A DNA stretch of 64,000 bases from the NCBI GenBank assembly GCA_963783305.1, contig CAWAMW010000017.1, positions 64,001 to 128,000 on the forward strand, written 5' to 3'. The translations under genes and the position numbers were made by a program. The notes under the pieces were generated by a model. That model had not been told where the DNA came from, searched no databases, and saw only the letters and a list, made by a program, of their open reading frames with translations. Below, one piece after another: positions 1-64,000 of this stretch (its first letter is position 1; each line of letters starts with the position of its first letter). The DNA is from an uncultured Gemmatimonadales bacterium. Its GTDB lineage: Bacteria > Gemmatimonadota > Gemmatimonadetes > Longimicrobiales > RSA9.

Positions 1-351
1 TCCGAGGACGAGGATGATGAACGTGGTGAACGCGATGATGCCCAGTCCGCCGAGCTGGATCAGCAGCAGCAGGAAGGCCTGGCCGGCGCCGGTGAAGTAG
101 GTGGCGGTATCCACCACAATGAGGCCCGTTACGCACACGGCGCTGGTCGCGGTGAACAGGGCATCGAGCCAGCCGAGCTCCGATCCGGTGTACAGGCCGG
201 GGAGGAGCTTGAGGCCGAACGTGCCGAGCGCGACCAGGAACACGAACGAGCCGAGGAAGAGCTGGGGCGGCGACAGCCGGTTCCAGAGCGTGCGGGTGCT
301 GTGCCCCTCCACTTCCCATGGGTCGGTCCAGCGGCGGCCTTCGATGCTCAA
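1..351 (-). CDS. trkH: TrkH/KtrB-family potassium uptake membrane protein, N-terminal part (runs off the window)
   Basis: Hand translation, not in the ORF track: LSPPQLFLGSFVFLVALGTFGL...LDALFTATSAVCVTGLIVVDTATYFTGAGQAFLLLLIQLGGLG, containing the SAVCVTGL pore motif. Probable TTG start at 351. Confidence 0.85.
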   Translation of the reverse strand, partial: MSIEGRRWTDPWEVEGHSTRTLWNRLSPPQLFLGSFVFLVALGTFGLKLLPGLYTGSELGWLDALFTATSAVCVTGLIVVDTATYFTGAGQAFLLLLIQLGGLGIIAFTTFIILVLG

Positions 352-489
352 CGGTCGGGCGTGATCAGGAGTAGCGGCATGCCGCGAAGTCTGGAGCCAG
401 GCGCCGGCAGGGGCAAGTTCTCGTGTCGCCGCACTGGCCCCGGGAAGAGCGCGGGCGTAGCATGGACCAGCCCCGAAACCGAGAGCTTC

Positions 490-2073
490 ATGACCATTTC
501 CAACTGTCCACCAAGGCCGCGCCTGCTGCGCCTCCCGGCGATGCTGGCGTGCGCCGCGGCAGCCTTTTGCACGGTCCCGGCCGCGGCCCAGCAGGAAACC
601 GATATCTACCTGCTGGAGCTGGACCGTGAGGGCGACCAGGTGGTCGTCACGGGTCCTCCGCTGGCCATCACGGACCGGGCCGGCTACGACAACCAGCCGC
701 AGTTCACCCCCGATGGACGCGTCCTGTACACGTCCATACGCGACGGCCAGGCCGACATTTACGTCTACGACCCGACGACGGGGCGGCGGCGGCGGCTCAC
801 GCATACACCGGAGTCCGAGTACTCGGCCACACCCATGCCGGGCACCGATCGCATCTCGGTGGTGCGGGTGGAAGCGGACTCCACGCAGCGGCTGTGGTCG
901 TTCTCGGCGGAAGGCGACGACCCGCGCCTCGTACTGGAGAATATCCGGCCGGTGGGCTACCACGCGTGGATCGGGAGTGAGCGCGTCGCCCTGTTCGTGC
1001 TCGGCGAGCCCCCCACCCTCCGGGTCGCCCGTGTTCCGACCGGCGCCGCCGGGGTGGTGGCCGACGCCATCGGCCGCTCGCTCCAGCCCGTCCCGGGAGC
1101 CGCCGCGGTGACCTTCACGCAGGAAGTGGATGGCGGCTGGTGGCTCCGGGAGTACAGCGACCGCCAGGACACCGTGCGGACCGTAGCGCGCATGCTCGGA
1201 CCAGACGAATTCCACGCGTGGCTCCCGGACCGCACGCTCCTCACCGCACACGGGTCCGAGGTTCTGGCGTACGACCCCAGCGCCCGGGACTGGCTCCCCG
1301 TGGTGGACCTGGCGGACGCGGGCCTGGGCGCGCTATCGCGGATCGCCGTCTCCTCCGACGGCCGACATCTCGCCGTCGTAGCCGATCGCCCGCCGGGAGA
1401 GGCCCCGGCCGCCGAGCCGGGCGGCACCGGTGAGGCCGAGGACAGCGCGTTCTCGTTCGCGACGCTGGTCATCGGGTCGCTCCTGGCCATGGTGAACCCG
1501 CTCGGGGCGCTCACGATCTTCGTCGGGCTCACCGCCACCTACAGCGCCCGCCACCGCCGCTTCACCGCGCTCTGGGCGTGCGTCAGCGCCGCCGCCATCC
1601 TCATCATCTTCGCGCTCTTCGGCACGTCCATCCTGCGGTTTTTCGGCATCACGACATATGCCTTCCGGATCGCCGGCGGGATCATCTTCTTCGCCGTGGG
1701 CTGGGACATGCTCCAGGCCCGGCGGTCGCGCTCCAAGACCACGCCGGAAGAGGAGGAGGAGAGCGCGGAGAAGGCCGAAGTGGCCGTCGTCCCGCTGGGG
1801 ATCCCCACGCTGGCCGGGCCGGGCGCCATCACGACCGTAATCGCGCTCATGGGGCAGACGACCGGAGCGGTGGAGGCGGGGATCGTCTACATGGGCGTCC
1901 TGGTCGTGCTGTTCATCAGCCTCCTGGCACTCCTGGCGGGCCCGGCCATTCTGCGCCTCATCGGCCAGACGGGCGTCAACGTGTTCACCCGCCTCATGGG
2001 GCTGCTGATCACGGTGATCGGGGTGCAGTTCGTCCTGGACGGGCTGCGGACGGTGGTGTCGCTCATGGGCTGA
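490..2073 (+). CDS. Fusion of an exported TolB-like/PD40 beta-propeller with a C-terminal MarC-family membrane domain
   Basis: Signal peptide ending AAAQQ; YDNQPQFTPDG and ESEYSATPMP repeats; C-terminal NPLG, AFRIAGG and VPLGIPTLAGPGAIT MarC motifs. Confidence 0.8.
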   Translation: MTISNCPPRPRLLRLPAMLACAAAAFCTVPAAAQQETDIYLLELDREGDQVVVTGPPLAITDRAGYDNQPQFTPDGRVLYTSIRDGQADIYVYDPTTGRRRRLTHTPESEYSATPMPGTDRISVVRVEADSTQRLWSFSAEGDDPRLVLENIRPVGYHAWIGSERVALFVLGEPPTLRVARVPTGAAGVVADAIGRSLQPVPGAAAVTFTQEVDGGWWLREYSDRQDTVRTVARMLGPDEFHAWLPDRTLLTAHGSEVLAYDPSARDWLPVVDLADAGLGALSRIAVSSDGRHLAVVADRPPGEAPAAEPGGTGEAEDSAFSFATLVIGSLLAMVNPLGALTIFVGLTATYSARHRRFTALWACVSAAAILIIFALFGTSILRFFGITTYAFRIAGGIIFFAVGWDMLQARRSRSKTTPEEEEESAEKAEVAVVPLGIPTLAGPGAITTVIALMGQTTGAVEAGIVYMGVLVVLFISLLALLAGPAILRLIGQTGVNVFTRLMGLLITVIGVQFVLDGLRTVVSLMG

Positions 2074-2114
2074 GCCCGGCCGGAATGGGTGCGGTGCGGA
2101 GAGCGGCGATGAAC

Positions 2115-2145
2115 GAAGGGGGGAGCGCATGGCGCTCCCCCCTTC
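2115..2145. terminator. Hairpin between convergent genes, probable bidirectional terminator
   Basis: GAAGGGGGGAGCGC-ATG-GCGCTCCCCCCTTC, a perfect 14-bp stem. Confidence 0.6.
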
Positions 2146-2191
2146 CTCCATCCAAGAATACGCGGGCCGCTGTGGCCCGATCGGATGTTGC

Positions 2192-2866
2192 CTACCGCTC
2201 GTTCATCACCTCACGCCGCCAATCCTCGTCGGCGTAGATCACGACCTCGACACGGCGGTTGAGCTGCTTGCCCTCGGCGGTCTCGTTCGTGGACACGGGG
2301 TCGTTCTCCCCCATGCCGCGGGTGGAGATGCGCTCGCCGGCAACACCCAGCTGCTCGAGGTAGGCGGCGGCGGATCGGGCGCGCCGCTCCGAGAGCGACT
2401 GGTTGTACGCATCGCTGCCGTCCGAATCGGTATGACCGATGATCAGCACGTCCGTCCGCCCGTACTCCCGGAGGTTGTCCGCCAGTTCCTGCAGGTTGGC
2501 CCGCGACGCCGACCGCAGATCGGACCTGTCGTAGTCGAACAGGATCCCCGAATCGAACGTCACCACGATGCCCTCGCCGACGCGCGAGACCGTGGCGCCC
2601 TCGAGGTCGTCATCCAGCGACTTCGCCTGCTGGTCCATCTGGTGCCCGATGACCGCGCCGGCCGCGCCGCCCACCGCGGCGCCGACGATGGCGCCCTTGG
2701 CCGTGGAGCCGACCTGGTTGCCGACCACCGCGCCTACCGCGGCGCCCGCTCCGGCCCCGATCACGGCGCCTTTCTCCTTCTGGTTCCAGCTTGCGCAGCC
2801 GCCCAGCCCGAGCGTGCCACTCAACACCACGCCGGCAAACGCCAGTCTTACGTATCTACCCATCAT
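2192..2866 (-). CDS. OmpA-family lipoprotein with glycine zipper
   Basis: Lipobox LGGC; GAVIGAGAGAAVG zipper; GHTD...NQSLSERRA...NRRVE OmpA-C motifs; GAGGAGG RBS. Confidence 0.92.
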   Translation of the reverse strand: MMGRYVRLAFAGVVLSGTLGLGGCASWNQKEKGAVIGAGAGAAVGAVVGNQVGSTAKGAIVGAAVGGAAGAVIGHQMDQQAKSLDDDLEGATVSRVGEGIVVTFDSGILFDYDRSDLRSASRANLQELADNLREYGRTDVLIIGHTDSDGSDAYNQSLSERRARSAAAYLEQLGVAGERISTRGMGENDPVSTNETAEGKQLNRRVEVVIYADEDWRREVMNER

Positions 2867-3011
2867 CTGGTCCTCCTCAATTTTGATTGATGTACCCTGC
2901 TTCCTCTAAGCAAGGGCGGTGCCATGTTCCCCGACCGCCCCGCTCCTCCCGCCCGCGTCGCGTGCCCCCGATGCGACGGTCGACCCGGGCGCCTATCTTC
3001 ATTACACCCTC

Positions 3012-5603
3012 ATGCAATACATCCACGAGCACCCGGAGGTTCGCCGCCTGCCAGTCATGGAGGTGCTCGAACGACTGCGCGCGGCGCTGGCCGACCCGGG
3101 CGCGGCGGTGCTCGTGGCGCCACCGGGTGCGGGGAAGACCACGGTCGTCCCGCTGGCGCTGACGGAGGAGCCTTGGGCCACCGGGCGGGTCCTGGTGCTG
3201 GAGCCGCGCCGACTCGCGGCGCGCGCCGCCGCCGACCGGATGGCGCGGCTGCTGGGAGAGGATGGCGCCGGCGGGAGCGTGGGCTACCGCGTCCGCGGTG
3301 ACACGCGCGTGAGCCGGCGCACGCGGGTAGAGGTGGTGACGGAGGGCGTGCTCACGCGCATGCTCCAGGCGGACCCCTCGCTCGCCGGCGTGGCGGCGGT
3401 GCTGTTCGACGAGTTCCACGAGCGCTCCGTCCACGCCGACCTCGGCCTGGCGCTCACGCTGCACGCACGGGGGCTGCTGCGTCCCGACCTCCGGCTGCTG
3501 GTCATGTCCGCCACCCTCGACGCGGCACCCGTGGCCGCGCTCCTCGATGATGCCCCGGTGATCGCCAGCGAAGGGCGGTCGCACCCGGTGGAGACCCGCT
3601 GGCGGAAGACGCCCGTGGAGGGATGGATCGAGCCGCCCGTGGTGCGAACCGTGGTGCGGGCGCTGGAGCGGGAGGAGGGGGAGGGGGAGGAGGGGGACAT
3701 CCTCGTGTTCCTGCCCGGGGCGGGCGAGATCCGACGCACGGAACAGCGGCTTCGGAGCGCCGGGCTGCCATCGGACACGCGGATCCACACCCTCTTCGGC
3801 GCCCTCTCCCGTCAGGAGCAGGACCGCGCCGTGTCGCCGAGCCCGCGCGGGCAGCGGAAAGTCGTGCTGGCCACATCGATCGCCGAGACCTCCCTCACCA
3901 TCGAAGGAGTGACGGTGGTCGTGGACAGCGGACAAGCGCGCGTCCCCCGATTCGATCCCGGCACAGGGATGACCCGACTCGAGACCGTGCGCGTGACCCG
4001 CGACGCGGCCGACCAGCGCCGCGGCCGCGCCGGGCGGACGGCGCCGGGGATCTGCTACCGCCTCTGGACCCGGGCCGAGGAACGGGGGCTGGTGCCGCAT
4101 CGCCGACCCGAGATCCTCGAGGCCGACCTGGCGCCGCTGGCGCTGGAGCTCGCGACCTGGGGCGCCGATCCGCGCGAGCTGCGCTGGCTCGACCCGCCGC
4201 CGGAGGCCGCGTTCGCCCAGGCCACGGAGCTGCTCCGGGAGCTCGAAGCGCTGGATGCCGACGGCGCCACCGACCACGGCCGGCGGCTGGCCGAGCTGCC
4301 GGTGCATCCGCGGCTGGCGCACATGCTCGTTCGCGGCCAGGCGCTCGGCGACGGCTCCGCCGCATGCGACCTCGCGGCCATCCTCGACGACCGCGACTTC
4401 CTCCGCGGCGCCGGCCGCTCACCCGACGCCGATCTCCGGCTTCGCGTGGAGGCGCTCCAGCGCGCGCGCTCCAGCCGTGGCACGCCCGGCCAGCTCCGCG
4501 GCCACGACCTCTCGCGCGGCGGCCTCCACCGCGTGAGTCGCGAGGCGGACCGGCTGCGTCGAGCGATCGGGGGAGACGGGCGAATCGCGGGCGGATCGCC
4601 CGCCCGGCGGAGCGCAGCCACCGACGCCGACGCCCAGGCGGCCGTAGGGGTCCTGACCGCGCTCGCGTACCCCGACCGGATCGGGCAGCGGCGCCAAGAC
4701 CAGCGAGGACGCTTCCTTCTGCGGAACGGCCGCGGCGCCCGGTTCGCCGAGCCCCAGGCGCTGGACGGGAACGACTGGATCGTGGCCGCCGAGGTGGAAG
4801 GTCGGGGCCGGGAGGCCCGTATCTTCCGCGCGGCGCCGCTCACGCTGGAGGAGATCGAGACGCACTTCGCCGACCAGGTCCGAGAAGTGGAAGAGGTGGC
4901 GTGGGACCCCGACGCCAGCCGCGTGGTGGCGCGGCGCCGACGCGCGCTGGGCGCCCTCACGCTCATGGAGGCGCCGCTGCTCAGCCCCGACCCCGCGGCG
5001 CTGGGGCGAGCGCTCCTCGATGGCGTGCGGGCGGCGGGCGTGGCCGCGCTGCCCTGGTCGCGGGAGACGGCACAGCTGCGGGAGCGCCTCGCGTTCCTGG
5101 CGCGGCTCGAGGCGGAGAGCTGGCCGGACACATCGGAGTCGGCGCTGGAGTCGTCGCTCGACGATTGGCTGCTGCCGTTCGTGTCCGGACTCAAGCGGCT
5201 CGAGGACCTGAAGCGGGTGGACCTGGGGGAGGCGCTGCTGGCCCGGACGGGGTGGGAGCGGCGCGCCGACGTGGACCGGCTCGCTCCCGCGGAGATCGAA
5301 GTGCCGAGCGGGTCCCGGATCCGCGTCGACTACTCCGACCCGGCCGCCCCCGCCCTCGCCGTCCGGCTCCAGGAGGTGTTCGGGATGACGGAGACCCCTA
5401 GGATCGGCGGTGGCCGCGTCCCCGTCACGCTCAAGCTGCTCTCCCCCGCCCAGCGCCCCGTCCAGGTGACGCAGGACCTCGCCAGCTTCTGGCGCGATGC
5501 GTATTTCGAGGTGCGGAAGGACATGCGGGGGCGGTACCCGAAGCACTACTGGCCCGAGGACCCGCTCCAGGCCGAGGCTACCCGCCGTACGAAGCCCCGC
5601 TGA
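3012..5603 (+). CDS. hrpB: ATP-dependent helicase HrpB
   Basis: APPGAGKTT, DEFHERS, MSAT and QRRGRAGR motifs; C-terminal VRKDMRGRYPKHYWPEDP. Start codon uncertain. Confidence 0.95.
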   Translation: MQYIHEHPEVRRLPVMEVLERLRAALADPGAAVLVAPPGAGKTTVVPLALTEEPWATGRVLVLEPRRLAARAAADRMARLLGEDGAGGSVGYRVRGDTRVSRRTRVEVVTEGVLTRMLQADPSLAGVAAVLFDEFHERSVHADLGLALTLHARGLLRPDLRLLVMSATLDAAPVAALLDDAPVIASEGRSHPVETRWRKTPVEGWIEPPVVRTVVRALEREEGEGEEGDILVFLPGAGEIRRTEQRLRSAGLPSDTRIHTLFGALSRQEQDRAVSPSPRGQRKVVLATSIAETSLTIEGVTVVVDSGQARVPRFDPGTGMTRLETVRVTRDAADQRRGRAGRTAPGICYRLWTRAEERGLVPHRRPEILEADLAPLALELATWGADPRELRWLDPPPEAAFAQATELLRELEALDADGATDHGRRLAELPVHPRLAHMLVRGQALGDGSAACDLAAILDDRDFLRGAGRSPDADLRLRVEALQRARSSRGTPGQLRGHDLSRGGLHRVSREADRLRRAIGGDGRIAGGSPARRSAATDADAQAAVGVLTALAYPDRIGQRRQDQRGRFLLRNGRGARFAEPQALDGNDWIVAAEVEGRGREARIFRAAPLTLEEIETHFADQVREVEEVAWDPDASRVVARRRRALGALTLMEAPLLSPDPAALGRALLDGVRAAGVAALPWSRETAQLRERLAFLARLEAESWPDTSESALESSLDDWLLPFVSGLKRLEDLKRVDLGEALLARTGWERRADVDRLAPAEIEVPSGSRIRVDYSDPAAPALAVRLQEVFGMTETPRIGGGRVPVTLKLLSPAQRPVQVTQDLASFWRDAYFEVRKDMRGRYPKHYWPEDPLQAEATRRTKPR

Positions 5604-5668
5604 CTGGCGCCGGTGAGTCCGCGGCTCGCCGTCCAGCGCCACGTGCGTTCCGAACTTCTCCACAGCTT

Positions 5669-5840
5669 TGACACGAAGGGCACGAAGGAGATGAAGCCCA
5701 CGAAGCCAGCGGGCTCCTCTTGTCCGGGGTCGAGAAGCGGCCGGATAAACCAGAGATCCGGGATCTTTGGCGGGCCCGGTCAGGCTGGGTCCGCCGGTGA
5801 GACGTTCGAGTCCCTTGTCCTCTTGGTGTTCTTCGTGTCA
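5669..5840. repeat. Long inverted-repeat element built of 9-bp-period CACGAAG / CTTCGTG units
   Basis: TGACACGAAG (5669) and CTTCGTGTCA (5831) are perfect inverted ends, with four 9-bp-spaced units on each arm. Confidence 0.7.
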
Positions 5841-5876
5841 GGCTTGAAAAAAGGGTCGTGCTGCCGGCAAGCTACG

Positions 5877-7616
5877 CTACTCGCCGTCGCCCGCCGCCAC
5901 GCTCACCTCGGCCCGCATCCGCTCGACCACGTCGTGGGCCAGCGGAAACCACCGCATGCGCTCGAACTCGTCCTCGAGGGCCTCGTGACGCACGTCCATT
6001 TCCGGGACCTCCCGCTCGGCCCGGGCCCGGACCCGCTCCGCCTCCTCGAAGTAGCTCTCGAAGTCCTCCTCGCCCGCGTGGGTGTGCCGGGACTCGAAAT
6101 CGACCCCGCCGGGCTCGTAGCGGATGTCGTGGAGGCTCATGGGGGCGTGCGGCTTCCAGTCCCGGTGCCGCCAGTCCCCCGTGAGGCTATCGAAGTCGTA
6201 ATAGGGGAGCAGCTTCCAGCCGTGGGTCGCCACCCAGTCCACGGCCCGGAGCAGGAACTCGGCCTCCCGGTCCGAGATGAAGTAGTTGAAGCCGACCCGC
6301 GTCCAGCCGGGCTTCAGGGAGCGGCACCCCTCCTCGATCTTGCGGACGTGGTCCTGGAGCCGGTCGCCCTGGATGTTCAGCAGCCGGGCGCCGTACGGGC
6401 CCGCGCACGAGCAGCCGCCGCGTGCCTGGATCCCGAACAGGTCGTTGAGCAGCGCGGTCACCAGGTCGTGGTGGAGATAACGGGCTTCGCCGTATCGTAC
6501 GGTGAACGAGAGGATAGCCAGGCGATGGGCCTCGTGGGGACCCAGGACGTCCAGCGCCGGATTCTTCTCCCACTCCCGGATCGCGCGCCGCGTGAGCGCG
6601 TCCTCACGGGCGTGGATGACGTCGGTGCCCACCGCCTGCTTCAGGTGGAAAACCAGCCCCGCCCGGATCGACTCGATGATCGCGGGCGTGCCGCCCTCCT
6701 CCCGCACCTCGGGCTCCGCCATGTAGCGGTGGTAGGTCTCGGTGACGAACTCGACCGTGCCGCCGCCGGGCTGGCTCGGGACCCGGTTGTGGAAGAGCGC
6801 GCGCTTCGCCAGCAGGATCCCCGGCGTCCCGGGTCCCCCCACGAACTTGTGCGGGGAGAGGAAGATGGCGTCCTTGTAGTCCAGCGGGTCCTCGCCCGCT
6901 CCGTTCATGGCGATGTCCACGTACGGGCCGGCCGCGGCGAAGTCCCAGAAGGAGAGGGCCCCATGCTGGTGGAGGAGCCGTGTGATGGCGGTGGTGTCGG
7001 TTACCACGCCCGTCACGTTGGAGGCGGCGGAAAAGCTGCCAATCCGGAGCGGCCGATCGGCATAGTCCTCGAGCCGCTCCTCCAGCTCGCCCGCGTGGAT
7101 CCGGCCGCTGGCATCCTCGTGGATGACCACTACGTCGGCGATGGACTCCCGCCATGGGAGCTCGTTGCTGTGGTGCTCGTATGGACCGATGAACACCACC
7201 GGCCGCTCCAACTCCGGAATGGCCGAAAGCAGGTCATACCGGCCGGCCAGGTCACTCGGCAGGCACAGGTTCAGCACCTCGATGAGCGTGTTCACCGCCC
7301 CCGTCGCGCCCGACCCGCAGAAGATCAGCGCGTCCTCCGTCCCCGCCCCCGCCGCCTCCTTGATGATCCGCCGGGCCTCTTCCCGGAACCGCGTCGTCTG
7401 ACGGCCGGTGCCGGAGGTCTCCGTATGCGTGTTGGCGTAGAGCGGCAGGACCTCGCGGCGCACGAAGTCCTCGATGAACGAGAGCGATCGGCCGGACGCG
7501 GTGTAGTCGGCGTACGTGATCCTGCGGAGCCCGTACGGCGTGTCGATGGCCTCGTTGGCGCCGATGACCGAGGTCCGGATGAGCTCCAGCAGCGCCTGCG
7601 TGCGGTGGGTGTCCAT
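5877..7616 (-). CDS. Aminotransferase class V-fold PLP enzyme (cysteine desulfurase-like, long form)
   Basis: YADYTASGR, YEHHSNELPW, SPHKF (PLP lysine) and GGCSCAGPY motifs. Confidence 0.88.
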   Translation of the reverse strand: MDTHRTQALLELIRTSVIGANEAIDTPYGLRRITYADYTASGRSLSFIEDFVRREVLPLYANTHTETSGTGRQTTRFREEARRIIKEAAGAGTEDALIFCGSGATGAVNTLIEVLNLCLPSDLAGRYDLLSAIPELERPVVFIGPYEHHSNELPWRESIADVVVIHEDASGRIHAGELEERLEDYADRPLRIGSFSAASNVTGVVTDTTAITRLLHQHGALSFWDFAAAGPYVDIAMNGAGEDPLDYKDAIFLSPHKFVGGPGTPGILLAKRALFHNRVPSQPGGGTVEFVTETYHRYMAEPEVREEGGTPAIIESIRAGLVFHLKQAVGTDVIHAREDALTRRAIREWEKNPALDVLGPHEAHRLAILSFTVRYGEARYLHHDLVTALLNDLFGIQARGGCSCAGPYGARLLNIQGDRLQDHVRKIEEGCRSLKPGWTRVGFNYFISDREAEFLLRAVDWVATHGWKLLPYYDFDSLTGDWRHRDWKPHAPMSLHDIRYEPGGVDFESRHTHAGEEDFESYFEEAERVRARAEREVPEMDVRHEALEDEFERMRWFPLAHDVVERMRAEVSVAAGDGE

Positions 7617-7665
7617 ACGCGGAATGGTAGCCGCCGGGAGCGACCACCTCAATGGCACCGCCGTC

Positions 7666-8523
7666 TCAGCGCGTGATGGGAGCGCCCAGCAGGATGGGCG
7701 AACCCGGCTCCAGCGACTCCAGCTCCACGCCGCGCTCGAAGAGGAGCACGACCGTGGAGCCCAGGTGGAACGTCATGAGCTCATCACCACGCTCCACAGG
7801 CAGCGCCGGCTGATACAGACGCGTCTCGGCCCGCGCTCCCCGACGGTTCGTCACCAGCGTCTGATCGAACGCCGCCGTGATGCGGCCCACGTTGAACGCC
7901 CCCACCGCAACGACCGCGACCGTCGCCATTCCCGCTACCGCGCCCGTCCCCGCAGCCACGTCCGGCTCTCCGTCCGGCGCCGCGCTCTCCAGGTACGTGA
8001 CGAGCCGCTCGTTCCGCGGGAACAGCCGGTCCACCAGCCGCACCGCCGGCGCGTTCACCGGCAGTAATCGCCCCGGAACGTGACGCGCGCGCGCCACGCG
8101 GCCGGACACCGGCCCATGGATGCGATGGTAATGCCTGGGTGAGAGATAGATCGTGAGGAAGGAGCCGTCGGTGAAGCGCTCGGACATGCGCGGGTCGTCC
8201 AGCAGCTCCGCCACGGTGTAGGTCCGCCCCTTCGCCTGGAGCGCACGGCCCTCCTCGATGCGGCCCGACTGCCCCACGATCCCGTCCACGGGCGAGGCGG
8301 CCACGCCGCTGGACGGCCAGCTTCGCGCTCCCTCTCTCAACCGGCGAGTGAAGAGATCCGAGGCGCTCCGGTACGCGCCAATGGGGTCGGCCGCCTCCGT
8401 CAGGTCCATCCGGAGCGACCACGCCAGCGCTCCCAGCAGGACCCGCCGCAACGGCCGCGGCACGGGTACCCGCATCGCCACCCCCGTGGCGCGGCTGACC
8501 AGCGCGGTGGCCCAGCGTAGAAT
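7666..8523 (-). CDS. psd: Phosphatidylserine decarboxylase proenzyme
   Basis: SPVDG, YLSPRHYHRIH, RNER and FHLGSTVVLLF (GST autocleavage motif). Start uncertain: ATT at 8523 or GTG at 8481. Confidence 0.88.
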   Translation of the reverse strand: MLRWATALVSRATGVAMRVPVPRPLRRVLLGALAWSLRMDLTEAADPIGAYRSASDLFTRRLREGARSWPSSGVAASPVDGIVGQSGRIEEGRALQAKGRTYTVAELLDDPRMSERFTDGSFLTIYLSPRHYHRIHGPVSGRVARARHVPGRLLPVNAPAVRLVDRLFPRNERLVTYLESAAPDGEPDVAAGTGAVAGMATVAVVAVGAFNVGRITAAFDQTLVTNRRGARAETRLYQPALPVERGDELMTFHLGSTVVLLFERGVELESLEPGSPILLGAPITR

Positions 8524-8534
8524 GGCGTTCCTCC

Positions 8535-8969
8535 TCAGCCGGCGACCCCGTGGATGTAGTCCTTCAGATGACGGTTTTCCGACTCCACACTCTTTCGCAC
8601 CGCGTTCACCACGTCGCCGATGGAGAGGATCCCGTCCAGCCGCCCGTCGGTCACGATCGGCAGATGCCGGATCCGGTTCTGCGTCATGATGGCCATCACA
8701 TAATCGATCTCGTCATCCAGGACCCCGACGATCAGGTCGCTCGTCATGATCTCCTCGACACGCGCCCCCGCCACCGCCAATGCGTCCCGGGCCACCAGGT
8801 TGAGCAGGTCACGCTCGCTCACGATCCCGCGGATCTCTTCTCCGCTCCGGACGACCAGCGCGCCGATGCGATGCTCCGAGAGGATCTTCACGGCCGCCAC
8901 GACCGGCTGGTCGGGAGCGACACAGATGACGTCATTGCCCTTCGTACGAAGGATGTCGCGGATCTTCAT
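8535..8969 (-). CDS. CBS-domain pair protein
   Basis: IGALVV, GIVSERD, RIRHLPIV and LSIGDVV CBS motifs. Confidence 0.92.
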   Translation of the reverse strand: MKIRDILRTKGNDVICVAPDQPVVAAVKILSEHRIGALVVRSGEEIRGIVSERDLLNLVARDALAVAGARVEEIMTSDLIVGVLDDEIDYVMAIMTQNRIRHLPIVTDGRLDGILSIGDVVNAVRKSVESENRHLKDYIHGVAG

Positions 8970-10530
8970 GAGGACCTCGGGGGCTCGGAGAACTGGAATC
9001 CGTCGTCGGAATGGGGATCAAATATGAAGATGCCGGGGCGCTGGGGCCAGTCAGGGGGACGGGGACGTCGGGCGCGGGGACGACGCGGTCGAGGACGCGG
9101 GCGGAGGAGAGGACGCCGGGGACGCCCGCGCCGGGGTGGGTGCCGGCCCCGACGAAGTAGAGTCCCTGGAGGTCGGGGGCCCGGTTGTGGTAGCGGAACC
9201 ATGCGGACTGGGTGAGGAGCGGCTCGGGTCCGAAGGCGGCGCCATCGACGGAGCGGAGCGTGTGCTCGAAGTCGTAGGGGGTCATGGCGGTGCGGGTGAC
9301 GATACTGTCGCGGAGCCCCGGCATGAGACGCGACTCCAGCTCCTCCAGGATGCGATCGAAGTAGGGCTCGGCCTGGCGGCCCCAGTCGATATCGGCGCGG
9401 GTATTCGGGACGGGCGACAGAACGTAGAACGCGTCCCGGCCGGGGGGCGCCATGCCGGGGTCGGTCCGGGTGGGGGCGTGGAGGTAGAGCGAGAAGTCGT
9501 CGGCCAGGACCTTGCGGCGGAAAATGTCCTGGAGCAGCTCGCGGTAGCGCCCTCCCAGCACGATGGTGTGGTGGACCAGGTCGTCGTACACGCGGTCCGT
9601 GCCGAAGTAGCCGACGAACAGGCTCATGGACTGACCCATGCGTCGGGCCCGCCGAGACCCGCGCGGCACGTCGGTGGCGGAGAGCAGGTTCTGGTAGACC
9701 CAGGTCGGGTCGGCGTTGCTCACCACCACGTCGGCGCGGCGGATCCGGCCCGACTGCGTCCGTACCCCCTCGGCGCGCCCCCCACGCACGATGATCTCCT
9801 CCACCGGCGCGCCGAAGGCCACCTCCACCCCGATCTCCTCCAGCAGCCGCACCAGCCCATTGATGATGGAGCCGGTGCCGCCCATGGCGAAGTGGACGCC
9901 CCACTTCCGCTCCAGCCAGTGGATGAGCAGATAGATCGATGTGGTGCTGAACGGGTTGCCGCCCACCAGGAGCGGCTCGAACGTGAGCGCCTGCCGGAGC
10001 CGCTCGTCGTCTATGTACTTCGCAACCAGCCCGCTCACCGACCGGTAGCTCTGCAGCCGGACCATCGCCGGGATCACCTTCGCCATCGTGGAGAAGCGGT
10101 GGAACGGCTGGTCCGCCAGTCGGGTGTAGCCCACATCGAAGATGCGCTCGGCGTGCGCCGCCAGCCTGCGGTAGTTATCCACGTCCGCGGGGTTCAGCGC
10201 CTCGATCTGAGCCAGCAGCCGCTCCTCGTCGCCCACGTAGTCGAAGTGCGTGCCATCCTGGTACTCGATCCGGTAGAACGGGTCTACGGGGACGAGCTCG
10301 AAGTAGTCCCGACTGTCCCGCCCCACCAGCTCGAACAGCTCGTGGAGCAGGTGCGGCGCCGTGATCACCGTGGGGCCCGCGTCGAACGTGAAGCCGTCGC
10401 GCTCGATCACCCGCGCCCGCCCGCCCGGGCGGTCCAGCGCCTCCAGCACCGTCACCTCGTAGCCGCGGGCACGGAGCCGAACGGCCGCCGCCAGACCGCC
10501 GAAGCCGCTCCCGATCACCACGGCCCTCAC
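8932..10530 (-). CDS. crtI: Phytoene desaturase
   Basis: VIGSGFGGLAAA FAD-binding motif, FDAGPTVIT, QSAWFR and GAGTHPGAGVPGV. The true stop may be at 9051 if a C5 run is miscalled. Confidence 0.95.
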   Translation of the reverse strand: MRAVVIGSGFGGLAAAVRLRARGYEVTVLEALDRPGGRARVIERDGFTFDAGPTVITAPHLLHELFELVGRDSRDYFELVPVDPFYRIEYQDGTHFDYVGDEERLLAQIEALNPADVDNYRRLAAHAERIFDVGYTRLADQPFHRFSTMAKVIPAMVRLQSYRSVSGLVAKYIDDERLRQALTFEPLLVGGNPFSTTSIYLLIHWLERKWGVHFAMGGTGSIINGLVRLLEEIGVEVAFGAPVEEIIVRGGRAEGVRTQSGRIRRADVVVSNADPTWVYQNLLSATDVPRGSRRARRMGQSMSLFVGYFGTDRVYDDLVHHTIVLGGRYRELLQDIFRRKVLADDFSLYLHAPTRTDPGMAPPGRDAFYVLSPVPNTRADIDWGRQAEPYFDRILEELESRLMPGLRDSIVTRTAMTPYDFEHTLRSVDGAAFGPEPLLTQSAWFRYHNRAPDLQGLYFVGAGTHPGAGVPGVLSSARVLDRVVPAPDVPVPLTGPSAPASSYLIPIPTTDSSSPSPRGPHEDPRHPSYEGQ

Positions 10531-11480
10531 GACTCGTCTCCCGCCATCACCACCGCCGACAGCACCTCACGCAACGCGTCCAGATCCTCCACGACCGTCA
10601 CTCCCTCCGGCGTCACCGACGACGAGCGCCGCCCGCCGGTCACCAGCAGTATCCCCTCCGGCAGCATGCTCCGGAGCGCCTCCAGCTCCTCACCCGCTCG
10701 CTCCACGTCACCCGCCTCCCCGTCCACCACGCTCACCGCCACCACCGTCGCTTCCGCACGCTCCGCCGCCCCAGCGATCTCCGACGCCGGCAGCGATGGC
10801 CCCAGGTACAAGACCCGCCACCCCGCGTCCGCCGCCACCACCGCGGCCAGCATCGCGCCGAACTCGTGCAGCTCTCCCGACGGCGTTCCCGCCACCAGCA
10901 GCGGCGCATCCGCCGGCGCTTCGTACCGGCTCAGCAGCCAGTCCAGCACCTGCCGCACCGCCGTCGAGACCACGTGCTCCTGCGCGGGGCGCAGCTGACC
11001 GGCCGCCCACAACTCCCCCACCCGCTCCAGCAACGGTGCCACCACCTCCGCCAGGAAGACCGGCGCGCTCAACCTCACCACCGCCCGCATCAGCGTAGCC
11101 CGCAGCGCCTGCGCGTCCAGCCGGTCCGCCGCCATCAGGCACTCCCGCAGATACAACTCGCGAGTCCCCGGCGCCCCCACCGTCGGCCCCACCCTGCGCG
11201 GCCCCGCCGCCTCCGCATCCTCACCCACCAGCGATACCAGCGCCTCCATCGGCAGCTCCGCCACGCTCCCGATCGAGCGACCTCCCTCCGTCGCTCGCCT
11301 CAGCAGGCGCAGACGCAGCACGTCCGCATCACTGTACAACCGCTGTCCACCTTCGGTCCGCCCCGGCTCCACCGCGCCGTACCGCCGCTCCCACGCCCGC
11401 AGCACGTGCGCCGTGAGACCCGTCCGCTGGACCACCACCCCCATCGGGTGCCGCGCCGCGCTCCCCCCATCCCCTGTCAT
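10527..11480 (-). CDS. carH: MerR-family cobalamin-binding regulator (CarH/LitR-type photoreceptor)
   Basis: LRAWERRYG MerR HTH; W-x9-EH (WAAGQLRPAQEH) and ExHxxG (ELHEFG) B12 motifs; GTGA overlap with crtI. Confidence 0.85.
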   Translation of the reverse strand: MTGDGGSAARHPMGVVVQRTGLTAHVLRAWERRYGAVEPGRTEGGQRLYSDADVLRLRLLRRATEGGRSIGSVAELPMEALVSLVGEDAEAAGPRRVGPTVGAPGTRELYLRECLMAADRLDAQALRATLMRAVVRLSAPVFLAEVVAPLLERVGELWAAGQLRPAQEHVVSTAVRQVLDWLLSRYEAPADAPLLVAGTPSGELHEFGAMLAAVVAADAGWRVLYLGPSLPASEIAGAAERAEATVVAVSVVDGEAGDVERAGEELEALRSMLPEGILLVTGGRRSSSVTPEGVTVVEDLDALREVLSAVVMAGDES

Positions 11481-11566
11481 CCGTCTCCCCCTCCTCCCAC
11501 CCGCAGGTCGATGGACCACCTCTTGCGGCCCCCTCTGCATACCCCCCAGGCACTGTGAGCCTGCCC

Positions 11567-11655
11567 AACGTACCGCTGCGCACCCCCCACGTCAAGGTCC
11601 CGTCCATAGAATCCTTGACAACATATAGACAGCAAAGCTATACATGGCTGAGACA
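11567..11655. promoter_or_regulatory. Divergent sigma70-like promoters with CarH-type TnnACA direct repeats
   Basis: Minus strand: TTGACG(11595-11590)-N17-TACGTT. Plus strand: TTGACA 11615, TAGACA 11626, TATACA 11639, GAGACA 11650 (spacing 11/13/11). Confidence 0.65.
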
Positions 11656-11703
11656 CGCAGGGATCGGGGACGGGCACCGCCGCACCATGACCACTGAGGA
11701 CTC

Positions 11704-12627
11704 ATGAGGATCGAGAGAGAACGCGAGAAGGCGCCGACGGGCGAATGGCTGGACCGGGCGCCGCTGCTGGTACTGGTGCTGTTCAGCGTGGTGGCGGTGG
11801 CGGGGTACGCGGTGTTCGGGCGGGACCCGACGCGGGTGGTGGGGCTGTCGCCGGGTGCGGCGCGGTTCTACGCGGTGTCGTTCGGGTTCTTTGCGCAGGC
11901 GCAGATTCTCCTGGCGGGGCTGGTTCTGGCGCTGCACCTGTGGCGGCGGGCGGGGTGGCGCTGGCTGCCGGCATTCGTGGCGGTATATGCCATCAGCCTG
12001 GGGAGCGAGCTGATGGGAACGGCGTTCGGGGTTCCATTCGGGCCGTACGCGTACACGTCGCTGCTGGGTGTGAAGTGGCTGGGGCTCGTGCCGCTGCTGA
12101 TCCCGTTGAGCTGGTTCTTCATGGCGGTGCCTGCGTACGGTCTGGCGATGCGGCTGTGGGAGCGCGGCCGGGGCTCCGGCCGTGGTTCCACAGGCGGGCG
12201 GTCGCCGGCGGGCTGGGCGGCTGCGCGGATCTTCATTGGATCGCTGCTGCTGCTCGCGTGGGACCTGACGCTGGACCCGGCGATGAGCGAAGTGACCCGG
12301 TACTGGGTGTGGGGTGAGCCGGGGCCCTATTACGGAATGCCGCTCATGAACCTGGTGGGGTGGTACGTGACCGGCCTGGCGTTGATGGTGGCGCTGGAGA
12401 AGCTCGGGGCGCGGGAGTGGCTGCGAGAGGTATCGGCGGGATGGCAGACGGCCTTTTACGGCGCGAACGTGATCCTGCCGCTGGGGATGTCCGTGGCCGC
12501 CGGTCTCTGGGGCGCGGCCGTGGCGATGGCGTTTGTGCTGGGTGGTGTGGTGGTGGTGGCCTCGCTGCGGTCGCGTTTCCAGCCGGTGCCCGGGAGGACC
12601 GCGGGTGGCGCGGAGATGACGCTGTGA
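11704..12627 (+). CDS. cruF: Carotenoid 1,2-hydratase CruF-like membrane protein (DUF422)
   Basis: ELMGTAFGVPFGPYAYT, IPLSWF, AWDLTLDPAM and YYGMPLMNLVGW; multiple TM helices; carotenoid context. Confidence 0.8.
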   Translation: MRIEREREKAPTGEWLDRAPLLVLVLFSVVAVAGYAVFGRDPTRVVGLSPGAARFYAVSFGFFAQAQILLAGLVLALHLWRRAGWRWLPAFVAVYAISLGSELMGTAFGVPFGPYAYTSLLGVKWLGLVPLLIPLSWFFMAVPAYGLAMRLWERGRGSGRGSTGGRSPAGWAAARIFIGSLLLLAWDLTLDPAMSEVTRYWVWGEPGPYYGMPLMNLVGWYVTGLALMVALEKLGAREWLREVSAGWQTAFYGANVILPLGMSVAAGLWGAAVAMAFVLGGVVVVASLRSRFQPVPGRTAGGAEMTL

Positions 12628-15122
12628 GCGGCGGGTTCGGAGTCCTGGACGGAGCGCGGGAGAGGGTACGACGGGCGCTCGCGACAGTGTCGCTGGAGCT
12701 GGAGTCGGCGGGAATGCCGTCGCCGGAGTGGAGTGGCCAGCTGATCCGGCCGCTCATGGGCCTGGCCGCGGCGACGGAGGGGGACCCGGGCCCGCGCTTC
12801 TGGCGAGCGATGGCGGCGGTGCAGCTGGCGCACGAGGCGTCGCTGCTGCACGACGACGTGATCGACGGGGCGGAGGAGCGGCGGGGCCGGCCCACGGTGG
12901 CGGCGAGTCGTGGGGTGGCCCTGGCGCTGGTGGAAGGGGACCACCTCCTCACATCCTCGTACCGTATGGCGGCCGCGACGGAGAGTCCCGACTGGATCGA
13001 GTTGTTCGCGCGGGCGGTCGAGCGGACGGTGGCGGGAGAAAAAGCGCAGGCGCGGTCGGCTGGTCTGGAGCTACGGTGGGAGGAGTACGAGGCGCTGGTG
13101 CTTGGGAAGTCCGGAGAGCTGGTGGGCGCCGCGTTCGCGGCGGCCCCCACGCTCCGTGGTGACTTCGGTTCGTGGCGCTACGAGAAGGCGGGCCGGCGAA
13201 TAGGGCTCGTCTACCAGATGCTGGACGACCTGCTGGACTACTGCCCCCACATGGACACCGGGAAGCCGCCGCTGGCCGACTACCGCCGCGGTCTCTGGAC
13301 CTGGCCGCGGCTGTATGTCGATCTCTCGCCCGGGCTCTCGGACGACCAGGTCGTAGGCAGCCTCAGCGCGCCGGACGGCGAGGGCAGAACCCCCCTGACG
13401 CGGTGCCTCGAACGGTTCCGCGCGGAGGTGGAGTCCACGCGTGCGCTGGTGGCCGCGCTCCTCCCCGGCGATCCGCTGGTGGACGAACTCCTGTCCGACT
13501 GGCTCGAGGTAGCCCGGTCCGCCGCGCGCCCTGCGAAGGCGCCCGTGGAGCTGCCGCACGTGGCCGGCTGGGAGTCACTGATGGAGGAGCACGCGAAGTC
13601 GTTTCGCTTCGCCTCGCAGCTCTTCCCCGCCGACCGTCGCGAACAGGTTACGGGGGTGTACGCCTGGTGCCGGTACACCGACGACCTGGTGGATGGCGTG
13701 GATCTCCCCGCCGCCGAGCTCGACGCCCGGCTGGACGCCTGGCTGGACCTCTCTCGACGGGCGTATGCCGGGGAGCGTACCGGCAACGCTCTGGCCGATC
13801 GGGTGATGACCGAGATGCGCGAGTCGGATGTGCCCATCGGCTACGCCGAGGAGCTGATCGAGGGAATGCGCATGGACGTACGGGGAGTGGAGTACGGCAC
13901 GGTCGCCGAGCTCCGGCTGTACACGTACCGGGTGGCGTCGGTCGTAGGGCTGTGGATGACCGAGCTGTTCGGGATCCGGGACCCCTGGCTCCTGGACCGG
14001 GCCGCCGCCCTGGGGCACGCCATGCAGCTCACGAACATCCTGCGGGACGTGGGCGAGGACCTGGGCGAGGGGCGGCTCTACCTCCCGACGGCGTGGCTCC
14101 GGGCCACCGGCCTTTCCCGTTCCGACCTGGAGGGCATGGCGGAGACCGGCCGGATCGAGCCCGCCTACGCCGCGCTCGTCGAACGACTGCTCCGCGTGGC
14201 CGAGTCCGAATACGACCACGCCTTCCCGGCCATCGCCCGGCTGCCGGGGTGGTACCGCCGTCCCGTGGCCGTGGCGGCCGATGTCTATCGCGGGATCCAC
14301 GAGGGGATCCGGGCCAACGGCTATGACAACCTCACGCAGCGGGCCCACACCGGGCTCGCGGCCAAGATCCGACTCGGTGCCGGTGCGCTGCTCCGCACCC
14401 ATCTCTCCCGCGACGGCCGCGCTGGCCAGGGCCGCACCGCGCCCGCCAGCGGGAAGGGCCGCGCGACGGCCGCGCTGGGCATTGCCATGCTCCTCGCGGT
14501 GATCCCGCTCGCCGGGGCACCGACGCCCGCCGCGGCGCAGGGGCAGCCGCTGGGGCAGGCGCAGGAGAGCGGGGGTGAGGAGCGGGCGAGTACGCGCTGG
14601 GCGCTCGAGGTGGCCGAGGTGCCCGACGCCGCCTGGAACCGGGCGCTGCGCAGCGTCGGCACTCTCTGGGTGGAGGCCGTGGAGCGGAAAGCGGCCGTGG
14701 CGACGGGACTGCAGGCAGTGGCATCCGTGCGGGCCCGTTTCGACCCGGTCCCGCCGGATCGGGACCGGGTGCTCCGGGCCTACCGCGGCTCGTTCCTGGC
14801 GCTCCGCGCGAAGCACGGAGGCGGTCCGCGGCAGCGGCTGCGGGACCTGCGCAGCGGCTTCGAGCTCATGGACGCCGCCGTAGCCGAGTCGCCACAGTCG
14901 GCCGAGCTCCGCTACATCCGCCTCATGAGCGGCTTCTACCTGCCAGCGATCTTCGGGCGGCGCGAGGAGGTGGGCGAAGACATGGCGACCCTGATCCGGG
15001 TCCTGCCCCGCTCCCGCTCGGCGTTCCCGCGCGCTCTCTACCCGGAGGTAGTGCACTTCGTCCTCGACCACGGCGACCCGCCAGACGCCGACCGGCGTCG
15101 CCTGGAAGCGCTGCTGCCATGA
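12624..15122 (+). CDS. Triple fusion: polyprenyl (GGPP) synthase, phytoene synthase, and a TM-linked helical domain
   Basis: LLHDDVIDG...RRGRPT and YQMLDDLLD (CrtE-like); HAKSF, YAWCRYTDDLVD and QLTNILRDVGED (CrtB); then hydrophobic AALGIAMLLAVIPLAG and about 200 aa helical domain. GTG start overlaps the cruF stop. Confidence 0.85.
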   Translation: MSGGFGVLDGARERVRRALATVSLELESAGMPSPEWSGQLIRPLMGLAAATEGDPGPRFWRAMAAVQLAHEASLLHDDVIDGAEERRGRPTVAASRGVALALVEGDHLLTSSYRMAAATESPDWIELFARAVERTVAGEKAQARSAGLELRWEEYEALVLGKSGELVGAAFAAAPTLRGDFGSWRYEKAGRRIGLVYQMLDDLLDYCPHMDTGKPPLADYRRGLWTWPRLYVDLSPGLSDDQVVGSLSAPDGEGRTPLTRCLERFRAEVESTRALVAALLPGDPLVDELLSDWLEVARSAARPAKAPVELPHVAGWESLMEEHAKSFRFASQLFPADRREQVTGVYAWCRYTDDLVDGVDLPAAELDARLDAWLDLSRRAYAGERTGNALADRVMTEMRESDVPIGYAEELIEGMRMDVRGVEYGTVAELRLYTYRVASVVGLWMTELFGIRDPWLLDRAAALGHAMQLTNILRDVGEDLGEGRLYLPTAWLRATGLSRSDLEGMAETGRIEPAYAALVERLLRVAESEYDHAFPAIARLPGWYRRPVAVAADVYRGIHEGIRANGYDNLTQRAHTGLAAKIRLGAGALLRTHLSRDGRAGQGRTAPASGKGRATAALGIAMLLAVIPLAGAPTPAAAQGQPLGQAQESGGEERASTRWALEVAEVPDAAWNRALRSVGTLWVEAVERKAAVATGLQAVASVRARFDPVPPDRDRVLRAYRGSFLALRAKHGGGPRQRLRDLRSGFELMDAAVAESPQSAELRYIRLMSGFYLPAIFGRREEVGEDMATLIRVLPRSRSAFPRALYPEVVHFVLDHGDPPDADRRRLEALLP

Positions 15123-15838
15123 GGACCCGCTACTCCCGCCGCGCGTGGGCCGCATTCGAGACGCTCTTCGGCCCCTGGATGCGGCACCGCCTCGATGGCG
15201 TGCATATCCGGGGGCTCGAGCATGTCGCTCGGCTCCCCGACCTGCCCATCCTGCTCGTGGCCAACCACGTGAGCTGGTGGGACGGGTTCCTGCTCCGCGA
15301 GGTGCACCGGCGAACTCGGCCCGACGCGCCGCTCCACGTGGTCATGCTCGAGGAAGAGCTCCGCAGCGTGCCCATCTTCCGCTGGATGGGCGCCGTGCCC
15401 CTCGGCCCCTCGCGCCTCGCCCCTCGCGCCCTCCTCCGCGACCTGCGGACGCGGCTGGAGCGCAGCCCCGATGCCCTGATCGGCTACTTCCCTCAAGGTC
15501 GGATCTGGCCATCCCATCGAGCGACCCTGGGGTTCCGCCGCGGGGCCGCATGGCTTGCGGGCCAGCTCGCGCCCGTGGTGGTGCTGCCGGTCGGGCTGCA
15601 CCTGGAGCACCTCACCCGTCCCGGTCCGGCGGCGTTCGTGTCCGTGGGGCCGCCACGGGTGGTGCGCTATTCCCTGGACACGGCCGACCTGGAGGCCGCC
15701 GTGGGCGCCGAAGTTTCGGCGATCCTGGCCTGCACCCACCGGTACGGCGAGGGCGCCGCCCTGCACTGGGCGCGGCCCCGCCCGACGCTCGTGCGCACGG
15801 CCGTCACGCCGGACCCGCGGCGGGTCGGGTCCACGTGA
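15119..15838 (+). CDS. Lysophospholipid acyltransferase family protein (CruD-like)
   Basis: NHVSWWD (HxxxxD) and YFPQG motifs; ATGA overlap with the upstream gene. Confidence 0.85.
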   Translation: MRTRYSRRAWAAFETLFGPWMRHRLDGVHIRGLEHVARLPDLPILLVANHVSWWDGFLLREVHRRTRPDAPLHVVMLEEELRSVPIFRWMGAVPLGPSRLAPRALLRDLRTRLERSPDALIGYFPQGRIWPSHRATLGFRRGAAWLAGQLAPVVVLPVGLHLEHLTRPGPAAFVSVGPPRVVRYSLDTADLEAAVGAEVSAILACTHRYGEGAALHWARPRPTLVRTAVTPDPRRVGST

Positions 15839-16956
15839 GCGCGCTCCTCGTGGTCCTCGTTCTGGGGCTGGCCGTCCTGTTGGCCGTAGTGGCGGTGAAT
15901 ATGGCATGGGCGCCGCGACTCCACGGCCGGCCGGCGGCCACCGCCGGGCCTCTGGTCAGCGTGTTGGTGCCCGCGCGCGACGAGGCCGCGAACCTCCGCC
16001 GGCTCCTCCCTGCGCTCGCCCGAACGCGCTACCCCGAGTTGGAGGTTCTGGTGCTGGACGACGGATCACGCGATGAAACGGCCGCCGTCGTGCGCGGCAT
16101 GGCCTCCAGTGACCCGCGGGTCCGGCTGATCGAAGGCGTAGAGCCGCCCGTCGGCTGGACGGGGAAGAACTGGGCCTGCCATCAGCTCGCGCGGCACGCC
16201 AACGGTCCGCTCCTGATCTTCTGCGATGCCGACGTGGTCCCGCGCCCGGATGCCGTTGGGCGCACCGCCGCGCATCTGCTCCACGGGGGACTGGACGCTG
16301 TCACGGCCTTCCCGCGTCACCAGCGCGGCAGCTGGATCGAGGACGCGCTGGTGCCCCTGCTGACGCGCGTCCCCGTGGCCGCGCTCCTCCCTCTCCCACT
16401 GGTCCGCCACAGCTCGTGGCAGTCGCTGTCGGCGGGAAACGGGCAGTGGTTCGCCTGGCGGCGCTCCGCCTACACTGCCGTGGGAGGGCACGCCCGGGTC
16501 CGCGACGACATTCTGGAGGACGTCCGCCTCGCCCGGATCGCCAAGGGCGCGGGTCTCCAGCTGGCGACTGTGCTCGCGACGCGCGAGCTGGAGGTGAGAA
16601 TGTACCGGACCGGGAGAGAGGCGTGGGCGGGGTTCGCGAAGAACGCGTACGCCCTCGGCGGCGGTGACGATTCCCGCTTCCTGCCGGGCCTGGCGCTGTT
16701 CGCCGCGATGACCCTCGGTCCATTCGTCGCCGTGGCCCTTGCGCCCCTCGAGCCCCTCGCCTGGCTCGCTCTGGCGATGCTCCTGCTGCTCCGGACGGGT
16801 GTGGCCATCCTGTTCGAGGACGGTCTCAGGACCGTTTTCCTCCACCCGGTGGGTGCCACCGCCGTGGTCGCGCTGGCCCTGACGTCCAGACACCGGCACC
16901 GGAATGGTACCCTCCAGTGGAAACACCGGGTCGTGAGAACGGAGGAAGCCCGATGA
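15835..16956 (+). CDS. Glycosyltransferase family 2 (CruC/CrtQ-like carotenoid glycosyltransferase)
   Basis: VSVLVPARDE, DDGSRD, GWTGKNWAC, DAD and EDVRLAR motifs; N- and C-terminal TM helices; GTGA overlap. Confidence 0.88.
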   Translation: MSALLVVLVLGLAVLLAVVAVNMAWAPRLHGRPAATAGPLVSVLVPARDEAANLRRLLPALARTRYPELEVLVLDDGSRDETAAVVRGMASSDPRVRLIEGVEPPVGWTGKNWACHQLARHANGPLLIFCDADVVPRPDAVGRTAAHLLHGGLDAVTAFPRHQRGSWIEDALVPLLTRVPVAALLPLPLVRHSSWQSLSAGNGQWFAWRRSAYTAVGGHARVRDDILEDVRLARIAKGAGLQLATVLATRELEVRMYRTGREAWAGFAKNAYALGGGDDSRFLPGLALFAAMTLGPFVAVALAPLEPLAWLALAMLLLLRTGVAILFEDGLRTVFLHPVGATAVVALALTSRHRHRNGTLQWKHRVVRTEEAR

Positions 16957-17498
16957 TCGAGCGCGTCATCCTCGTGAACGCGCGGGACGAGCCCCAGGGT
17001 ACGGCCGAGAAGCTGGCGGCCCACCTTTCCGGTCGACTCCACCGCGCATTCTCCGTGTTCGTGCTGAATGAGCGGCACGAACTCCTGCTCCAGCGGCGTG
17101 CCGAGGGGAAGTACCACTCGCCGGGGCTGTGGTCGAACACCTGCTGCAGCCATCCGCGTCCGGGCGAAGCCACCGCCGAAGCGGCGGCCCGGCGGCTGAT
17201 GGAGGAAATGGGCTTCGGGTGCGACCTCGAGCACGCGGGCTCCTTCATCTACCGGGCCGAGGTGGGCGGGGGGCTGATCGAGCACGAGCTCGATCACCTG
17301 TTGCTGGGTCGCTGGGACGGGACCCCGGACCCTGATCCCGCGGAGGCGAGCGAGTGGCGGTGGATCGAGCTGCCGGCGCTCCGACAGGAGATCGCGTCGG
17401 CGCCCGCGGAGTTCACCTACTGGCTGAGAGCCGCGCTCCGCGAGCTCGACGACCGTCAGCGGCTGCCCGGCGCGACTCCGGAGGAGCAGGTCGCCTGA
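16953..17498 (+). CDS. idi: Isopentenyl-diphosphate delta-isomerase type 1
   Basis: HRAFSVF, LLQRRA, WSNTCCSHP and EHELDH motifs. Confidence 0.95.
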   Translation: MIERVILVNARDEPQGTAEKLAAHLSGRLHRAFSVFVLNERHELLLQRRAEGKYHSPGLWSNTCCSHPRPGEATAEAAARRLMEEMGFGCDLEHAGSFIYRAEVGGGLIEHELDHLLLGRWDGTPDPDPAEASEWRWIELPALRQEIASAPAEFTYWLRAALRELDDRQRLPGATPEEQVA

Positions 17499-17560
17499 CG
17501 CTGCTGTCCACGATAGGTTGCCGTTCATCGCCACGGCGCAACCTCGATCTGACGGATACA

Positions 17561-18322
17561 ATGCGGTATTTTCGGGCTCTCGCTCTTCTCCTCTTCATCC
17601 TCGGTAGCCGTCCGCTCAGCGCGCAGGACCCGGACACACCGGAGGACCCGGAGCGGTGGGGCGCGGAGATGGGCTTCGTCCTCAACACTTCCGGCGGCAA
17701 CGAGCAGCTCACCGTCCTCACCTCCAACATCGGCCTTTCGCACCTCGAGACGTCGTCGTATGAGGCCACGTTCGACGCCCGTTTCCGGTACGGTCGGAGC
17801 GAGGGCGAGGAAGTGGCGCGCAACACCCGCGCGGATGCCAGCATCGACCTGGCGCCGAACGGCGTTTGGTCCCCGTTTCTCTTCGCCAGCGCGGAGAACG
17901 ACCCGCACAAGAAGCTGACGGTCCGGCTGAACGGTGGGAGCGGCGTGAAGCGCACGTTCTGGCAGGCCGGCTGGAGCGAGGTGTCGGTGAGCGGCGCGGT
18001 GCTGTACAGCTACGAGGAGCTGGACATCGAGGAGCTGGACGGCGACGGTGTCACCCAGACGGCGCGCTGGAGCTGGCGGGGTCGAGCCCGCCGGGAGTTC
18101 GGCACCGGGCGCCGTCTGGAGCAGGTGCTGTTCTTTCAGCCGGAATGGGACGACTTCGGGGACTATCTGCTGGATTCGCACACCACCGGTCGGTGGTCAT
18201 TGACCGAGAGTCTCGCTTTTGTTACGACCATCCTCTATGAGCGCGACAGCACCCCGGCTCCGGATGTGGGCCCGGACAACTGGTCACTGGCGGTGGGGCT
18301 CACTGCGGCCACCCGCTGGTAG
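17561..18322 (+). CDS. DUF481-like outer-membrane beta-barrel protein
   Basis: Signal peptide, alternating beta-strand pattern, SGGN and terminal W. Confidence 0.7.
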   Translation: MRYFRALALLLFILGSRPLSAQDPDTPEDPERWGAEMGFVLNTSGGNEQLTVLTSNIGLSHLETSSYEATFDARFRYGRSEGEEVARNTRADASIDLAPNGVWSPFLFASAENDPHKKLTVRLNGGSGVKRTFWQAGWSEVSVSGAVLYSYEELDIEELDGDGVTQTARWSWRGRARREFGTGRRLEQVLFFQPEWDDFGDYLLDSHTTGRWSLTESLAFVTTILYERDSTPAPDVGPDNWSLAVGLTAATRW

Positions 18323-18339
18323 CGCTGAAAGCGGAGAAC

Positions 18340-18717
18340 ATGCTGAGGCTGAAGACGAAGGGTCGCATGCCGTCCCTTCTCGCCTGGGGGCTCCTGGTGG
18401 GAGGCGTGGCACTCCTCATGACATTCCCCGACGGCGCGCCGGCGCAGGCGTTCGGGCTCCGGCAGGTTCCGGCTGCCATCCTCTTCGCGCTGGCCGGCTT
18501 CGTCTTCGGACTCTCGCACCCGGAGGCTCGCGCCTGGACGGCGGCCATTCTTCTGGGGTGGGTCCCGCTCCTTGCCGGAGCGGTGGTCGCCATGGAAGGC
18601 GGCGCCCACCCGGCCCTGCTCTGGCTGGGGCTCATGCTGATCCCCGCGGCTCTCGCGGGAGTCGGCGCGTGGGCGGGCGCGCTCACCGCCCGGCGGCGAT
18701 CTCGCGCGGGCCTCTAG
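18340..18717 (+). CDS. Hypothetical 4-TM membrane protein
   Basis: Four hydrophobic segments; GGAG RBS; GC-rich codon usage. Confidence 0.65.
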   Translation: MLRLKTKGRMPSLLAWGLLVGGVALLMTFPDGAPAQAFGLRQVPAAILFALAGFVFGLSHPEARAWTAAILLGWVPLLAGAVVAMEGGAHPALLWLGLMLIPAALAGVGAWAGALTARRRSRAGL

Positions 18718-18877
18718 ACTGGCAGGCTGAAGAAGTCAGGGGAAGCGGTCGAGGGTCGGAGATCGACCCGCGAGGCCGGAGGGCGAAGCGGTCGACCAGC
18801 GAGCGAAGCGACGCGATCGACCGGGAGCGCAAGCGACCGTTCGCGCTCCCCGCCCACCCATTTCAGCGACCGGCTAG
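18714..18877. mobile_element. Putative MITE/REP-like element flanked by CTAG
   Basis: CTAG at 18714 and 18874; imperfect inverted ends (GCTGAAG... / ...TTTCAGC); internal hairpins GGGTCG/CGACCC, GGTCGA/TCGACC and GGGAGCGC/GCGCTCCC. Confidence 0.5.
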
Positions 18878-19308
18878 TCCACCTCTACGGCGTACGCCAG
18901 CCGCCAGTCGCCGAGCTGCTCCGGGTCGGCAGCCTCAGCGGAGCCCTCGTCCCATGGCGTGTACGACCCCGCCCACCCGGAGATGGGACCGGACAGCTCA
19001 CGGCGGTAGTGGGTCAGCTCGTCATCCTTCGACAGGCGGTCCAGCTCGCGGCCCGCGGCCTCGAGGACCAGCGTGTCCCCTTCCTCGACCTGCCCCTCGA
19101 AGATCTTGGTGTTCAGGCTGACCTTGTTCATGGACGGGTGGTCCGAGATCGCCAGGTGCCCCGACTCCGGCACCCGTGTGGCCTGCTCGATGTCCCGACC
19201 GGGCACCGTCGCCTTGAACTCGAAGACGAACTCGCCGTGCTCATCGAGATCCTTGTTGTCGAGGATCTCTACATAGGAAACAGTGACGCGAATGTGTCGT
19301 GCGGCCAT
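18874..19308 (-). CDS. Hypothetical protein (beta-rich, acidic, 144 aa)
   Basis: C-terminal part of ORF 18874..20853 from MAARHIRVTV; GGAGG RBS upstream; protein-like composition. Confidence 0.75.
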   Translation of the reverse strand: MAARHIRVTVSYVEILDNKDLDEHGEFVFEFKATVPGRDIEQATRVPESGHLAISDHPSMNKVSLNTKIFEGQVEEGDTLVLEAAGRELDRLSKDDELTHYRRELSGPISGWAGSYTPWDEGSAEAADPEQLGDWRLAYAVEVD

Positions 19309-19470
19309 GAATGTGCCTCCGGAGGGCGAACGGGTTGGTTTTCCGCCACCACCATGGCGCGCCGCGCCGCCTACGGCAAGGGTGAGAACGGTCCGGGCGA
19401 TGTGGCGCGGAGCGCGTCCGCGAAGTACCGTCAGTGGGTTCCCCCAAACCTCACCAGGAGAAAATTCGGG

Positions 19471-21616
19471 ATGACCGCGATGATTTCGAAATCGTGTCGG
19501 CTGGCGGTGGCCGTGGTGGCCAGTCTCGTGTGGAGCGGCGCGAGCACGACGGTGGGCGCGCAGGAGTCGCCGCGCCCGGTGGAGATCATGGATCAGTTCA
19601 GGATCCACTCCGTGTCGAGCCCGGCGGTAAGCCCCGACGGGCGTTGGCTCGCCTACATCGTGGGGGAGACCGACTACGACGAGGACGAGCGGTCCGGCCG
19701 GATCTGGATGCAGCCGTTCACGGGGGGCGAACCCATCCCCATGACCATGGAAGGCCTCTCCGCCGGCTCCCCCGAGTGGAGCCCGGACGGGAAATGGCTG
19801 TCGTTCGCCGCGTCCCGCAACGACGAGGAGCAGCAGGTATGGGCACTGGACCGCCGCGGAGGTGAAGCTCGCCAGCTCACCTCGGTGGAGCAGGGAATCG
19901 ACGACTTCGAATGGTCGCCCGACGGCAGGCGTCTGCTGCTGTCGATCACCGACGAGGAGCTCCCCTGGGAACCCGGCGACACGACGGACGCCGAAGCCGA
20001 CGACGAGGCGGCCGGCGACGATGCGGCCCCCGACGAAGATGGGCCCCGGCCCGCGGTCATCGATCGGCTCCAGTTCAAACGCGACTACCGCGGGTATCTC
20101 GACCGCCGCCGGACGCACCTCTACGTCTGGGAGCTGGAGACGGAGTCGCTCACGCAGATCACGGACGGCGACTACGACGATGCCGGCGCGGCCTGGAGCC
20201 CCGACGGGCGCCAGGTCGTGTTCGTCAGCAACCGCGGCGAGGAGCCGGACGCGGACGACAACTCCGATCTCTGGATCGTGGACGTCCCGGCGGCCGCGGC
20301 GGCGGTCGGCGACGACCGGCCGGTGCCGACACCGCGCCGTCTGACCTCGAACCCCGGGCCCGACGGCTCCCCCGCGTGGAGCCCGGACGGGCGGCTCATC
20401 GCGTACACCCGCTCGCTGGAGCCAAAGCTGATCTGGTACGATGTGAACGAGATCGCCGTCGTGTCGCCGGACGGGGGGAGAGCCTCGATCGCTCACGGGA
20501 TCGCTGGACCGGAACGCGTACGGTCTGCAGTTCGGAGCCGACGGCCGCATCTGGTTCCTGCTGGAGGACAGCGGTGAGCAGCAGCTGGCCCGAATCCGCA
20601 CGAATGGCGGGAACCTGGAGCGCGTGGTCACGGGCGAGCGCGTCGTGCGGGACTTCCACGCCGGGGCGAATGGGCCCGTTGCGCTGCTGATCAGCGAGCC
20701 GCGCCTGCCGGGTGACCTGTTCGCGCTCGAGCACGATGAGCTCCGTCGCATGACCACCGTGAACGACTCCCTGCTCTCCGTGCTCCGGCTGGGCGAGGTG
20801 CGGAACATCCACGCCCGGAGCGCGGATGGCACGGAGGTGGAGGGCTGGATCACCCTCCCGCCCGACTACATCGAAGGGGAGCGCTACCCGACGCTCCTGC
20901 GCATCCACGGAGGGCCCGTGGCGCAGTATGACTGGGCCTTCGATTTCGAGTCCCAGCTCTTCGCCGCGAACGGGTACGCGGTGGTGCGCGCCAACCCGAG
21001 GGGCTCGTCCGGCTACGGCCAGGACTTCAGCGCGGCTCTGTTCGCGGACTGGGGCAACAAGGACTTCGAGGACGTCATGGCCGCGCTGGACCTGGCCATC
21101 GCCGAGGGCTACGCGGACCCGGACCGGCTCGGCGTGGGTGGGTGGAGCTATGGCGGGATCCTGACCAACTACGTGATTACGAAGACCGACCGCTTCGAGG
21201 GTGCCATCTCCGGCGCCAGCGAGGTGTTCTACCGCGCCAACTACGGCCACGACCACTACCAGCGGCACTGGGTGGCGGAGCTCGGCCTGCCCTGGGGCGA
21301 GACGGCCGAGAACTGGGACCGTATTTCCCCGTTCACGTACGTCGAGAACATCGTCACGCCCACCCTCGTGATCGGTGGCGCCGCGGACTGGAACGTCCCC
21401 ATCCTCAACTCCGAGCAGCTCTATCAGGCGCTCAAGAAGCTCGGCCGCGAGACCGTCCTGGTGGTGTACCCGGGCGAGCACCATGGCATCGGCCGCCTCT
21501 CCTTCCAGAAGGACCGGTGGCAGCGCTACCTCGACTGGTACGACAAGTACGTGAAGGGGACGCTCGGTGAGCCGCGAGCCGACTGGAACGGGGCGCTGGA
21601 GCGGCTGGGCCAGTGA
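19471..21616 (+). CDS. S9 family peptidase (dipeptidyl aminopeptidase/acylaminoacyl peptidase), split by a +1 frameshift in the G6 run at 20473-20478
   Basis: Signal peptide and WSPDG propeller repeats in ORF1; HGGP, GWSYGG and YPGEHH in ORF2. Removing one G gives the continuous DGGEPRSLTGSLDRN. Confidence 0.88.
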
Positions 21617-21801
21617 CCGGCGCTGTCCATACACCGGCCGTTGACGCGTTCCATCAGCACCCCAAAACTCGAATCACTCACCCGAACAGAGGAGACACCA
21701 TGGACCCGACCCTTGTTTGACACGATTCTCGCCGCAGCCATAGGTTGCGTGCGGATCCTTTCATCCCCCAAAAACCAATCCCAATCCAGGGAGGCAATCG
21801 C

Positions 21802-24800
21802 ATGACAAAATCGTGCGGAGCCTTTGTGCCCATGGTGGCAGCGGCAGTACTGCTGCTCATCGGGTCACCACAGGCAACGACAGCCCAGCAGGCCGCGGTC
21901 AGCGGCACGGTAACCGACGCGCAGACCGGCGAAGCCATCCCTGCGGCGCAGGTGTCGGTCCGGGGCACCGGTATCGGCACACTCACCAACGCCGAGGGGC
22001 GCTACGTGCTCACGCGCGTCCCCGCGGGCCGGCAGGAGATCCGGGTCGAGTACATCGGCTACTCGGCGGCACAGCAGACCGTCACCCTCACCGAGGGCGA
22101 GACGGCCACGTTGAACTTCGAGATGGGCGTGGATGCCATCGAGCTGGAGGCGCTCGTCGCCACCGGCTACGCGCAGCAGACGCGGCGCGAGATCCCGAGC
22201 TCCATCAGCTCCATCGCCGAGCCGGGCGACCTGACGAGCCGGCCCGTGGCCAGCCTCGATGCCGCCCTGCAGGGGAAGGCGGCGGGCGTGCAGGTGATCC
22301 AGAACGCGGGCAACCCGGGCAACGGGATGACGGTCCGGGTCCGCGGCAGCTCTTCGATCACGGCCAGCAACCAGCCGCTGTACGTGGTGGACGGGGTGCC
22401 GATCTTCCGCGAGGACTTCGGCCAGCTCGGCCTGGGCGGTCAGGACCTGTCCGCCATCACGGGCCTCACGCCCGATGAGATCGAGTCCATCGACATCCTC
22501 AAGGACGCCGCGGCGTCGTCGATCTACGGTTCGCGGGGCTCGAACGGCGTGGTCATGATCACGACCAAGCGCGGCCAGGCCGGCGGGTCGAAGATCACGG
22601 TCAACACGTCGTTCGGCTTCCAGCAGGCCGCGAAGAAGATCGACATGTTGAACACGCAGGAGTGGATGGACTACTTCGCCGCCGGGATGCGCTACGACGG
22701 GTACACCGAGGCGGACATCCAGGACGAGTTCGACTCGTTCGGCGTGGATCCGAGCATCGACACCGACTGGCAGGACGAGGTCATGCGTACGGCGCCGATC
22801 AGCAACACACAGCTCGCGCTGAGCGGCGGCACGGACCAGTTCAAGTACTTCGTGTCCGGGACCTACTTCGATCAGCAGGGGATCATCATCGGCTCCGCGT
22901 ACGACCGCGCGTCGGCCCGGGCGAACCTGGACTTCCAGGCCACCGAACGGCTCAACGTGAGCGCCTCCCTCGCCCTGGCGCAGGAGGACAACAACCGGAT
23001 CGAGTCGGACAACTCCATCGTGAGCCCGGTGACCAACTCCATCGCCAACGAGCCATGGGTCCCCGTCAAGGACGACGAGGGCAACTGGAGCGACTGGGCC
23101 TCGTACTCGAACCCGGTGGCCGTGGGCCGTGAGGACTTCACCAACGCCCGCACGATGCGCAGCTTCGGGAACGTCACGGCCACGTACCACCTGCTGGACT
23201 GGCTGAACGTCAACGGCCGCGCAGGCTACGACGTGCTGTCGCTCCGCGAGCACCGGTGGAACTCGCCGCTGACGCCGCTGACGTACGGCGCGGGCGTGGG
23301 CGGTGTGTCCCGCATCGGCAACTCATCGGGCACGCGCTACCTGCTCGAGGCGTTCGCCACGGGGAACCGCTTCTTCGGCGCCCACGAGCTCTCGGTCACG
23401 CTGGGCTCGAGCGTCGAGATGGATGACCGCGAGAACAGCTTCGTCCGCGGCGAAGGGTTCACGAGCCCGAACCTGAACTGGCCGGACAACGCGGCCGAGG
23501 TCACCGGGTACGGCGGCACGGCGTGGGAGCACAACCTCATGTCGTACTTCGGGCGCGCCAACTACGTGTTCGACGATCGCTTCGTCGTGAACGCCAGCCT
23601 GCGCTCCGACGGCTCGTCGCGCTTCGGGCAGAACCAGAAGTTCGGGACGTTCCCGTCGGCGGCGGTCGCCTGGATCGTGAGCAACGAGGGCTTCATGCAG
23701 GGCAACGGTCTCTTCAGCGACCTGCGCGTGCGCGGCAGCTGGGGCAAGACGGGGAACGAGGCCATCGGCGATTTCCAGTTCCTCGGCCTCTACGGCACGT
23801 CCAACTACGCGTCGGTGGCGGGCACGGCGCCCAGCAACCTGGCGAACCCGGACCTGAAGTGGGAGACCACCACCGAGTGGAACCTCGGTTTGGACCTGGG
23901 GCTCTTCAGCGACCGGCTCGGGATCACCGCCGAGCTGTACAACAAGACCACGGACGACCTGCTGCTCGATCGGCCGGTCACGGCCACCACCGGGTTCACG
24001 TCGGTCCTGGCCAACGTCGGGTCCATCCGGAACCGTGGCTGGGAGCTGAGCCTGCGCACGGTCAACGTGCGGGCGCCGCGCGGCGGTGGCTTCGGGTGGA
24101 CGTCGGAGCTCAACCTGACGCACAACCAGAACGAGGTCACGGCGCTCTACAAGGATGAGCCGTTCCCCTCGGGCTTCATCAACCGCGTCGAGAAAGGTCA
24201 GCCCATTGGCGTGTTCTACGCGCCCAACTACGAGGGCGTGGATTCGGAGACGGGCGTCGCCATGTACACCGATCTGGATGCCGACGGCAACCGGGTGGGC
24301 TGGACGACGTCTCCGGGGTCGGACGACCGCATGCTGGTCGGCACCCCGCACCCCGACTACTACGGCGGGTTCCGCAACACCATGACGCTGGGCATCGTCG
24401 ATCTCATGGTGTTCATGGACTTCAGCCAGGGCGCCAAGATCTACAACGCCATGCGCGAGTACTCGGATGACGGCGGGTACTTCCTGGACAACAAGTTCGC
24501 CGTCCACGTCGAGGACTACTGGACGCCGGAGAACACCGACGGCACCGCGCCGAGCCCGAGCTGGTTCGGCTCCACCGGCGCGTGGGTCCCGTCGAGCCGC
24601 TACATCGAGGACGCGTCGTTCGTGCGGCTGGGCGATGTGACGCTCGGCCTCGACCTGCCGGACGCCGCCAACCGCGTGCTCCGGACCGGGGACGGCCGGA
24701 TCTATGTCTCGGGCAAGAACCTGCACACCTGGTCCGACTACTCCGGGTACGCCCCCGAGAACCACTACGGTGGCTCCGGATCGGCTTCATCCACGCTTGG

Positions 24801-24864
24801 CACCGACTTCTACGCGTACCCGCTGGCCCGGACGATCACGTTCGGGTTCCAGGGCAACTGGTAG
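21802..24864 (+). CDS. SusC/RagA-family TonB-dependent receptor
   Basis: CarboxypepD-like N-terminus; PLYVVDGVP, ILKDAAASSIYGSRGSNGVVMITTKRG and NPDLKWETT; terminal W. Confidence 0.95.
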   Translation: MTKSCGAFVPMVAAAVLLLIGSPQATTAQQAAVSGTVTDAQTGEAIPAAQVSVRGTGIGTLTNAEGRYVLTRVPAGRQEIRVEYIGYSAAQQTVTLTEGETATLNFEMGVDAIELEALVATGYAQQTRREIPSSISSIAEPGDLTSRPVASLDAALQGKAAGVQVIQNAGNPGNGMTVRVRGSSSITASNQPLYVVDGVPIFREDFGQLGLGGQDLSAITGLTPDEIESIDILKDAAASSIYGSRGSNGVVMITTKRGQAGGSKITVNTSFGFQQAAKKIDMLNTQEWMDYFAAGMRYDGYTEADIQDEFDSFGVDPSIDTDWQDEVMRTAPISNTQLALSGGTDQFKYFVSGTYFDQQGIIIGSAYDRASARANLDFQATERLNVSASLALAQEDNNRIESDNSIVSPVTNSIANEPWVPVKDDEGNWSDWASYSNPVAVGREDFTNARTMRSFGNVTATYHLLDWLNVNGRAGYDVLSLREHRWNSPLTPLTYGAGVGGVSRIGNSSGTRYLLEAFATGNRFFGAHELSVTLGSSVEMDDRENSFVRGEGFTSPNLNWPDNAAEVTGYGGTAWEHNLMSYFGRANYVFDDRFVVNASLRSDGSSRFGQNQKFGTFPSAAVAWIVSNEGFMQGNGLFSDLRVRGSWGKTGNEAIGDFQFLGLYGTSNYASVAGTAPSNLANPDLKWETTTEWNLGLDLGLFSDRLGITAELYNKTTDDLLLDRPVTATTGFTSVLANVGSIRNRGWELSLRTVNVRAPRGGGFGWTSELNLTHNQNEVTALYKDEPFPSGFINRVEKGQPIGVFYAPNYEGVDSETGVAMYTDLDADGNRVGWTTSPGSDDRMLVGTPHPDYYGGFRNTMTLGIVDLMVFMDFSQGAKIYNAMREYSDDGGYFLDNKFAVHVEDYWTPENTDGTAPSPSWFGSTGAWVPSSRYIEDASFVRLGDVTLGLDLPDAANRVLRTGDGRIYVSGKNLHTWSDYSGYAPENHYGGSGSASSTLGTDFYAYPLARTITFGFQGNW

Positions 24865-24875
24865 GCGGAAAGGAT

Positions 24876-26243
24876 ATGAACATGAACAGACTACGCATGG
24901 TGCCGGGCCTGCTGCTGCTGAGCTTCGCGGCGGCCGCCTGTGACACCGGGCTCCTGGACGTGGAGCCGCAGGACGAGATCTCGGAGGACCAGGCGATCAT
25001 CAACCTGGAAACGGCGAACGCCGCCCTCAATGGCGCCTACAGCGCGCTCCAGTTCGACGGGCTGTACGGCGAAGAGGCGCTGGTGTGGACGGACGTGCTC
25101 ACGGATGACGTGGAGCACACCGGCACCTACGGCAACTACGGCACCGCCGACCTGCTCGCGGTGACGGCGGACAACTTCTCCGTCGAGAACATGTGGAACG
25201 ATACCTACAACGGTATCAACCGCGTGAACGTTCTCCTGGAGAAGGTCGCGGCGCTGGACAATGTGTCGCAGACCAACAAGGACCGGATCATGGGCGAGGC
25301 CATCGGGATCCGGGCGCTCGAGTACTTCCAGCTCGTCCGCCTGTACGGGGGCGTGCCGCTGGTGCTGCAGCCTTTCGAGAGCCTGGATGACGCCTCGCAG
25401 GTGAGCCGGGCCACCGTGGCGGCTGTTTACGACGCCATCGAGGACGACATCTCCAGCGCGCGCACGCTCCTTTCCTCGGCCGGGGTGGGCAACGGCGAAA
25501 GTCGCACCGTGATCACACCCGGATTCATGGACGCACTGGAGGCGCAGGTCCAGCTCCAGCAGGGCGACTGGCCCGCCGCTGAGACCGCAGCCATGCGGGT
25601 GGTGAACACCGAGTCGTACTCACTGGTCGATGATTACGCCAGTCTGTTCGACGCCAACGGCGCGCCCACGAGCGAGGACATCTTCCGCGTGGCGTTCAAT
25701 GCCGTGGACGCGAACTTCCACGGGTTCTATTACCAGTTCGAGGGGCGCTTCGAGACGGGCGCGACCGAGGAGATCTACAACCTCTACGACCAGGCGCTGG
25801 ACCAGCGGTTCACGGCTTCGTTCGACGAGGTGCGCCCCGATGGCATCGAGGTGGTGAAGTTCCCCACCACGGTGGGCACGGAGAACATCCACGTGATCCG
25901 CTACGGCGAGCTGCTGCTCATCCTCGCCGAAGCGCTGGCCCAGCAGGGTGGCCCCGACGAGCTCGACGACGCGGTCATGTACCTCGAGAAGGTCCGTGAT
26001 CGGGCGAACCTCCCTGCGTACGACGCCGTCGATGTGGACACGCAGGCGGAGGTCCTCGCCGCGATTTACCTGGAGCGCCGCCTCGAGCTGGCGTTCGAGG
26101 GGAAGCGCTGGTTCGACATCGTGCGGTGGGACATGGTGGGCACCGCCGTGGGCCGGACGCTACCGAACCCCGACAACCTGCTGCCGCTTCCGGTATCCGA
26201 ACTGGACGTGGCGCCTAATCTGACGCAGAACGCCGGGTACTAG
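24876..26243 (+). CDS. RagB/SusD-family lipoprotein
   Basis: Lipobox AAAC; RYGELLLILAEA, ERRLELAFEGKRWFDIVRW and QNAGY. Confidence 0.95.
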   Translation: MNMNRLRMVPGLLLLSFAAAACDTGLLDVEPQDEISEDQAIINLETANAALNGAYSALQFDGLYGEEALVWTDVLTDDVEHTGTYGNYGTADLLAVTADNFSVENMWNDTYNGINRVNVLLEKVAALDNVSQTNKDRIMGEAIGIRALEYFQLVRLYGGVPLVLQPFESLDDASQVSRATVAAVYDAIEDDISSARTLLSSAGVGNGESRTVITPGFMDALEAQVQLQQGDWPAAETAAMRVVNTESYSLVDDYASLFDANGAPTSEDIFRVAFNAVDANFHGFYYQFEGRFETGATEEIYNLYDQALDQRFTASFDEVRPDGIEVVKFPTTVGTENIHVIRYGELLLILAEALAQQGGPDELDDAVMYLEKVRDRANLPAYDAVDVDTQAEVLAAIYLERRLELAFEGKRWFDIVRWDMVGTAVGRTLPNPDNLLPLPVSELDVAPNLTQNAGY

Positions 26244-26269
26244 GGAACAGCAACACCGCAAAAGGTAGG

Positions 26270-26308
26270 AACGGCCCCGTCCCGCGTCACGCGGGGCGGG
26301 GCCGTTTT
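26270..26308 (+). terminator. Rho-independent terminator after susD
   Basis: AACGGCCCCGTCCCGCG-TCA-CGCGGGGCGGGGCCGTT followed by T residues. Confidence 0.8.
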
Positions 26309-26348
26309 CGGTTCCGGCGCTCCGTGTTCTGGCGGCCCAGTGGCTACG

Positions 26349-26864
26349 CTACAGCTCCACGTTGTGCACTTCTCCCACGTCCGGCTGCTCGCCGGTGACC
26401 ATTCCCTTCGCGACCTCGAACAGGACCACCGGCTTCGGCTTGTCCATTTCCATGTACGTAACGCTGTCGGCATCCACGAAGATGAGGGCGAGCCGCGGGT
26501 CGTCCGGGCTCCCGTCCCGACGCTCGTCCTCCTTCGGGAACCAGGCCTTCCACGTCCGCTCGTAGAGCTCCCGGATACGGTCCCGGTCCTGCGAGATCCG
26601 GGCGGTACCGCTCACGGACACCCATTCACGGGAGTCCGTGTCGAAATACGCGACATTCACATTCGGATCGTGCTCCAGCTCGTCCATCTTGTGCGACTCG
26701 ATGTTCGCGACGAACCAGAGGTCCGCATCCGCCTCCCGCTTCTGCGTCGCCATGGGCCGGGATACGAGCCGCCCATCCGGCCGGCGAGTCGTGAGCATCG
26801 CGAGCTCGATGTCCTCGATGAGCTCGTAGAGCTTTCCCAGGTCCTTGTCCTTGCGTTCCGACAT
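26349..26864 (-). CDS. Pyridoxamine 5'-phosphate oxidase-like / general stress protein 26 family
   Basis: AMLTT...LVSRPMATQ...LWF...WVSVSGTA...DDPRLALI. Confidence 0.85.
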   Translation of the reverse strand: MSERKDKDLGKLYELIEDIELAMLTTRRPDGRLVSRPMATQKREADADLWFVANIESHKMDELEHDPNVNVAYFDTDSREWVSVSGTARISQDRDRIRELYERTWKAWFPKEDERRDGSPDDPRLALIFVDADSVTYMEMDKPKPVVLFEVAKGMVTGEQPDVGEVHNVEL

Positions 26865-27041
26865 CCTCGCATCCTCTCCGACGTCCCGGCGCCCCTTGGC
26901 GCAGTGAGTTTCGTGGCCTGAGAGGGAGCATGTTTCACGCCGTTCGGCCTGCTGGATGGAGCCGCGGATCCGAGCACTGGAACGGGGAGTGCGGCGGGAA
27001 GGACGGCGGCACGACGCACCTGCACACGGCACGGAGGCACA

Positions 27042-27950
27042 ATGGATCTCGGCATGATCGGGCTGGGGCGGATGGGCGGGAACATGGCGCGGCGGCTTGC
27101 GGCGGCAGGCCACGGGGTGCGGGGTCACGACCCCGGTGAGGAGGCGCGGAAACGAGCGGAAGACGCGGGGATTCCGACGGAATCGTCGCTCGAGTCGCTG
27201 GTGCGGGCTACGCCGTCGCCAAGGCGGCTCTGGCTCATGGTCCCGGCGGGCGAGCCGGTGGACCGGACGCAGGAGGCGCTGCTCCCGCTGCTGGAGCCCG
27301 GGGACATCCTGATCGACGGCGGGAACAGTCACTACCGGGAAACGATCCGGCGGGCCGAAAAGGCGGCGGAGTCCGGCGTCGCCTGGGTGGATGTCGGCAC
27401 GAGCGGCGGTGTGTGGGGGCTGGCAGAGGGCTATTCCCTGATGGTGGGAGGTCCCGACGACGCGGTCGCGCAGCTCCGTCCCCTCTTCGAGGCGCTGGCG
27501 CCGGCGCCGGATCGGGGCTGGGGCCACGTGGGGCCGTCGGGCGCGGGGCACTTCGTGAAGATGGTCCACAACGGGATCGAGTACGGCCTCATGCAGGCGT
27601 ACGCGGAGGGGTTCCACATCCTGTCGGAGAAAAAGGAGCTGGAAATCGACCCGTTGCAGGCGGCGGAGATCTGGCAGCACGGCAGCGTGGTGCGGTCGTG
27701 GCTGCTGGACCTGGTGGTCCGGGGGCTGTCGGAGAACCCGGATCTGAGCGGCGTCGCACCGTGGGTGTCGGACTCGGGGGAGGGTCGGTGGACGGTGAAG
27801 GAGGCCATCGACCTGGACGTCCCGGCGCCGGTGATCACGCTGGCGCTCCAGGCGCGCCTCCGTTCCCGGGTCGAGGACAGCGTAGCCGACCGTCTGCTGG
27901 CGGTGATGCGACAGCAGTTCGGAGGGCACGGGATCCGGTCGGCGCCGTGA
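27042..27950 (+). CDS. gnd: Decarboxylating 6-phosphogluconate dehydrogenase (short form)
   Basis: GLGRMG, DGGNS, DVGTSGG, GHFVKMVHNGIEYG and DSGEGRW. Confidence 0.95.
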   Translation: MDLGMIGLGRMGGNMARRLAAAGHGVRGHDPGEEARKRAEDAGIPTESSLESLVRATPSPRRLWLMVPAGEPVDRTQEALLPLLEPGDILIDGGNSHYRETIRRAEKAAESGVAWVDVGTSGGVWGLAEGYSLMVGGPDDAVAQLRPLFEALAPAPDRGWGHVGPSGAGHFVKMVHNGIEYGLMQAYAEGFHILSEKKELEIDPLQAAEIWQHGSVVRSWLLDLVVRGLSENPDLSGVAPWVSDSGEGRWTVKEAIDLDVPAPVITLALQARLRSRVEDSVADRLLAVMRQQFGGHGIRSAP

Positions 27951-28546
27951 TGCAGAGGGCGCGACGCGGGCGTTCGGCGGACGCCGTGGGCGCGGCTGCG
28001 CCGATGGTGGTCGTGGTGTCGGGTGTCGCCGGGTCGGGCAAGAGCACAGTGGGCGAGGCGGTGGCCGACGCCCTCGGGTGGGACTACATCGAAGGAGATG
28101 CCTCGCACCCCCCCGAGAACGTGGAGAAGATGAGCCGCGGAGAGCCGCTCGACGACCGCGACCGGGCGCCGTGGCTGGCAGCGCTGCGGGCGGAGATCGA
28201 GGCCCGGCTCGAGGCGGGTCCGCCGGCGGTGCTGGCGGCTTCGGCGCTGAAGGCGCGTTACCGCCGGGAGCTCCGGGTGGATCACCCTCGGGTCCTCCTG
28301 GTCTTCCTGGAGATCTCGCCAGAGCTCGCCCGGGAGCGGCTGACCACCCGGGGCGGACACTTTTTCGGCGCCGACCTGGTGGCTTCCCAGTTCGAGGCGC
28401 TGGAGCGGCCGGAGCACGCCCTCGTGCTGCCCGCAGAGTGGAGCGTGCCGCATCTGGTGGAGGCGGTCGAACGGGCGGCCAGGAGCCCCGGCGGACTCAA
28501 TCCCTCCGGGCGCGATCCCGCCGGACCTTCACCTTCTGGCCCTTGA
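27950..28546 (+). CDS. gntK: Gluconokinase
   Basis: GVAGSGKST, HPPENVEKM...PLDDRDRAPWL, SALK..YR and SQFEALE; follows gnd directly. Confidence 0.88.
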   Translation: MQRARRGRSADAVGAAAPMVVVVSGVAGSGKSTVGEAVADALGWDYIEGDASHPPENVEKMSRGEPLDDRDRAPWLAALRAEIEARLEAGPPAVLAASALKARYRRELRVDHPRVLLVFLEISPELARERLTTRGGHFFGADLVASQFEALERPEHALVLPAEWSVPHLVEAVERAARSPGGLNPSGRDPAGPSPSGP

Positions 28547-30221
28547 TGGTGGTGTTCCGGAGCGCCCGGAGCACTTCACCCACCACGCTCTCCGACACCT
28601 CCACGAGTGAGAACCGCTCGGTGATCTCGATGGACCCGATGGAGCCACCCTTCACCGACGACTCCCCCGTGATCGCCCCCACCAGGTCCTTCGGCGCAAC
28701 GCCCGTTTCCCGGCCGGCGCCCACGTAGATCCGGACGACATCGCCCTGTGGCCCGCCGCTTCGGCGCCGTCCGCCCTTCGCGCCAGCCGCCCCACCCCTG
28801 CCGGCCGCGCCACGACCTCCGCCGCGGCCGCGCCCACCCTCAGCCGCGCCCTCCTGCGCGGGTCGCACGTCGGGGATGTCGATATCCTCCCTCTCCGCAT
28901 CACCCCCGGTGGCCTCCTGGGCCAGCTTCACCGCGGCCATGGCGACCTCCATGGGGTCGAACTCCTCGGCCAGCGACTCCACGACGACCCGGAACCGCTC
29001 CAGCTCGCCGGAAAGGAGTGTCTCCCGGAGGGTCGCGCGCACCAGTTCCATCCGGTGGGCCCTCAGGTCGGCGACCGTGGGCACCTTCTCCACTTCGATC
29101 TTCCGCTTCGTCAGCTGCTCGATGTTCCGGAGCAGCCGGTGCTCCCGCGGCTGCGTCAGCGTGATGGCCACGCCTTCCCGCCCCGCACGCCCCACTCGGC
29201 CGATCCGGTGGACATAGGATTCCGGTGCGTTGGGCAGGTCGAAGTTGATCACGTGCGTGAGCCGCGGGATGTCGAGGCCACGTGCCGCCACATCCGTGGC
29301 CACCAGCAGGTCCACCGCCCCACCCCGCAGCTTTTTCATGACCCGGTCGCGCTGGTCCTGCGCCATCCCGCCGTGCATGGACTCCGTGCTGTACCCGTGG
29401 GCGTTCAGCGTCTCCGACAGCTCGTCCACCTCGTTCCGCGTGCGGCAGAAGATGATGGCCGCCTCGGGGCTCTCCAGGTCCAGGACCCGGTCGAGGGCAG
29501 CCACCTTGTGGGCCCGCGGCACGACGTACGCCACCTGCCGAACCAGCGGCACCGCCCCCTCCTCGAGCGGCTCCCTGCGGATCCGGATCTGCACCGGGTC
29601 CCGGAGGTGCCGCTCGGCGATCGCCGCGATCCGCGGCGGCATGGTGGCCGAAAAGAGCACCGACTGCCGCTCCTCGGGCGTCGCCGACAGGATCGAGTCC
29701 AGGTCCTCGGCAAAGCCCATGTCCAGCATCTCGTCGGCCTCGTCCAGGACGACCACCCGCAGACCGTCCAGGACCAGCGTGCCTCGGTCGATGTGGTCCA
29801 GCGCACGCCCCGGCGTGGCCACCACCACGTCCACTCCCCGCTTCAGGACCCGGAGCTGCTGACCGAACGACTGCCCGCCATACACCGGCAGCACCCGCAC
29901 GCCCAGCGCTCGGCCATAGCGGTGCACCGCCTCCGCCACCTGCATCGCCAGCTCACGCGTCGGCACCAGCACCAGCGCAGAGGGCGAGGGCCGGTCCTCC
30001 GATGACGCCATCCGGTCGAGAAGAGGGAGCGCGAACGCTGCGGTCTTTCCCGTTCCCGTCGCCGCCTGCCCTACCAGGTCCCGCCCGTCCAGGAGCGGCG
30101 GGATCGCCTCCTCCTGGATCGGCGTTGGCTCCTCGTAACCGAGCTCGTCCAGCGCCGCTACCAGACGCGCATCCAGACCCAGCGCCTCGAACCCACCCGT
30201 CATGCCGCCGTCCTCGCCCAT
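28497..30221 (-). CDS. deaD: DEAD-box RNA helicase with DbpA RNA-binding domain (DeaD/CsdA-like)
   Basis: Q motif, ATGTGKT, PTRELA, DEAD, SAT and HRIGRVGR; C-terminal DbpA domain. Confidence 0.9.
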   Translation of the reverse strand: MGEDGGMTGGFEALGLDARLVAALDELGYEEPTPIQEEAIPPLLDGRDLVGQAATGTGKTAAFALPLLDRMASSEDRPSPSALVLVPTRELAMQVAEAVHRYGRALGVRVLPVYGGQSFGQQLRVLKRGVDVVVATPGRALDHIDRGTLVLDGLRVVVLDEADEMLDMGFAEDLDSILSATPEERQSVLFSATMPPRIAAIAERHLRDPVQIRIRREPLEEGAVPLVRQVAYVVPRAHKVAALDRVLDLESPEAAIIFCRTRNEVDELSETLNAHGYSTESMHGGMAQDQRDRVMKKLRGGAVDLLVATDVAARGLDIPRLTHVINFDLPNAPESYVHRIGRVGRAGREGVAITLTQPREHRLLRNIEQLTKRKIEVEKVPTVADLRAHRMELVRATLRETLLSGELERFRVVVESLAEEFDPMEVAMAAVKLAQEATGGDAEREDIDIPDVRPAQEGAAEGGRGRGGGRGAAGRGGAAGAKGGRRRSGGPQGDVVRIYVGAGRETGVAPKDLVGAITGESSVKGGSIGSIEITERFSLVEVSESVVGEVLRALRNTTIKGQKVKVRRDRARRD

Positions 30222-30351
30222 TGTCCCTGCCCCATACGTAGTCACTCGCACCGCCCGTTCCGGGTACCCATCATAACAGCGGACCGAAACGCCGTCCGGG
30301 CTCGAGTGATCGGGCGCCGTGAGACGACGACGCAGGACCAGCCACCCGCCC

Positions 30352-33300
30352 CTACTCCCTCCAGACGGCGCCGTACCCCAGCGCCCACAGCTTTTCGTTC
30401 AGCGCGGGGATGTCCTCGTTCACCATGGCCTCGGCCCGCGCCTTCAGCTGCCCCCACCGCGGGCGCAGCTCCGTCACCCGCTGACGCGAGGACTGGTTCA
30501 CCCGCGGCAGATCGCTCTCCGTGGCGTTGATCAGGAAGAGGTAGTTCGCCGTGAAGCGCTGGGGGAAATTCTCCACATCGTCGTAGGCCTTCGACAGCCG
30601 CGAGACCATGTCCGAGTCCCACGCCTCGAGCCTCGCCAGCAGCGCTTCGCCCTCCGCGCGGACTGCCGCGTACGGCTCTCCGGCGGGCAGCTCCGCCAGA
30701 ATCGCCGAGAGCTGCCCGTGCGCCGCGTACAGCCGGTTCACCATCTCGTGCATGGTGTTCGTCTCGGATTCCAGCTCCGTCATGAACACGTCGTATTCGG
30801 CGTACGTGGCGGCATCCGTGGCATAGAGCGGGTTGGGCAGGATCCGGGCTTCGGTGGCCACCGTCCGCTCCCCCGCATTCAGCGTGAACCGGTACAGCCC
30901 CGGTGGCGCCTTGTGCCCCCTGTAGCTGGCCTCGACGTAGACCCCTGGCACGCCGGCCATCGTCGGGTGCCGCATGTCCCAGACGAACCGGTTCAGTCCT
31001 TCCGCCATGGGCAGCACCCGGGCGGCCGGCGGACCGCCATCCCAGCGGTGGAACGACGTGTCCCGCACCGAGGTGAACGTTCGGATGGTCCGCCCCGCGG
31101 CGTCGGCCACGGTGAGCGTGACCGTGTCCGTATCCGCGAGCTCCGGGAGCTGGTAGTAGAGGACGATGCCATTGGCGGGGTTGACGCCGCGGGAGCCGCT
31201 GGCGCCGGTGAAGTCGTCGTCGGGGTTATCCAGCTCGCTGCCGCCGTTGGCCAGGTAGGCGTCGGCCGGCTCGTAGAGGTGGAAGGCGGGCAGCTCCGGC
31301 GAGTACTGCCGGATCAGCGACAGATCGTCCAGGATCCAGAAGCCGCGGCCGGAGGTGGCCGCGATGAGGTCACCCCGGTGGACGGCGAGGTCATTGATCG
31401 GCGTGATGGGGAGGTTCAGCTGGAAGGGCGACCAGTCCCGCCCGCCGTTCCAGGAAATGAAGACGCCACGCTCCGTGCCGGCATAGAGCAGGTCCCGTCG
31501 AACGTCGTCCTCCCGCACCACCCGCGTGAAGGCGCCGTCCGGGATCCCCCGGTCGATCTTCGTCCAGCTCGCGCCGTAATTCGTGGTCTTGTACAGACCG
31601 GGCGCGTGGTCGTCGAACTTGTACCGGGTCGTGGCGATGTATGCGGTTGCCGGGTCGAACGGGGACACCTCGATGGCGTTGACCAGCGACTCGGGCAGCC
31701 CCTTCGGCGTTACGTTGGTCCAGCTCGCGCCGCCATCCCTCGTCAGGTGGACCAGCCCGTCATCGCTCCCGGTCCAGATGACACCCGCCTCGTGCGGCGA
31801 CTCGGCGATGTACGCCAGCGTCCCGTAGTTCTCCGCGCCCACCGCCTCGTTCGTGAACGGCACGCCCGGCGTCCCCTGCTTCTCCTCGTCGTCCCGGGTC
31901 AGGTCCGGGGACACCTCCATCCACGTGCGCCCCAGGTCCGATGTCTTCAGCAGGAGCTGGGCGCCATGATAGAAGGTGTTCGGCTCGTGCCGGCTCCAGA
32001 TGATGGGCGCGTTCCAGTTGTACCGGTACTTCATCTCGCTGGCGTCCATGCCGAGGTACTGGATCGGCGCGGCCATGATGCTCGTGCTCGCGCCCGCCTC
32101 CGTGTCGAGGACCTCGATGGTCCCCTGGTAGCTCCCGCCCAGGACGTAGCGCGGGTCGTCCGGGTCGAACGCCAGGAACGCGCTCTCGCCGCCGGCGGAG
32201 GACGTCCAGCTCTCAGTGGTGATCCCGCCGGCGCCCAGCTCGCGACTGGCGATGACCACCGACGAGTTGTCCTGCTGACCGCCGTAGACGCGGTACGGGA
32301 AGCGGTTGTCCACGTTGATTCGATAGATCTGGGCGGTGGGCTGCGTGGACTGTGAGCTCCAGCTGCTCCCACCGTCGAACGTGACCACGGCGCCACCGTC
32401 GTCGGCGAGGATGAAGTTGTCGGGGTCGTCGGGGTTGATCCACATGTCGTGGTAGTCCCCGTGCACGCCCTCCAGGTCCTGCCACGTCTTCCCGCCGTCG
32501 TCCGAGCGCAGCGCCGGGGCGCTAAGCACGTAGATCCGGTCCTCGTCCATGGGGTCGACGAAGAGCTCGATGTAGTACCAGGCGCGCTGTACGAGGCGCG
32601 GCTCGCCGGTGACGCGGCTCCAGCGCGCGCCGGCGTCGGTGGAGACGTAGAGCCCGCGATCGTCCCCGTCCGACTCGCTCTCGATGAGCGCGTAGACCTT
32701 CTGGGGGTTGGACGGGCTCACCGCGATGGCCATCTTCCCCATCTTCTCGGGCAGCCCGTTCGTCATCCGCTGCCACGTGTCTCCCCCGTCGGTCGACTTG
32801 TACAGGCCGCTGCCGGGGCCGCCGCTGATGACCTGCCACGGCCGGCGCCCGTGCTCCCACATGGCCGCGTAGAGAATGCGCGGGTTCGTGGGGTCCATGG
32901 ACAGCTCGGCGGCGCCGGTCCGCTCATCCACGTACAGCACGTTCTTCCACGTGACGCCGCCATCGCTGGACTTGAAGACGCCGCGCTCGGGGGAGGGGCC
33001 GTAGAGGGCGCCCTGGGCCGCCACCAGGACGACATCGGGGTCGCGGGGGTCCACCACGATCCGGGAAATGTGGCGGGTGGCATCCAGGCCCATCTTCCGC
33101 CACGTCCTGCCGGCATCCGTGGACCGGTAGACGCCGTCCCCCGAGTGCGTCATCACGCCCCGCGGCGCGTGCTCACCCATCCCCACGTAGACCACGTTGG
33201 GGTCGCTCGCCGCCACCGCCACGGCGCCCACGGACCCCGTGCGGAAGTAGCCGTCGGAGATGTTGCGCCAGCTGATCCCGGCGTTGTCGGTCTTCCACAC

Positions 33301-33558
33301 GCCCCCACCGGTGGTCCCCATGTAGTACGTCCTCGGGTCGCCCACCACACCGGTTGCCGCCACCGAGCGGCCGCCGCGGTACGGGCCGATGGAGCGCCAC
33401 TTCACGGGCGCGAAGACGCTGTCCAGGGCGGAGGTCGCGGGGGGCGCGGTCTGTGCCATCAGCCCCGCCGAGATACCGGACAACGCGGAAAGGGGCAGAA
33501 GCGCCAGCAGCATGAAAGAACGGATCAGAATCCAACCATGGCCGTCGATGTTCCGCAC
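30352..33558 (-). CDS. Exported VPS10/BNR-repeat (sortilin-like) glycosyl hydrolase family protein
   Basis: Signal peptide; [11 protein letters not shown]; repeated SxDGGxTW BNR motifs. Confidence 0.85.
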
Positions 33559-33787
33559 GGTCTCCTCCGGGGCGGTCGAGTAACCCGAAACGCGCGGCGG
33601 ACGCGTCGGTCACCCGCTCCCCCTGCTGCGAGGGTGCCGCCGCTGCGATGTCAGGCTGATGAGCAGGAACGTGGAATCGGTTCCCCGGAAAGGTGAGGGG
33701 GTCGGCGAGGCGCCGGCAAGGGCGGGGGTGCGCGGGAAAGACCGACTGGCGCCGTCACGCCGGGCGCCGGAGGGTGCTGCTCGGACC

Positions 33788-34086
33788 TCATTCGCACGCG
33801 AGCGGCGACGTCCGGTCGCTGAGCTCACGAGGGGGGTGAATGCCACGGAGCCGTTCGTGCCACTCCGCCTCGATGGCCGCCTCGCTCCGGCCGGCGTGAG
33901 CCGCGTAGCCATCGAGCCCTCGCTCCAGAGCACCCTCAGCCCCGCGACACCGTCGGTCTCGGCGACGTGCTGCACGAGACTGCCCGCCTCCAGATGGGCC
34001 GCGGCGCTCTGAGATCGAAGTCCGTCCGCAGCGCTCGCAGGGGTACATGGGCACCATCGCGCTGGAGCGCCGCCGCCCACTCGGCT
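33788..34086 (-). pseudogene. 5'-truncated, frameshifted remnant resembling a peptidase MA-like C-terminal domain
   Basis: Three frames join into EWAAALQRDGAHVPLRALRTDFDL / SAAAHLEAGSLVQHVAETDGVAGLRVLW / ERGLDGYAAHAGRSEAAIEAEWHERL. Confidence 0.5.
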
Positions 34087-34117
34087 CGGGGCACTTCATT
34101 CCTTGGCAATGAGGCGA

Positions 34118-35536
34118 TCAGCGGTCGGGGAAGTAAGGTTCGAGTGCTGAAGCAGGCGGTGGCTTGGTCATCATGCTGACAGCGAACATCAGGACGGCCG
34201 AGGCAAGGAAGCCCGGGACCACGGGATCAATGTTCTCCGGTCCGAGAAGCTCCCAAAAGGCCGTGGCGGTCACGCCGCCGATCATCGCCGCGATCGCGCC
34301 CTCCCGGGTCGCCCGCTTCCAGAATATCCCACCGACCACCGGAACAAAGAAGCTGGCCGCCATCAGCGCGGTGAACAGAAGCACGATGAACTGGATCAAC
34401 TCACCCTCTCCCACTCCGCTGATCACTAGGATCAAAGGCACGGTGCCGACGATGAAGATGCCGATTCGCGCCACCGTAAGTCGTCGCGCGTGAGTGGCGA
34501 CGCGGTCGAACAGCGAGTGGAAAATGTCTTCGGAAAGTGCCGAACCCGCGACGATCAGCAGCGAGTCGACCGTCGACATCATGGCTGAGGTGATGGCCGC
34601 GAGCATCAGTGTGCCGATGAAGCTCGGCAGGATCGCCCGCGCGACGATGGGCATGGCCAGGTCGCCCGTGGACAACATTGGAAACAGCACGATGCTGACC
34701 AGGCCCAGCACCATCACGAGCAGATTGAGCGCGATGACCAGCACCATCGTCAGAAATATGCCGCGCCGGATCGTAGCCATGTCCTTCATCGCATAGAGCC
34801 GTACGAGCTTTTCCGGCGTGGAGACCGATCCGAGGAAGAATGCCAGCCCCATCGTGAATAGCAATGCCCCCGGTAATGTCCCCCATTCAAAGACCAGCGG
34901 CTTCACCGCCTGCACGTAGGAGAGGAGATTGCCGACACCGTCCAGCTGCCGGATCGCTAGCGGAACGGCGATCACGGCGCCGAGGACCATGATGAGCATT
35001 TGTACGAAATCTGTATAGACCACGGCCATCATCCCGCCGATGACGGTATAGATCAGGAGGATGACGGTGAACAGAACCATCCCTTCCACCAGAGGCAGGC
35101 CGAACACGATATTGGCGACGAGGCCGCCCGCAACGATCTGCGCCTGGATATACACGGTGATCGCCACCATGATGATGACGGCGGCAACCGCTCGCGCGGC
35201 GCGGCTGTAGTACCTTCGCTCAATGAATGCCGGCAGCGTCAACTCCCGCGCCTTCGTGAAACGAGGAGCCAGAACGGCCGCCATGAACCAGTAGGACAGT
35301 GGGATTGCGAGCAGCACCCAGCCGAACGACCAGCCGAACGCATAGATCGCTCCGATCGCGCCGATGAATGTGCCGCCACTCGTGTGCGTCGCGGCCAGCG
35401 TGGCACCGCCCACCAACCAGCCAAGCCTGCCGCCAGCGATCCAGTAGTCGCTCTCGTCCTGCGTCTTTCGCAGGCTGTAGTACCCGATGGCGAAGACCAC
35501 TAGGAAGTACAGCCCGAAGATCACGATGCGAGTCAC
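34118..35536 (-). CDS. Sodium:solute symporter (SSS; PutP/PanF-like)
   Basis: About 13 TM helices; YTVIGGMMAVVYTD, AAITSAMMSTVDS and FWKRATREGA. Confidence 0.92.
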   Translation of the reverse strand: MTRIVIFGLYFLVVFAIGYYSLRKTQDESDYWIAGGRLGWLVGGATLAATHTSGGTFIGAIGAIYAFGWSFGWVLLAIPLSYWFMAAVLAPRFTKARELTLPAFIERRYYSRAARAVAAVIIMVAITVYIQAQIVAGGLVANIVFGLPLVEGMVLFTVILLIYTVIGGMMAVVYTDFVQMLIMVLGAVIAVPLAIRQLDGVGNLLSYVQAVKPLVFEWGTLPGALLFTMGLAFFLGSVSTPEKLVRLYAMKDMATIRRGIFLTMVLVIALNLLVMVLGLVSIVLFPMLSTGDLAMPIVARAILPSFIGTLMLAAITSAMMSTVDSLLIVAGSALSEDIFHSLFDRVATHARRLTVARIGIFIVGTVPLILVISGVGEGELIQFIVLLFTALMAASFFVPVVGGIFWKRATREGAIAAMIGGVTATAFWELLGPENIDPVVPGFLASAVLMFAVSMMTKPPPASALEPYFPDR

Positions 35537-35661
35537 TCTTCAGAGCTCCGGACGGATCGGGCCGCCTCTCGTCTCTCCGTCCACAACATCCAGCCGATAT
35601 AGCCAATCAGGATCAGGCCAAGGGCGACGAACAGCCCCCAGAAAACGAACGAAAGTGACAT
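35533..35661 (-). CDS. 42-aa single-TM protein translationally coupled to the SSS gene
   Basis: MSLSFVFWGLFVALGLILIGYIGWMLWTERREAARSVRSSEE*; its stop overlaps the SSS GTG start (GTGA). Not in the ORF track. Confidence 0.7.
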   Translation of the reverse strand: MSLSFVFWGLFVALGLILIGYIGWMLWTERREAARSVRSSEE

Positions 35662-35676
35662 TTGGATGCTGTCAGT

Positions 35677-36414
35677 TCAGGAGGTACGTAACACTCGGAA
35701 GGCGACGGTGCCGAGCCCGGCCAGCGCCACGACCGTAAAGATGTCGACGAGCCGGCCGAACGGAAGCAGCGGCGCGTCACCCTCGCGACTTCGCCAGCGC
35801 AGGAGGGAAGGTGCCGCCTGCAGCCGCAGAGAATAGCGGGAAACCCATTCACCGTGGCGCACGGTGTGAGGGACGGTGGGGAACGTTTCGTACACCACCT
35901 GCCTGCTCGGTAATTCAATCGTTGCGGTAAAGAAATCGTCGGTCGGGTTTGACGGCACCGCGACCGGCAGGAGCACCGGGACGGCGGCGTTCCTCACGGC
36001 GCCGGGTTCAACGCGGACTGCTCGCAGTACTCGGTAGCTGAGTCGGACCGTCTGTTCGCCCGCGGCAGACCGCGGTGGCAGGCGTACGAATCCCGCTATC
36101 GCGGGAGTCCGGGACCGATTCAGATCCGCTGCGGCAGTGTCGGTCCCGACCCGGGCCCGTAGATCCTGGATCTCGGCGCCAAAGTACTCAAGCCCGGTCA
36201 GACGAAGCGTATCCGTGGCCGCATTGACCACCAGACGGAACTGCACGGCGACGTCCACCGCACCGCTGTCGTCCCCGGGGACCACCTCGACGGCGACGCT
36301 CTCTACGATGGGCGTTTGGGCCTCGGCCACGCCCACTGCGGCTGGAAGCGGCGCCAGCAGCGCCAGGGCGCAGAGACGCAGCGCTCGGCGAATACGCCCC
36401 GGGTCAGCGTTCAC
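35677..36414 (-). CDS. Hypothetical exported protein with C-terminal membrane anchor
   Basis: Signal peptide ending AEAQ, beta-rich body, C-terminal TM helix; operonic overlap with the upstream gene. Confidence 0.7.
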   Translation of the reverse strand: MNADPGRIRRALRLCALALLAPLPAAVGVAEAQTPIVESVAVEVVPGDDSGAVDVAVQFRLVVNAATDTLRLTGLEYFGAEIQDLRARVGTDTAAADLNRSRTPAIAGFVRLPPRSAAGEQTVRLSYRVLRAVRVEPGAVRNAAVPVLLPVAVPSNPTDDFFTATIELPSRQVVYETFPTVPHTVRHGEWVSRYSLRLQAAPSLLRWRSREGDAPLLPFGRLVDIFTVVALAGLGTVAFRVLRTS

Positions 36415-38326
36415 AGATCCCTAGATGCCGTTCAAAGAACTGCTCCAGCCGCCTGTACATGTCTACTCGATTTGCAGGATCCCGGAAGCCGTGCCCCTCC
36501 GTAGGGTAGCTGTGGTGATCAAATTCCTTTCCGAGGCGCTCCAGCTCCGCAACGGCGAACTCGTAGTGGAGGAACGGCACCCGACGGTCCTGCTCGCCGT
36601 GCAGCAGCAGCACGGGAGCCTTCAACTGACCCAGCCGGTCAAGCGTTTCGCTCGAGCGATAACTGTCCGGGCGCTCTTCCGGGGTACCGCCGTGGCCGGT
36701 GATGGTGAAGATCTTACCGAGTCGATCCGTTTCGGCGAGCGTGCGCGTCTTGGAATAGGCACCTCGCATGGCGACCGCCGCGTCGAACTTGTCCGGCGTG
36801 CGCGTGGCCGCCGCGAGCGACATACTGCCGCCGTAACTGCCTCCATAGATACCCACACGGCCATTCACGATCGGCATGCGCCGCAGGTAATCCGCGGCTG
36901 CGCCCGCGTCAAGCGCCTGGTCGCCGAGCCAGTCCTCGATTGCCAGATCCTGGAACTCGCGGCCGAAGCCGGATCCGCCGCGGTAGTTGATCGCGAGAAC
37001 TACGTAGCCACGCGACGCCAGGTACTGCTCGGTCAGATTGAGCCGGTTCAGGTACGAGTTGGTTCCGCCTCCATGCACCTGGACCAGCGCGGGACAGGCG
37101 CTGCCGCGGCGGCTCTGGGGTGGCTCGTACAGAAAGCCCTGGACGTAGAGCCCATCGAAGCTTCGGTAGGCCACCTCGATCGGCTCCACGAGATCCAGCC
37201 AGGCGGACGACAGCGCGGTCAGGCGGAGCGCCGGTCCACCGGCGGCGTCGAACATGTAGACCTCGGGCCCCACGGTGGGTCCGCTTCGCACGAAGGCGAA
37301 CCGATCCGCACCACGGGTAGAAGTCAGCGAAGACAGCGACCCGCCGAGGTTCGTAACGCGCGTGGCCACACCCCCGGCCGCCGGAACAGACCAGAGGTCG
37401 TACGCCCCACGCTGCATGTATGGGAAGTAGAGGCGTTCGCCGTCGCCGCTCCAGTATGGCCGGTGCCGCATGATGCCATCGGTCGCGTACACCTGCATCT
37501 CCAGCGCATGCTCACTGCCCGGTCTCTCTGCGTCCACCACGTACAGGTAGGAGAGGTCCTGATACCAGTACTCGTCCTTGGCCGTGCCCATCAGGGCAAT
37601 GCGTTTGCCGTCCGGGGACCAGACCGGCGTCGACGATGCCATCAGCGCACGCGTGAGTTGAGTCGCCTCCCCGCTGGCCACGTCGACGAGCCAGAGGTCA
37701 TCCATCCAGTAGTCCGCCGCGTTCGAGACGTACGCGATGGTGCGTGAGTCCGGCGACCACGCCGGCTCGAACCGCGGATCGTCCAGTGCGGCGGCTCCGT
37801 TCGTCAGTTGTTGGGGCGCACCACTGCCGTCGGCGGCGACCAGCCAGATGTCCTGCGCGCCGCCCTCGCTGCTATAGAAGGCAAGGCGTCCTCCGTCTGG
37901 AGAAAAGGAGGCATCGCGCACGCCGCTGAGCCCGGTCGTCAGCCGCACCACGGCGTCGGGTGCGCCGGCCGGCGCGATCCACAGATCCCCCTCGGCTTGA
38001 AACGCGATCCGTTCACCATCGGGCGACCAGACCGGGGATCCGCCTGCGCTCCACCACCGTGCCGTGGCCCCCGCACCATTGGCTGTCTGCAGCAGGTAGA
38101 TCCCGCGGCCATCCTCCCCAGACGCCGTGACCGCGATGCGATCGCCGGCGGGCGCGATCACGGCACTCGACGGGCCGCTCCGGTCCACGTGGATGTTCTC
38201 CAGGGTCAGATCGAGTGTGTCCGCCGGCTGCGGCCCCACATGCTGCGCCGCGGCAGGGGCCGAAACCGGCAGGGCCAGCAGGAGCGCACCACAAACCAGC
38301 CTCACGCCCTCCAGGGGCCGCCTCAC
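36404..38326 (-). CDS. S9 family peptidase with PD40 propeller
   Basis: Signal peptide; WSPDG repeats; VHGGG, GGSYGG, DRRV and EGHGF. Confidence 0.92.
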   Translation of the reverse strand: MRRPLEGVRLVCGALLLALPVSAPAAAQHVGPQPADTLDLTLENIHVDRSGPSSAVIAPAGDRIAVTASGEDGRGIYLLQTANGAGATARWWSAGGSPVWSPDGERIAFQAEGDLWIAPAGAPDAVVRLTTGLSGVRDASFSPDGGRLAFYSSEGGAQDIWLVAADGSGAPQQLTNGAAALDDPRFEPAWSPDSRTIAYVSNAADYWMDDLWLVDVASGEATQLTRALMASSTPVWSPDGKRIALMGTAKDEYWYQDLSYLYVVDAERPGSEHALEMQVYATDGIMRHRPYWSGDGERLYFPYMQRGAYDLWSVPAAGGVATRVTNLGGSLSSLTSTRGADRFAFVRSGPTVGPEVYMFDAAGGPALRLTALSSAWLDLVEPIEVAYRSFDGLYVQGFLYEPPQSRRGSACPALVQVHGGGTNSYLNRLNLTEQYLASRGYVVLAINYRGGSGFGREFQDLAIEDWLGDQALDAGAAADYLRRMPIVNGRVGIYGGSYGGSMSLAAATRTPDKFDAAVAMRGAYSKTRTLAETDRLGKIFTITGHGGTPEERPDSYRSSETLDRLGQLKAPVLLLHGEQDRRVPFLHYEFAVAELERLGKEFDHHSYPTEGHGFRDPANRVDMYRRLEQFFERHLGICER

Positions 38327-40233
38327 GAGCCCCCCTTCCCTTTCAGATACTTGTCAAAGTGGGCGATCAGAGCGCCGTACGCGTGCATCCTGTTTTGCGG
38401 TCGACGGAAGCCGTGATACTCGTCCGGGTAGGAGTGGAACTCCACCGGGTTGCCCCGCGCCTTCAGCGCGGCCACGAGCTGCTCGGACTGCTGGAACGGG
38501 GCCCGTCGATCCAGCTGGCCGTGGATCACCAGGAACGGTAGATCCTGCCGGATGCGGTCCAGGTGGTATATGGTCGATGTCCTCCGATAGAGAGCCGCAT
38601 TCTCGCCGGGAGCGAAGCCGCGGTGGCCCTCGATGATCCAGAACCGCATGAGCCGGTCTCCGTGCTCGTACGCGGACGCCCAGTCATAGATGCCGTAGAG
38701 CGGCGCGGCGGCGTCGAAGGGTTCAGAGTCCCGTGTGAGCGCGGCCAGTGTCATGATTCCACCGTAGCTGCCGCCGTAGATACCGACCTTGTCGGTCGTA
38801 TACGGAAGCGATTCAAGATACTCAGCCGCCGCCACGGCGTCCCAGCCCTGCTCCGCGGCCCAGTCACCGTAGGAGAGGTCCTGGAACTCCCGACCGTGTC
38901 CCGCGCTCCCCCGATATTCGATCGCAAGCACCACGTAGCCTTCCTGCGCGAGAAGGTGCTCGAGCGAGTGGAACCCGTTACCGTATGCGTTGTTTCCGCC
39001 TCCGTGCACCTGCACCAGCGACGGGTAGCGTCGCGACGGGTCGAAGTTGGCAGGCCGGTAGAGGTAGCCGAGCATGTAATGGCCGTCCTTGCTGCGGTAG
39101 GCCAGCTTCTCCGGCGCGTGCAAACCCGCGTAGTTCTGGTACCAGTCCGTCAGGCGCCGGGGCTCGCCACCCGACGGTTCGAGGACCTGGAGCTCGCCGC
39201 CCCGCGTCGGCGTAGAACGGACGTAGGCGACAGCGCCGTCCGGGCCCACCGCGAAGTCACCAAAGCTGCCCTCTTCGTACGTCATCTTCGTCGCGACCCC
39301 GCCTTCCACCGGTACCGACCATAGGTTGGAATCGCCCTCCCACTCATAGCGGAAAATGATCCGCTCGCTGTCGGGCGCCCACTGCATGGGAATGCCGCCG
39401 TTCCGGTCGCTGACGAACGTGTTCATCTCCACCTTCCGCACCTTTTCGGAAGGCATCTCGACCACGTAGATGTCGCTCTGGTCGCCGTACCAGAACTCGC
39501 CCGTCTCCATGGCGTTGAAGGCGATATAGCGGCCGTCCGGCGACCAGCGAGGCAGCGTCATCACGTCCAGGTTCGCGGTGACCTTGTGAGTGGCACCGGT
39601 CCGGGTGTCGACCAGCCACAGATCGTCCGCGTATTCTCCGCCACGGTTGCTGACATAGGCGACCCACCGGCCGTCCGCCGACCACTCGGGCTGGCTCCAG
39701 CGCGCCTCGTCCCACGGATTCGTCTCGCGCGTCAACTGGGTGACCTCGCCACTGGCGACGTCAGCAACGAAGACGTCCTGATGGCCCGCGCGATCGGAGA
39801 TGAACGCGATCCGCGATCCGTCGGGCGACCAGGCGGGTCCGCGCTCGCCTTCGGAGTCGCGCGTCACACGCGTAGGAGTGCCTCCGTTCCGGGAGACGAC
39901 CCAGATGTCCGAATCGCCGCGCTCATCGCCCCGGATGAATGCGATCCGGTCGCCCTGCGGCGACCAGGCGGGCGACGACTCGGACGCGTCATCATCCAGT
40001 AGCAGACGCGAGTCCCCGCTCTGGCGGTCGACCAACCAGATTTTCGAGGTGCCGGAGCGATTCGAGACCACGGCGATTTCGCCGCCGCCTGGCGAAATGG
40101 TCGCGCCGCGGATGCTCACATTGGAGCTCATCGACTCCAGGGTCAGCGGCTGGAGCGGCTCCTGTGCGCGTGCGGGCGCGCCGGGCGAAACGCCGACGCA
40201 GAGGAGCGCCGCGAACAGCGTGGTGGATCGCAT
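38323..40233 (-). CDS. S9 family peptidase with PD40 propeller
   Basis: Signal peptide; WSPDG repeats; VHGGG, GGSYGG, DRRA and EYHGF; AAAGGAG RBS. Confidence 0.92.
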   Translation of the reverse strand: MRSTTLFAALLCVGVSPGAPARAQEPLQPLTLESMSSNVSIRGATISPGGGEIAVVSNRSGTSKIWLVDRQSGDSRLLLDDDASESSPAWSPQGDRIAFIRGDERGDSDIWVVSRNGGTPTRVTRDSEGERGPAWSPDGSRIAFISDRAGHQDVFVADVASGEVTQLTRETNPWDEARWSQPEWSADGRWVAYVSNRGGEYADDLWLVDTRTGATHKVTANLDVMTLPRWSPDGRYIAFNAMETGEFWYGDQSDIYVVEMPSEKVRKVEMNTFVSDRNGGIPMQWAPDSERIIFRYEWEGDSNLWSVPVEGGVATKMTYEEGSFGDFAVGPDGAVAYVRSTPTRGGELQVLEPSGGEPRRLTDWYQNYAGLHAPEKLAYRSKDGHYMLGYLYRPANFDPSRRYPSLVQVHGGGNNAYGNGFHSLEHLLAQEGYVVLAIEYRGSAGHGREFQDLSYGDWAAEQGWDAVAAAEYLESLPYTTDKVGIYGGSYGGIMTLAALTRDSEPFDAAAPLYGIYDWASAYEHGDRLMRFWIIEGHRGFAPGENAALYRRTSTIYHLDRIRQDLPFLVIHGQLDRRAPFQQSEQLVAALKARGNPVEFHSYPDEYHGFRRPQNRMHAYGALIAHFDKYLKGKGGS

Positions 40234-40262
40234 TCGATCTCCTTTGAATCCGGGAAACGTCG

Positions 40263-41489
40263 TCACTGCCAGACTTCTCGCAGAACGCGCAGCGTGTTGC
40301 CGCCGAGAACCTTGGCGATGTTCTCGTCGGAGTAGTCATGGCGGACGAGCCAGCGCACGACGTTGTGCGAGACCTCTGTCGGGTTCTCGAGACCCTTCAC
40401 GTACTCGACCTGGTTCGGATTGCCGCCGCCGTTGCCGCTCGGCCCCTTGCCGCCGCGTGACTCGGCGAGCGACAGCCGTGTGGAGTACACACGGTGGAGT
40501 CCGACATGATCCCCATAGACCGTGTCCGCGCCGAAGCTCACGTGGTCGATCCCGACCAGGTCGACCATGTATTCGAAGTGCTCCATGTAGGAGTCGATCC
40601 CGTGGACGGGGTGGTTCTTCGTCACGGTCGTGTGGGGCGCCGCCTCGATGCCGATAACCCCCCCCTTGTCCGCGCACGCGCGGAGGACCTCGTCTGGAGC
40701 CAGGCGGTTCGAATCCCACAGAGCACGCGCTCCGATGTGGCTCAGCACGACCGGCTTGCGGCTGTGCTCGATCGTGTCGAGCGCCGTCTGATCGCCGGTA
40801 TGAGAGCAGTCGATCAGCATTCCGACCTGATTCATGCGTCGGACGGCTTTCCGGCCAAACGCGGTCAGTCCCCCGTCCCGCTTCTCCTTCAGGCCGGAGC
40901 CCAGCGCGTTCGATTCACTGTAGGTGATCCCGAGCAGGCGCACCCCAAAGCCGTACAGAATCTCAATGCGGTCCAGCTCGTTCTCGATCATCGCCGCGCC
41001 CTCGAGGCTCGCGATCCAGCCGAGCTTGCCCAGTTCCGCCGCCCTCAGCACATTGTCCACCGTTTGGCACGGCACCACCATGTCCTGGTGGGCGATGTCG
41101 CACAGCCGCATTCCCAGATCGTGCAGGACCTCCGACCACTTCCAGCCCGAGAGGGACTCGATCTGCCCCACGCCGTCCATCAGATTGTCGAAGACCGCAT
41201 CCCAGCGCGAAGCGGCAAGCGCTCCGAAAGCCGTGGCCATGCGGCCTTCACGCACGTATTCCGGCGTGAGATCGATCTCCGACGGGAACGCGCCCAAATG
41301 CTCGTGCATCGAGATCATCAGACACTCCTGCCCGAGCCGATCCGCTCGATCTTCCTGCTCGGTACTCAGCGGAACGTGATAGATCGGCACCCGATCCTCC
41401 GCCAGCGCCAACTCATAGCTTCTGTAGTCGGTCGACGGGTCCAGGTATTGAAATGACTGGTACCCGTCGTACTGTTTCGTTGCCCCCAT
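40263..41489 (-). CDS. Membrane (renal) dipeptidase family M19 protein, no signal peptide
   Basis: SLEGA, ITYSESN, GLTAFG...MNQVGMLIDCSH, SHIG and GIDHVSFGAD. Confidence 0.9.
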   Translation of the reverse strand: MGATKQYDGYQSFQYLDPSTDYRSYELALAEDRVPIYHVPLSTEQEDRADRLGQECLMISMHEHLGAFPSEIDLTPEYVREGRMATAFGALAASRWDAVFDNLMDGVGQIESLSGWKWSEVLHDLGMRLCDIAHQDMVVPCQTVDNVLRAAELGKLGWIASLEGAAMIENELDRIEILYGFGVRLLGITYSESNALGSGLKEKRDGGLTAFGRKAVRRMNQVGMLIDCSHTGDQTALDTIEHSRKPVVLSHIGARALWDSNRLAPDEVLRACADKGGVIGIEAAPHTTVTKNHPVHGIDSYMEHFEYMVDLVGIDHVSFGADTVYGDHVGLHRVYSTRLSLAESRGGKGPSGNGGGNPNQVEYVKGLENPTEVSHNVVRWLVRHDYSDENIAKVLGGNTLRVLREVWQ

Positions 41490-41553
41490 TAGGAATTCCT
41501 CGGATGTTCAGGTTCGCTACGCCGAGCTGCCGGATCCGCTGCTGCCGGAGCCG

Positions 41554-42840
41554 TCACAGGTCAGGGTTGTTGTTGCGCTCGATCTCCGGCATCGGCATGC
41601 ACGTCTGGTTGCCCATCGGGAAGCCCTGCGGCGTCGATTTCTGAAAGAAGTCGAGACCGTACTGGTCCAGATAGCGCCGCTGGTCACCCAGACGCACACC
41701 GTCCAGGAACAGCGTGCGCTTTCGCTCGTCGATGACTTTGTCGCGGATTTCGTTCGCGTCTCCGCCCTCGGGAGTCCATTCCTGGTCGATCCCGTAGCGG
41801 CTGCGTACGTCGTTGATGATGGAGACCGCCTCCGCTCCTCCGGTGATCTCCGCGATGATGTACTGCGTCTCGTCGCCGGTCGCGATGCGCAGCGGCGAGC
41901 TGGGGCTCGACACCTTGCGGGGCGCATACAGATCCTGAGATGGCTCGAACGCGGGACGTGGATTCAGGACGAGCTCCACGCGCGGATCCGGCTGGTCGGT
42001 GCCGTCTATGGTCAGGTGCCGGAATGCCGGGCCGACGCTCCAGTTCCCGAAGTCCCAGGTTCGAAAATGTACTCGGTTGCGCTGCTCGAAGGTGCTGGCC
42101 GAATAGGTCGCCAGGTACTCGAACTCCGGATCGACCTGGCGCGCGTCGGCGAGTGCGCCGGCCTCATCGCCCAGCAGCAACCTCACGCGGGCGCGGCCGA
42201 CCAGCGCCGCCTGCCGTACGTCGGATTCCACATTTGCCGCACCGATCGCTGCGGTGAACTCCTCCTCGGCAATTCGGTACGCGTCCTCGGTGCTCAGTTC
42301 GGGGCCGGTACCCCCGAACGCGAGCGAACAGTACATGTCCGCGAGCCATGTCTTTGCGAAGCCCGAGTACATGCTGGCCAGCGCGTATTCAGGAGCGTCG
42401 GAAACGTTACCGGTGATCTCCTCGAAGTTTCCATCGAGGATGCGCGCCTGCAGCAGGTCCGCGGCGGCGACCGCCCGCTGGAGCGGCACGTAGAAGCCAC
42501 CGCCGATCGAATTGGTTCGGGCCGAGCCGCCGCCGTGGTCCTCGGGAACGTCGCGGCGGTCGAAGGCGTGGATGCTCGGCGCCGTGCCGGACGAGACGAA
42601 TTCATTGCCGAACAGACCGCCCCAGACGATGCCGCTGTCATAGGACTGGAACAGATCGGCCGAGGCGCCGACGACGGCCTCGCGGAGGCCGAAGCTGGTG
42701 GACGCGTCCACGGTGTGAGGGTTGGGGTCGACGTCCACGAGGCCGTCGCAGCTTACGGAGGCTGCGAGAACGAGCAGCAGCGGTACCATCTTCCGCCACG
42801 CTCCCCGACCGCTGAGCCTGCTCTGATCTTCGTATCGCAT
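41554..42840 (-). CDS. RagB/SusD-like lipoprotein
   Basis: Lipobox SVSC; ERKRTLFLDGVRLGDQRR; directly downstream of susC. Confidence 0.85.
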   Translation of the reverse strand: MRYEDQSRLSGRGAWRKMVPLLLVLAASVSCDGLVDVDPNPHTVDASTSFGLREAVVGASADLFQSYDSGIVWGGLFGNEFVSSGTAPSIHAFDRRDVPEDHGGGSARTNSIGGGFYVPLQRAVAAADLLQARILDGNFEEITGNVSDAPEYALASMYSGFAKTWLADMYCSLAFGGTGPELSTEDAYRIAEEEFTAAIGAANVESDVRQAALVGRARVRLLLGDEAGALADARQVDPEFEYLATYSASTFEQRNRVHFRTWDFGNWSVGPAFRHLTIDGTDQPDPRVELVLNPRPAFEPSQDLYAPRKVSSPSSPLRIATGDETQYIIAEITGGAEAVSIINDVRSRYGIDQEWTPEGGDANEIRDKVIDERKRTLFLDGVRLGDQRRYLDQYGLDFFQKSTPQGFPMGNQTCMPMPEIERNNNPDL

Positions 42841-42893
42841 ACGCTCTGTCTCCGCTGTCTTTCTCGAAGGGTTCGAAGTGATCGCGATCCGTC

Positions 42894-45800
42894 TCATAGC
42901 GTCAGACCGACGCGGAGGAACAAGCTGCGGCCCGGCGGCTGAGTGAAGAACTCCGCCGCGTTGAACGAGTCGCGGCCTCCGTCATAGCGGAGCTCGGGGT
43001 CCAGGCCACTGTAGCCAGTCCACGTATAGAGGTTGCGCGCGCCAAGCGTAACGTTCGCGCCGCTTCCTCCCACCCAGCGCCTCGCCACCGCGTCCGGTAC
43101 GGAATAGCTAAGTGTTAGCTCACGCCACTTCACAAACGTGGCATCCTCGACGAACACGCTAGTCCGTGCGTTACCGCCCAGCTCCATCATCGCCTGCTCC
43201 TCCGGCGAAGATTCCGCCTTTCGGAATGCGAAACGGCGCGACCCGCTGGAATTGGCGATGAACGGACTGCGGAACGACTCAGACATGTTCATTTTCTGAA
43301 ATCCGCCCGCGCGGTCGAACTGGGCGTAGAGCCGGAAGTTCTGGAACAGCGTGAACGTCGTCGAGAGACTCTGCTGGTTCGAAGGCTGTGACCGGCCGAG
43401 ATAGACGTGGTTCGTGGCACTTGGATCCCCGACCGTCTGCTCTGCGAACACGATGCTGCCCGGGATGATCGCGCCGTCGGCGTCACGTTCTGCGCTCGTC
43501 ACCACGCGTCCGAAATAGGCGCCGGGCGCGAATCCCTCACGGAACATTTGGTGGTCGGCGCTGAGGCCGAACAGGATTGGCGGCTGCCCCCCGAGGTCGG
43601 TGATGACCGGATCCTGCGTCGAGAGCTTGGCCTCGACCTCCCAGCGGAAGTCGCCGCGCCTCAAGAGCTGCACGCCCGCGAGGAACTCGATGCCGTTGTT
43701 CTCGATGGCCCCCAGGTTGACGTAGCGCGGCCCGCTGAAGCCGCTGGACGGCGCGACCCGCGTCTGCACGATTGCATCGGTCGTCTTCTGGCTGAAATAG
43801 GTGAACTTCGTATTCAACCGCTCGCCGAAGAAGTTGCTGTCGAAGCCGACCTCCCACTCCTCGTTCCGCTCGGCGGTCAGATCGGGGTTGCCGGGGTCCA
43901 GCAGACTGACGCCGGTTCGCTGGGTGCCGTCGGCATCCGTAAGGCGAACGGGGCGAAGGGTGCGCGCATGAGCGAACGGGTTTGGCGCCTGGGCCGCGGT
44001 TCCCCACGCCGCGCGCACCCGGAAATCACTCACCCTCTCGGGATCCAGCCTCCAGAATGGCATACTGCTGAGCACGGCCGACACGTTGAAGCTAGGAGAC
44101 CAGATCCCGCCCTGGTTCTCACCGAACGCGCTGTTGTCATCCACCCGTATCCCGCCCGTGCCGAACAGGTAGTCGTTGTAGGCGAGCTGCTGCTGAAAGA
44201 GAGCGCCGACCTCGATGTTCTGGATCTTGTCAGAGCGCCCGCTGAAAATGAGGGCCGCGTCGCACGCGTTCGCCGTGTTGCTCGCGAAGCCGCCCGAGCC
44301 CTCGCAGGCCACGAGCTCGGTATCACTGTTGAAGTACTGGACGCCCACCGTGGTCGACGACCGGAGCGAAGGTGTCGGCTCAAAAGTTACGGTGCCCGCG
44401 TAGTCCAAAGTCAGCGTTCGGTCCGTGACGCGGCTGTCGTTGATCAGACCGTCCGAGTCGGGGCCGAAGGGCCTGTCCGGGTCCAGCGGAACCGAATTCC
44501 TGTTCTTCGTCTGGATGAAGTCGATGCCCACGGCGATCCGGTTCGCGAACCAGTCGAACGGCGTCCACCTCGCCTGCAGCCCAGAGATCATTCGACCGAG
44601 ATCCTGCGTGTTCTCGATCGTGGCGAGCTTGTCGAAGCTCGCGCTGAGGTTGCCACGCCTCACGTCACACGCATTCTCCGAGGTGCCCGCAACCACGGTG
44701 GCGAGGCAGTCTCCGGCCGAGCCGTCGGGCAGCGTGCCACGCGAGAAGATCGGAAGTCCTGCTCCGGCATTCGTGATCATGCCGACGGCGCTGCGGTCGT
44801 TGTCCGGCAGGCGGATCGTGGAACCGATGAAAGAGTTGTTCAGCGAGATCGTCAGACCCTCGGTGGGCGTCGTCTCCAGATTGGCGCGGAAGGAGTACCG
44901 CTCGAGCTCGTTGTTGGGCAGCGTGCCCGTCTGATTCTCGTACTGGAGGGACCCGAAGTACCGGAGCGACTGGGCGCCACCGGAGAGACTCGCCGTGTAC
45001 TGGGAGCTGTGGCCCGTGCGCAGAGGACTGGTGAGCGGGTTCTCCAACGGGTTGTGCCGCGCGTAGATGTCCCCTGTGGCAGGATCAACGACCGGCCGGA
45101 ACTGCTGGATCAGCGGGTCGTTCGGATCGTCGAAGCCGGCCGCAGTGAGGTTGAAGTAGTTATCGGGATAGTCTGCCACGTCCTGGAGGATCCCCTCCTG
45201 GATGTTCACCGAAAGCTGATGGCTCCCCACAGCGCCCTTCTTCGTCTCAATGAGGAGAACACCGGCCGCCGCTTCGGAGCCGTACAGCGCCGCTGCCGTG
45301 GGGCCCTTCATGACCTGCACGCTCGCGATGTCCTGAGGGTTCAGATCATCCAGCCGAGAGATCGTCTGCCCGTTCCCGAAGTCGTACGAGCCCGGCCCCG
45401 TTCCCGTCTGATTGCTCACCCGGATGCCATCGATGTAGATGATCGGGTTGTTGTCCTGCGTCAGGCTCGTAGAGCCGCGGATACGAATTTGCGACGCGCC
45501 GCCTACGCTCCCGGATGACTGCGAGACCGTGACGCCCGTCGCGCGGCCCGTAAGCAGATCGGAGACCGTACCCACCGCTCCCCGATCCACCGCCTCCGTG
45601 GCGTCCAGCCTCTCGATATCGGTCCCCACCTCCGCCCGCCTCGCGTTCGTCGCCGAAAGCGAAACCAGCACCTCGTTCAGCTGCACCGCCTCCGCGGAAA
45701 GCTCGAAGTTCAGCGTCGCCGTTTCGCCCGCCGCGAGGGTCACCGACTGCCGTACGGCACCGTACCCGATCGACTGTGCCTCCACTTCGTACGTGCCAGC

Positions 45801-46004
45801 CGGAAGCGTGAACGTGTACTGCCCCTGCTGGTTGGTGATCGCACCATGCTGCGTTCCGGGGACCTGCACGGTCACGCCTGTGACAGGCCGCAGTGCCTCG
45901 TCCCGGACCTGCCCGCGCAGTGTGGCGTTCTGCGCCGCGAGCGATGACGTGCACAACAGCGTTAGAACCAAGGCGGTGAGCGCTTTACGAGCGTAGGGTG
46001 ACAT
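42894..46004 (-). CDS. SusC/RagA-family TonB-dependent receptor
   Basis: PIIYIDG, MKGPTAAALYGSEAAAGVLLIETKKG, GNPDLTAER and YSGLDPE. Confidence 0.93.
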   Translation of the reverse strand: MSPYARKALTALVLTLLCTSSLAAQNATLRGQVRDEALRPVTGVTVQVPGTQHGAITNQQGQYTFTLPAGTYEVEAQSIGYGAVRQSVTLAAGETATLNFELSAEAVQLNEVLVSLSATNARRAEVGTDIERLDATEAVDRGAVGTVSDLLTGRATGVTVSQSSGSVGGASQIRIRGSTSLTQDNNPIIYIDGIRVSNQTGTGPGSYDFGNGQTISRLDDLNPQDIASVQVMKGPTAAALYGSEAAAGVLLIETKKGAVGSHQLSVNIQEGILQDVADYPDNYFNLTAAGFDDPNDPLIQQFRPVVDPATGDIYARHNPLENPLTSPLRTGHSSQYTASLSGGAQSLRYFGSLQYENQTGTLPNNELERYSFRANLETTPTEGLTISLNNSFIGSTIRLPDNDRSAVGMITNAGAGLPIFSRGTLPDGSAGDCLATVVAGTSENACDVRRGNLSASFDKLATIENTQDLGRMISGLQARWTPFDWFANRIAVGIDFIQTKNRNSVPLDPDRPFGPDSDGLINDSRVTDRTLTLDYAGTVTFEPTPSLRSSTTVGVQYFNSDTELVACEGSGGFASNTANACDAALIFSGRSDKIQNIEVGALFQQQLAYNDYLFGTGGIRVDDNSAFGENQGGIWSPSFNVSAVLSSMPFWRLDPERVSDFRVRAAWGTAAQAPNPFAHARTLRPVRLTDADGTQRTGVSLLDPGNPDLTAERNEEWEVGFDSNFFGERLNTKFTYFSQKTTDAIVQTRVAPSSGFSGPRYVNLGAIENNGIEFLAGVQLLRRGDFRWEVEAKLSTQDPVITDLGGQPPILFGLSADHQMFREGFAPGAYFGRVVTSAERDADGAIIPGSIVFAEQTVGDPSATNHVYLGRSQPSNQQSLSTTFTLFQNFRLYAQFDRAGGFQKMNMSESFRSPFIANSSGSRRFAFRKAESSPEEQAMMELGGNARTSVFVEDATFVKWRELTLSYSVPDAVARRWVGGSGANVTLGARNLYTWTGYSGLDPELRYDGGRDSFNAAEFFTQPPGRSLFLRVGLTL

Positions 46005-46298
46005 CAGCTGCCCTCCTGTGGGGGGTTGGATGAAGATCGACCGAAGGAAACGACGGGTGCATGGGTGGCTGTTGTCGAATTCCGGGCAAGTACCAGCGGC
46101 ACCCGAAGCGACCGCCGTTCCGGCACCATTTTCAAGATCACCCGCGCAGCTCCGGTGGCCGGACGCACGGTCCATTTCAAGGTTTGAGAGGCGGGAGGGC
46201 CGCCTCGACGGCTAAACAGCTATTACGGCACCGCCGAATCCTGAAGGCGGGTCAACAGACAGGGGGAATCATCGAGGCGTACGCGGCACGCCCCCTCG

Positions 46299-46336
46299 AC
46301 TGTATACAGTATTCAATATACAATCTCCTGTGTCAA
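46299..46336 (-). promoter_or_regulatory. Sigma70 promoter of the susC operon overlapped by GntR-type operator palindrome(s)
   Basis: Minus strand TTGACA(46336-46331)-N17-AATACT; palindrome ACTGTATACAGT (46299-46310) plus a TTGTATATTG half-site. Confidence 0.7.
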
Positions 46337-46534
46337 GGAGCATGTTGTGGGGCCCGGCCCACGACGGATTTTCGCACGGATTAGGCGGATAACTCGGGAT
46401 GTGTCGACTGGCCCATGGACGGCCGAACGCACTGGGAAAGAGCCGCGGACGGCGCAGGGCAAGATTAGACGCGCCTAAGAGAGATGCGTATACTAGCGTT
46501 GGCATATCCACGACACTTCCTCGAGTGTTCCCAA

Positions 46535-47230
46535 ATGCGTATCCACCGCGAACCGCTGCGAGCCGCTGTCCGGCGCACCCTCCTTCAGCAGCTCAGGGAG
46601 GGTACACTGCGACCGGGAGCGAACCTGAACGAGTCGCAACTCGCGCAGCAGCTGGGCGTGAGCCGGACCCCCCTGCGCGAGGCGCTTCTGAGCTTGCAGT
46701 TCGAAGGATTCGTGGAGAGCGCTCAGGGGCGTGGCTTCTCGGTCGCTCCGCTGCGCGCCAAGACGGCTAGGGATCTGCACTCGCTGGTGGGCATGCTCGA
46801 ATCCGTGGCGGCCCGCGCCCTCGCCGATCTGGAGCCGGATGCGTACGCGCGGGTGCTGGAGGGGATGGAAGCGATCAACGCCGATCTTTCTGCGCCGGCA
46901 GATCCAGAAAGCGATGGGGCGGAGAGGGTGATCGAGAGGGGTGACCAGTGGCACGCCCTGCTCGTCTCGGGGTCGAATAACGAGCAGCTGCACGAGATGC
47001 TCCAGATCCTGAAGGGGCGACTCTTCCGCTACACGTATCACTACGTGGCCGGACCTGACCGGATTGCCTGCACCCGCATCTGGCACGAGCAGATTCTCGG
47101 AGCGCTTCGTGAGCGTGAATTCGACCGCGCAGCAGAACTGGTGCAGGAACACTGGATGACGGGGGCGGATGCTCAGTACGAATGGTGTGACGAGAGCCCT
47201 CCCCACAACGCCACTTCCGTCGAACCGTAA
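46535..47230 (+). CDS. GntR family (FCD) transcriptional regulator
   Basis: LAQQLGVSRTPLREAL HTH and an FCD-like C-terminus; divergent from susC. Confidence 0.92.
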   Translation: MRIHREPLRAAVRRTLLQQLREGTLRPGANLNESQLAQQLGVSRTPLREALLSLQFEGFVESAQGRGFSVAPLRAKTARDLHSLVGMLESVAARALADLEPDAYARVLEGMEAINADLSAPADPESDGAERVIERGDQWHALLVSGSNNEQLHEMLQILKGRLFRYTYHYVAGPDRIACTRIWHEQILGALREREFDRAAELVQEHWMTGADAQYEWCDESPPHNATSVEP

Positions 47231-47281
47231 CTGAGTCGCTGCCCGCACCAGGCGATCAATCCGTTGGGCGCCTCCGCCGCC

Positions 47282-47416
47282 TTACGCTGCCGCGGGTCTG
47301 GCGAAGCGCTCACCCTTGGGAGTCATCGCTTCATGTCCGCCGCCGACATTGGGGTAAGCCCGGAAGTCCGCGTAGTATCGGCCGTTCTTGTACAGCCAGT
47401 TATTGCCCTTCGCCAT
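47282..47416 (-). pseudogene. Possible N-terminal stub of a tyrosine integrase
   Basis: MAKGNNWLYKNGRYYADFRAYPNVGGGHEAM...* with GAGG RBS, just downstream of the tRNA fragment. Family assignment is recalled similarity plus position only. Confidence 0.45.
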
Positions 47417-47546
47417 GCGCGCCTCACTCGGCACGGTTCGTAGGTAACCGTACTCGCCGCGAGATCCGCGCGGAAAAGTCAGTATCACTGTCCGCCATTT
47501 GCCCGTGTTACTGCGGAGTGGGGAGGCGGTCCATAAACGCAACGAA

Positions 47547-47571
47547 CCCGCACCGTAGGGGACGGTGCGGG
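47547..47571 (-). terminator. Hairpin downstream of the tRNA 3' fragment
   Basis: CCCGCACCGT-N5-ACGGTGCGGG with a T-rich tail on the minus strand. Confidence 0.65.
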
Positions 47572-47588
47572 CTCGATTTAAAAGAGAG

Positions 47589-47631
47589 TACGCCCGACAG
47601 GATTCGAACCTGTGACCTCTTGCTCCGGAGG
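47589..47631 (-). mobile_element. 3' half of tRNA-Arg(CCG): att site of an integrated element (not a complete tRNA)
   Basis: CTCCGGA-GCAAG-AGGTC-ACAGGTTCGAATCCTGT-CGGGCGT-A gives the anticodon loop, 3' anticodon stem, T arm and 3' acceptor strand. No D arm or 5' stem upstream. Confidence 0.85.
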
Positions 47632-47700
47632 ATTGCCTCAGCGAAGGAGAACCCGGCGAGCTTCTCGCCGTTCCTGGGATTCGGGCTTCCGGAGGCGGCG

Positions 47701-47757
47701 GACACAGGCGCTGCGTCGCCGCGTTTCGCCGCCTCATGAGACACAGTTTGGACACAG
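47701..47757. repeat. GACACAG direct repeats (integrase arm-type site candidates)
   Basis: GACACAG at 47701, 47740 and 47751, 70-120 bp from the att core. Confidence 0.55.
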
Positions 47758-47895
47758 CACCGAAAGCTGGGAGGCCATAGACTTCCGACCTCAGCTTGGG
47801 AGGGCACTGCGAGGATTCGACTTGAGTCAATCGCCGGGGATGACCCGGCGTCACGCCGGCTCTTCGAGTGGCGCTCCCCGAACGCGAGTATCGCG

Positions 47896-50451
47896 TCAGT
47901 GGATGAAGGCCAGCGCCGGCACATCGGCCACACCGATTCTCCAGATGTTCTGCACCTGGGGCCCCGACCATCCCGGGACGGGTCGATTGCTGGTGACGAA
48001 CAGCCACCTCCCGTCTGCTGACACGCGGGCCCCGAAGTCATGGGACCCGGAATTGACCGGCGTTCCCAGGCTCACCGGCGGGCTCCACCCGTCTTCCGTT
48101 CGTCGGGTCACGTAGACGTCCGAGTCGCCGATGCCGTTCGGACAGAAGTCGCACGCGAAGAGGAGATACGACCCGTCGGGCGAGATCCAGGGGTGGGTCT
48201 CGTAGTGCTCGGAGTTCACGACGGGCCCCAGGTTCCGGGGCCCGCCGAAGCCGTCGCCCACCGCGGGAGCGATGTAGAGGTCGCTCTGTCCGAGAGTCAT
48301 TCCGGGAATCGCCGACCAGTAGAGGAGCGAACCGTCCGCCGCAACGGATGGTGCCATCTCCCGGCCCTCGAACGGAATCGCCGGCGCGGGAGCGGGGCTC
48401 CGGCGCACCGGCGCGGGCACCGGCCGCGGCTCGCCCCATGTCGTGTCTTCGACCGGAACGCGCCAGAGATCGTCGTCCCGTGGACCGGCGGCGGTCGACC
48501 GGCGGGACTGGAAGTAGAGCCACCGACCGTCCGGTGAGAACGTCGGAGCCTGGTCGTTGCCGGTCCCGGAGAAGGGCAGGATCCAGGGCGTGCTCCAGCC
48601 CGCCTCGGAGCGGCGCGATTCGTACAGGGTGAATGTCCCCTCAGGCTCCCGGCGAACGAAGACCACGTGATCCCCATCCGGAGAGAACGCAGGGGTGAGC
48701 TCGTCGTTTCGCGCAGTCGAGATCAGGCCGGGGTGCAACAGGGTCATCCGCGCAGCGCTCTCCCCGGTGGAGCCCCCATCCGACCGGCTCGTCGCGCTCG
48801 GGCACGGCCGCATGCGCCAGCCGCGTGTCTCCCCGTCCCTGCCCTCGGTGCCGCCCCCGGCTTCGGAACACCATGTGCCCGCCATGAATGCGACGGCCGC
48901 CAGCGGCCCCGGTGGCGGAGCCGGCGCGTCGTCGACCGGATCGAGTGGAGCGGTCGGAAACGGCTCGCCGGAAGCGACCTTCGCTACCCAGAGCACCACG
49001 TCGTCCGCAACGTCGGGAAGAGGCCGCATCCCGGGGGTCAGGATGACGTCGTGGAAGGTACGGATGTCGAAGGAACCACCCAGTCGCGCCTCGGCGGAAG
49101 TCCGGAGGGCCCGGAGGTGGAGGTTCCCGAGCATGTAGCCCAGCGACTGCCCCGGCAGCGCGGGGTATCGGTCCACCTCCACCTCGATCTCGCTGCGGGG
49201 CAGTGCGGTGTTCTCCAGCATGAACCGGATGGCGTCGTCCCGTGACCACCCGTGCACGTGCAGCCCCGGCTCCACCACCAGCCGGCTCGCGGCCCAGAGG
49301 TGCTTGGCGACCCTGCCGATCCGGTCGAGCCGGGACGAGTACAGCCCCATCTCGTCCGCCAGCCCCTCCGCGTAGATCGCCCACCCCTCGGCCAGACCCG
49401 AGACGAACGGTCCGGTCGTACCCCGGCGAGCGCTGAAATGGGTGTGGTGGCCGGGGATCGTCTCGTGGAACGCGATCGCCTCCGAAAGCAGCCGGCGCTC
49501 CGCCGGTCGGCTCGTGTTGACGACGTAGGCCGCCGGTCGATCGTCGGTGGCCGGACGGTAGTAGCCGGCGGGGAACGAGCTCTCCATGTACCGGGGCATA
49601 GCGACGACTTCGATCGGCACGTTCCCCGGCGATCCGACCCACGCGTGGACACTCGCTTCTGCCCGTGCGACGGCCGACCGGGCGTGCCGCAGCACGTCCT
49701 CACGGGACTCGAACGGGTCGGGATGTGGACCCTCCCGGAGCCGCTCGATGACGTCCTCGAACGTGGCACCGTACTCGGGCGAAGCGAGCGCCATGAGCTC
49801 GCTCCGCAGCTCGGCCAGCTTGCGATGACCCGCGGCCTCCACCTCCGCCGGTGACATTGGCAGACTCGTCCACGCTTCGATCAGGTGCGCGAAGCAGGCG
49901 TCGCCGCCCGGAGTGGCGCCGAGGCCCATCGTCGTGCGCGCCGCCTCCAGGTACTCGCCACCGAGAAACTCTCGATAGCGACGGACCGCCGGCAGCCACT
50001 CCCCTTCGACGGCCCGGCGCCATGCCCGGGAGAACGCGGTGTCATTGCTCCGCCGTGCGGGGCTCCAGAACGGCGATTCCTCGGCCCGAAGGGCGAGGAG
50101 CCCGTCCACCTGTTCGAGCACTCGCAGCACCACCGCTCGTGGGGCCGTGGTCCCCGCTCCCATCCCCTCGCGGAGAGCTTCCATGTCCCCTTCCAGCGCC
50201 GCGGGGATGTCGCTCCAGTACGACAGCGTTTCTTCTCGCTCCTCCGCCGTGCCGACCCGCGCGTTCTCGAGCTGCCCCGGCCAGCGAGTGGCCCAGCCAG
50301 ACACCTGGTTCAGCGTCCGGGTATCCGTGCGGCACTCCCGCATCAGATGGTCGGCGAAGCCACCGCCAGCGGCCAGGCCGTCCTGGGCGTACGCGGCGCC
50401 CGGGATGAGGCCAGCGACCACGCCCACGACCAGCAGTGTCATACGGTGCAT
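47896..50451 (-). CDS. Exported DUF885 domain fused to a C-terminal PD40/TolB-like propeller
   Basis: FHETIPGHH, EGWAIYAE and EVDRY..PGQ (DUF885); FSPDG repeats and NLGPVVNS at the C-terminus. Confidence 0.8.
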   Translation of the reverse strand: MHRMTLLVVGVVAGLIPGAAYAQDGLAAGGGFADHLMRECRTDTRTLNQVSGWATRWPGQLENARVGTAEEREETLSYWSDIPAALEGDMEALREGMGAGTTAPRAVVLRVLEQVDGLLALRAEESPFWSPARRSNDTAFSRAWRRAVEGEWLPAVRRYREFLGGEYLEAARTTMGLGATPGGDACFAHLIEAWTSLPMSPAEVEAAGHRKLAELRSELMALASPEYGATFEDVIERLREGPHPDPFESREDVLRHARSAVARAEASVHAWVGSPGNVPIEVVAMPRYMESSFPAGYYRPATDDRPAAYVVNTSRPAERRLLSEAIAFHETIPGHHTHFSARRGTTGPFVSGLAEGWAIYAEGLADEMGLYSSRLDRIGRVAKHLWAASRLVVEPGLHVHGWSRDDAIRFMLENTALPRSEIEVEVDRYPALPGQSLGYMLGNLHLRALRTSAEARLGGSFDIRTFHDVILTPGMRPLPDVADDVVLWVAKVASGEPFPTAPLDPVDDAPAPPPGPLAAVAFMAGTWCSEAGGGTEGRDGETRGWRMRPCPSATSRSDGGSTGESAARMTLLHPGLISTARNDELTPAFSPDGDHVVFVRREPEGTFTLYESRRSEAGWSTPWILPFSGTGNDQAPTFSPDGRWLYFQSRRSTAAGPRDDDLWRVPVEDTTWGEPRPVPAPVRRSPAPAPAIPFEGREMAPSVAADGSLLYWSAIPGMTLGQSDLYIAPAVGDGFGGPRNLGPVVNSEHYETHPWISPDGSYLLFACDFCPNGIGDSDVYVTRRTEDGWSPPVSLGTPVNSGSHDFGARVSADGRWLFVTSNRPVPGWSGPQVQNIWRIGVADVPALAFIH

Positions 50452-50640
50452 ACTCGGTCCCTGGTTGGTTCGGAGTGAGGCCGCTCGCCGAGGCTCGCCC
50501 CGGATGTGGCGCAGCCGCCACTCAATCTGCGGCGAAAGGCCATCACTGTCATTGCCTTCGGGCAGCCGGTGGTCACGGCGGGCGAACGGCAAGAGGCGGT
50601 GGGCCGGCGCCGGCCTGACGCCGCGCGGCCAGGAGCAGGC

Positions 50641-51663
50641 TCAGTCCACGGGGCGCCGCAGACGCAGGGCCGCCACCGTCGCCCACGATCCCCCTGCAGT
50701 CTCCCGGCGTTCGAGTACCCGGACCAGCGCCGTCCCTCCATCGGTCCAGAGCCAGCGCTCCCGGGTCACCGGCCCGGAGCCGTCCCGTCGATCCTGGAAC
50801 ACGAGCTCCTCGGCGCTCGTGCCCGTTCGAGCACGCAGCGTGGGACGGTCGGCAGTGATGACCCACTCCGTCCACTCGCCGTTTCCCTCCAGACCTCGCA
50901 CGGCGAAGGACTCCCAGCTGCCGTCATCCGCGACGATCCGCTCCATGGTGGCACAGCCGTCGAGGATACCGCTGACGTGGACCCGCACCGGCGTGCGCTC
51001 TCCCTCGACCTCGCGCACGCCCTCCCAGGGCCCCAGCGCATCGTCGAGCCGGCGGTGAGGCTCCTCCGGGCAGCGTGCGGTCCCCCGCGTCGGTCCATTG
51101 GGCAGAGGGTCCGCCGCCGGCGGTCGGCGCTTGAACGTCATGATCCACGTCGAGTCCCACGCGGCGCCCGCCTCGTACGCGTTGTTCCACTGGAAGCGAT
51201 CCCGCTCGATGGCGGAAAAGCTGAGCCGGGTGGCGATGGTGTCGCCCCGCGCACTGACGAAATGGTCGTGGAAGTCGCCACGTCCCCCCTCGAACGTGCC
51301 CAACGAGTGGGAGAAGCCGGTCGCCGCCCGGATCGGCCAATTGAGAACCAGGTCCCAGACCTTGCGGTCAGGGTCGTACGCACGGATCGAGAACCCCTCG
51401 ATCTCGACGGTCGGCCGGAACGCGCTCCCGCGCCAGTGCTCGACGATCGCGCAGCCGCCCACGACCGCGTACACCCGATCCGTCGCGCGGCCCGTCTCGA
51501 ACCACTCGTCCGTGCCGGGTGGACTGTTCCGATTCTCTACCTCCCACTCCCCGAGCCAGAAGTCGAACTGCCGCGACTCGGCCTCCGGGCACCAGCTCTG
51601 CGCGGCGAGTCCCACGGGGCAGAGGGAGGTGAGGAAGACCAGCAGCGAGGATTTGAGCGCCAT
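50641..51663 (-). CDS. Exported protein with two tandem DUF1579-like beta domains
   Basis: Signal peptide; CPEAESRQFDFWLGEW...GCAIVEHW and a second CPEEPHRRLD...GCATME copy. Confidence 0.7.
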   Translation of the reverse strand: MALKSSLLVFLTSLCPVGLAAQSWCPEAESRQFDFWLGEWEVENRNSPPGTDEWFETGRATDRVYAVVGGCAIVEHWRGSAFRPTVEIEGFSIRAYDPDRKVWDLVLNWPIRAATGFSHSLGTFEGGRGDFHDHFVSARGDTIATRLSFSAIERDRFQWNNAYEAGAAWDSTWIMTFKRRPPAADPLPNGPTRGTARCPEEPHRRLDDALGPWEGVREVEGERTPVRVHVSGILDGCATMERIVADDGSWESFAVRGLEGNGEWTEWVITADRPTLRARTGTSAEELVFQDRRDGSGPVTRERWLWTDGGTALVRVLERRETAGGSWATVAALRLRRPVD

Positions 51664-51840
51664 GGTATCGGTTCCGAGGTGACAGAGGGCTTCGATCGGG
51701 ATGGGAAACATGGCAAGACGCCGCGGCGGCCGCCGCCCCGGCGGGGCGAGCGGCGATGCGTGGGGGCGGACAGGGGAGACGGTCCCGGCATGCTTCGCCG
51801 TGGCTCGGTCGGAGCACGCCGAGACCCTCCACCCGGGACG

Positions 51841-52223
51841 CTACGACTCGAGCCGCTGCATCAGGATGCGCTCGACGACGCCGTCGTTCGCCCGGTGCGC
51901 GAGCAGTACGTCCTCGCCAGCCCCGGCTACCCGGTAGAGCGACGTCCCCTCGGGGAGGAAATTCGACTCGCCATCGGACAGGAGCAGGAATCGCTGACGT
52001 GGGTGACGTCGTCGAGCCACACGCCCTCGGAGCAATCCACCAGCCGGAGCACCGAGCCGATCAGGGCGCCGTCCGTGGAGGTGGAAGGTGCCGGGTCTTC
52101 CGCGATGGTGAAGTAGGTGTCGCCTACGCGGACGACGGGAATGAGCAGGGCGCTCGTTTCGGTGGGGTCGCTACACCCCAGGGCGGCGAGGCTCAGGAGC
52201 ACTACCGACAGGACAGGTCTCAT
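51841..52223 (-). CDS. Small lipoprotein, frameshifted at about 51981
   Basis: Lipobox ALGC. Adding one C joins ...VSDSCS to LSDGESNFLPEGTSLYRV... Confidence 0.6.
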
Positions 52224-52304
52224 CGAATCCCTTAAAACGGACTGTGGATAGGCCTGCCCGAGTGCCGAGCGCGACACGAAATTGCCGCATCCGCTCGGCG
52301 TGTC

Positions 52305-54267
52305 CTAAGGACTCGGGTCGGAGACGGGCCCCGCTCGGGACGAGCGGTAGCAAAGGCGTGGTGAACCGCCGACGAGTTCGACCCGCTGAAACGCAGCACT
52401 TCCTGCCCCGTGACGTTCAGAAGCGAGCGTCGCCCGCAGGATCCACCTCCGGCCTTCCCTTTCCCAGGTATCCTCGACCCGTCCGTTCGAGCTGAGTCCG
52501 CCGTACATCACGAGACGCTCCCGGTCGGGGTCCCAGGCGAGGCCGTGGACGTTGCGGGGGCCGGGGCCCGCGTCGCCGATCCGGTCCACCGCACGCCGTC
52601 CCACTCCCAGGTGTCGCCCAGGTTGCCTTCCTCGCCCCGGCCTCCGTAGAGGACGACACGCTCCATCGCGCCGTCATAGGCCATGCGCGCCGCGAACCTC
52701 GCGGATGGGCCATCATCGGAGACGTGGTGCCAGGTCGTGCCGTCCCACTCCCAGGTGTCGGCGAGCAGCCCATCGTCGCCCCAGCCGCCGAACAGGACGA
52801 CCCGGCCGCGCGCGTCGTCGTACGCGAGCCGGTGCGTAGATCGAGCGGGCGGGGCAGGACCGTCGTGTCGGCGCCAGCGCTGCCCATCGTGGATCCATGT
52901 GTCGCCCAGCAGCGCCTGGTCGCCCGGAACTCCCCGGCTCCCTCCGAAGAGGACCAGCTTCTCCCGTTGCCGATCCCAGACCATGGAACGGTGGTCTCGG
53001 ACGCCGGGTCCGGCGTCCGCGCCGTTGAGCCGAACCCAGCCCGAGCCGTCCCAGGCGACGAGGTCGCCGTAGCGGGCACCGCCATCCCGTCCGAACCGCA
53101 GGCCGAAGCCGCCATGTACGAGGACCCGGTCCCTGACGGGGTCATACGCCAGGGCGAAGTGCCCCCTCGACCCGAGGAGTCCGTCGCTCGCCACCTGTTC
53201 CCACTGCCGACCGTCCCAGGCCCAGACGCCGCTGTCCTGGTCGTCCGGCACGCCCCCGATCAGGACCGTCCGGTGCATGGCCTCGTGATAGACCAGCGCA
53301 TGTGCCGACCGGGGGCCCGGACCTGCGGGGGCGGGTGCCCACGATCCGTCGGCCCAGGTCCATGTATCCCCCAGCGAAGCCCGCTCCGCCGATCGTCCAC
53401 CGTGAAGCAGCGCCCGGCTCCGCGTGTCGTCCCAGGCCATCGCCGCGGCATCCCGCGCCTCCAGGCCGCTTCGCACCCGCTCCCAGTCCCGACCGTCGAA
53501 GAGCCAGGTATCGGCCCGGGCCGACCGATCGGCGCCCAGGCCGCCATTCACGAGCAGGACGTCCCGCTCCGGGTCCCGAACCAGGGCATGGTTGGCGCTC
53601 TCTCCAGGCCCACCTTCCACGGTGAGGCGCGACCACGCGCCTGCCCGCCAGAGCCACAGGTCCCCGTGCATGTCCGCGTCCGGCCCCCGTCCCTCGAGCC
53701 CGCCGAACAGCACGAGCCCACCCGCCCGGCCGAGCGGCGCCATGCCGGCGCCGCAGCGGTTGCCTGGGCCGGAGACGGCCAGGCGCTTCCAGCGGCCGTC
53801 CCACGCCCAGGTATCCGCCGGGTCGCCCTCGCCACAGCCGCCGAACAGCACGACGTGCCGACTCCACGGGTCCCACGCCATGGCGGCCGACGAGCGCGGG
53901 CTGGGGCCGGGGCTGTCGTGTCGACTCCACTTCTCCCCGTCCCAGGTCCAGGTCTGGCCGAGGGGTCCTTCGGCCGACCACCCACCGAACAGGACCAGCT
54001 CTCCGCGCGCGCTGTCGTAGGCCATGGAGACGCTGCTGTGCGCAGGCGGGCCGGAGACGTCGGCGCGGCGCCATGAGGCGCCCTCCCAGATCCAGGTGTC
54101 GCCGTGGAACCGGGGGTCGTCGAACGTGCCGCTGCTGCCGCCGAAAAGCACGACGGTACCGGCCGGCGCGGCTGCCATGGCGTGATGATCCCGCGGGGAC
54201 GGCGCCTGCGCCGGCGCATCCACCGGAAGAGGGCTACGATGAGCAACAGCCCGAGTCGATTGGTCAT
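52305..54267 (-). CDS. Exported Kelch-repeat protein (double propeller), frameshifted at about 54225 and 52583
   Basis: Many LFGG...GDTWxWDGxxW repeats. The signal peptide MTNRLGLLLIVALF and the last repeat lie in other frames, each restored by adding one C. 3' end uncertain. Confidence 0.75.
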
Positions 54268-54496
54268 GGCGCGAGAGCGAGCAGGGCGACCGTGGCCGTG
54301 GCGACCAGGCCCGCACGTCCGCCACGCTCTGCGCCTGGCCTGGCGCGGGCGGGGTCTGGCTCGTGGTCGTCCGAGCGGGTGATTGGATCCTCCTGCAGGT
54401 ACGGTGGTGAGTGAGGCGAAGGGTTCAACACCGGACTCGCCCGCGTCCCGGCAGAACCAAGCCGGGGCAGACGGCGGACGGGAGCGACGGCTCGCC

Positions 54497-55321
54497 TCAT
54501 TTCCTGCTCTCGTCCACTCCGTGCGCGACGAGACCCCGCGGCGGGCCTGATGAGGTGCCATTACCGCCGCCCTCGAAAGCGCCCCGGGAGGAGAGACGCT
54601 CCACGGCCTGCGTGAAGCGGGTCGACGCCTCTCGTGCCCACCCTGCTCCGGCCTTCCAGGCCGAGGAAACGTACGCGATCTCCTGGTGGTCCGGCTGCCC
54701 TCGGACGGGGCTCACGGAGAGGCGGGCGACACCGCAGGAGTCCGCGGACAGGGCCACGATGTGGTAGGGGTCCGTCCGATCCAGGATCCGCATCCGCTTC
54801 ACGCCGAGGGGGTCCTCCCGCACCAGGCCCTGCCAGAGCTCAGCGCGATGCGCGGGCACGACGAACCGCAGACCGACCTCCTCGCGTCGCGAGCCGGCCC
54901 AGTTCTGGAGGTAGTGCCGGAGCTGGATCAGGAGGAAGCGGTACGCATGGCGGGTGCTCTCGATCATGCCGTCCCACTCGGCGTCGGACGGGAAACCGCT
55001 CGTAACGACCCGCACGTGGGACCGTTCGCCGATCCCACGCAGATCCAGCGTCGTGGTCAGCGCCGGATCGGCGTCGTACCCGCCATGGCGCAGCGAGAGG
55101 TGGCGTCCCGGCTCCCACTCCAGCACCCGCATCCCGTGGGACCAGGCGTTCGGCCAGTGAAAACGCAGCGCACCGCCTTCTCCCGGCTCGACCTCCGCGC
55201 GGACCGGAAACCAACCCTCCAGCTCACGAGGCTCGGTCAACGCCCGCCAGGCCCGGTCGACGGGCACATTGATCTCGATTTCACAGCGTGCGGCACGCGG
55301 ATTCAGTGGCAGGGGTTTCAC
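54497..55321 (-). CDS. SRPBCC/AHSA1-domain protein
   Basis: EIEINVPVDRAWRALTEPRELEGWF...GGALRFHW...EWEPGRHL. Start uncertain. Confidence 0.75.
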   Translation of the reverse strand: MKPLPLNPRAARCEIEINVPVDRAWRALTEPRELEGWFPVRAEVEPGEGGALRFHWPNAWSHGMRVLEWEPGRHLSLRHGGYDADPALTTTLDLRGIGERSHVRVVTSGFPSDAEWDGMIESTRHAYRFLLIQLRHYLQNWAGSRREEVGLRFVVPAHRAELWQGLVREDPLGVKRMRILDRTDPYHIVALSADSCGVARLSVSPVRGQPDHQEIAYVSSAWKAGAGWAREASTRFTQAVERLSSRGAFEGGGNGTSSGPPRGLVAHGVDESRK

Positions 55322-55789
55322 GGTCGGTACCTTCCCGAGGCGGCTGGCAGTTGGGGGGCCTGTCTGATAGGACAGCTCTCGGGTCCGGAAGGTTGCAGGC
55401 CCCTCGCGGCGTGCCCACGAACCCGACCGATCATCCTCCAACGTTCGAGACGCACCGGGTCTGACACAACGCGACGCGGACGAGCGGCGAAAGCGCGGGG
55501 CCGGCGGCGAATCCGGCAGCTCGGGGAGCGGCTGGCAGCGAGCCGACATCCTCGCCCGCCGCTCGTCCCGCGCCTCGGCCGGTCGGCCCCGCTCCTCGAC
55601 CTTCGACCGGTTCACGCGGTCCGATGCGCGGCTGAGGGAGGGTCACTTCCGCGCCATCAGCCGGCATGTACGAGAAAGCCCCGAATCCGGCCCCGCCCGC
55701 CCGCCCCCTTCACGAGCCGGCTCGCCCACGCCCTCCCCGCTCACCCCGGATGGCTTCGTGGCCACTCGGATTCGGCCCATTTTGGGAGT

Positions 55790-55942
55790 GTGTTCGAGAG
55801 AGCACCATTCTCCTGGCAGGGGATGAAGAGAGAGCGTCGTCCGGTTCCGGGCGGCGCTCTCTCACTTCGTACCCGTCGCGCGGTGACCCACGGCGATGGA
55901 CGATGAAAGGGGGCGCGCCCGACGGACGCGCCCCCTTTCCCT
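55790..55942 (+). ncRNA. Candidate structured small RNA (may also encode a 27-aa peptide, 55823-55906)
   Basis: Consecutive hairpins with G-U pairs valid only on the + strand, a GAGA tetraloop, and a 13-bp terminator-like stem, in an intergenic region with no annotated gene to terminate. Confidence 0.45.
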
Positions 55943-56018
55943 GCTTACCACACTGCGACGGTCAGTCGATACTGGCCGATTACGCGTCGCACATCCGGGC
56001 GGCCGCCCCGTTCCGCAG

Positions 56019-56108
56019 CCGCTCGCCACAGCCGCTGCTGTTCGTCCCTCCGGTTCGCCGCTCGTACCTCGTCAGTCGCCGTCCGTCACCGACGCACTGG
56101 CGTTCGGC
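56019..56108 (+). promoter_or_regulatory. Array of LytTR-type direct repeats with about 20-21 bp period upstream of the sensor kinase
   Basis: CCGCTCGCC 56019, CTGTTCGTC 56038, CCGCTCGTA 56058, CCGTCCGTC 56079, GCGTTCGGC 56100. Confidence 0.65.
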
Positions 56109-56135
56109 CCCGGACTCAACGGAGATTGGAGCGCA

Positions 56136-57362
56136 ATGACGACACGAACGACGGGCTGGAGCGGACGCGGCCAGAGGCCGAAGCGGATCGACGATCCGGC
56201 GGGCGATGTCCCCGCGGACAACGTGTGGAGAAGACCCCGCACATGGATCGTCGCCGGCCTGATCTTCCTCGCGCTGGGCGTGGTCAACGCGTTCGGGATA
56301 TTCGCCCAGATCCTGCAGTTCGAGGAAGCGACGGGGTGGGAGGCGCTTCGCTTCTCGATGCTGCGGATGATCCCCTTCTGGATGTTCGCCTACCTGCTAC
56401 TGCCGATCCCGGTCTGGATCACCCACCGCTTTCCGCCCTTCGGCCCGAAATGGCCGAGGAATCTCCTCGTCCACCTGGTCACCGCCCTCCCATTCACGCT
56501 GCTCCGGCTTTCCATGGGGTACTCGGTGGCGTACCTGATCACACCCCCGGCGTACGAGGTCACGCTCGGCGCGTTCCTGTTTGGCGGGCTGGTCTCCTCG
56601 ACGGGCAGCGGGGTCACGATCTACCTCGCGACCGTCGGCGCCGTGATCGCCGTCGACCACTACTTCGAGTCACGTGCCCGCGAGAGGCAGGCGGCGCGTG
56701 CGGAGTTGAGGGCCGCCCAGCTCGAGACCAGCCTCGAACGGTCGCGCCTGGAGTGGCTCCGGTCCCAGCTCGACCCGCATTTCCTCTTCAACGCCCTCAA
56801 CAGCATCTCCACGCTGGCCCGCCAGGGAAACGCGAAGGCGGTGGTCGCCGGGCTCGGTCGGCTGGGGGACCTGCTGCGCGCCACCCTCGACCGGGACCGC
56901 GCCGTGAGCACGCTCGAGGAAGAGCTCGCGTTCCTCGACATGTACCTCGATATCGAGCGCATGCGGCTGGGGGACCGGGTCGGGATCCACGTGGAGGTGA
57001 CGGAGGAGGCCAGACGTGCACGGCTGCCCGCCCTGCTCCTCCAGCCTCTGGTCGAGAACGCTCTGAAGCACGGCGCCGGCGCGACCCGCGGCCCCGTGGA
57101 CGTGCACGTCACCGGCCAGGTGGACGGGGACCGGCTGCGGCTGCGGGTCCGGGACACAGGCCGGGGCTTTCCCGACACGTGGAGTGAGGGGGTCGGCCTG
57201 GGGAACACCCTGCAGCGCCTCGACCAGCTCTTCGGAGACGCGGGCAGGTTCGAGATCGACTCCTCGGACGCCGGTGCCACCGTGACGTTGACCCTGCCCT
57301 ACGACCCGGTGCCGGCCGAGGCCGGTTCGCGCGAGCCCGAGCCGGCGGAGCCCGTCGCATGA
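56136..57362 (+). CDS. LytS/YehU-type sensor histidine kinase
   Basis: Four TM helices; LRSQLDPHFLFNALNSI, LQPLVENALKHG and GVGLGN. Confidence 0.93.
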   Translation: MTTRTTGWSGRGQRPKRIDDPAGDVPADNVWRRPRTWIVAGLIFLALGVVNAFGIFAQILQFEEATGWEALRFSMLRMIPFWMFAYLLLPIPVWITHRFPPFGPKWPRNLLVHLVTALPFTLLRLSMGYSVAYLITPPAYEVTLGAFLFGGLVSSTGSGVTIYLATVGAVIAVDHYFESRARERQAARAELRAAQLETSLERSRLEWLRSQLDPHFLFNALNSISTLARQGNAKAVVAGLGRLGDLLRATLDRDRAVSTLEEELAFLDMYLDIERMRLGDRVGIHVEVTEEARRARLPALLLQPLVENALKHGAGATRGPVDVHVTGQVDGDRLRLRVRDTGRGFPDTWSEGVGLGNTLQRLDQLFGDAGRFEIDSSDAGATVTLTLPYDPVPAEAGSREPEPAEPVA

Positions 57363-58126
57363 GACGCGTCGTGCAGGCCGTCGTGGTCGACGACGAGCCA
57401 CTCGCCCGGGAGGGACTGATGAGCTACCTCGAGCCGCACGACGACATTGAGGTCGTGGCGGTCTGCGAGGACGGCGTGAAGGCCGTCGCGGCCATCGAGG
57501 AGCACCAGCCCGACGTCGTCTTCCTCGACATCCAGATGCCCGAGATGAGCGGATTCGACGTGGTCGAGCGCGTGGGCCCCGACCGTATGCCGGCCATCGT
57601 GTTCGTCACCGCCTACGACGAGTTCGCGCTCGAGGCCTTCGAGGCCGCCGCCCTGGACTACGTGCTGAAGCCCCTGGACGAGGAGCGGGTCGAGCGCGCC
57701 CTCCGGCGAGTACGCGATCGGATGGAGCATGCGCAGCCGGCCACGGCAGAGCTCCACGCGCTGCTGCGCTATGTGAAGGAGGCGCGGACCGATCGGCCAT
57801 TCGCCACCAGGCTCAAGGTCCGGGAAGGCGAGCACATCCGCTTCGTCGAGGTCCGGACGATCGAGTGGTTCGAGGCCGACGGCAACTACGTGGTCCTCCA
57901 TGCGCGAGAGGACGAGGCCAGGATCCGCTCGACCATGTCCGGCCTCGAAGAGGTGCTGGACCCCTCCCGCTTCGTCCGGGTGCACCGGTCCGTCATCGTC
58001 AACCTCGATCACCTCAAGGAGGTCCAGCCGTGGTTCAGCGGCGACTACCTCGCCATCATGAACAACGGCGACCAGATCCGCGTCAGTCGACGCTACAAGG
58101 ATGACCTCCTCCGCGACGTGATCTGA
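57359..58126 (+). CDS. LytR/AlgR-family response regulator
   Basis: REC domain (VDDEPLAR, FLDIQMP, TAYD, KP) and LytTR domain (FVRVHRSVIVN, VSRRY); ATGA overlap with the kinase. Confidence 0.95.
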   Translation: MRRVVQAVVVDDEPLAREGLMSYLEPHDDIEVVAVCEDGVKAVAAIEEHQPDVVFLDIQMPEMSGFDVVERVGPDRMPAIVFVTAYDEFALEAFEAAALDYVLKPLDEERVERALRRVRDRMEHAQPATAELHALLRYVKEARTDRPFATRLKVREGEHIRFVEVRTIEWFEADGNYVVLHAREDEARIRSTMSGLEEVLDPSRFVRVHRSVIVNLDHLKEVQPWFSGDYLAIMNNGDQIRVSRRYKDDLLRDVI

Positions 58127-58436
58127 GACGACGACGCCCCGTACCCCGACGCTCCTGGCCGTCGCGGCGCTCTGCGCTGCCGCACTCGTTTGCTTCGGGG
58201 TGAGCGGCCTCCTCCGTCGCACCGGCGCACGCCAGCAGCATGGGACAAAGAAGCAGGGGCAGGGTGAGCGTCGATGCGCGTGGGGCGAACCGTGAAGCGT
58301 GCGGCGAGACGAACGGTCCCGCGTCGGCGTCGGGACGAGCGGCGATAACGAGGGACGGAGCGGACCAACCCTCACCGGCCTCCGACCGTCCAACCTAACG
58401 GAATCCATCAGGCAGCCCCCCCGACTCCGGACACCC

Positions 58437-60869
58437 ATGCCATTCCGCCACGCGATCACCACGCTCATTCGACGTCCCGCGTACACGCTGCTGGCCGTGA
58501 CCGCCATGGCCCTGGGCGTGGCCGGAACCACCGCCGTCTACAGCCTGGTCCATCACGTCCTGGTCGAGGGACTCCCGTTCGAAGACCCGGACCGTCTCGT
58601 GACGCCCGACGTGCGCTCGCCCCAGGGCTACGTGATCAGCCTTTCCATTCCGAACTACCAGGACTGGACGCAGCGCAGCCGCGTATTCGACCGGTACGGC
58701 GCGTCTTCCGGGTGGACCGTCGCGCGCCCGCTCGAGGACGGCGGTGCGGAGATCCTGAGCGCACGCGCGGTTCTGGGCGACTTCTTCGCGACGCTTGGTC
58801 TCGAGGCCGCCGCCGGCCGGCTCATTACCGCCCCGGAAACGGAGCCAGGAAGCGCGCCGCTGGCCGTCCTCTCCCACGGCTTCTGGCAGCGCGCCTACGG
58901 CGGCGAGGACGTCATCGGTGAGTCCATCGTGACGGATGAGTTCTCTGCCACCATCGTCGGCATCCTGCCGCCGGGGGCCGGATACCCCTCTCAGAACGTG
59001 GAGCTCTACTTCAACATGGGCGCGCTGTCCGAAAGCCTTCCGTGGAGCGACCGCGACAGTTCCTTCGGGACCCGGATGCTCGGCCGGCTCGCCCCCGGCC
59101 TCACCTTCGATGCGGCGCAGGCGGACCTGAGTCGCGTCGCGCGAGAGGTCGCCGCCGAGGAAGGCGCCCCGGTCGCCACGCCCGAGCTGCGGCCGCTCGA
59201 CGACCTGTTCCTCGGCGAAGTCCGTGGTGGACTCTGGCTCCTCATGGCGGCCGTCGGGCTGCTCCTGCTCATCGCCACGGCCAATGTGGCCAACCTGTCG
59301 CTGGCCCGGGGTGAGGCCCGCGGCCGGGAGCTGGCCGTACGGGCGGCGCTGGGGGCCGACCGGGGCAGCCTGGTCGGCGTGCTCCTCGCCGAGTCGATCG
59401 TCATTGCGGCCGCCGCCGGCGCGCTCGGAGTCGCACTGTCCGCCGCAGCGATCCGGGTACTGCCCGACCTGCTGCCCCTGGACCTGCCGTCGCTCACCGC
59501 GGACCGGATCAGCCTCGACGCGCCCGTCGTAGCGTTCGCTCTCTCCGTCACGGCGCTCAGCGGACTGGTGTTCGGTCTCCTCCCCGCGCTCCGACTCGCC
59601 GGCTCCGATTCGGCCCGCGGCGTCAGCGCCCTGGCCGCGCTCCGACACGGGAACCGACTCGCCGGGGGCCGCAAAGCTCGCCGCCTGCGCGACGGCCTCG
59701 TGGTGACGCAGGTCGCGCTCTCACTCGTCCTGCTCGTCGCCGCGGGACTCCTCACCCGCAGCCTGTCCCGTCTCGGCCAGGTCGATAAGGGGTTCGTGGC
59801 TGAGAACGTCGTGACGGCCGAGATCCAGCTGCCCGACGGAGCGTTCCCCGAGCCCGAGCGGCGGTGGGCGTTCTACGACGAGCTGAAGGCCCGCCTGGAG
59901 GCCGCGTCCGAGGTCGAGTCGGTCGCGATGACGCTCCTGGTCCCCCTGGCCGGCGGATCGTGGGAGCGTCTCATCGCACCGGAGGGCGGCTCCCTCGAGA
60001 GGGTCGACATGGAGTCGGTGCTCTACAACGTGGTGGGCGATGACTACTTCGGCACCCTCGGGATTCCGCTGCGCCGCGGCCGCGCGCTCGGCCCCGCGGA
60101 CCGCGCGGACGGCGCCCCAGTGGTGATCATCGATGAGACCATGGCCGAGCGGTTCTGGCCGGGCGAGGATCCGCTGGGTCAGCGCGTGGCGTTCGAGACG
60201 CCCCAGCCAGGGGACCCGCCGGTCTGGCTCACCGTGGTCGGCGTGGTGGCGAATGTCCGGCACTACGAGCTCGAGAGCCCGAGCCGGATCCAGGCGTGGG
60301 TGCCCATGCGCCAGGTATCCAGGGGCATCAATCTCGATGTAGTCATGCAGGTCCGCGCTGGCGCCGAGGCCGCCGGCATCGGCCTGCTCCGGGGCGCGGT
60401 CGCCGATCTGGCCCCCGGCGCGGCCGTGAGCGACGTCCGCCCTCTGTCCGACATTGTCGACGACCGGCTCGGGCCCGCCCGCTGGCTCGGAACCCTCACG
60501 GCCCTCTTCGCCACCTTCGCCCTGCTCCTGGCCGCGCTCGGCATCTTCGGCGTGCTGTCGCTGGCCGTCGCACGCCGCCGCCGGGAGCTGGGCGTACGGC
60601 TGGCCATCGGGGCCACGCCCGCGGCCGTGGTCCAGCTGGTCGCGGGGTACGCTCTGCTCCTCGCCGGCAGCGGCGTGGCCATCGGCCTCGCCGCTGCCCT
60701 GGCCGCCGGCCGCGTGATGGACTCGTTCCTCTTCGAAATCGGCTCGTTCGACCCGTTGGTGTACGGAACCGTTACCGCCGCGATGCTGCTGCTCGCGCTC
60801 GCCGCCTCGGCCGCGCCCGCGCTACGAGCCGCCGCGACCGACCCCGCCCGGGTCCTGAGAGAGGAGTAG
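58437..60869 (+). CDS. ADOP-family duplicated ABC permease (MacB/FtsX x2)
   Basis: ANVANL..ARG..RGRELAVRAALGA, LVVTQVALSLVLL, RRRELGVRLAIGA and DPARVLREE. Confidence 0.93.
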   Translation: MPFRHAITTLIRRPAYTLLAVTAMALGVAGTTAVYSLVHHVLVEGLPFEDPDRLVTPDVRSPQGYVISLSIPNYQDWTQRSRVFDRYGASSGWTVARPLEDGGAEILSARAVLGDFFATLGLEAAAGRLITAPETEPGSAPLAVLSHGFWQRAYGGEDVIGESIVTDEFSATIVGILPPGAGYPSQNVELYFNMGALSESLPWSDRDSSFGTRMLGRLAPGLTFDAAQADLSRVAREVAAEEGAPVATPELRPLDDLFLGEVRGGLWLLMAAVGLLLLIATANVANLSLARGEARGRELAVRAALGADRGSLVGVLLAESIVIAAAAGALGVALSAAAIRVLPDLLPLDLPSLTADRISLDAPVVAFALSVTALSGLVFGLLPALRLAGSDSARGVSALAALRHGNRLAGGRKARRLRDGLVVTQVALSLVLLVAAGLLTRSLSRLGQVDKGFVAENVVTAEIQLPDGAFPEPERRWAFYDELKARLEAASEVESVAMTLLVPLAGGSWERLIAPEGGSLERVDMESVLYNVVGDDYFGTLGIPLRRGRALGPADRADGAPVVIIDETMAERFWPGEDPLGQRVAFETPQPGDPPVWLTVVGVVANVRHYELESPSRIQAWVPMRQVSRGINLDVVMQVRAGAEAAGIGLLRGAVADLAPGAAVSDVRPLSDIVDDRLGPARWLGTLTALFATFALLLAALGIFGVLSLAVARRRRELGVRLAIGATPAAVVQLVAGYALLLAGSGVAIGLAAALAAGRVMDSFLFEIGSFDPLVYGTVTAAMLLLALAASAAPALRAAATDPARVLREE

Positions 60870-60945
60870 CGTCGGTCGGTGCACAGTCATGTACCGTGTG
60901 CGCCATCGAGCCACCGCTCGAAGTAGCCCGCGGCAGCGACGGTTC

Positions 60946-61857
60946 TCAGTCTGGCTGCTCGGTACGCACGTACAGCCCGACGAAGGTCGTTTGCCAGTTC
61001 GCTCCCCCGTCGGTCGACTGCGTGAAGACCTGGCGCACCGTGTCCGGCGCCACCGCCTCGAAGACCAGTCGCTGCAGGATCGTGTCGCCGCGCTCGTCGA
61101 GCGAAGCCCCCCGGAAGTGCATCGCGCTGTCCCGGAGCTCGCCCTCGGAATAGTCCAGCACGTTGCCGGTGCTGGAGATCCACAGCTGCCGCCATGTGTC
61201 GCGGCTCCGGTCGTAGATGTTCATGCTCTTCCCGGTGCCGCCTCCGGCCGCCGTCCAGTTCTCCAGCAGCATGCACCCGGCGACGTGCCGTTCGACGCGG
61301 TTGTCGCCGAGCTTCCGGCCGCTTCGGGGCTCGACCACGACCCACTCGCCCACCCAGAAATCCAGCTCCCGGAAGGCCGGCTCGTGTTCGCAGGGCGCCG
61401 CGTTCCGCTCGACGCGGGCCAGGATCGACGCCATTCGCGGATGATCCAGGAGCGCGCTCAGCCCCGGGTCGCCGGTGATGGCTCCGGCGCTCCCGAACCC
61501 GTCGTCGGCGAGTCCTTCGAGCTGGTCCAGCGCCAACCCCGTCTCCCCGAGAGCGACCAGCGACCGCACCCGGGCGAACCCCACGTAGACCGGCGGGAAC
61601 CCGTGCCGGGCCGCTGCCTCGAACAGGCGCAGCGCGTCCCGGTCCCGCTCCTGGGCGTGACGCACCCGCCCCAGCCGATACCACGCCATTGCGGTCGTCG
61701 AGTCGGCCTCGAGCACCCGCTCGTAGACGGTCGCCGCCTCCGCCCAGCGCTCCGCCTGGAAATGTTCGTCCGCCTCCTGGAGCGCGCCGGACTGGGCTCC
61801 GGCGGCCGCCGGGGCAGCGATCGCGATGACGAGGATCAGACCTGGGTTGATGTTCAT
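60946..61857 (-). CDS. Exported TPR plus DUF1579-like domain protein
   Basis: Signal peptide, TPR-like helices, and CEHEPAFRELDFWVGEW...GCMLLENW...WRQLW. Confidence 0.78.
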   Translation of the reverse strand: MNINPGLILVIAIAAPAAAGAQSGALQEADEHFQAERWAEAATVYERVLEADSTTAMAWYRLGRVRHAQERDRDALRLFEAAARHGFPPVYVGFARVRSLVALGETGLALDQLEGLADDGFGSAGAITGDPGLSALLDHPRMASILARVERNAAPCEHEPAFRELDFWVGEWVVVEPRSGRKLGDNRVERHVAGCMLLENWTAAGGGTGKSMNIYDRSRDTWRQLWISSTGNVLDYSEGELRDSAMHFRGASLDERGDTILQRLVFEAVAPDTVRQVFTQSTDGGANWQTTFVGLYVRTEQPD

Positions 61858-62393
61858 GGTTCCATTCCTGGAGCGTTCAGATGGGTGGGATGTCGAAGGG
61901 TGCTCGCCGGCTCTCGACGGACCACGCGGGGGCCACTACCGCCTTTAAGCATGCCGGACGAGTCGAGGCCGCGCGTCGGCAGCGGTTCGAGCGGCGACTA
62001 CCGGGGAGGAGCCGTGCAAACGGCACGGCAGCCGGGGATCCGGCGCCGGCCGCGTCGTTACGCTCGGCTTCTACCACTTCCGGCAGCTGCTCTCCCGCGA
62101 TCGTCCGCACATGGCGCGACTCGCCCTGGAGCTCATCCGGTTCACCGACCCCGACTGCACGGCCCTCTGTCCGCGGTTCCAACAGCTTCCGGAAGAGGCC
62201 CGGGGCGGTGATCTGGCGGAGGAGTGCCGGGCGACAGCGGAGTCCGGAACCGGTCCCGACGGGAACGCCGGCGACCAAGGAGACATCCAGGAGGCGTTCC
62301 TCGGGCGTCCAGATAGTGGCGTGGGTCTTACTCCAGGCGAATTCGAGTCCGAGGTCGATGCGGACAACCCGGTGGATCAGCCTCTCGTGGAGC

Positions 62394-62813
62394 CACGGCA
62401 GGTACCTCGATAGCAGCGGCCCCGCCCCCACTTCCTCATCCCAGATCGCGGATGTGATCCAACACCGGCCCTGATACCAGAGCAGCTGGACCGCGTTGAT
62501 CCCCCGGGCGAGGATAATCGGATCCTCCCAGAAGTGCTTGTGATAGGTGCTGAAGACGTACGCGACGTCCCCGCACCGCTCCGTCACCGCCGAGATCTGT
62601 TCCTCCTGAAACCCGCTGTCGTTGGACCGCCGACAACCGTATGCTCGTTGATGATCTCCAAGAACTCGAAAGGCGAGTGGATCACGATCTCGCCTCCCGT
62701 CTGCTCCACGTTCGGGATCAGCCTCGCGGTCGGAATGAACAGCGAAAGATTGCGATCCCAGTCGAAAGGTTCGCCGGGCACCCTCGCTATGGACTCGTAG
62801 GGCGCTCGGACTG
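62394..62813 (-). pseudogene. NTF2/SnoaL-like hypothetical protein remnant, 5'-truncated and frameshifted at about 62622
   Basis: YESIARVPGEPFDWDR...LIPNVEQTGG...VVGGP / NDSGFQEEQI...VFSTY...RGINAVQL...WITSAIWDEE; in-frame TAG upstream and no start codon. Confidence 0.6.
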
Positions 62814-62814
62814 C

Positions 62815-63691
62815 CTAGTGCCTTCCATTCCCGGCTGACCGCACGCGCAGTTGATGGGACGCCTCGATCACATCCTGGCACATACGGACGACGTCGCCCG
62901 ACCTCCCCCCCCCGAGTTCCTGCTGGATGTTGTTGTGCGTTTCACTCATGGCACGATCGAGTTCCGCGAGTTTGGCGCGACCGGCTGGTGTGATCCCATG
63001 AAAGACCTCTCTCGCGTCGTCCTCCCCCGGACTCATCTCCGTCCACCCACATTGTCTCATTCTTCTGAAGGAGGCGCCGGAGGTCTGGTGAAACCGAAAG
63101 AAGGCTTTCTCTGATCGAGACACTACGCAGACCCCCGGGCTCCGCTGCACGCAACATTTTCAGCACCAGGTATTGCGTTCGATTGAGTCCATGCGCCCTG
63201 AGGCGGGGCAGCGTCACTCCCTCGAGCCCGCGTGCGGCCTCCCCGAGTCGGTCGCACACCGCCAGGATCTCCTCGACTCCGCTGGCTTCCAGCGCACTGC
63301 AGATCTTGTCGTACGGGCCCTCCAGCACCTTCACAGTTCCAAGTTTCTCCCGTCCTTTCGGTTCGATTTGGTGGACCATGTACCGGCGATCCTGTGGGTA
63401 TCGCGTCTTGGACGCCCACCGCTCTTCTTCAATACGACGTGCGACTACGCTCATCTCGCGGGATCTGATTCCGAGCGCGTCAGCGAGCTTCGCGAGACGG
63501 CAGCCAACGCTGCCAGCCGATTCAAGGACGGTGAGCACAGTGAACTCGAGGTAGGTTAATCCATGATTGTCGAGGTGCTCCTCCACGATTATGCGGAGGT
63601 CGTTCGCGGCGACCGTCACCGCCAGGAGCGCCGCCTCTCCAGGATGCATTTCTCCTGGCAGACCCAGTCGCTCGCTCAGGACACGCGGCAT
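62815..63691 (-). CDS. Tandem MarR-like winged-helix protein, frameshifted at about 63062
   Basis: HGLTYLEFTVLTVL...DRR...IEPKGRE and HGLNRTQYLVLKML... / GW...DAREVFHGITPAGRAKL form two MarR-like units. Confidence 0.65.
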
Positions 63692-64000
63692 TCTTCCCCC
63701 GCCCGATCTGGTCAACACTCTGGCTCGGATACCAAATGAACTGGACTTGGAGTATGGAACCATCGCTTTGTGACAAGCCGAGTTGGAGGATGCTGAGTTG
63801 CACTGGCGGGGGGTGCGACGATCCAACCCTTACCAGACGGGATCGACGTCGAGACGGGTTCCCGGGTTGAACGCGCCTCCTGCCACCACACGGAGTCCAC
63901 GACTCAGGCGGGGCGAGCGACCTCTCGGGGGGATTGAGTCGCAGCCCCGACGGCCCTGTGGGCAGCCGACCCCGACAAGCAGAAACAGAGGCGGCGCACC

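Follow-up and report, generated by a model that had tools for sequence, protein, structure and literature searches.

A four-hairpin element upstream of a LytS/LytTR two-component system in an uncultured Gemmatimonadota bacterium: a plausible orphan small RNA, perhaps LytTR-controlled

The intergenic region upstream of a LytS/LytTR two-component system harbours an element of four consecutive hairpins (H1, H2, H3 and a terminator-type hairpin, T; 55784-55945, + strand), which plausibly represents an orphan small RNA (sRNA), perhaps controlled by the LytTR regulator. The element fits a known kind, i.e., a terminator-ended sRNA beside a two-component system, but lies outside the described families, and no relatives of it were found among the collections examined. 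An RNA or peptide output of the two-component system had been proposed for this locus in a preliminary description. The RNA part of this proposal stood insofar as the element is real and strongly structured, its + strand is favoured and its terminator is an orphan, whereas the peptide version found no support. All positions refer to the window, i.e., the whole analysed stretch of 64,000 nucleotides with a GC content of 68.5 % (contig 17, positions 64001-128000; draft genome of 4.35 Mb in 17 contigs).

The genes flanking the element diverge, with an AHSA1/SRPBCC-like gene on the - strand and lytS on the + strand. The former is contained in an open reading frame of 372 aa (54497..55615, -; Pfam), to which family homologues start aligning only at residues 94-105 of 372. 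Homologue matches extending further upstream mostly contain stop codons, and the GC3 periodicity of the reading frame fades above ~55240. As judged from these features, the gene most likely starts near 55321, which would leave a noncoding gap of ~810 nt (55322-56135; 814 nt) between the two divergent genes. On the other side, lytS (56136..57362, +; Pfam) encodes a LytS-type histidine kinase (His_kinase PF06580 and HATPase_c), its start codon (ATG 56136) agreeing with the N-termini of homologues, and lytT (57359..58126, +; Pfam) encodes a response regulator composed of a receiver and a LytTR DNA-binding domain. The top named model for this regulator is BtsR (NCBIfam, E 1.6e-57); since the score of 194.6 bits remains below the equivalog cutoff of 246, the protein is not considered to be BtsR. 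Downstream of lytT, beyond a gap of 310 nt, follows a MacB_PCD/FtsX permease of the ADOP family (Pfam, NCBIfam; 758.9 bits with TIGR03434 at a cutoff of 622.3), the alignment placing its start at ATG 58437. The source names of the LytS homologues include Gemmatimonadales and Longimicrobiales.

Hairpin H1 (55784..55812, +; -13.6 kcal/mol) comprises 12 pairs, three of them G-U, and a GAGA (GNRA) loop. H2 (55823..55870, +; -33.6 kcal/mol) consists of a 16-bp core (55828-55863) and a lower stem of 5 bp, and is followed by H3 (55867..55903, +; -17.2 kcal/mol) and T (55905..55939, +; -30.3 kcal/mol). The hairpins listed previously, i.e., GTGTTC-GAGA-GAGCAC at 55790-55805, a long stem at 55823-55870, CCGTCGC/GCGATGG at 55873-55899 and a 13-bp stem at 55905-55939, were all recovered at these positions. 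The mismatches of the long stem had been read as G-U pairs on the + strand; indeed, the H2 core contains two G-U pairs, corresponding to A-C mismatches on the minus strand. Taken together, H1-H3 contain six G-U pairs, all of which would turn into A-C mismatches if the minus strand were the RNA, while T alone folds slightly better on the minus strand. The + strand is favoured as the RNA strand of the element.

The succession of back-to-back hairpins, a further point of the preliminary description, is far beyond chance. The minimum free energy of the region 55780-55950 (+) amounts to -103 kcal/mol (z -7.87), and none of 200 shuffled sequences was as stable; on the minus strand, the same region reaches -90.1 kcal/mol (z -5.67). 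The raw value of -103 kcal/mol was attained by 9 of 4829 windows of 171 nt drawn at random from the genome, these nine having a GC content of 72-81 %, as compared to 64.9 % for the element. When energies were adjusted for GC content by regression, none of the 4829 windows matched the residual of the element. Sliding 90-nt windows on the + strand yielded z-scores of -5.6 to -2.1 for starts at 55780-55900 and of -1.4 to +2.3 elsewhere in the gap. Since unusual values are confined to windows within 55780-55989, the element is sharp-edged (~55780-55945). A minus-strand fold over the region of box array A (described below) was dropped, as its z-score of -4.4 with 60 shuffles changed to -2.2 with 200 shuffles.

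Hairpin T (GAAAGGGGGCGCG...CGCGCCCCCTTTC) has a GC-rich stem of 13 bp, with an A-tract before and a T-tract after it. Judged by its sequence, T agrees with the criteria for a predicted intrinsic (Rho-independent) terminator, which could act in both directions. Its tail (TTTC) provides three U residues, falling short of the strict rule of at least five T; other terminators of the lineage likewise carry a U-tail of three U residues. Hairpins of the same type (GGGGGCGCG...CGCGCCCCCTTT) are found after stop codons in relatives, and the terminator-like 13-bp stem of the preliminary description was confirmed as the intrinsic-terminator type usual in this lineage. An example is located 3' of the stop codon of an apparent FKBP-type isomerase gene, as read from the DNA of a relative (locus L015). 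Based on a crude gene call that used GC3, a genome-wide count gave 143 terminator-like hairpins, 60 of which followed a same-strand stop codon at a distance of at most 100 nt, compared to ~3.4 % expected at random (~12-fold enrichment). For T, no same-strand stop codon exists within 5 kb on either strand. Together with the divergence of the flanking genes, this lack of a nearby stop codon implies that T belongs to an extra transcription unit, and the + strand is suggested for this unit by the upstream hairpins, given their bias in G-U pairs.

Candidate LytTR sites are present on both sides of the element. Box array A (55697..55745, +) consists of three 9-mers (CCGCCCGCC at 55697, CGGCTCGCC at 55718 and CCGCTCACC at 55737) with a period of 21 and 19 nt; the boxes named in the preliminary description are likewise in place (CCGCCCGCC at 55697, CCGGCTCGCC at 55717 and CCGCTCACC at 55737). 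Box array B (56019..56087, +), located upstream of lytS and thereby a candidate for autoregulation, consists of four 9-mers (CCGCTCGCC at 56019, CTGTTCGTC at 56038, CCGCTCGTA at 56058 and CCGTCCGTC at 56079) with a period of 19, 20 and 21 nt. In both arrays the period is thus 19-21 nt and the spacers measure 10-12 nt. This arrangement resembles LytTR sites as described in an excerpt of PMC4847170, i.e., repeats of 9-11 nt, direct or inverted, that are spaced by 11-13 nt. The box core CCGCTCG/A differs by one to two mismatches from the AlgR core consensus CCGTTCGTC (PMC4064291, in excerpt), and CCGCTCA is shared with the site oligonucleotide of E. coli YehT/BtsR, which includes GCCGCTCA, ACCGCTTA and ACCACTCA (PMC4847170, in excerpt). 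The boxes of array A are weak on their own, since each of them deviates from the AlgR consensus by three mismatches. Moreover, the box motifs were defined post hoc, after inspection of the sequence, and the pattern CSGCYCRCC occurs 42 times in the window at an expectation of 30 +/- 6.

The two arrays predict each other. A position weight matrix (PWM) derived from array A alone placed the triple 56019/56038/56058 of array B within the top 94 of 8,708,690 genome positions, and a PWM derived from array B alone placed the triple of array A within the top 110 of the same number of positions. Such ranks correspond to a probability of ~0.002-0.004 for a triple of this kind in regions of this size. 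Chance triples do occur, however, since two of the four best triple-box matches of the genome (the second and the fourth) fall within a pair of paralogous segments of contigs C9 and C10, which are 85 % identical to each other and, judged by eye, resemble coding sequence. Upstream of 27 paralogous LytS loci, the box PWM was not enriched (0.0030 vs 0.0029 per position).

Further boxes are located on the minus strand of the gap between lytT and the ADOP permease gene (58199..58342, -), comprising CCGCTCGTC at 58342, CCGTTCGTC at 58316, CGGTTCGCC at 58292, ACGCTCACC at 58271 and CCGCTCACC at 58207. The second of these is an exact AlgR core (58308-58316, -). Allowing at most one mismatch, the AlgR core CCGTTCGTC is matched four times in the 814-nt gap and twice in the 310-nt gap, as compared to 0.93 matches expected from the window-wide rate (Poisson P ~3e-4). 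In addition, the 10-mer CGCCGCTCGT forms an inverted pair within 55480..55566 (55489-55480, -; 55557-55566, +) and recurs at 56056-56065 (+) and 58344-58335 (-). Of its 66 genomic copies, the 814-nt gap contains three, and the 310-nt gap between lytT and the ADOP permease gene contains one. Some 10-mer occurs three times in 190 of 3000 random 814-nt segments; for 6 of the 3000, a further copy of it is found in a 310-nt segment at a distance of 2 kb.

With respect to promoters, a consensus scan for sigma-70-like sites retrieved none in 55200-56400. The possible -10 element proposed earlier (CATTTT, 55778-55783, +) is present as a sequence, but the scan did not report a promoter at this position. 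Two further similarities were given little or no weight. The two putative promoter regions share 71 % column identity in a MAFFT alignment, which is weak evidence, as 43 of 3999 random genomic segments align equally well. The repeat D3 (CACTSGNRTTCGGCCC), located 3' of both arrays and present in two genomic copies, was disregarded because a GC-rich region of 841 nt should contain several 13-of-16 pairs of this kind by chance.

The cross-predicting array B and the AlgR/BtsR-like box core provide indirect support, at the level of sequence, for a link between the element and the LytTR regulator. We tentatively regard the element as an independent + strand sRNA of ~160 nt (55784 to ~55943), which is ended by T and whose promoter may be controlled by LytS/LytTR via array A. 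Transcription would begin near 55784, the promoter following directly on array A, and T would end the RNA at ~55943. The LytTR regulator would bind both arrays and thereby switch on its own operon as well as the RNA, with lytS-lytT being autoregulated via array B from a promoter downstream of T. As the system's output, the RNA could exert its effect in trans, and the minus-strand boxes at 58199-58342 may tie the ADOP permease to the same regulator. The most specific version of this scheme, in which a BtsR/AlgR-like LytTR regulator directly activates an effector RNA of ~160 nt, autoregulates via array B and controls the ADOP permease via 58199-58342, is rather doubtful in its entirety.

Alternatively, the element might be a cis-acting 5' leader or attenuator of lytS-lytT, with transcription initiated upstream of H1 and either stopping at T or reading through into lytS. 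Such a function would agree with its position directly upstream of lytS on the same strand, the end of T being 196 nt away from the lytS ATG. It would also agree with an antiterminator-like rearrangement: in a fold computed without the 3' arm of T, the 5' arm of H3 forms pairs with both the loop and the 5' arm of T. Furthermore, 55881-55903 and 56069-56091 show 83 % complementarity across 23 nt. However, alternative pairings of this kind are expected in GC-rich sequence, and the terminated fold is ~25 kcal/mol more stable than the alternative one (-103 vs -77.5 kcal/mol). No riboswitch, aptamer or leader of Rfam matched, and nothing comparable was detected upstream of 29 paralogous LytS loci. 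The interposition of the four-box array B between T and lytS rather fits an independent lytS promoter; it argues for regulated transcription of lytS from a promoter of its own, apart from the unit formed by the element. A role as a leader is considered unlikely.

A further possibility is that the element has no current function, its terminator and hairpins being left over from the 3' end of a lost gene or from a local rearrangement within an accessory region, perhaps serving only as a passive transcription insulator. This reading, which we regard as improbable, draws on the isolation of the locus: no homologue of the element was found in any collection searched, and the LytS/LytTR locus lacks a close orthologue, from which it follows that the region was acquired recently or evolves fast. 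At the protein level, LytS had paralogues of at most 43 % identity in 60 genomes of the family and no match at E 1e-30 in the three same-genus genomes drawn, and its best non-self match among 5.8 billion proteins shared 47 % identity. The LytTR regulator was at best 36 % identical across all six same-genus genomes, and the AHSA1-like protein reached at best 34 % identity in the search of the genus. Single-protein scans of genome contigs and metagenome contigs revealed no related locus. An alignment-based metagenome scan returned 80 loci, all with at most 44 % identity, because the scan patterns were generic kinase motifs. In one genome of the family (G021), a LytS paralogue shares its contig with an AHSA1-like gene, though in non-syntenic arrangement and without the element (best score 11 bits).

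Nucleotide-level searches likewise retrieved no relative. A DNA search of 40 relatives produced only short matches of at most 67 nt. In the 29 paralogous LytS loci, nhmmer and blastn detected nothing like the element, and a hairpin scan upstream of these loci found none with two stems of at least 13 bp, the longest single stem being 15 bp (locus L034). A single-sequence covariance model of the element gave nothing convincing in 72 genomes of the family (best score 29.2 bits); among 150 genomes of the order, the top match (37.8 bits) aligned to the terminator only and skipped H2. An exact-pattern scan of 185,579 species genomes yielded 8 matches, which are chance GC-rich palindromes from unrelated phyla and correspond to H2 only.

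Against a relic, on the other hand, stands the element itself. All six G-U pairs of H1-H3 favour one strand, and the extreme GC-adjusted stability (0 of 4829 windows) would be unexpected for a drifting remnant. Moreover, no trace of a decayed gene was apparent: tblastx against the genome and all loci gave just compositional matches rich in Pro, Arg and Ala, and Pfam did not match any ORF overlapping the element. A function as insulator also has little to act on, since the flanking genes diverge and there is no neighbouring + strand transcription in need of insulation.

The element overlaps an ORF of 27 aa (MKRERRPVPGGALSLRTRRAVTHGDGR; 55823..55906, +), which the preliminary description had correctly placed inside the hairpins with its start codon paired; the ATG is located in the lower part of the H2 stem. 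The ORF was judged not to be a gene. It represents the tail of a 406-aa shadow ORF (54686..55906) running antisense to the AHSA1-like gene, in which Pfam likewise detected nothing. A workable Shine-Dalgarno spacing is lacking, because GGGG is immediately adjacent to the ATG and a spacer of 1 nt separates GGGAG from the alternative GTG. Some LytTR systems of Firmicutes are driven by peptide pheromones, and a small-peptide gene (27 aa, or 38 aa from GTG 55790) encoding a signal or effector of the system would be in line with the existence of an ORF that ends just before T and with a Gly-Gly in the product. However, the Arg-rich, highly basic product resembles off-frame translation of GC-rich DNA, GC3 periodicity is absent over 55780-55900, and the adjacent transport gene codes for an ADOP permease rather than for a peptidase-type exporter. 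The peptide alternative put forward earlier is thus very unlikely.

A mobile or DNA-level element (REP-like repeat, MITE or palindromic recombination site) would be compatible with palindromes that fold on both strands, including the still considerable z-score of the minus strand, but is extremely unlikely given the single-copy state of the element, the lack of direct repeats or terminal inverted repeats at its borders, a G-U asymmetry favouring the RNA reading, and the unrelated nature of the palindromes from the exact-pattern scan. A dispersed REP family, named beforehand as the observation that would speak against an RNA linked to LytTR genes, is excluded: the only match in the 4.35-Mb genome is the locus itself, all others being words of 13-20 nt, and no repeat family covers the element within the 64-kb window. 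As to known RNA families, the region 54000-57500 scored best at 13.9-21 bits with Rfam 15, compared to gathering scores of 35-75 (E at least 3.4). The absence of any match at the gathering threshold bears out the earlier remark that the family was not recognised. No tRNA or tmRNA was found at the element.

In Staphylococcus aureus, the LytTR regulator AgrA activates agr P3, from which RNAIII (~514 nt) is formed; in Clostridium perfringens, VR-RNA is under the LytTR regulator VirR. By analogy, the logic proposed for the present sRNA candidate would share with these systems a LytTR regulator, imperfect direct repeats preceding the promoter, a structured RNA beside the two-component genes and an intrinsic terminator (description of LytTR sites from excerpts of PMC4064291 and PMC4847170). 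The element differs from both RNAs in showing no sequence or Rfam similarity to them, in being arranged in tandem with the operon instead of divergently, and in belonging to a GC-rich member of the Gemmatimonadota instead of a Firmicute. Furthermore, at ~160 nt it is considerably shorter than RNAIII, and the kinase belongs to the LytS/BtsS type (PF06580) instead of the AgrC type. With generic trans-acting sRNAs the element shares the format of a discrete noncoding intergenic unit of 100-200 nt with several stem-loops and a GC-rich hairpin followed by U residues, but it lies outside every Rfam 15 family and its U-tail comprises just three U.

If real, the element would be among the first candidate regulatory RNAs described in Gemmatimonadota; a full-text literature search, as judged by titles, retrieved no paper on sRNAs of Gemmatimonadetes. 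Its proposed control, if true, would mean that a LytS/LytTR system beyond the Firmicutes has an RNA output in the style of RNAIII, and would extend LytTR-driven effector RNAs to systems of the LytS/BtsS type in a lineage that is GC-rich and mostly uncultured. The general significance is limited by the fact that the element is one orphan locus in one draft genome. The box arrays lead to a concrete, testable regulon hypothesis, comprising the RNA, lytS-lytT and the ADOP permease, for a two-component system that is otherwise uncharacterised. In terms of domain architecture of kinase and regulator, the system corresponds to AlgZ/AlgR of Pseudomonas aeruginosa and BtsS/BtsR (YehU/YehT) of E. coli. 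The excerpts of PMC4064291 and PMC4847170 contain no mention of a small RNA directly under AlgR/BtsR; the known targets of BtsR/AlgR are protein genes (transporters; alginate, pilus), and the candidate neighbouring target in the present case is the ADOP permease.

Four 9-mers, CCGCTCGCC, CTGTTCGTC, CCGCTCGTA and CCGTCCGTC, are arrayed on the + strand upstream of lytS (window 56019-56087) with a period of 19-21 nt, the array ending 49 nt before the lytS ATG. Judged by sequence, they are candidate LytTR sites for autoregulation. This array is absent from the preliminary description, which placed its boxes further upstream (55697-55745). The middle one of those boxes is overlapped by a perfect 12-nt palindrome, CGAGCCGGCTCG (window 55714-55725), and therefore reads similarly on either strand.

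Upstream of the divergently oriented AHSA1-like gene, a perfect 12-nt inverted repeat is formed by GGACGAGCGGCG (window 55478-55489) and CGCCGCTCGTCC (55557-55568), with 67 nt between the arms. Its arms thus supply a pair of strong, oppositely oriented boxes that precede the AHSA1-like gene by about 160-240 nt, so this gene may belong to the same regulon. The AHSA1-like ORF carries a 98-codon 5' extension (window 55322-55615, - strand) which is not found in homologues from the family. Despite its absence in homologues, GC at the third-codon phase of the extension frame reaches 90 % over 55480-55660, which may reflect the box-rich words located there.

The LytTR regulator gene and the ADOP permease gene are separated by 310 nt, and this gap contains five further boxes resembling AlgR and BtsR sites on the - strand (window 58199-58342), one of them an exact CCGTTCGTC (58308-58316); the 10-mer CGCCGCTCGT at 58344-58335 is grouped with them. 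Their spacing is uneven (26, 24, 21 and 64 nt). As for the start of the permease gene, the longest ORF begins at GTG 58299 (window 58299-58437), but residues 3-810 in the alignment to TIGR03434 fit a start at ATG 58437, an ATG that lacks an evident Shine-Dalgarno sequence.

Within the candidate sRNA, the loop and 3' arm of the third hairpin, H3 (window 55881-55903), show 83 % complementarity over 23 nt to the region of the fourth box of the lytS-proximal array (56069-56091), a pairing that would be relevant only if transcripts read through the terminator-type hairpin T. The strongest terminator-like hairpin of the window lies elsewhere on the + strand (26268-26308), comprising a 19-bp GC-rich stem followed by TTTT; in a crude gene call, the 1.4 kb around this hairpin on either side contained no stop of a gene on its strand.

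Elsewhere in the source genome, two of the four best triple-box matches fall into 85 %-identical segments of ~1.9 kb at the ends of two small contigs, C9 (about 9444-11375) and C10 (1-1924). These segments are paralogous and apparently coding, and the assembly was probably broken here by a repeat.
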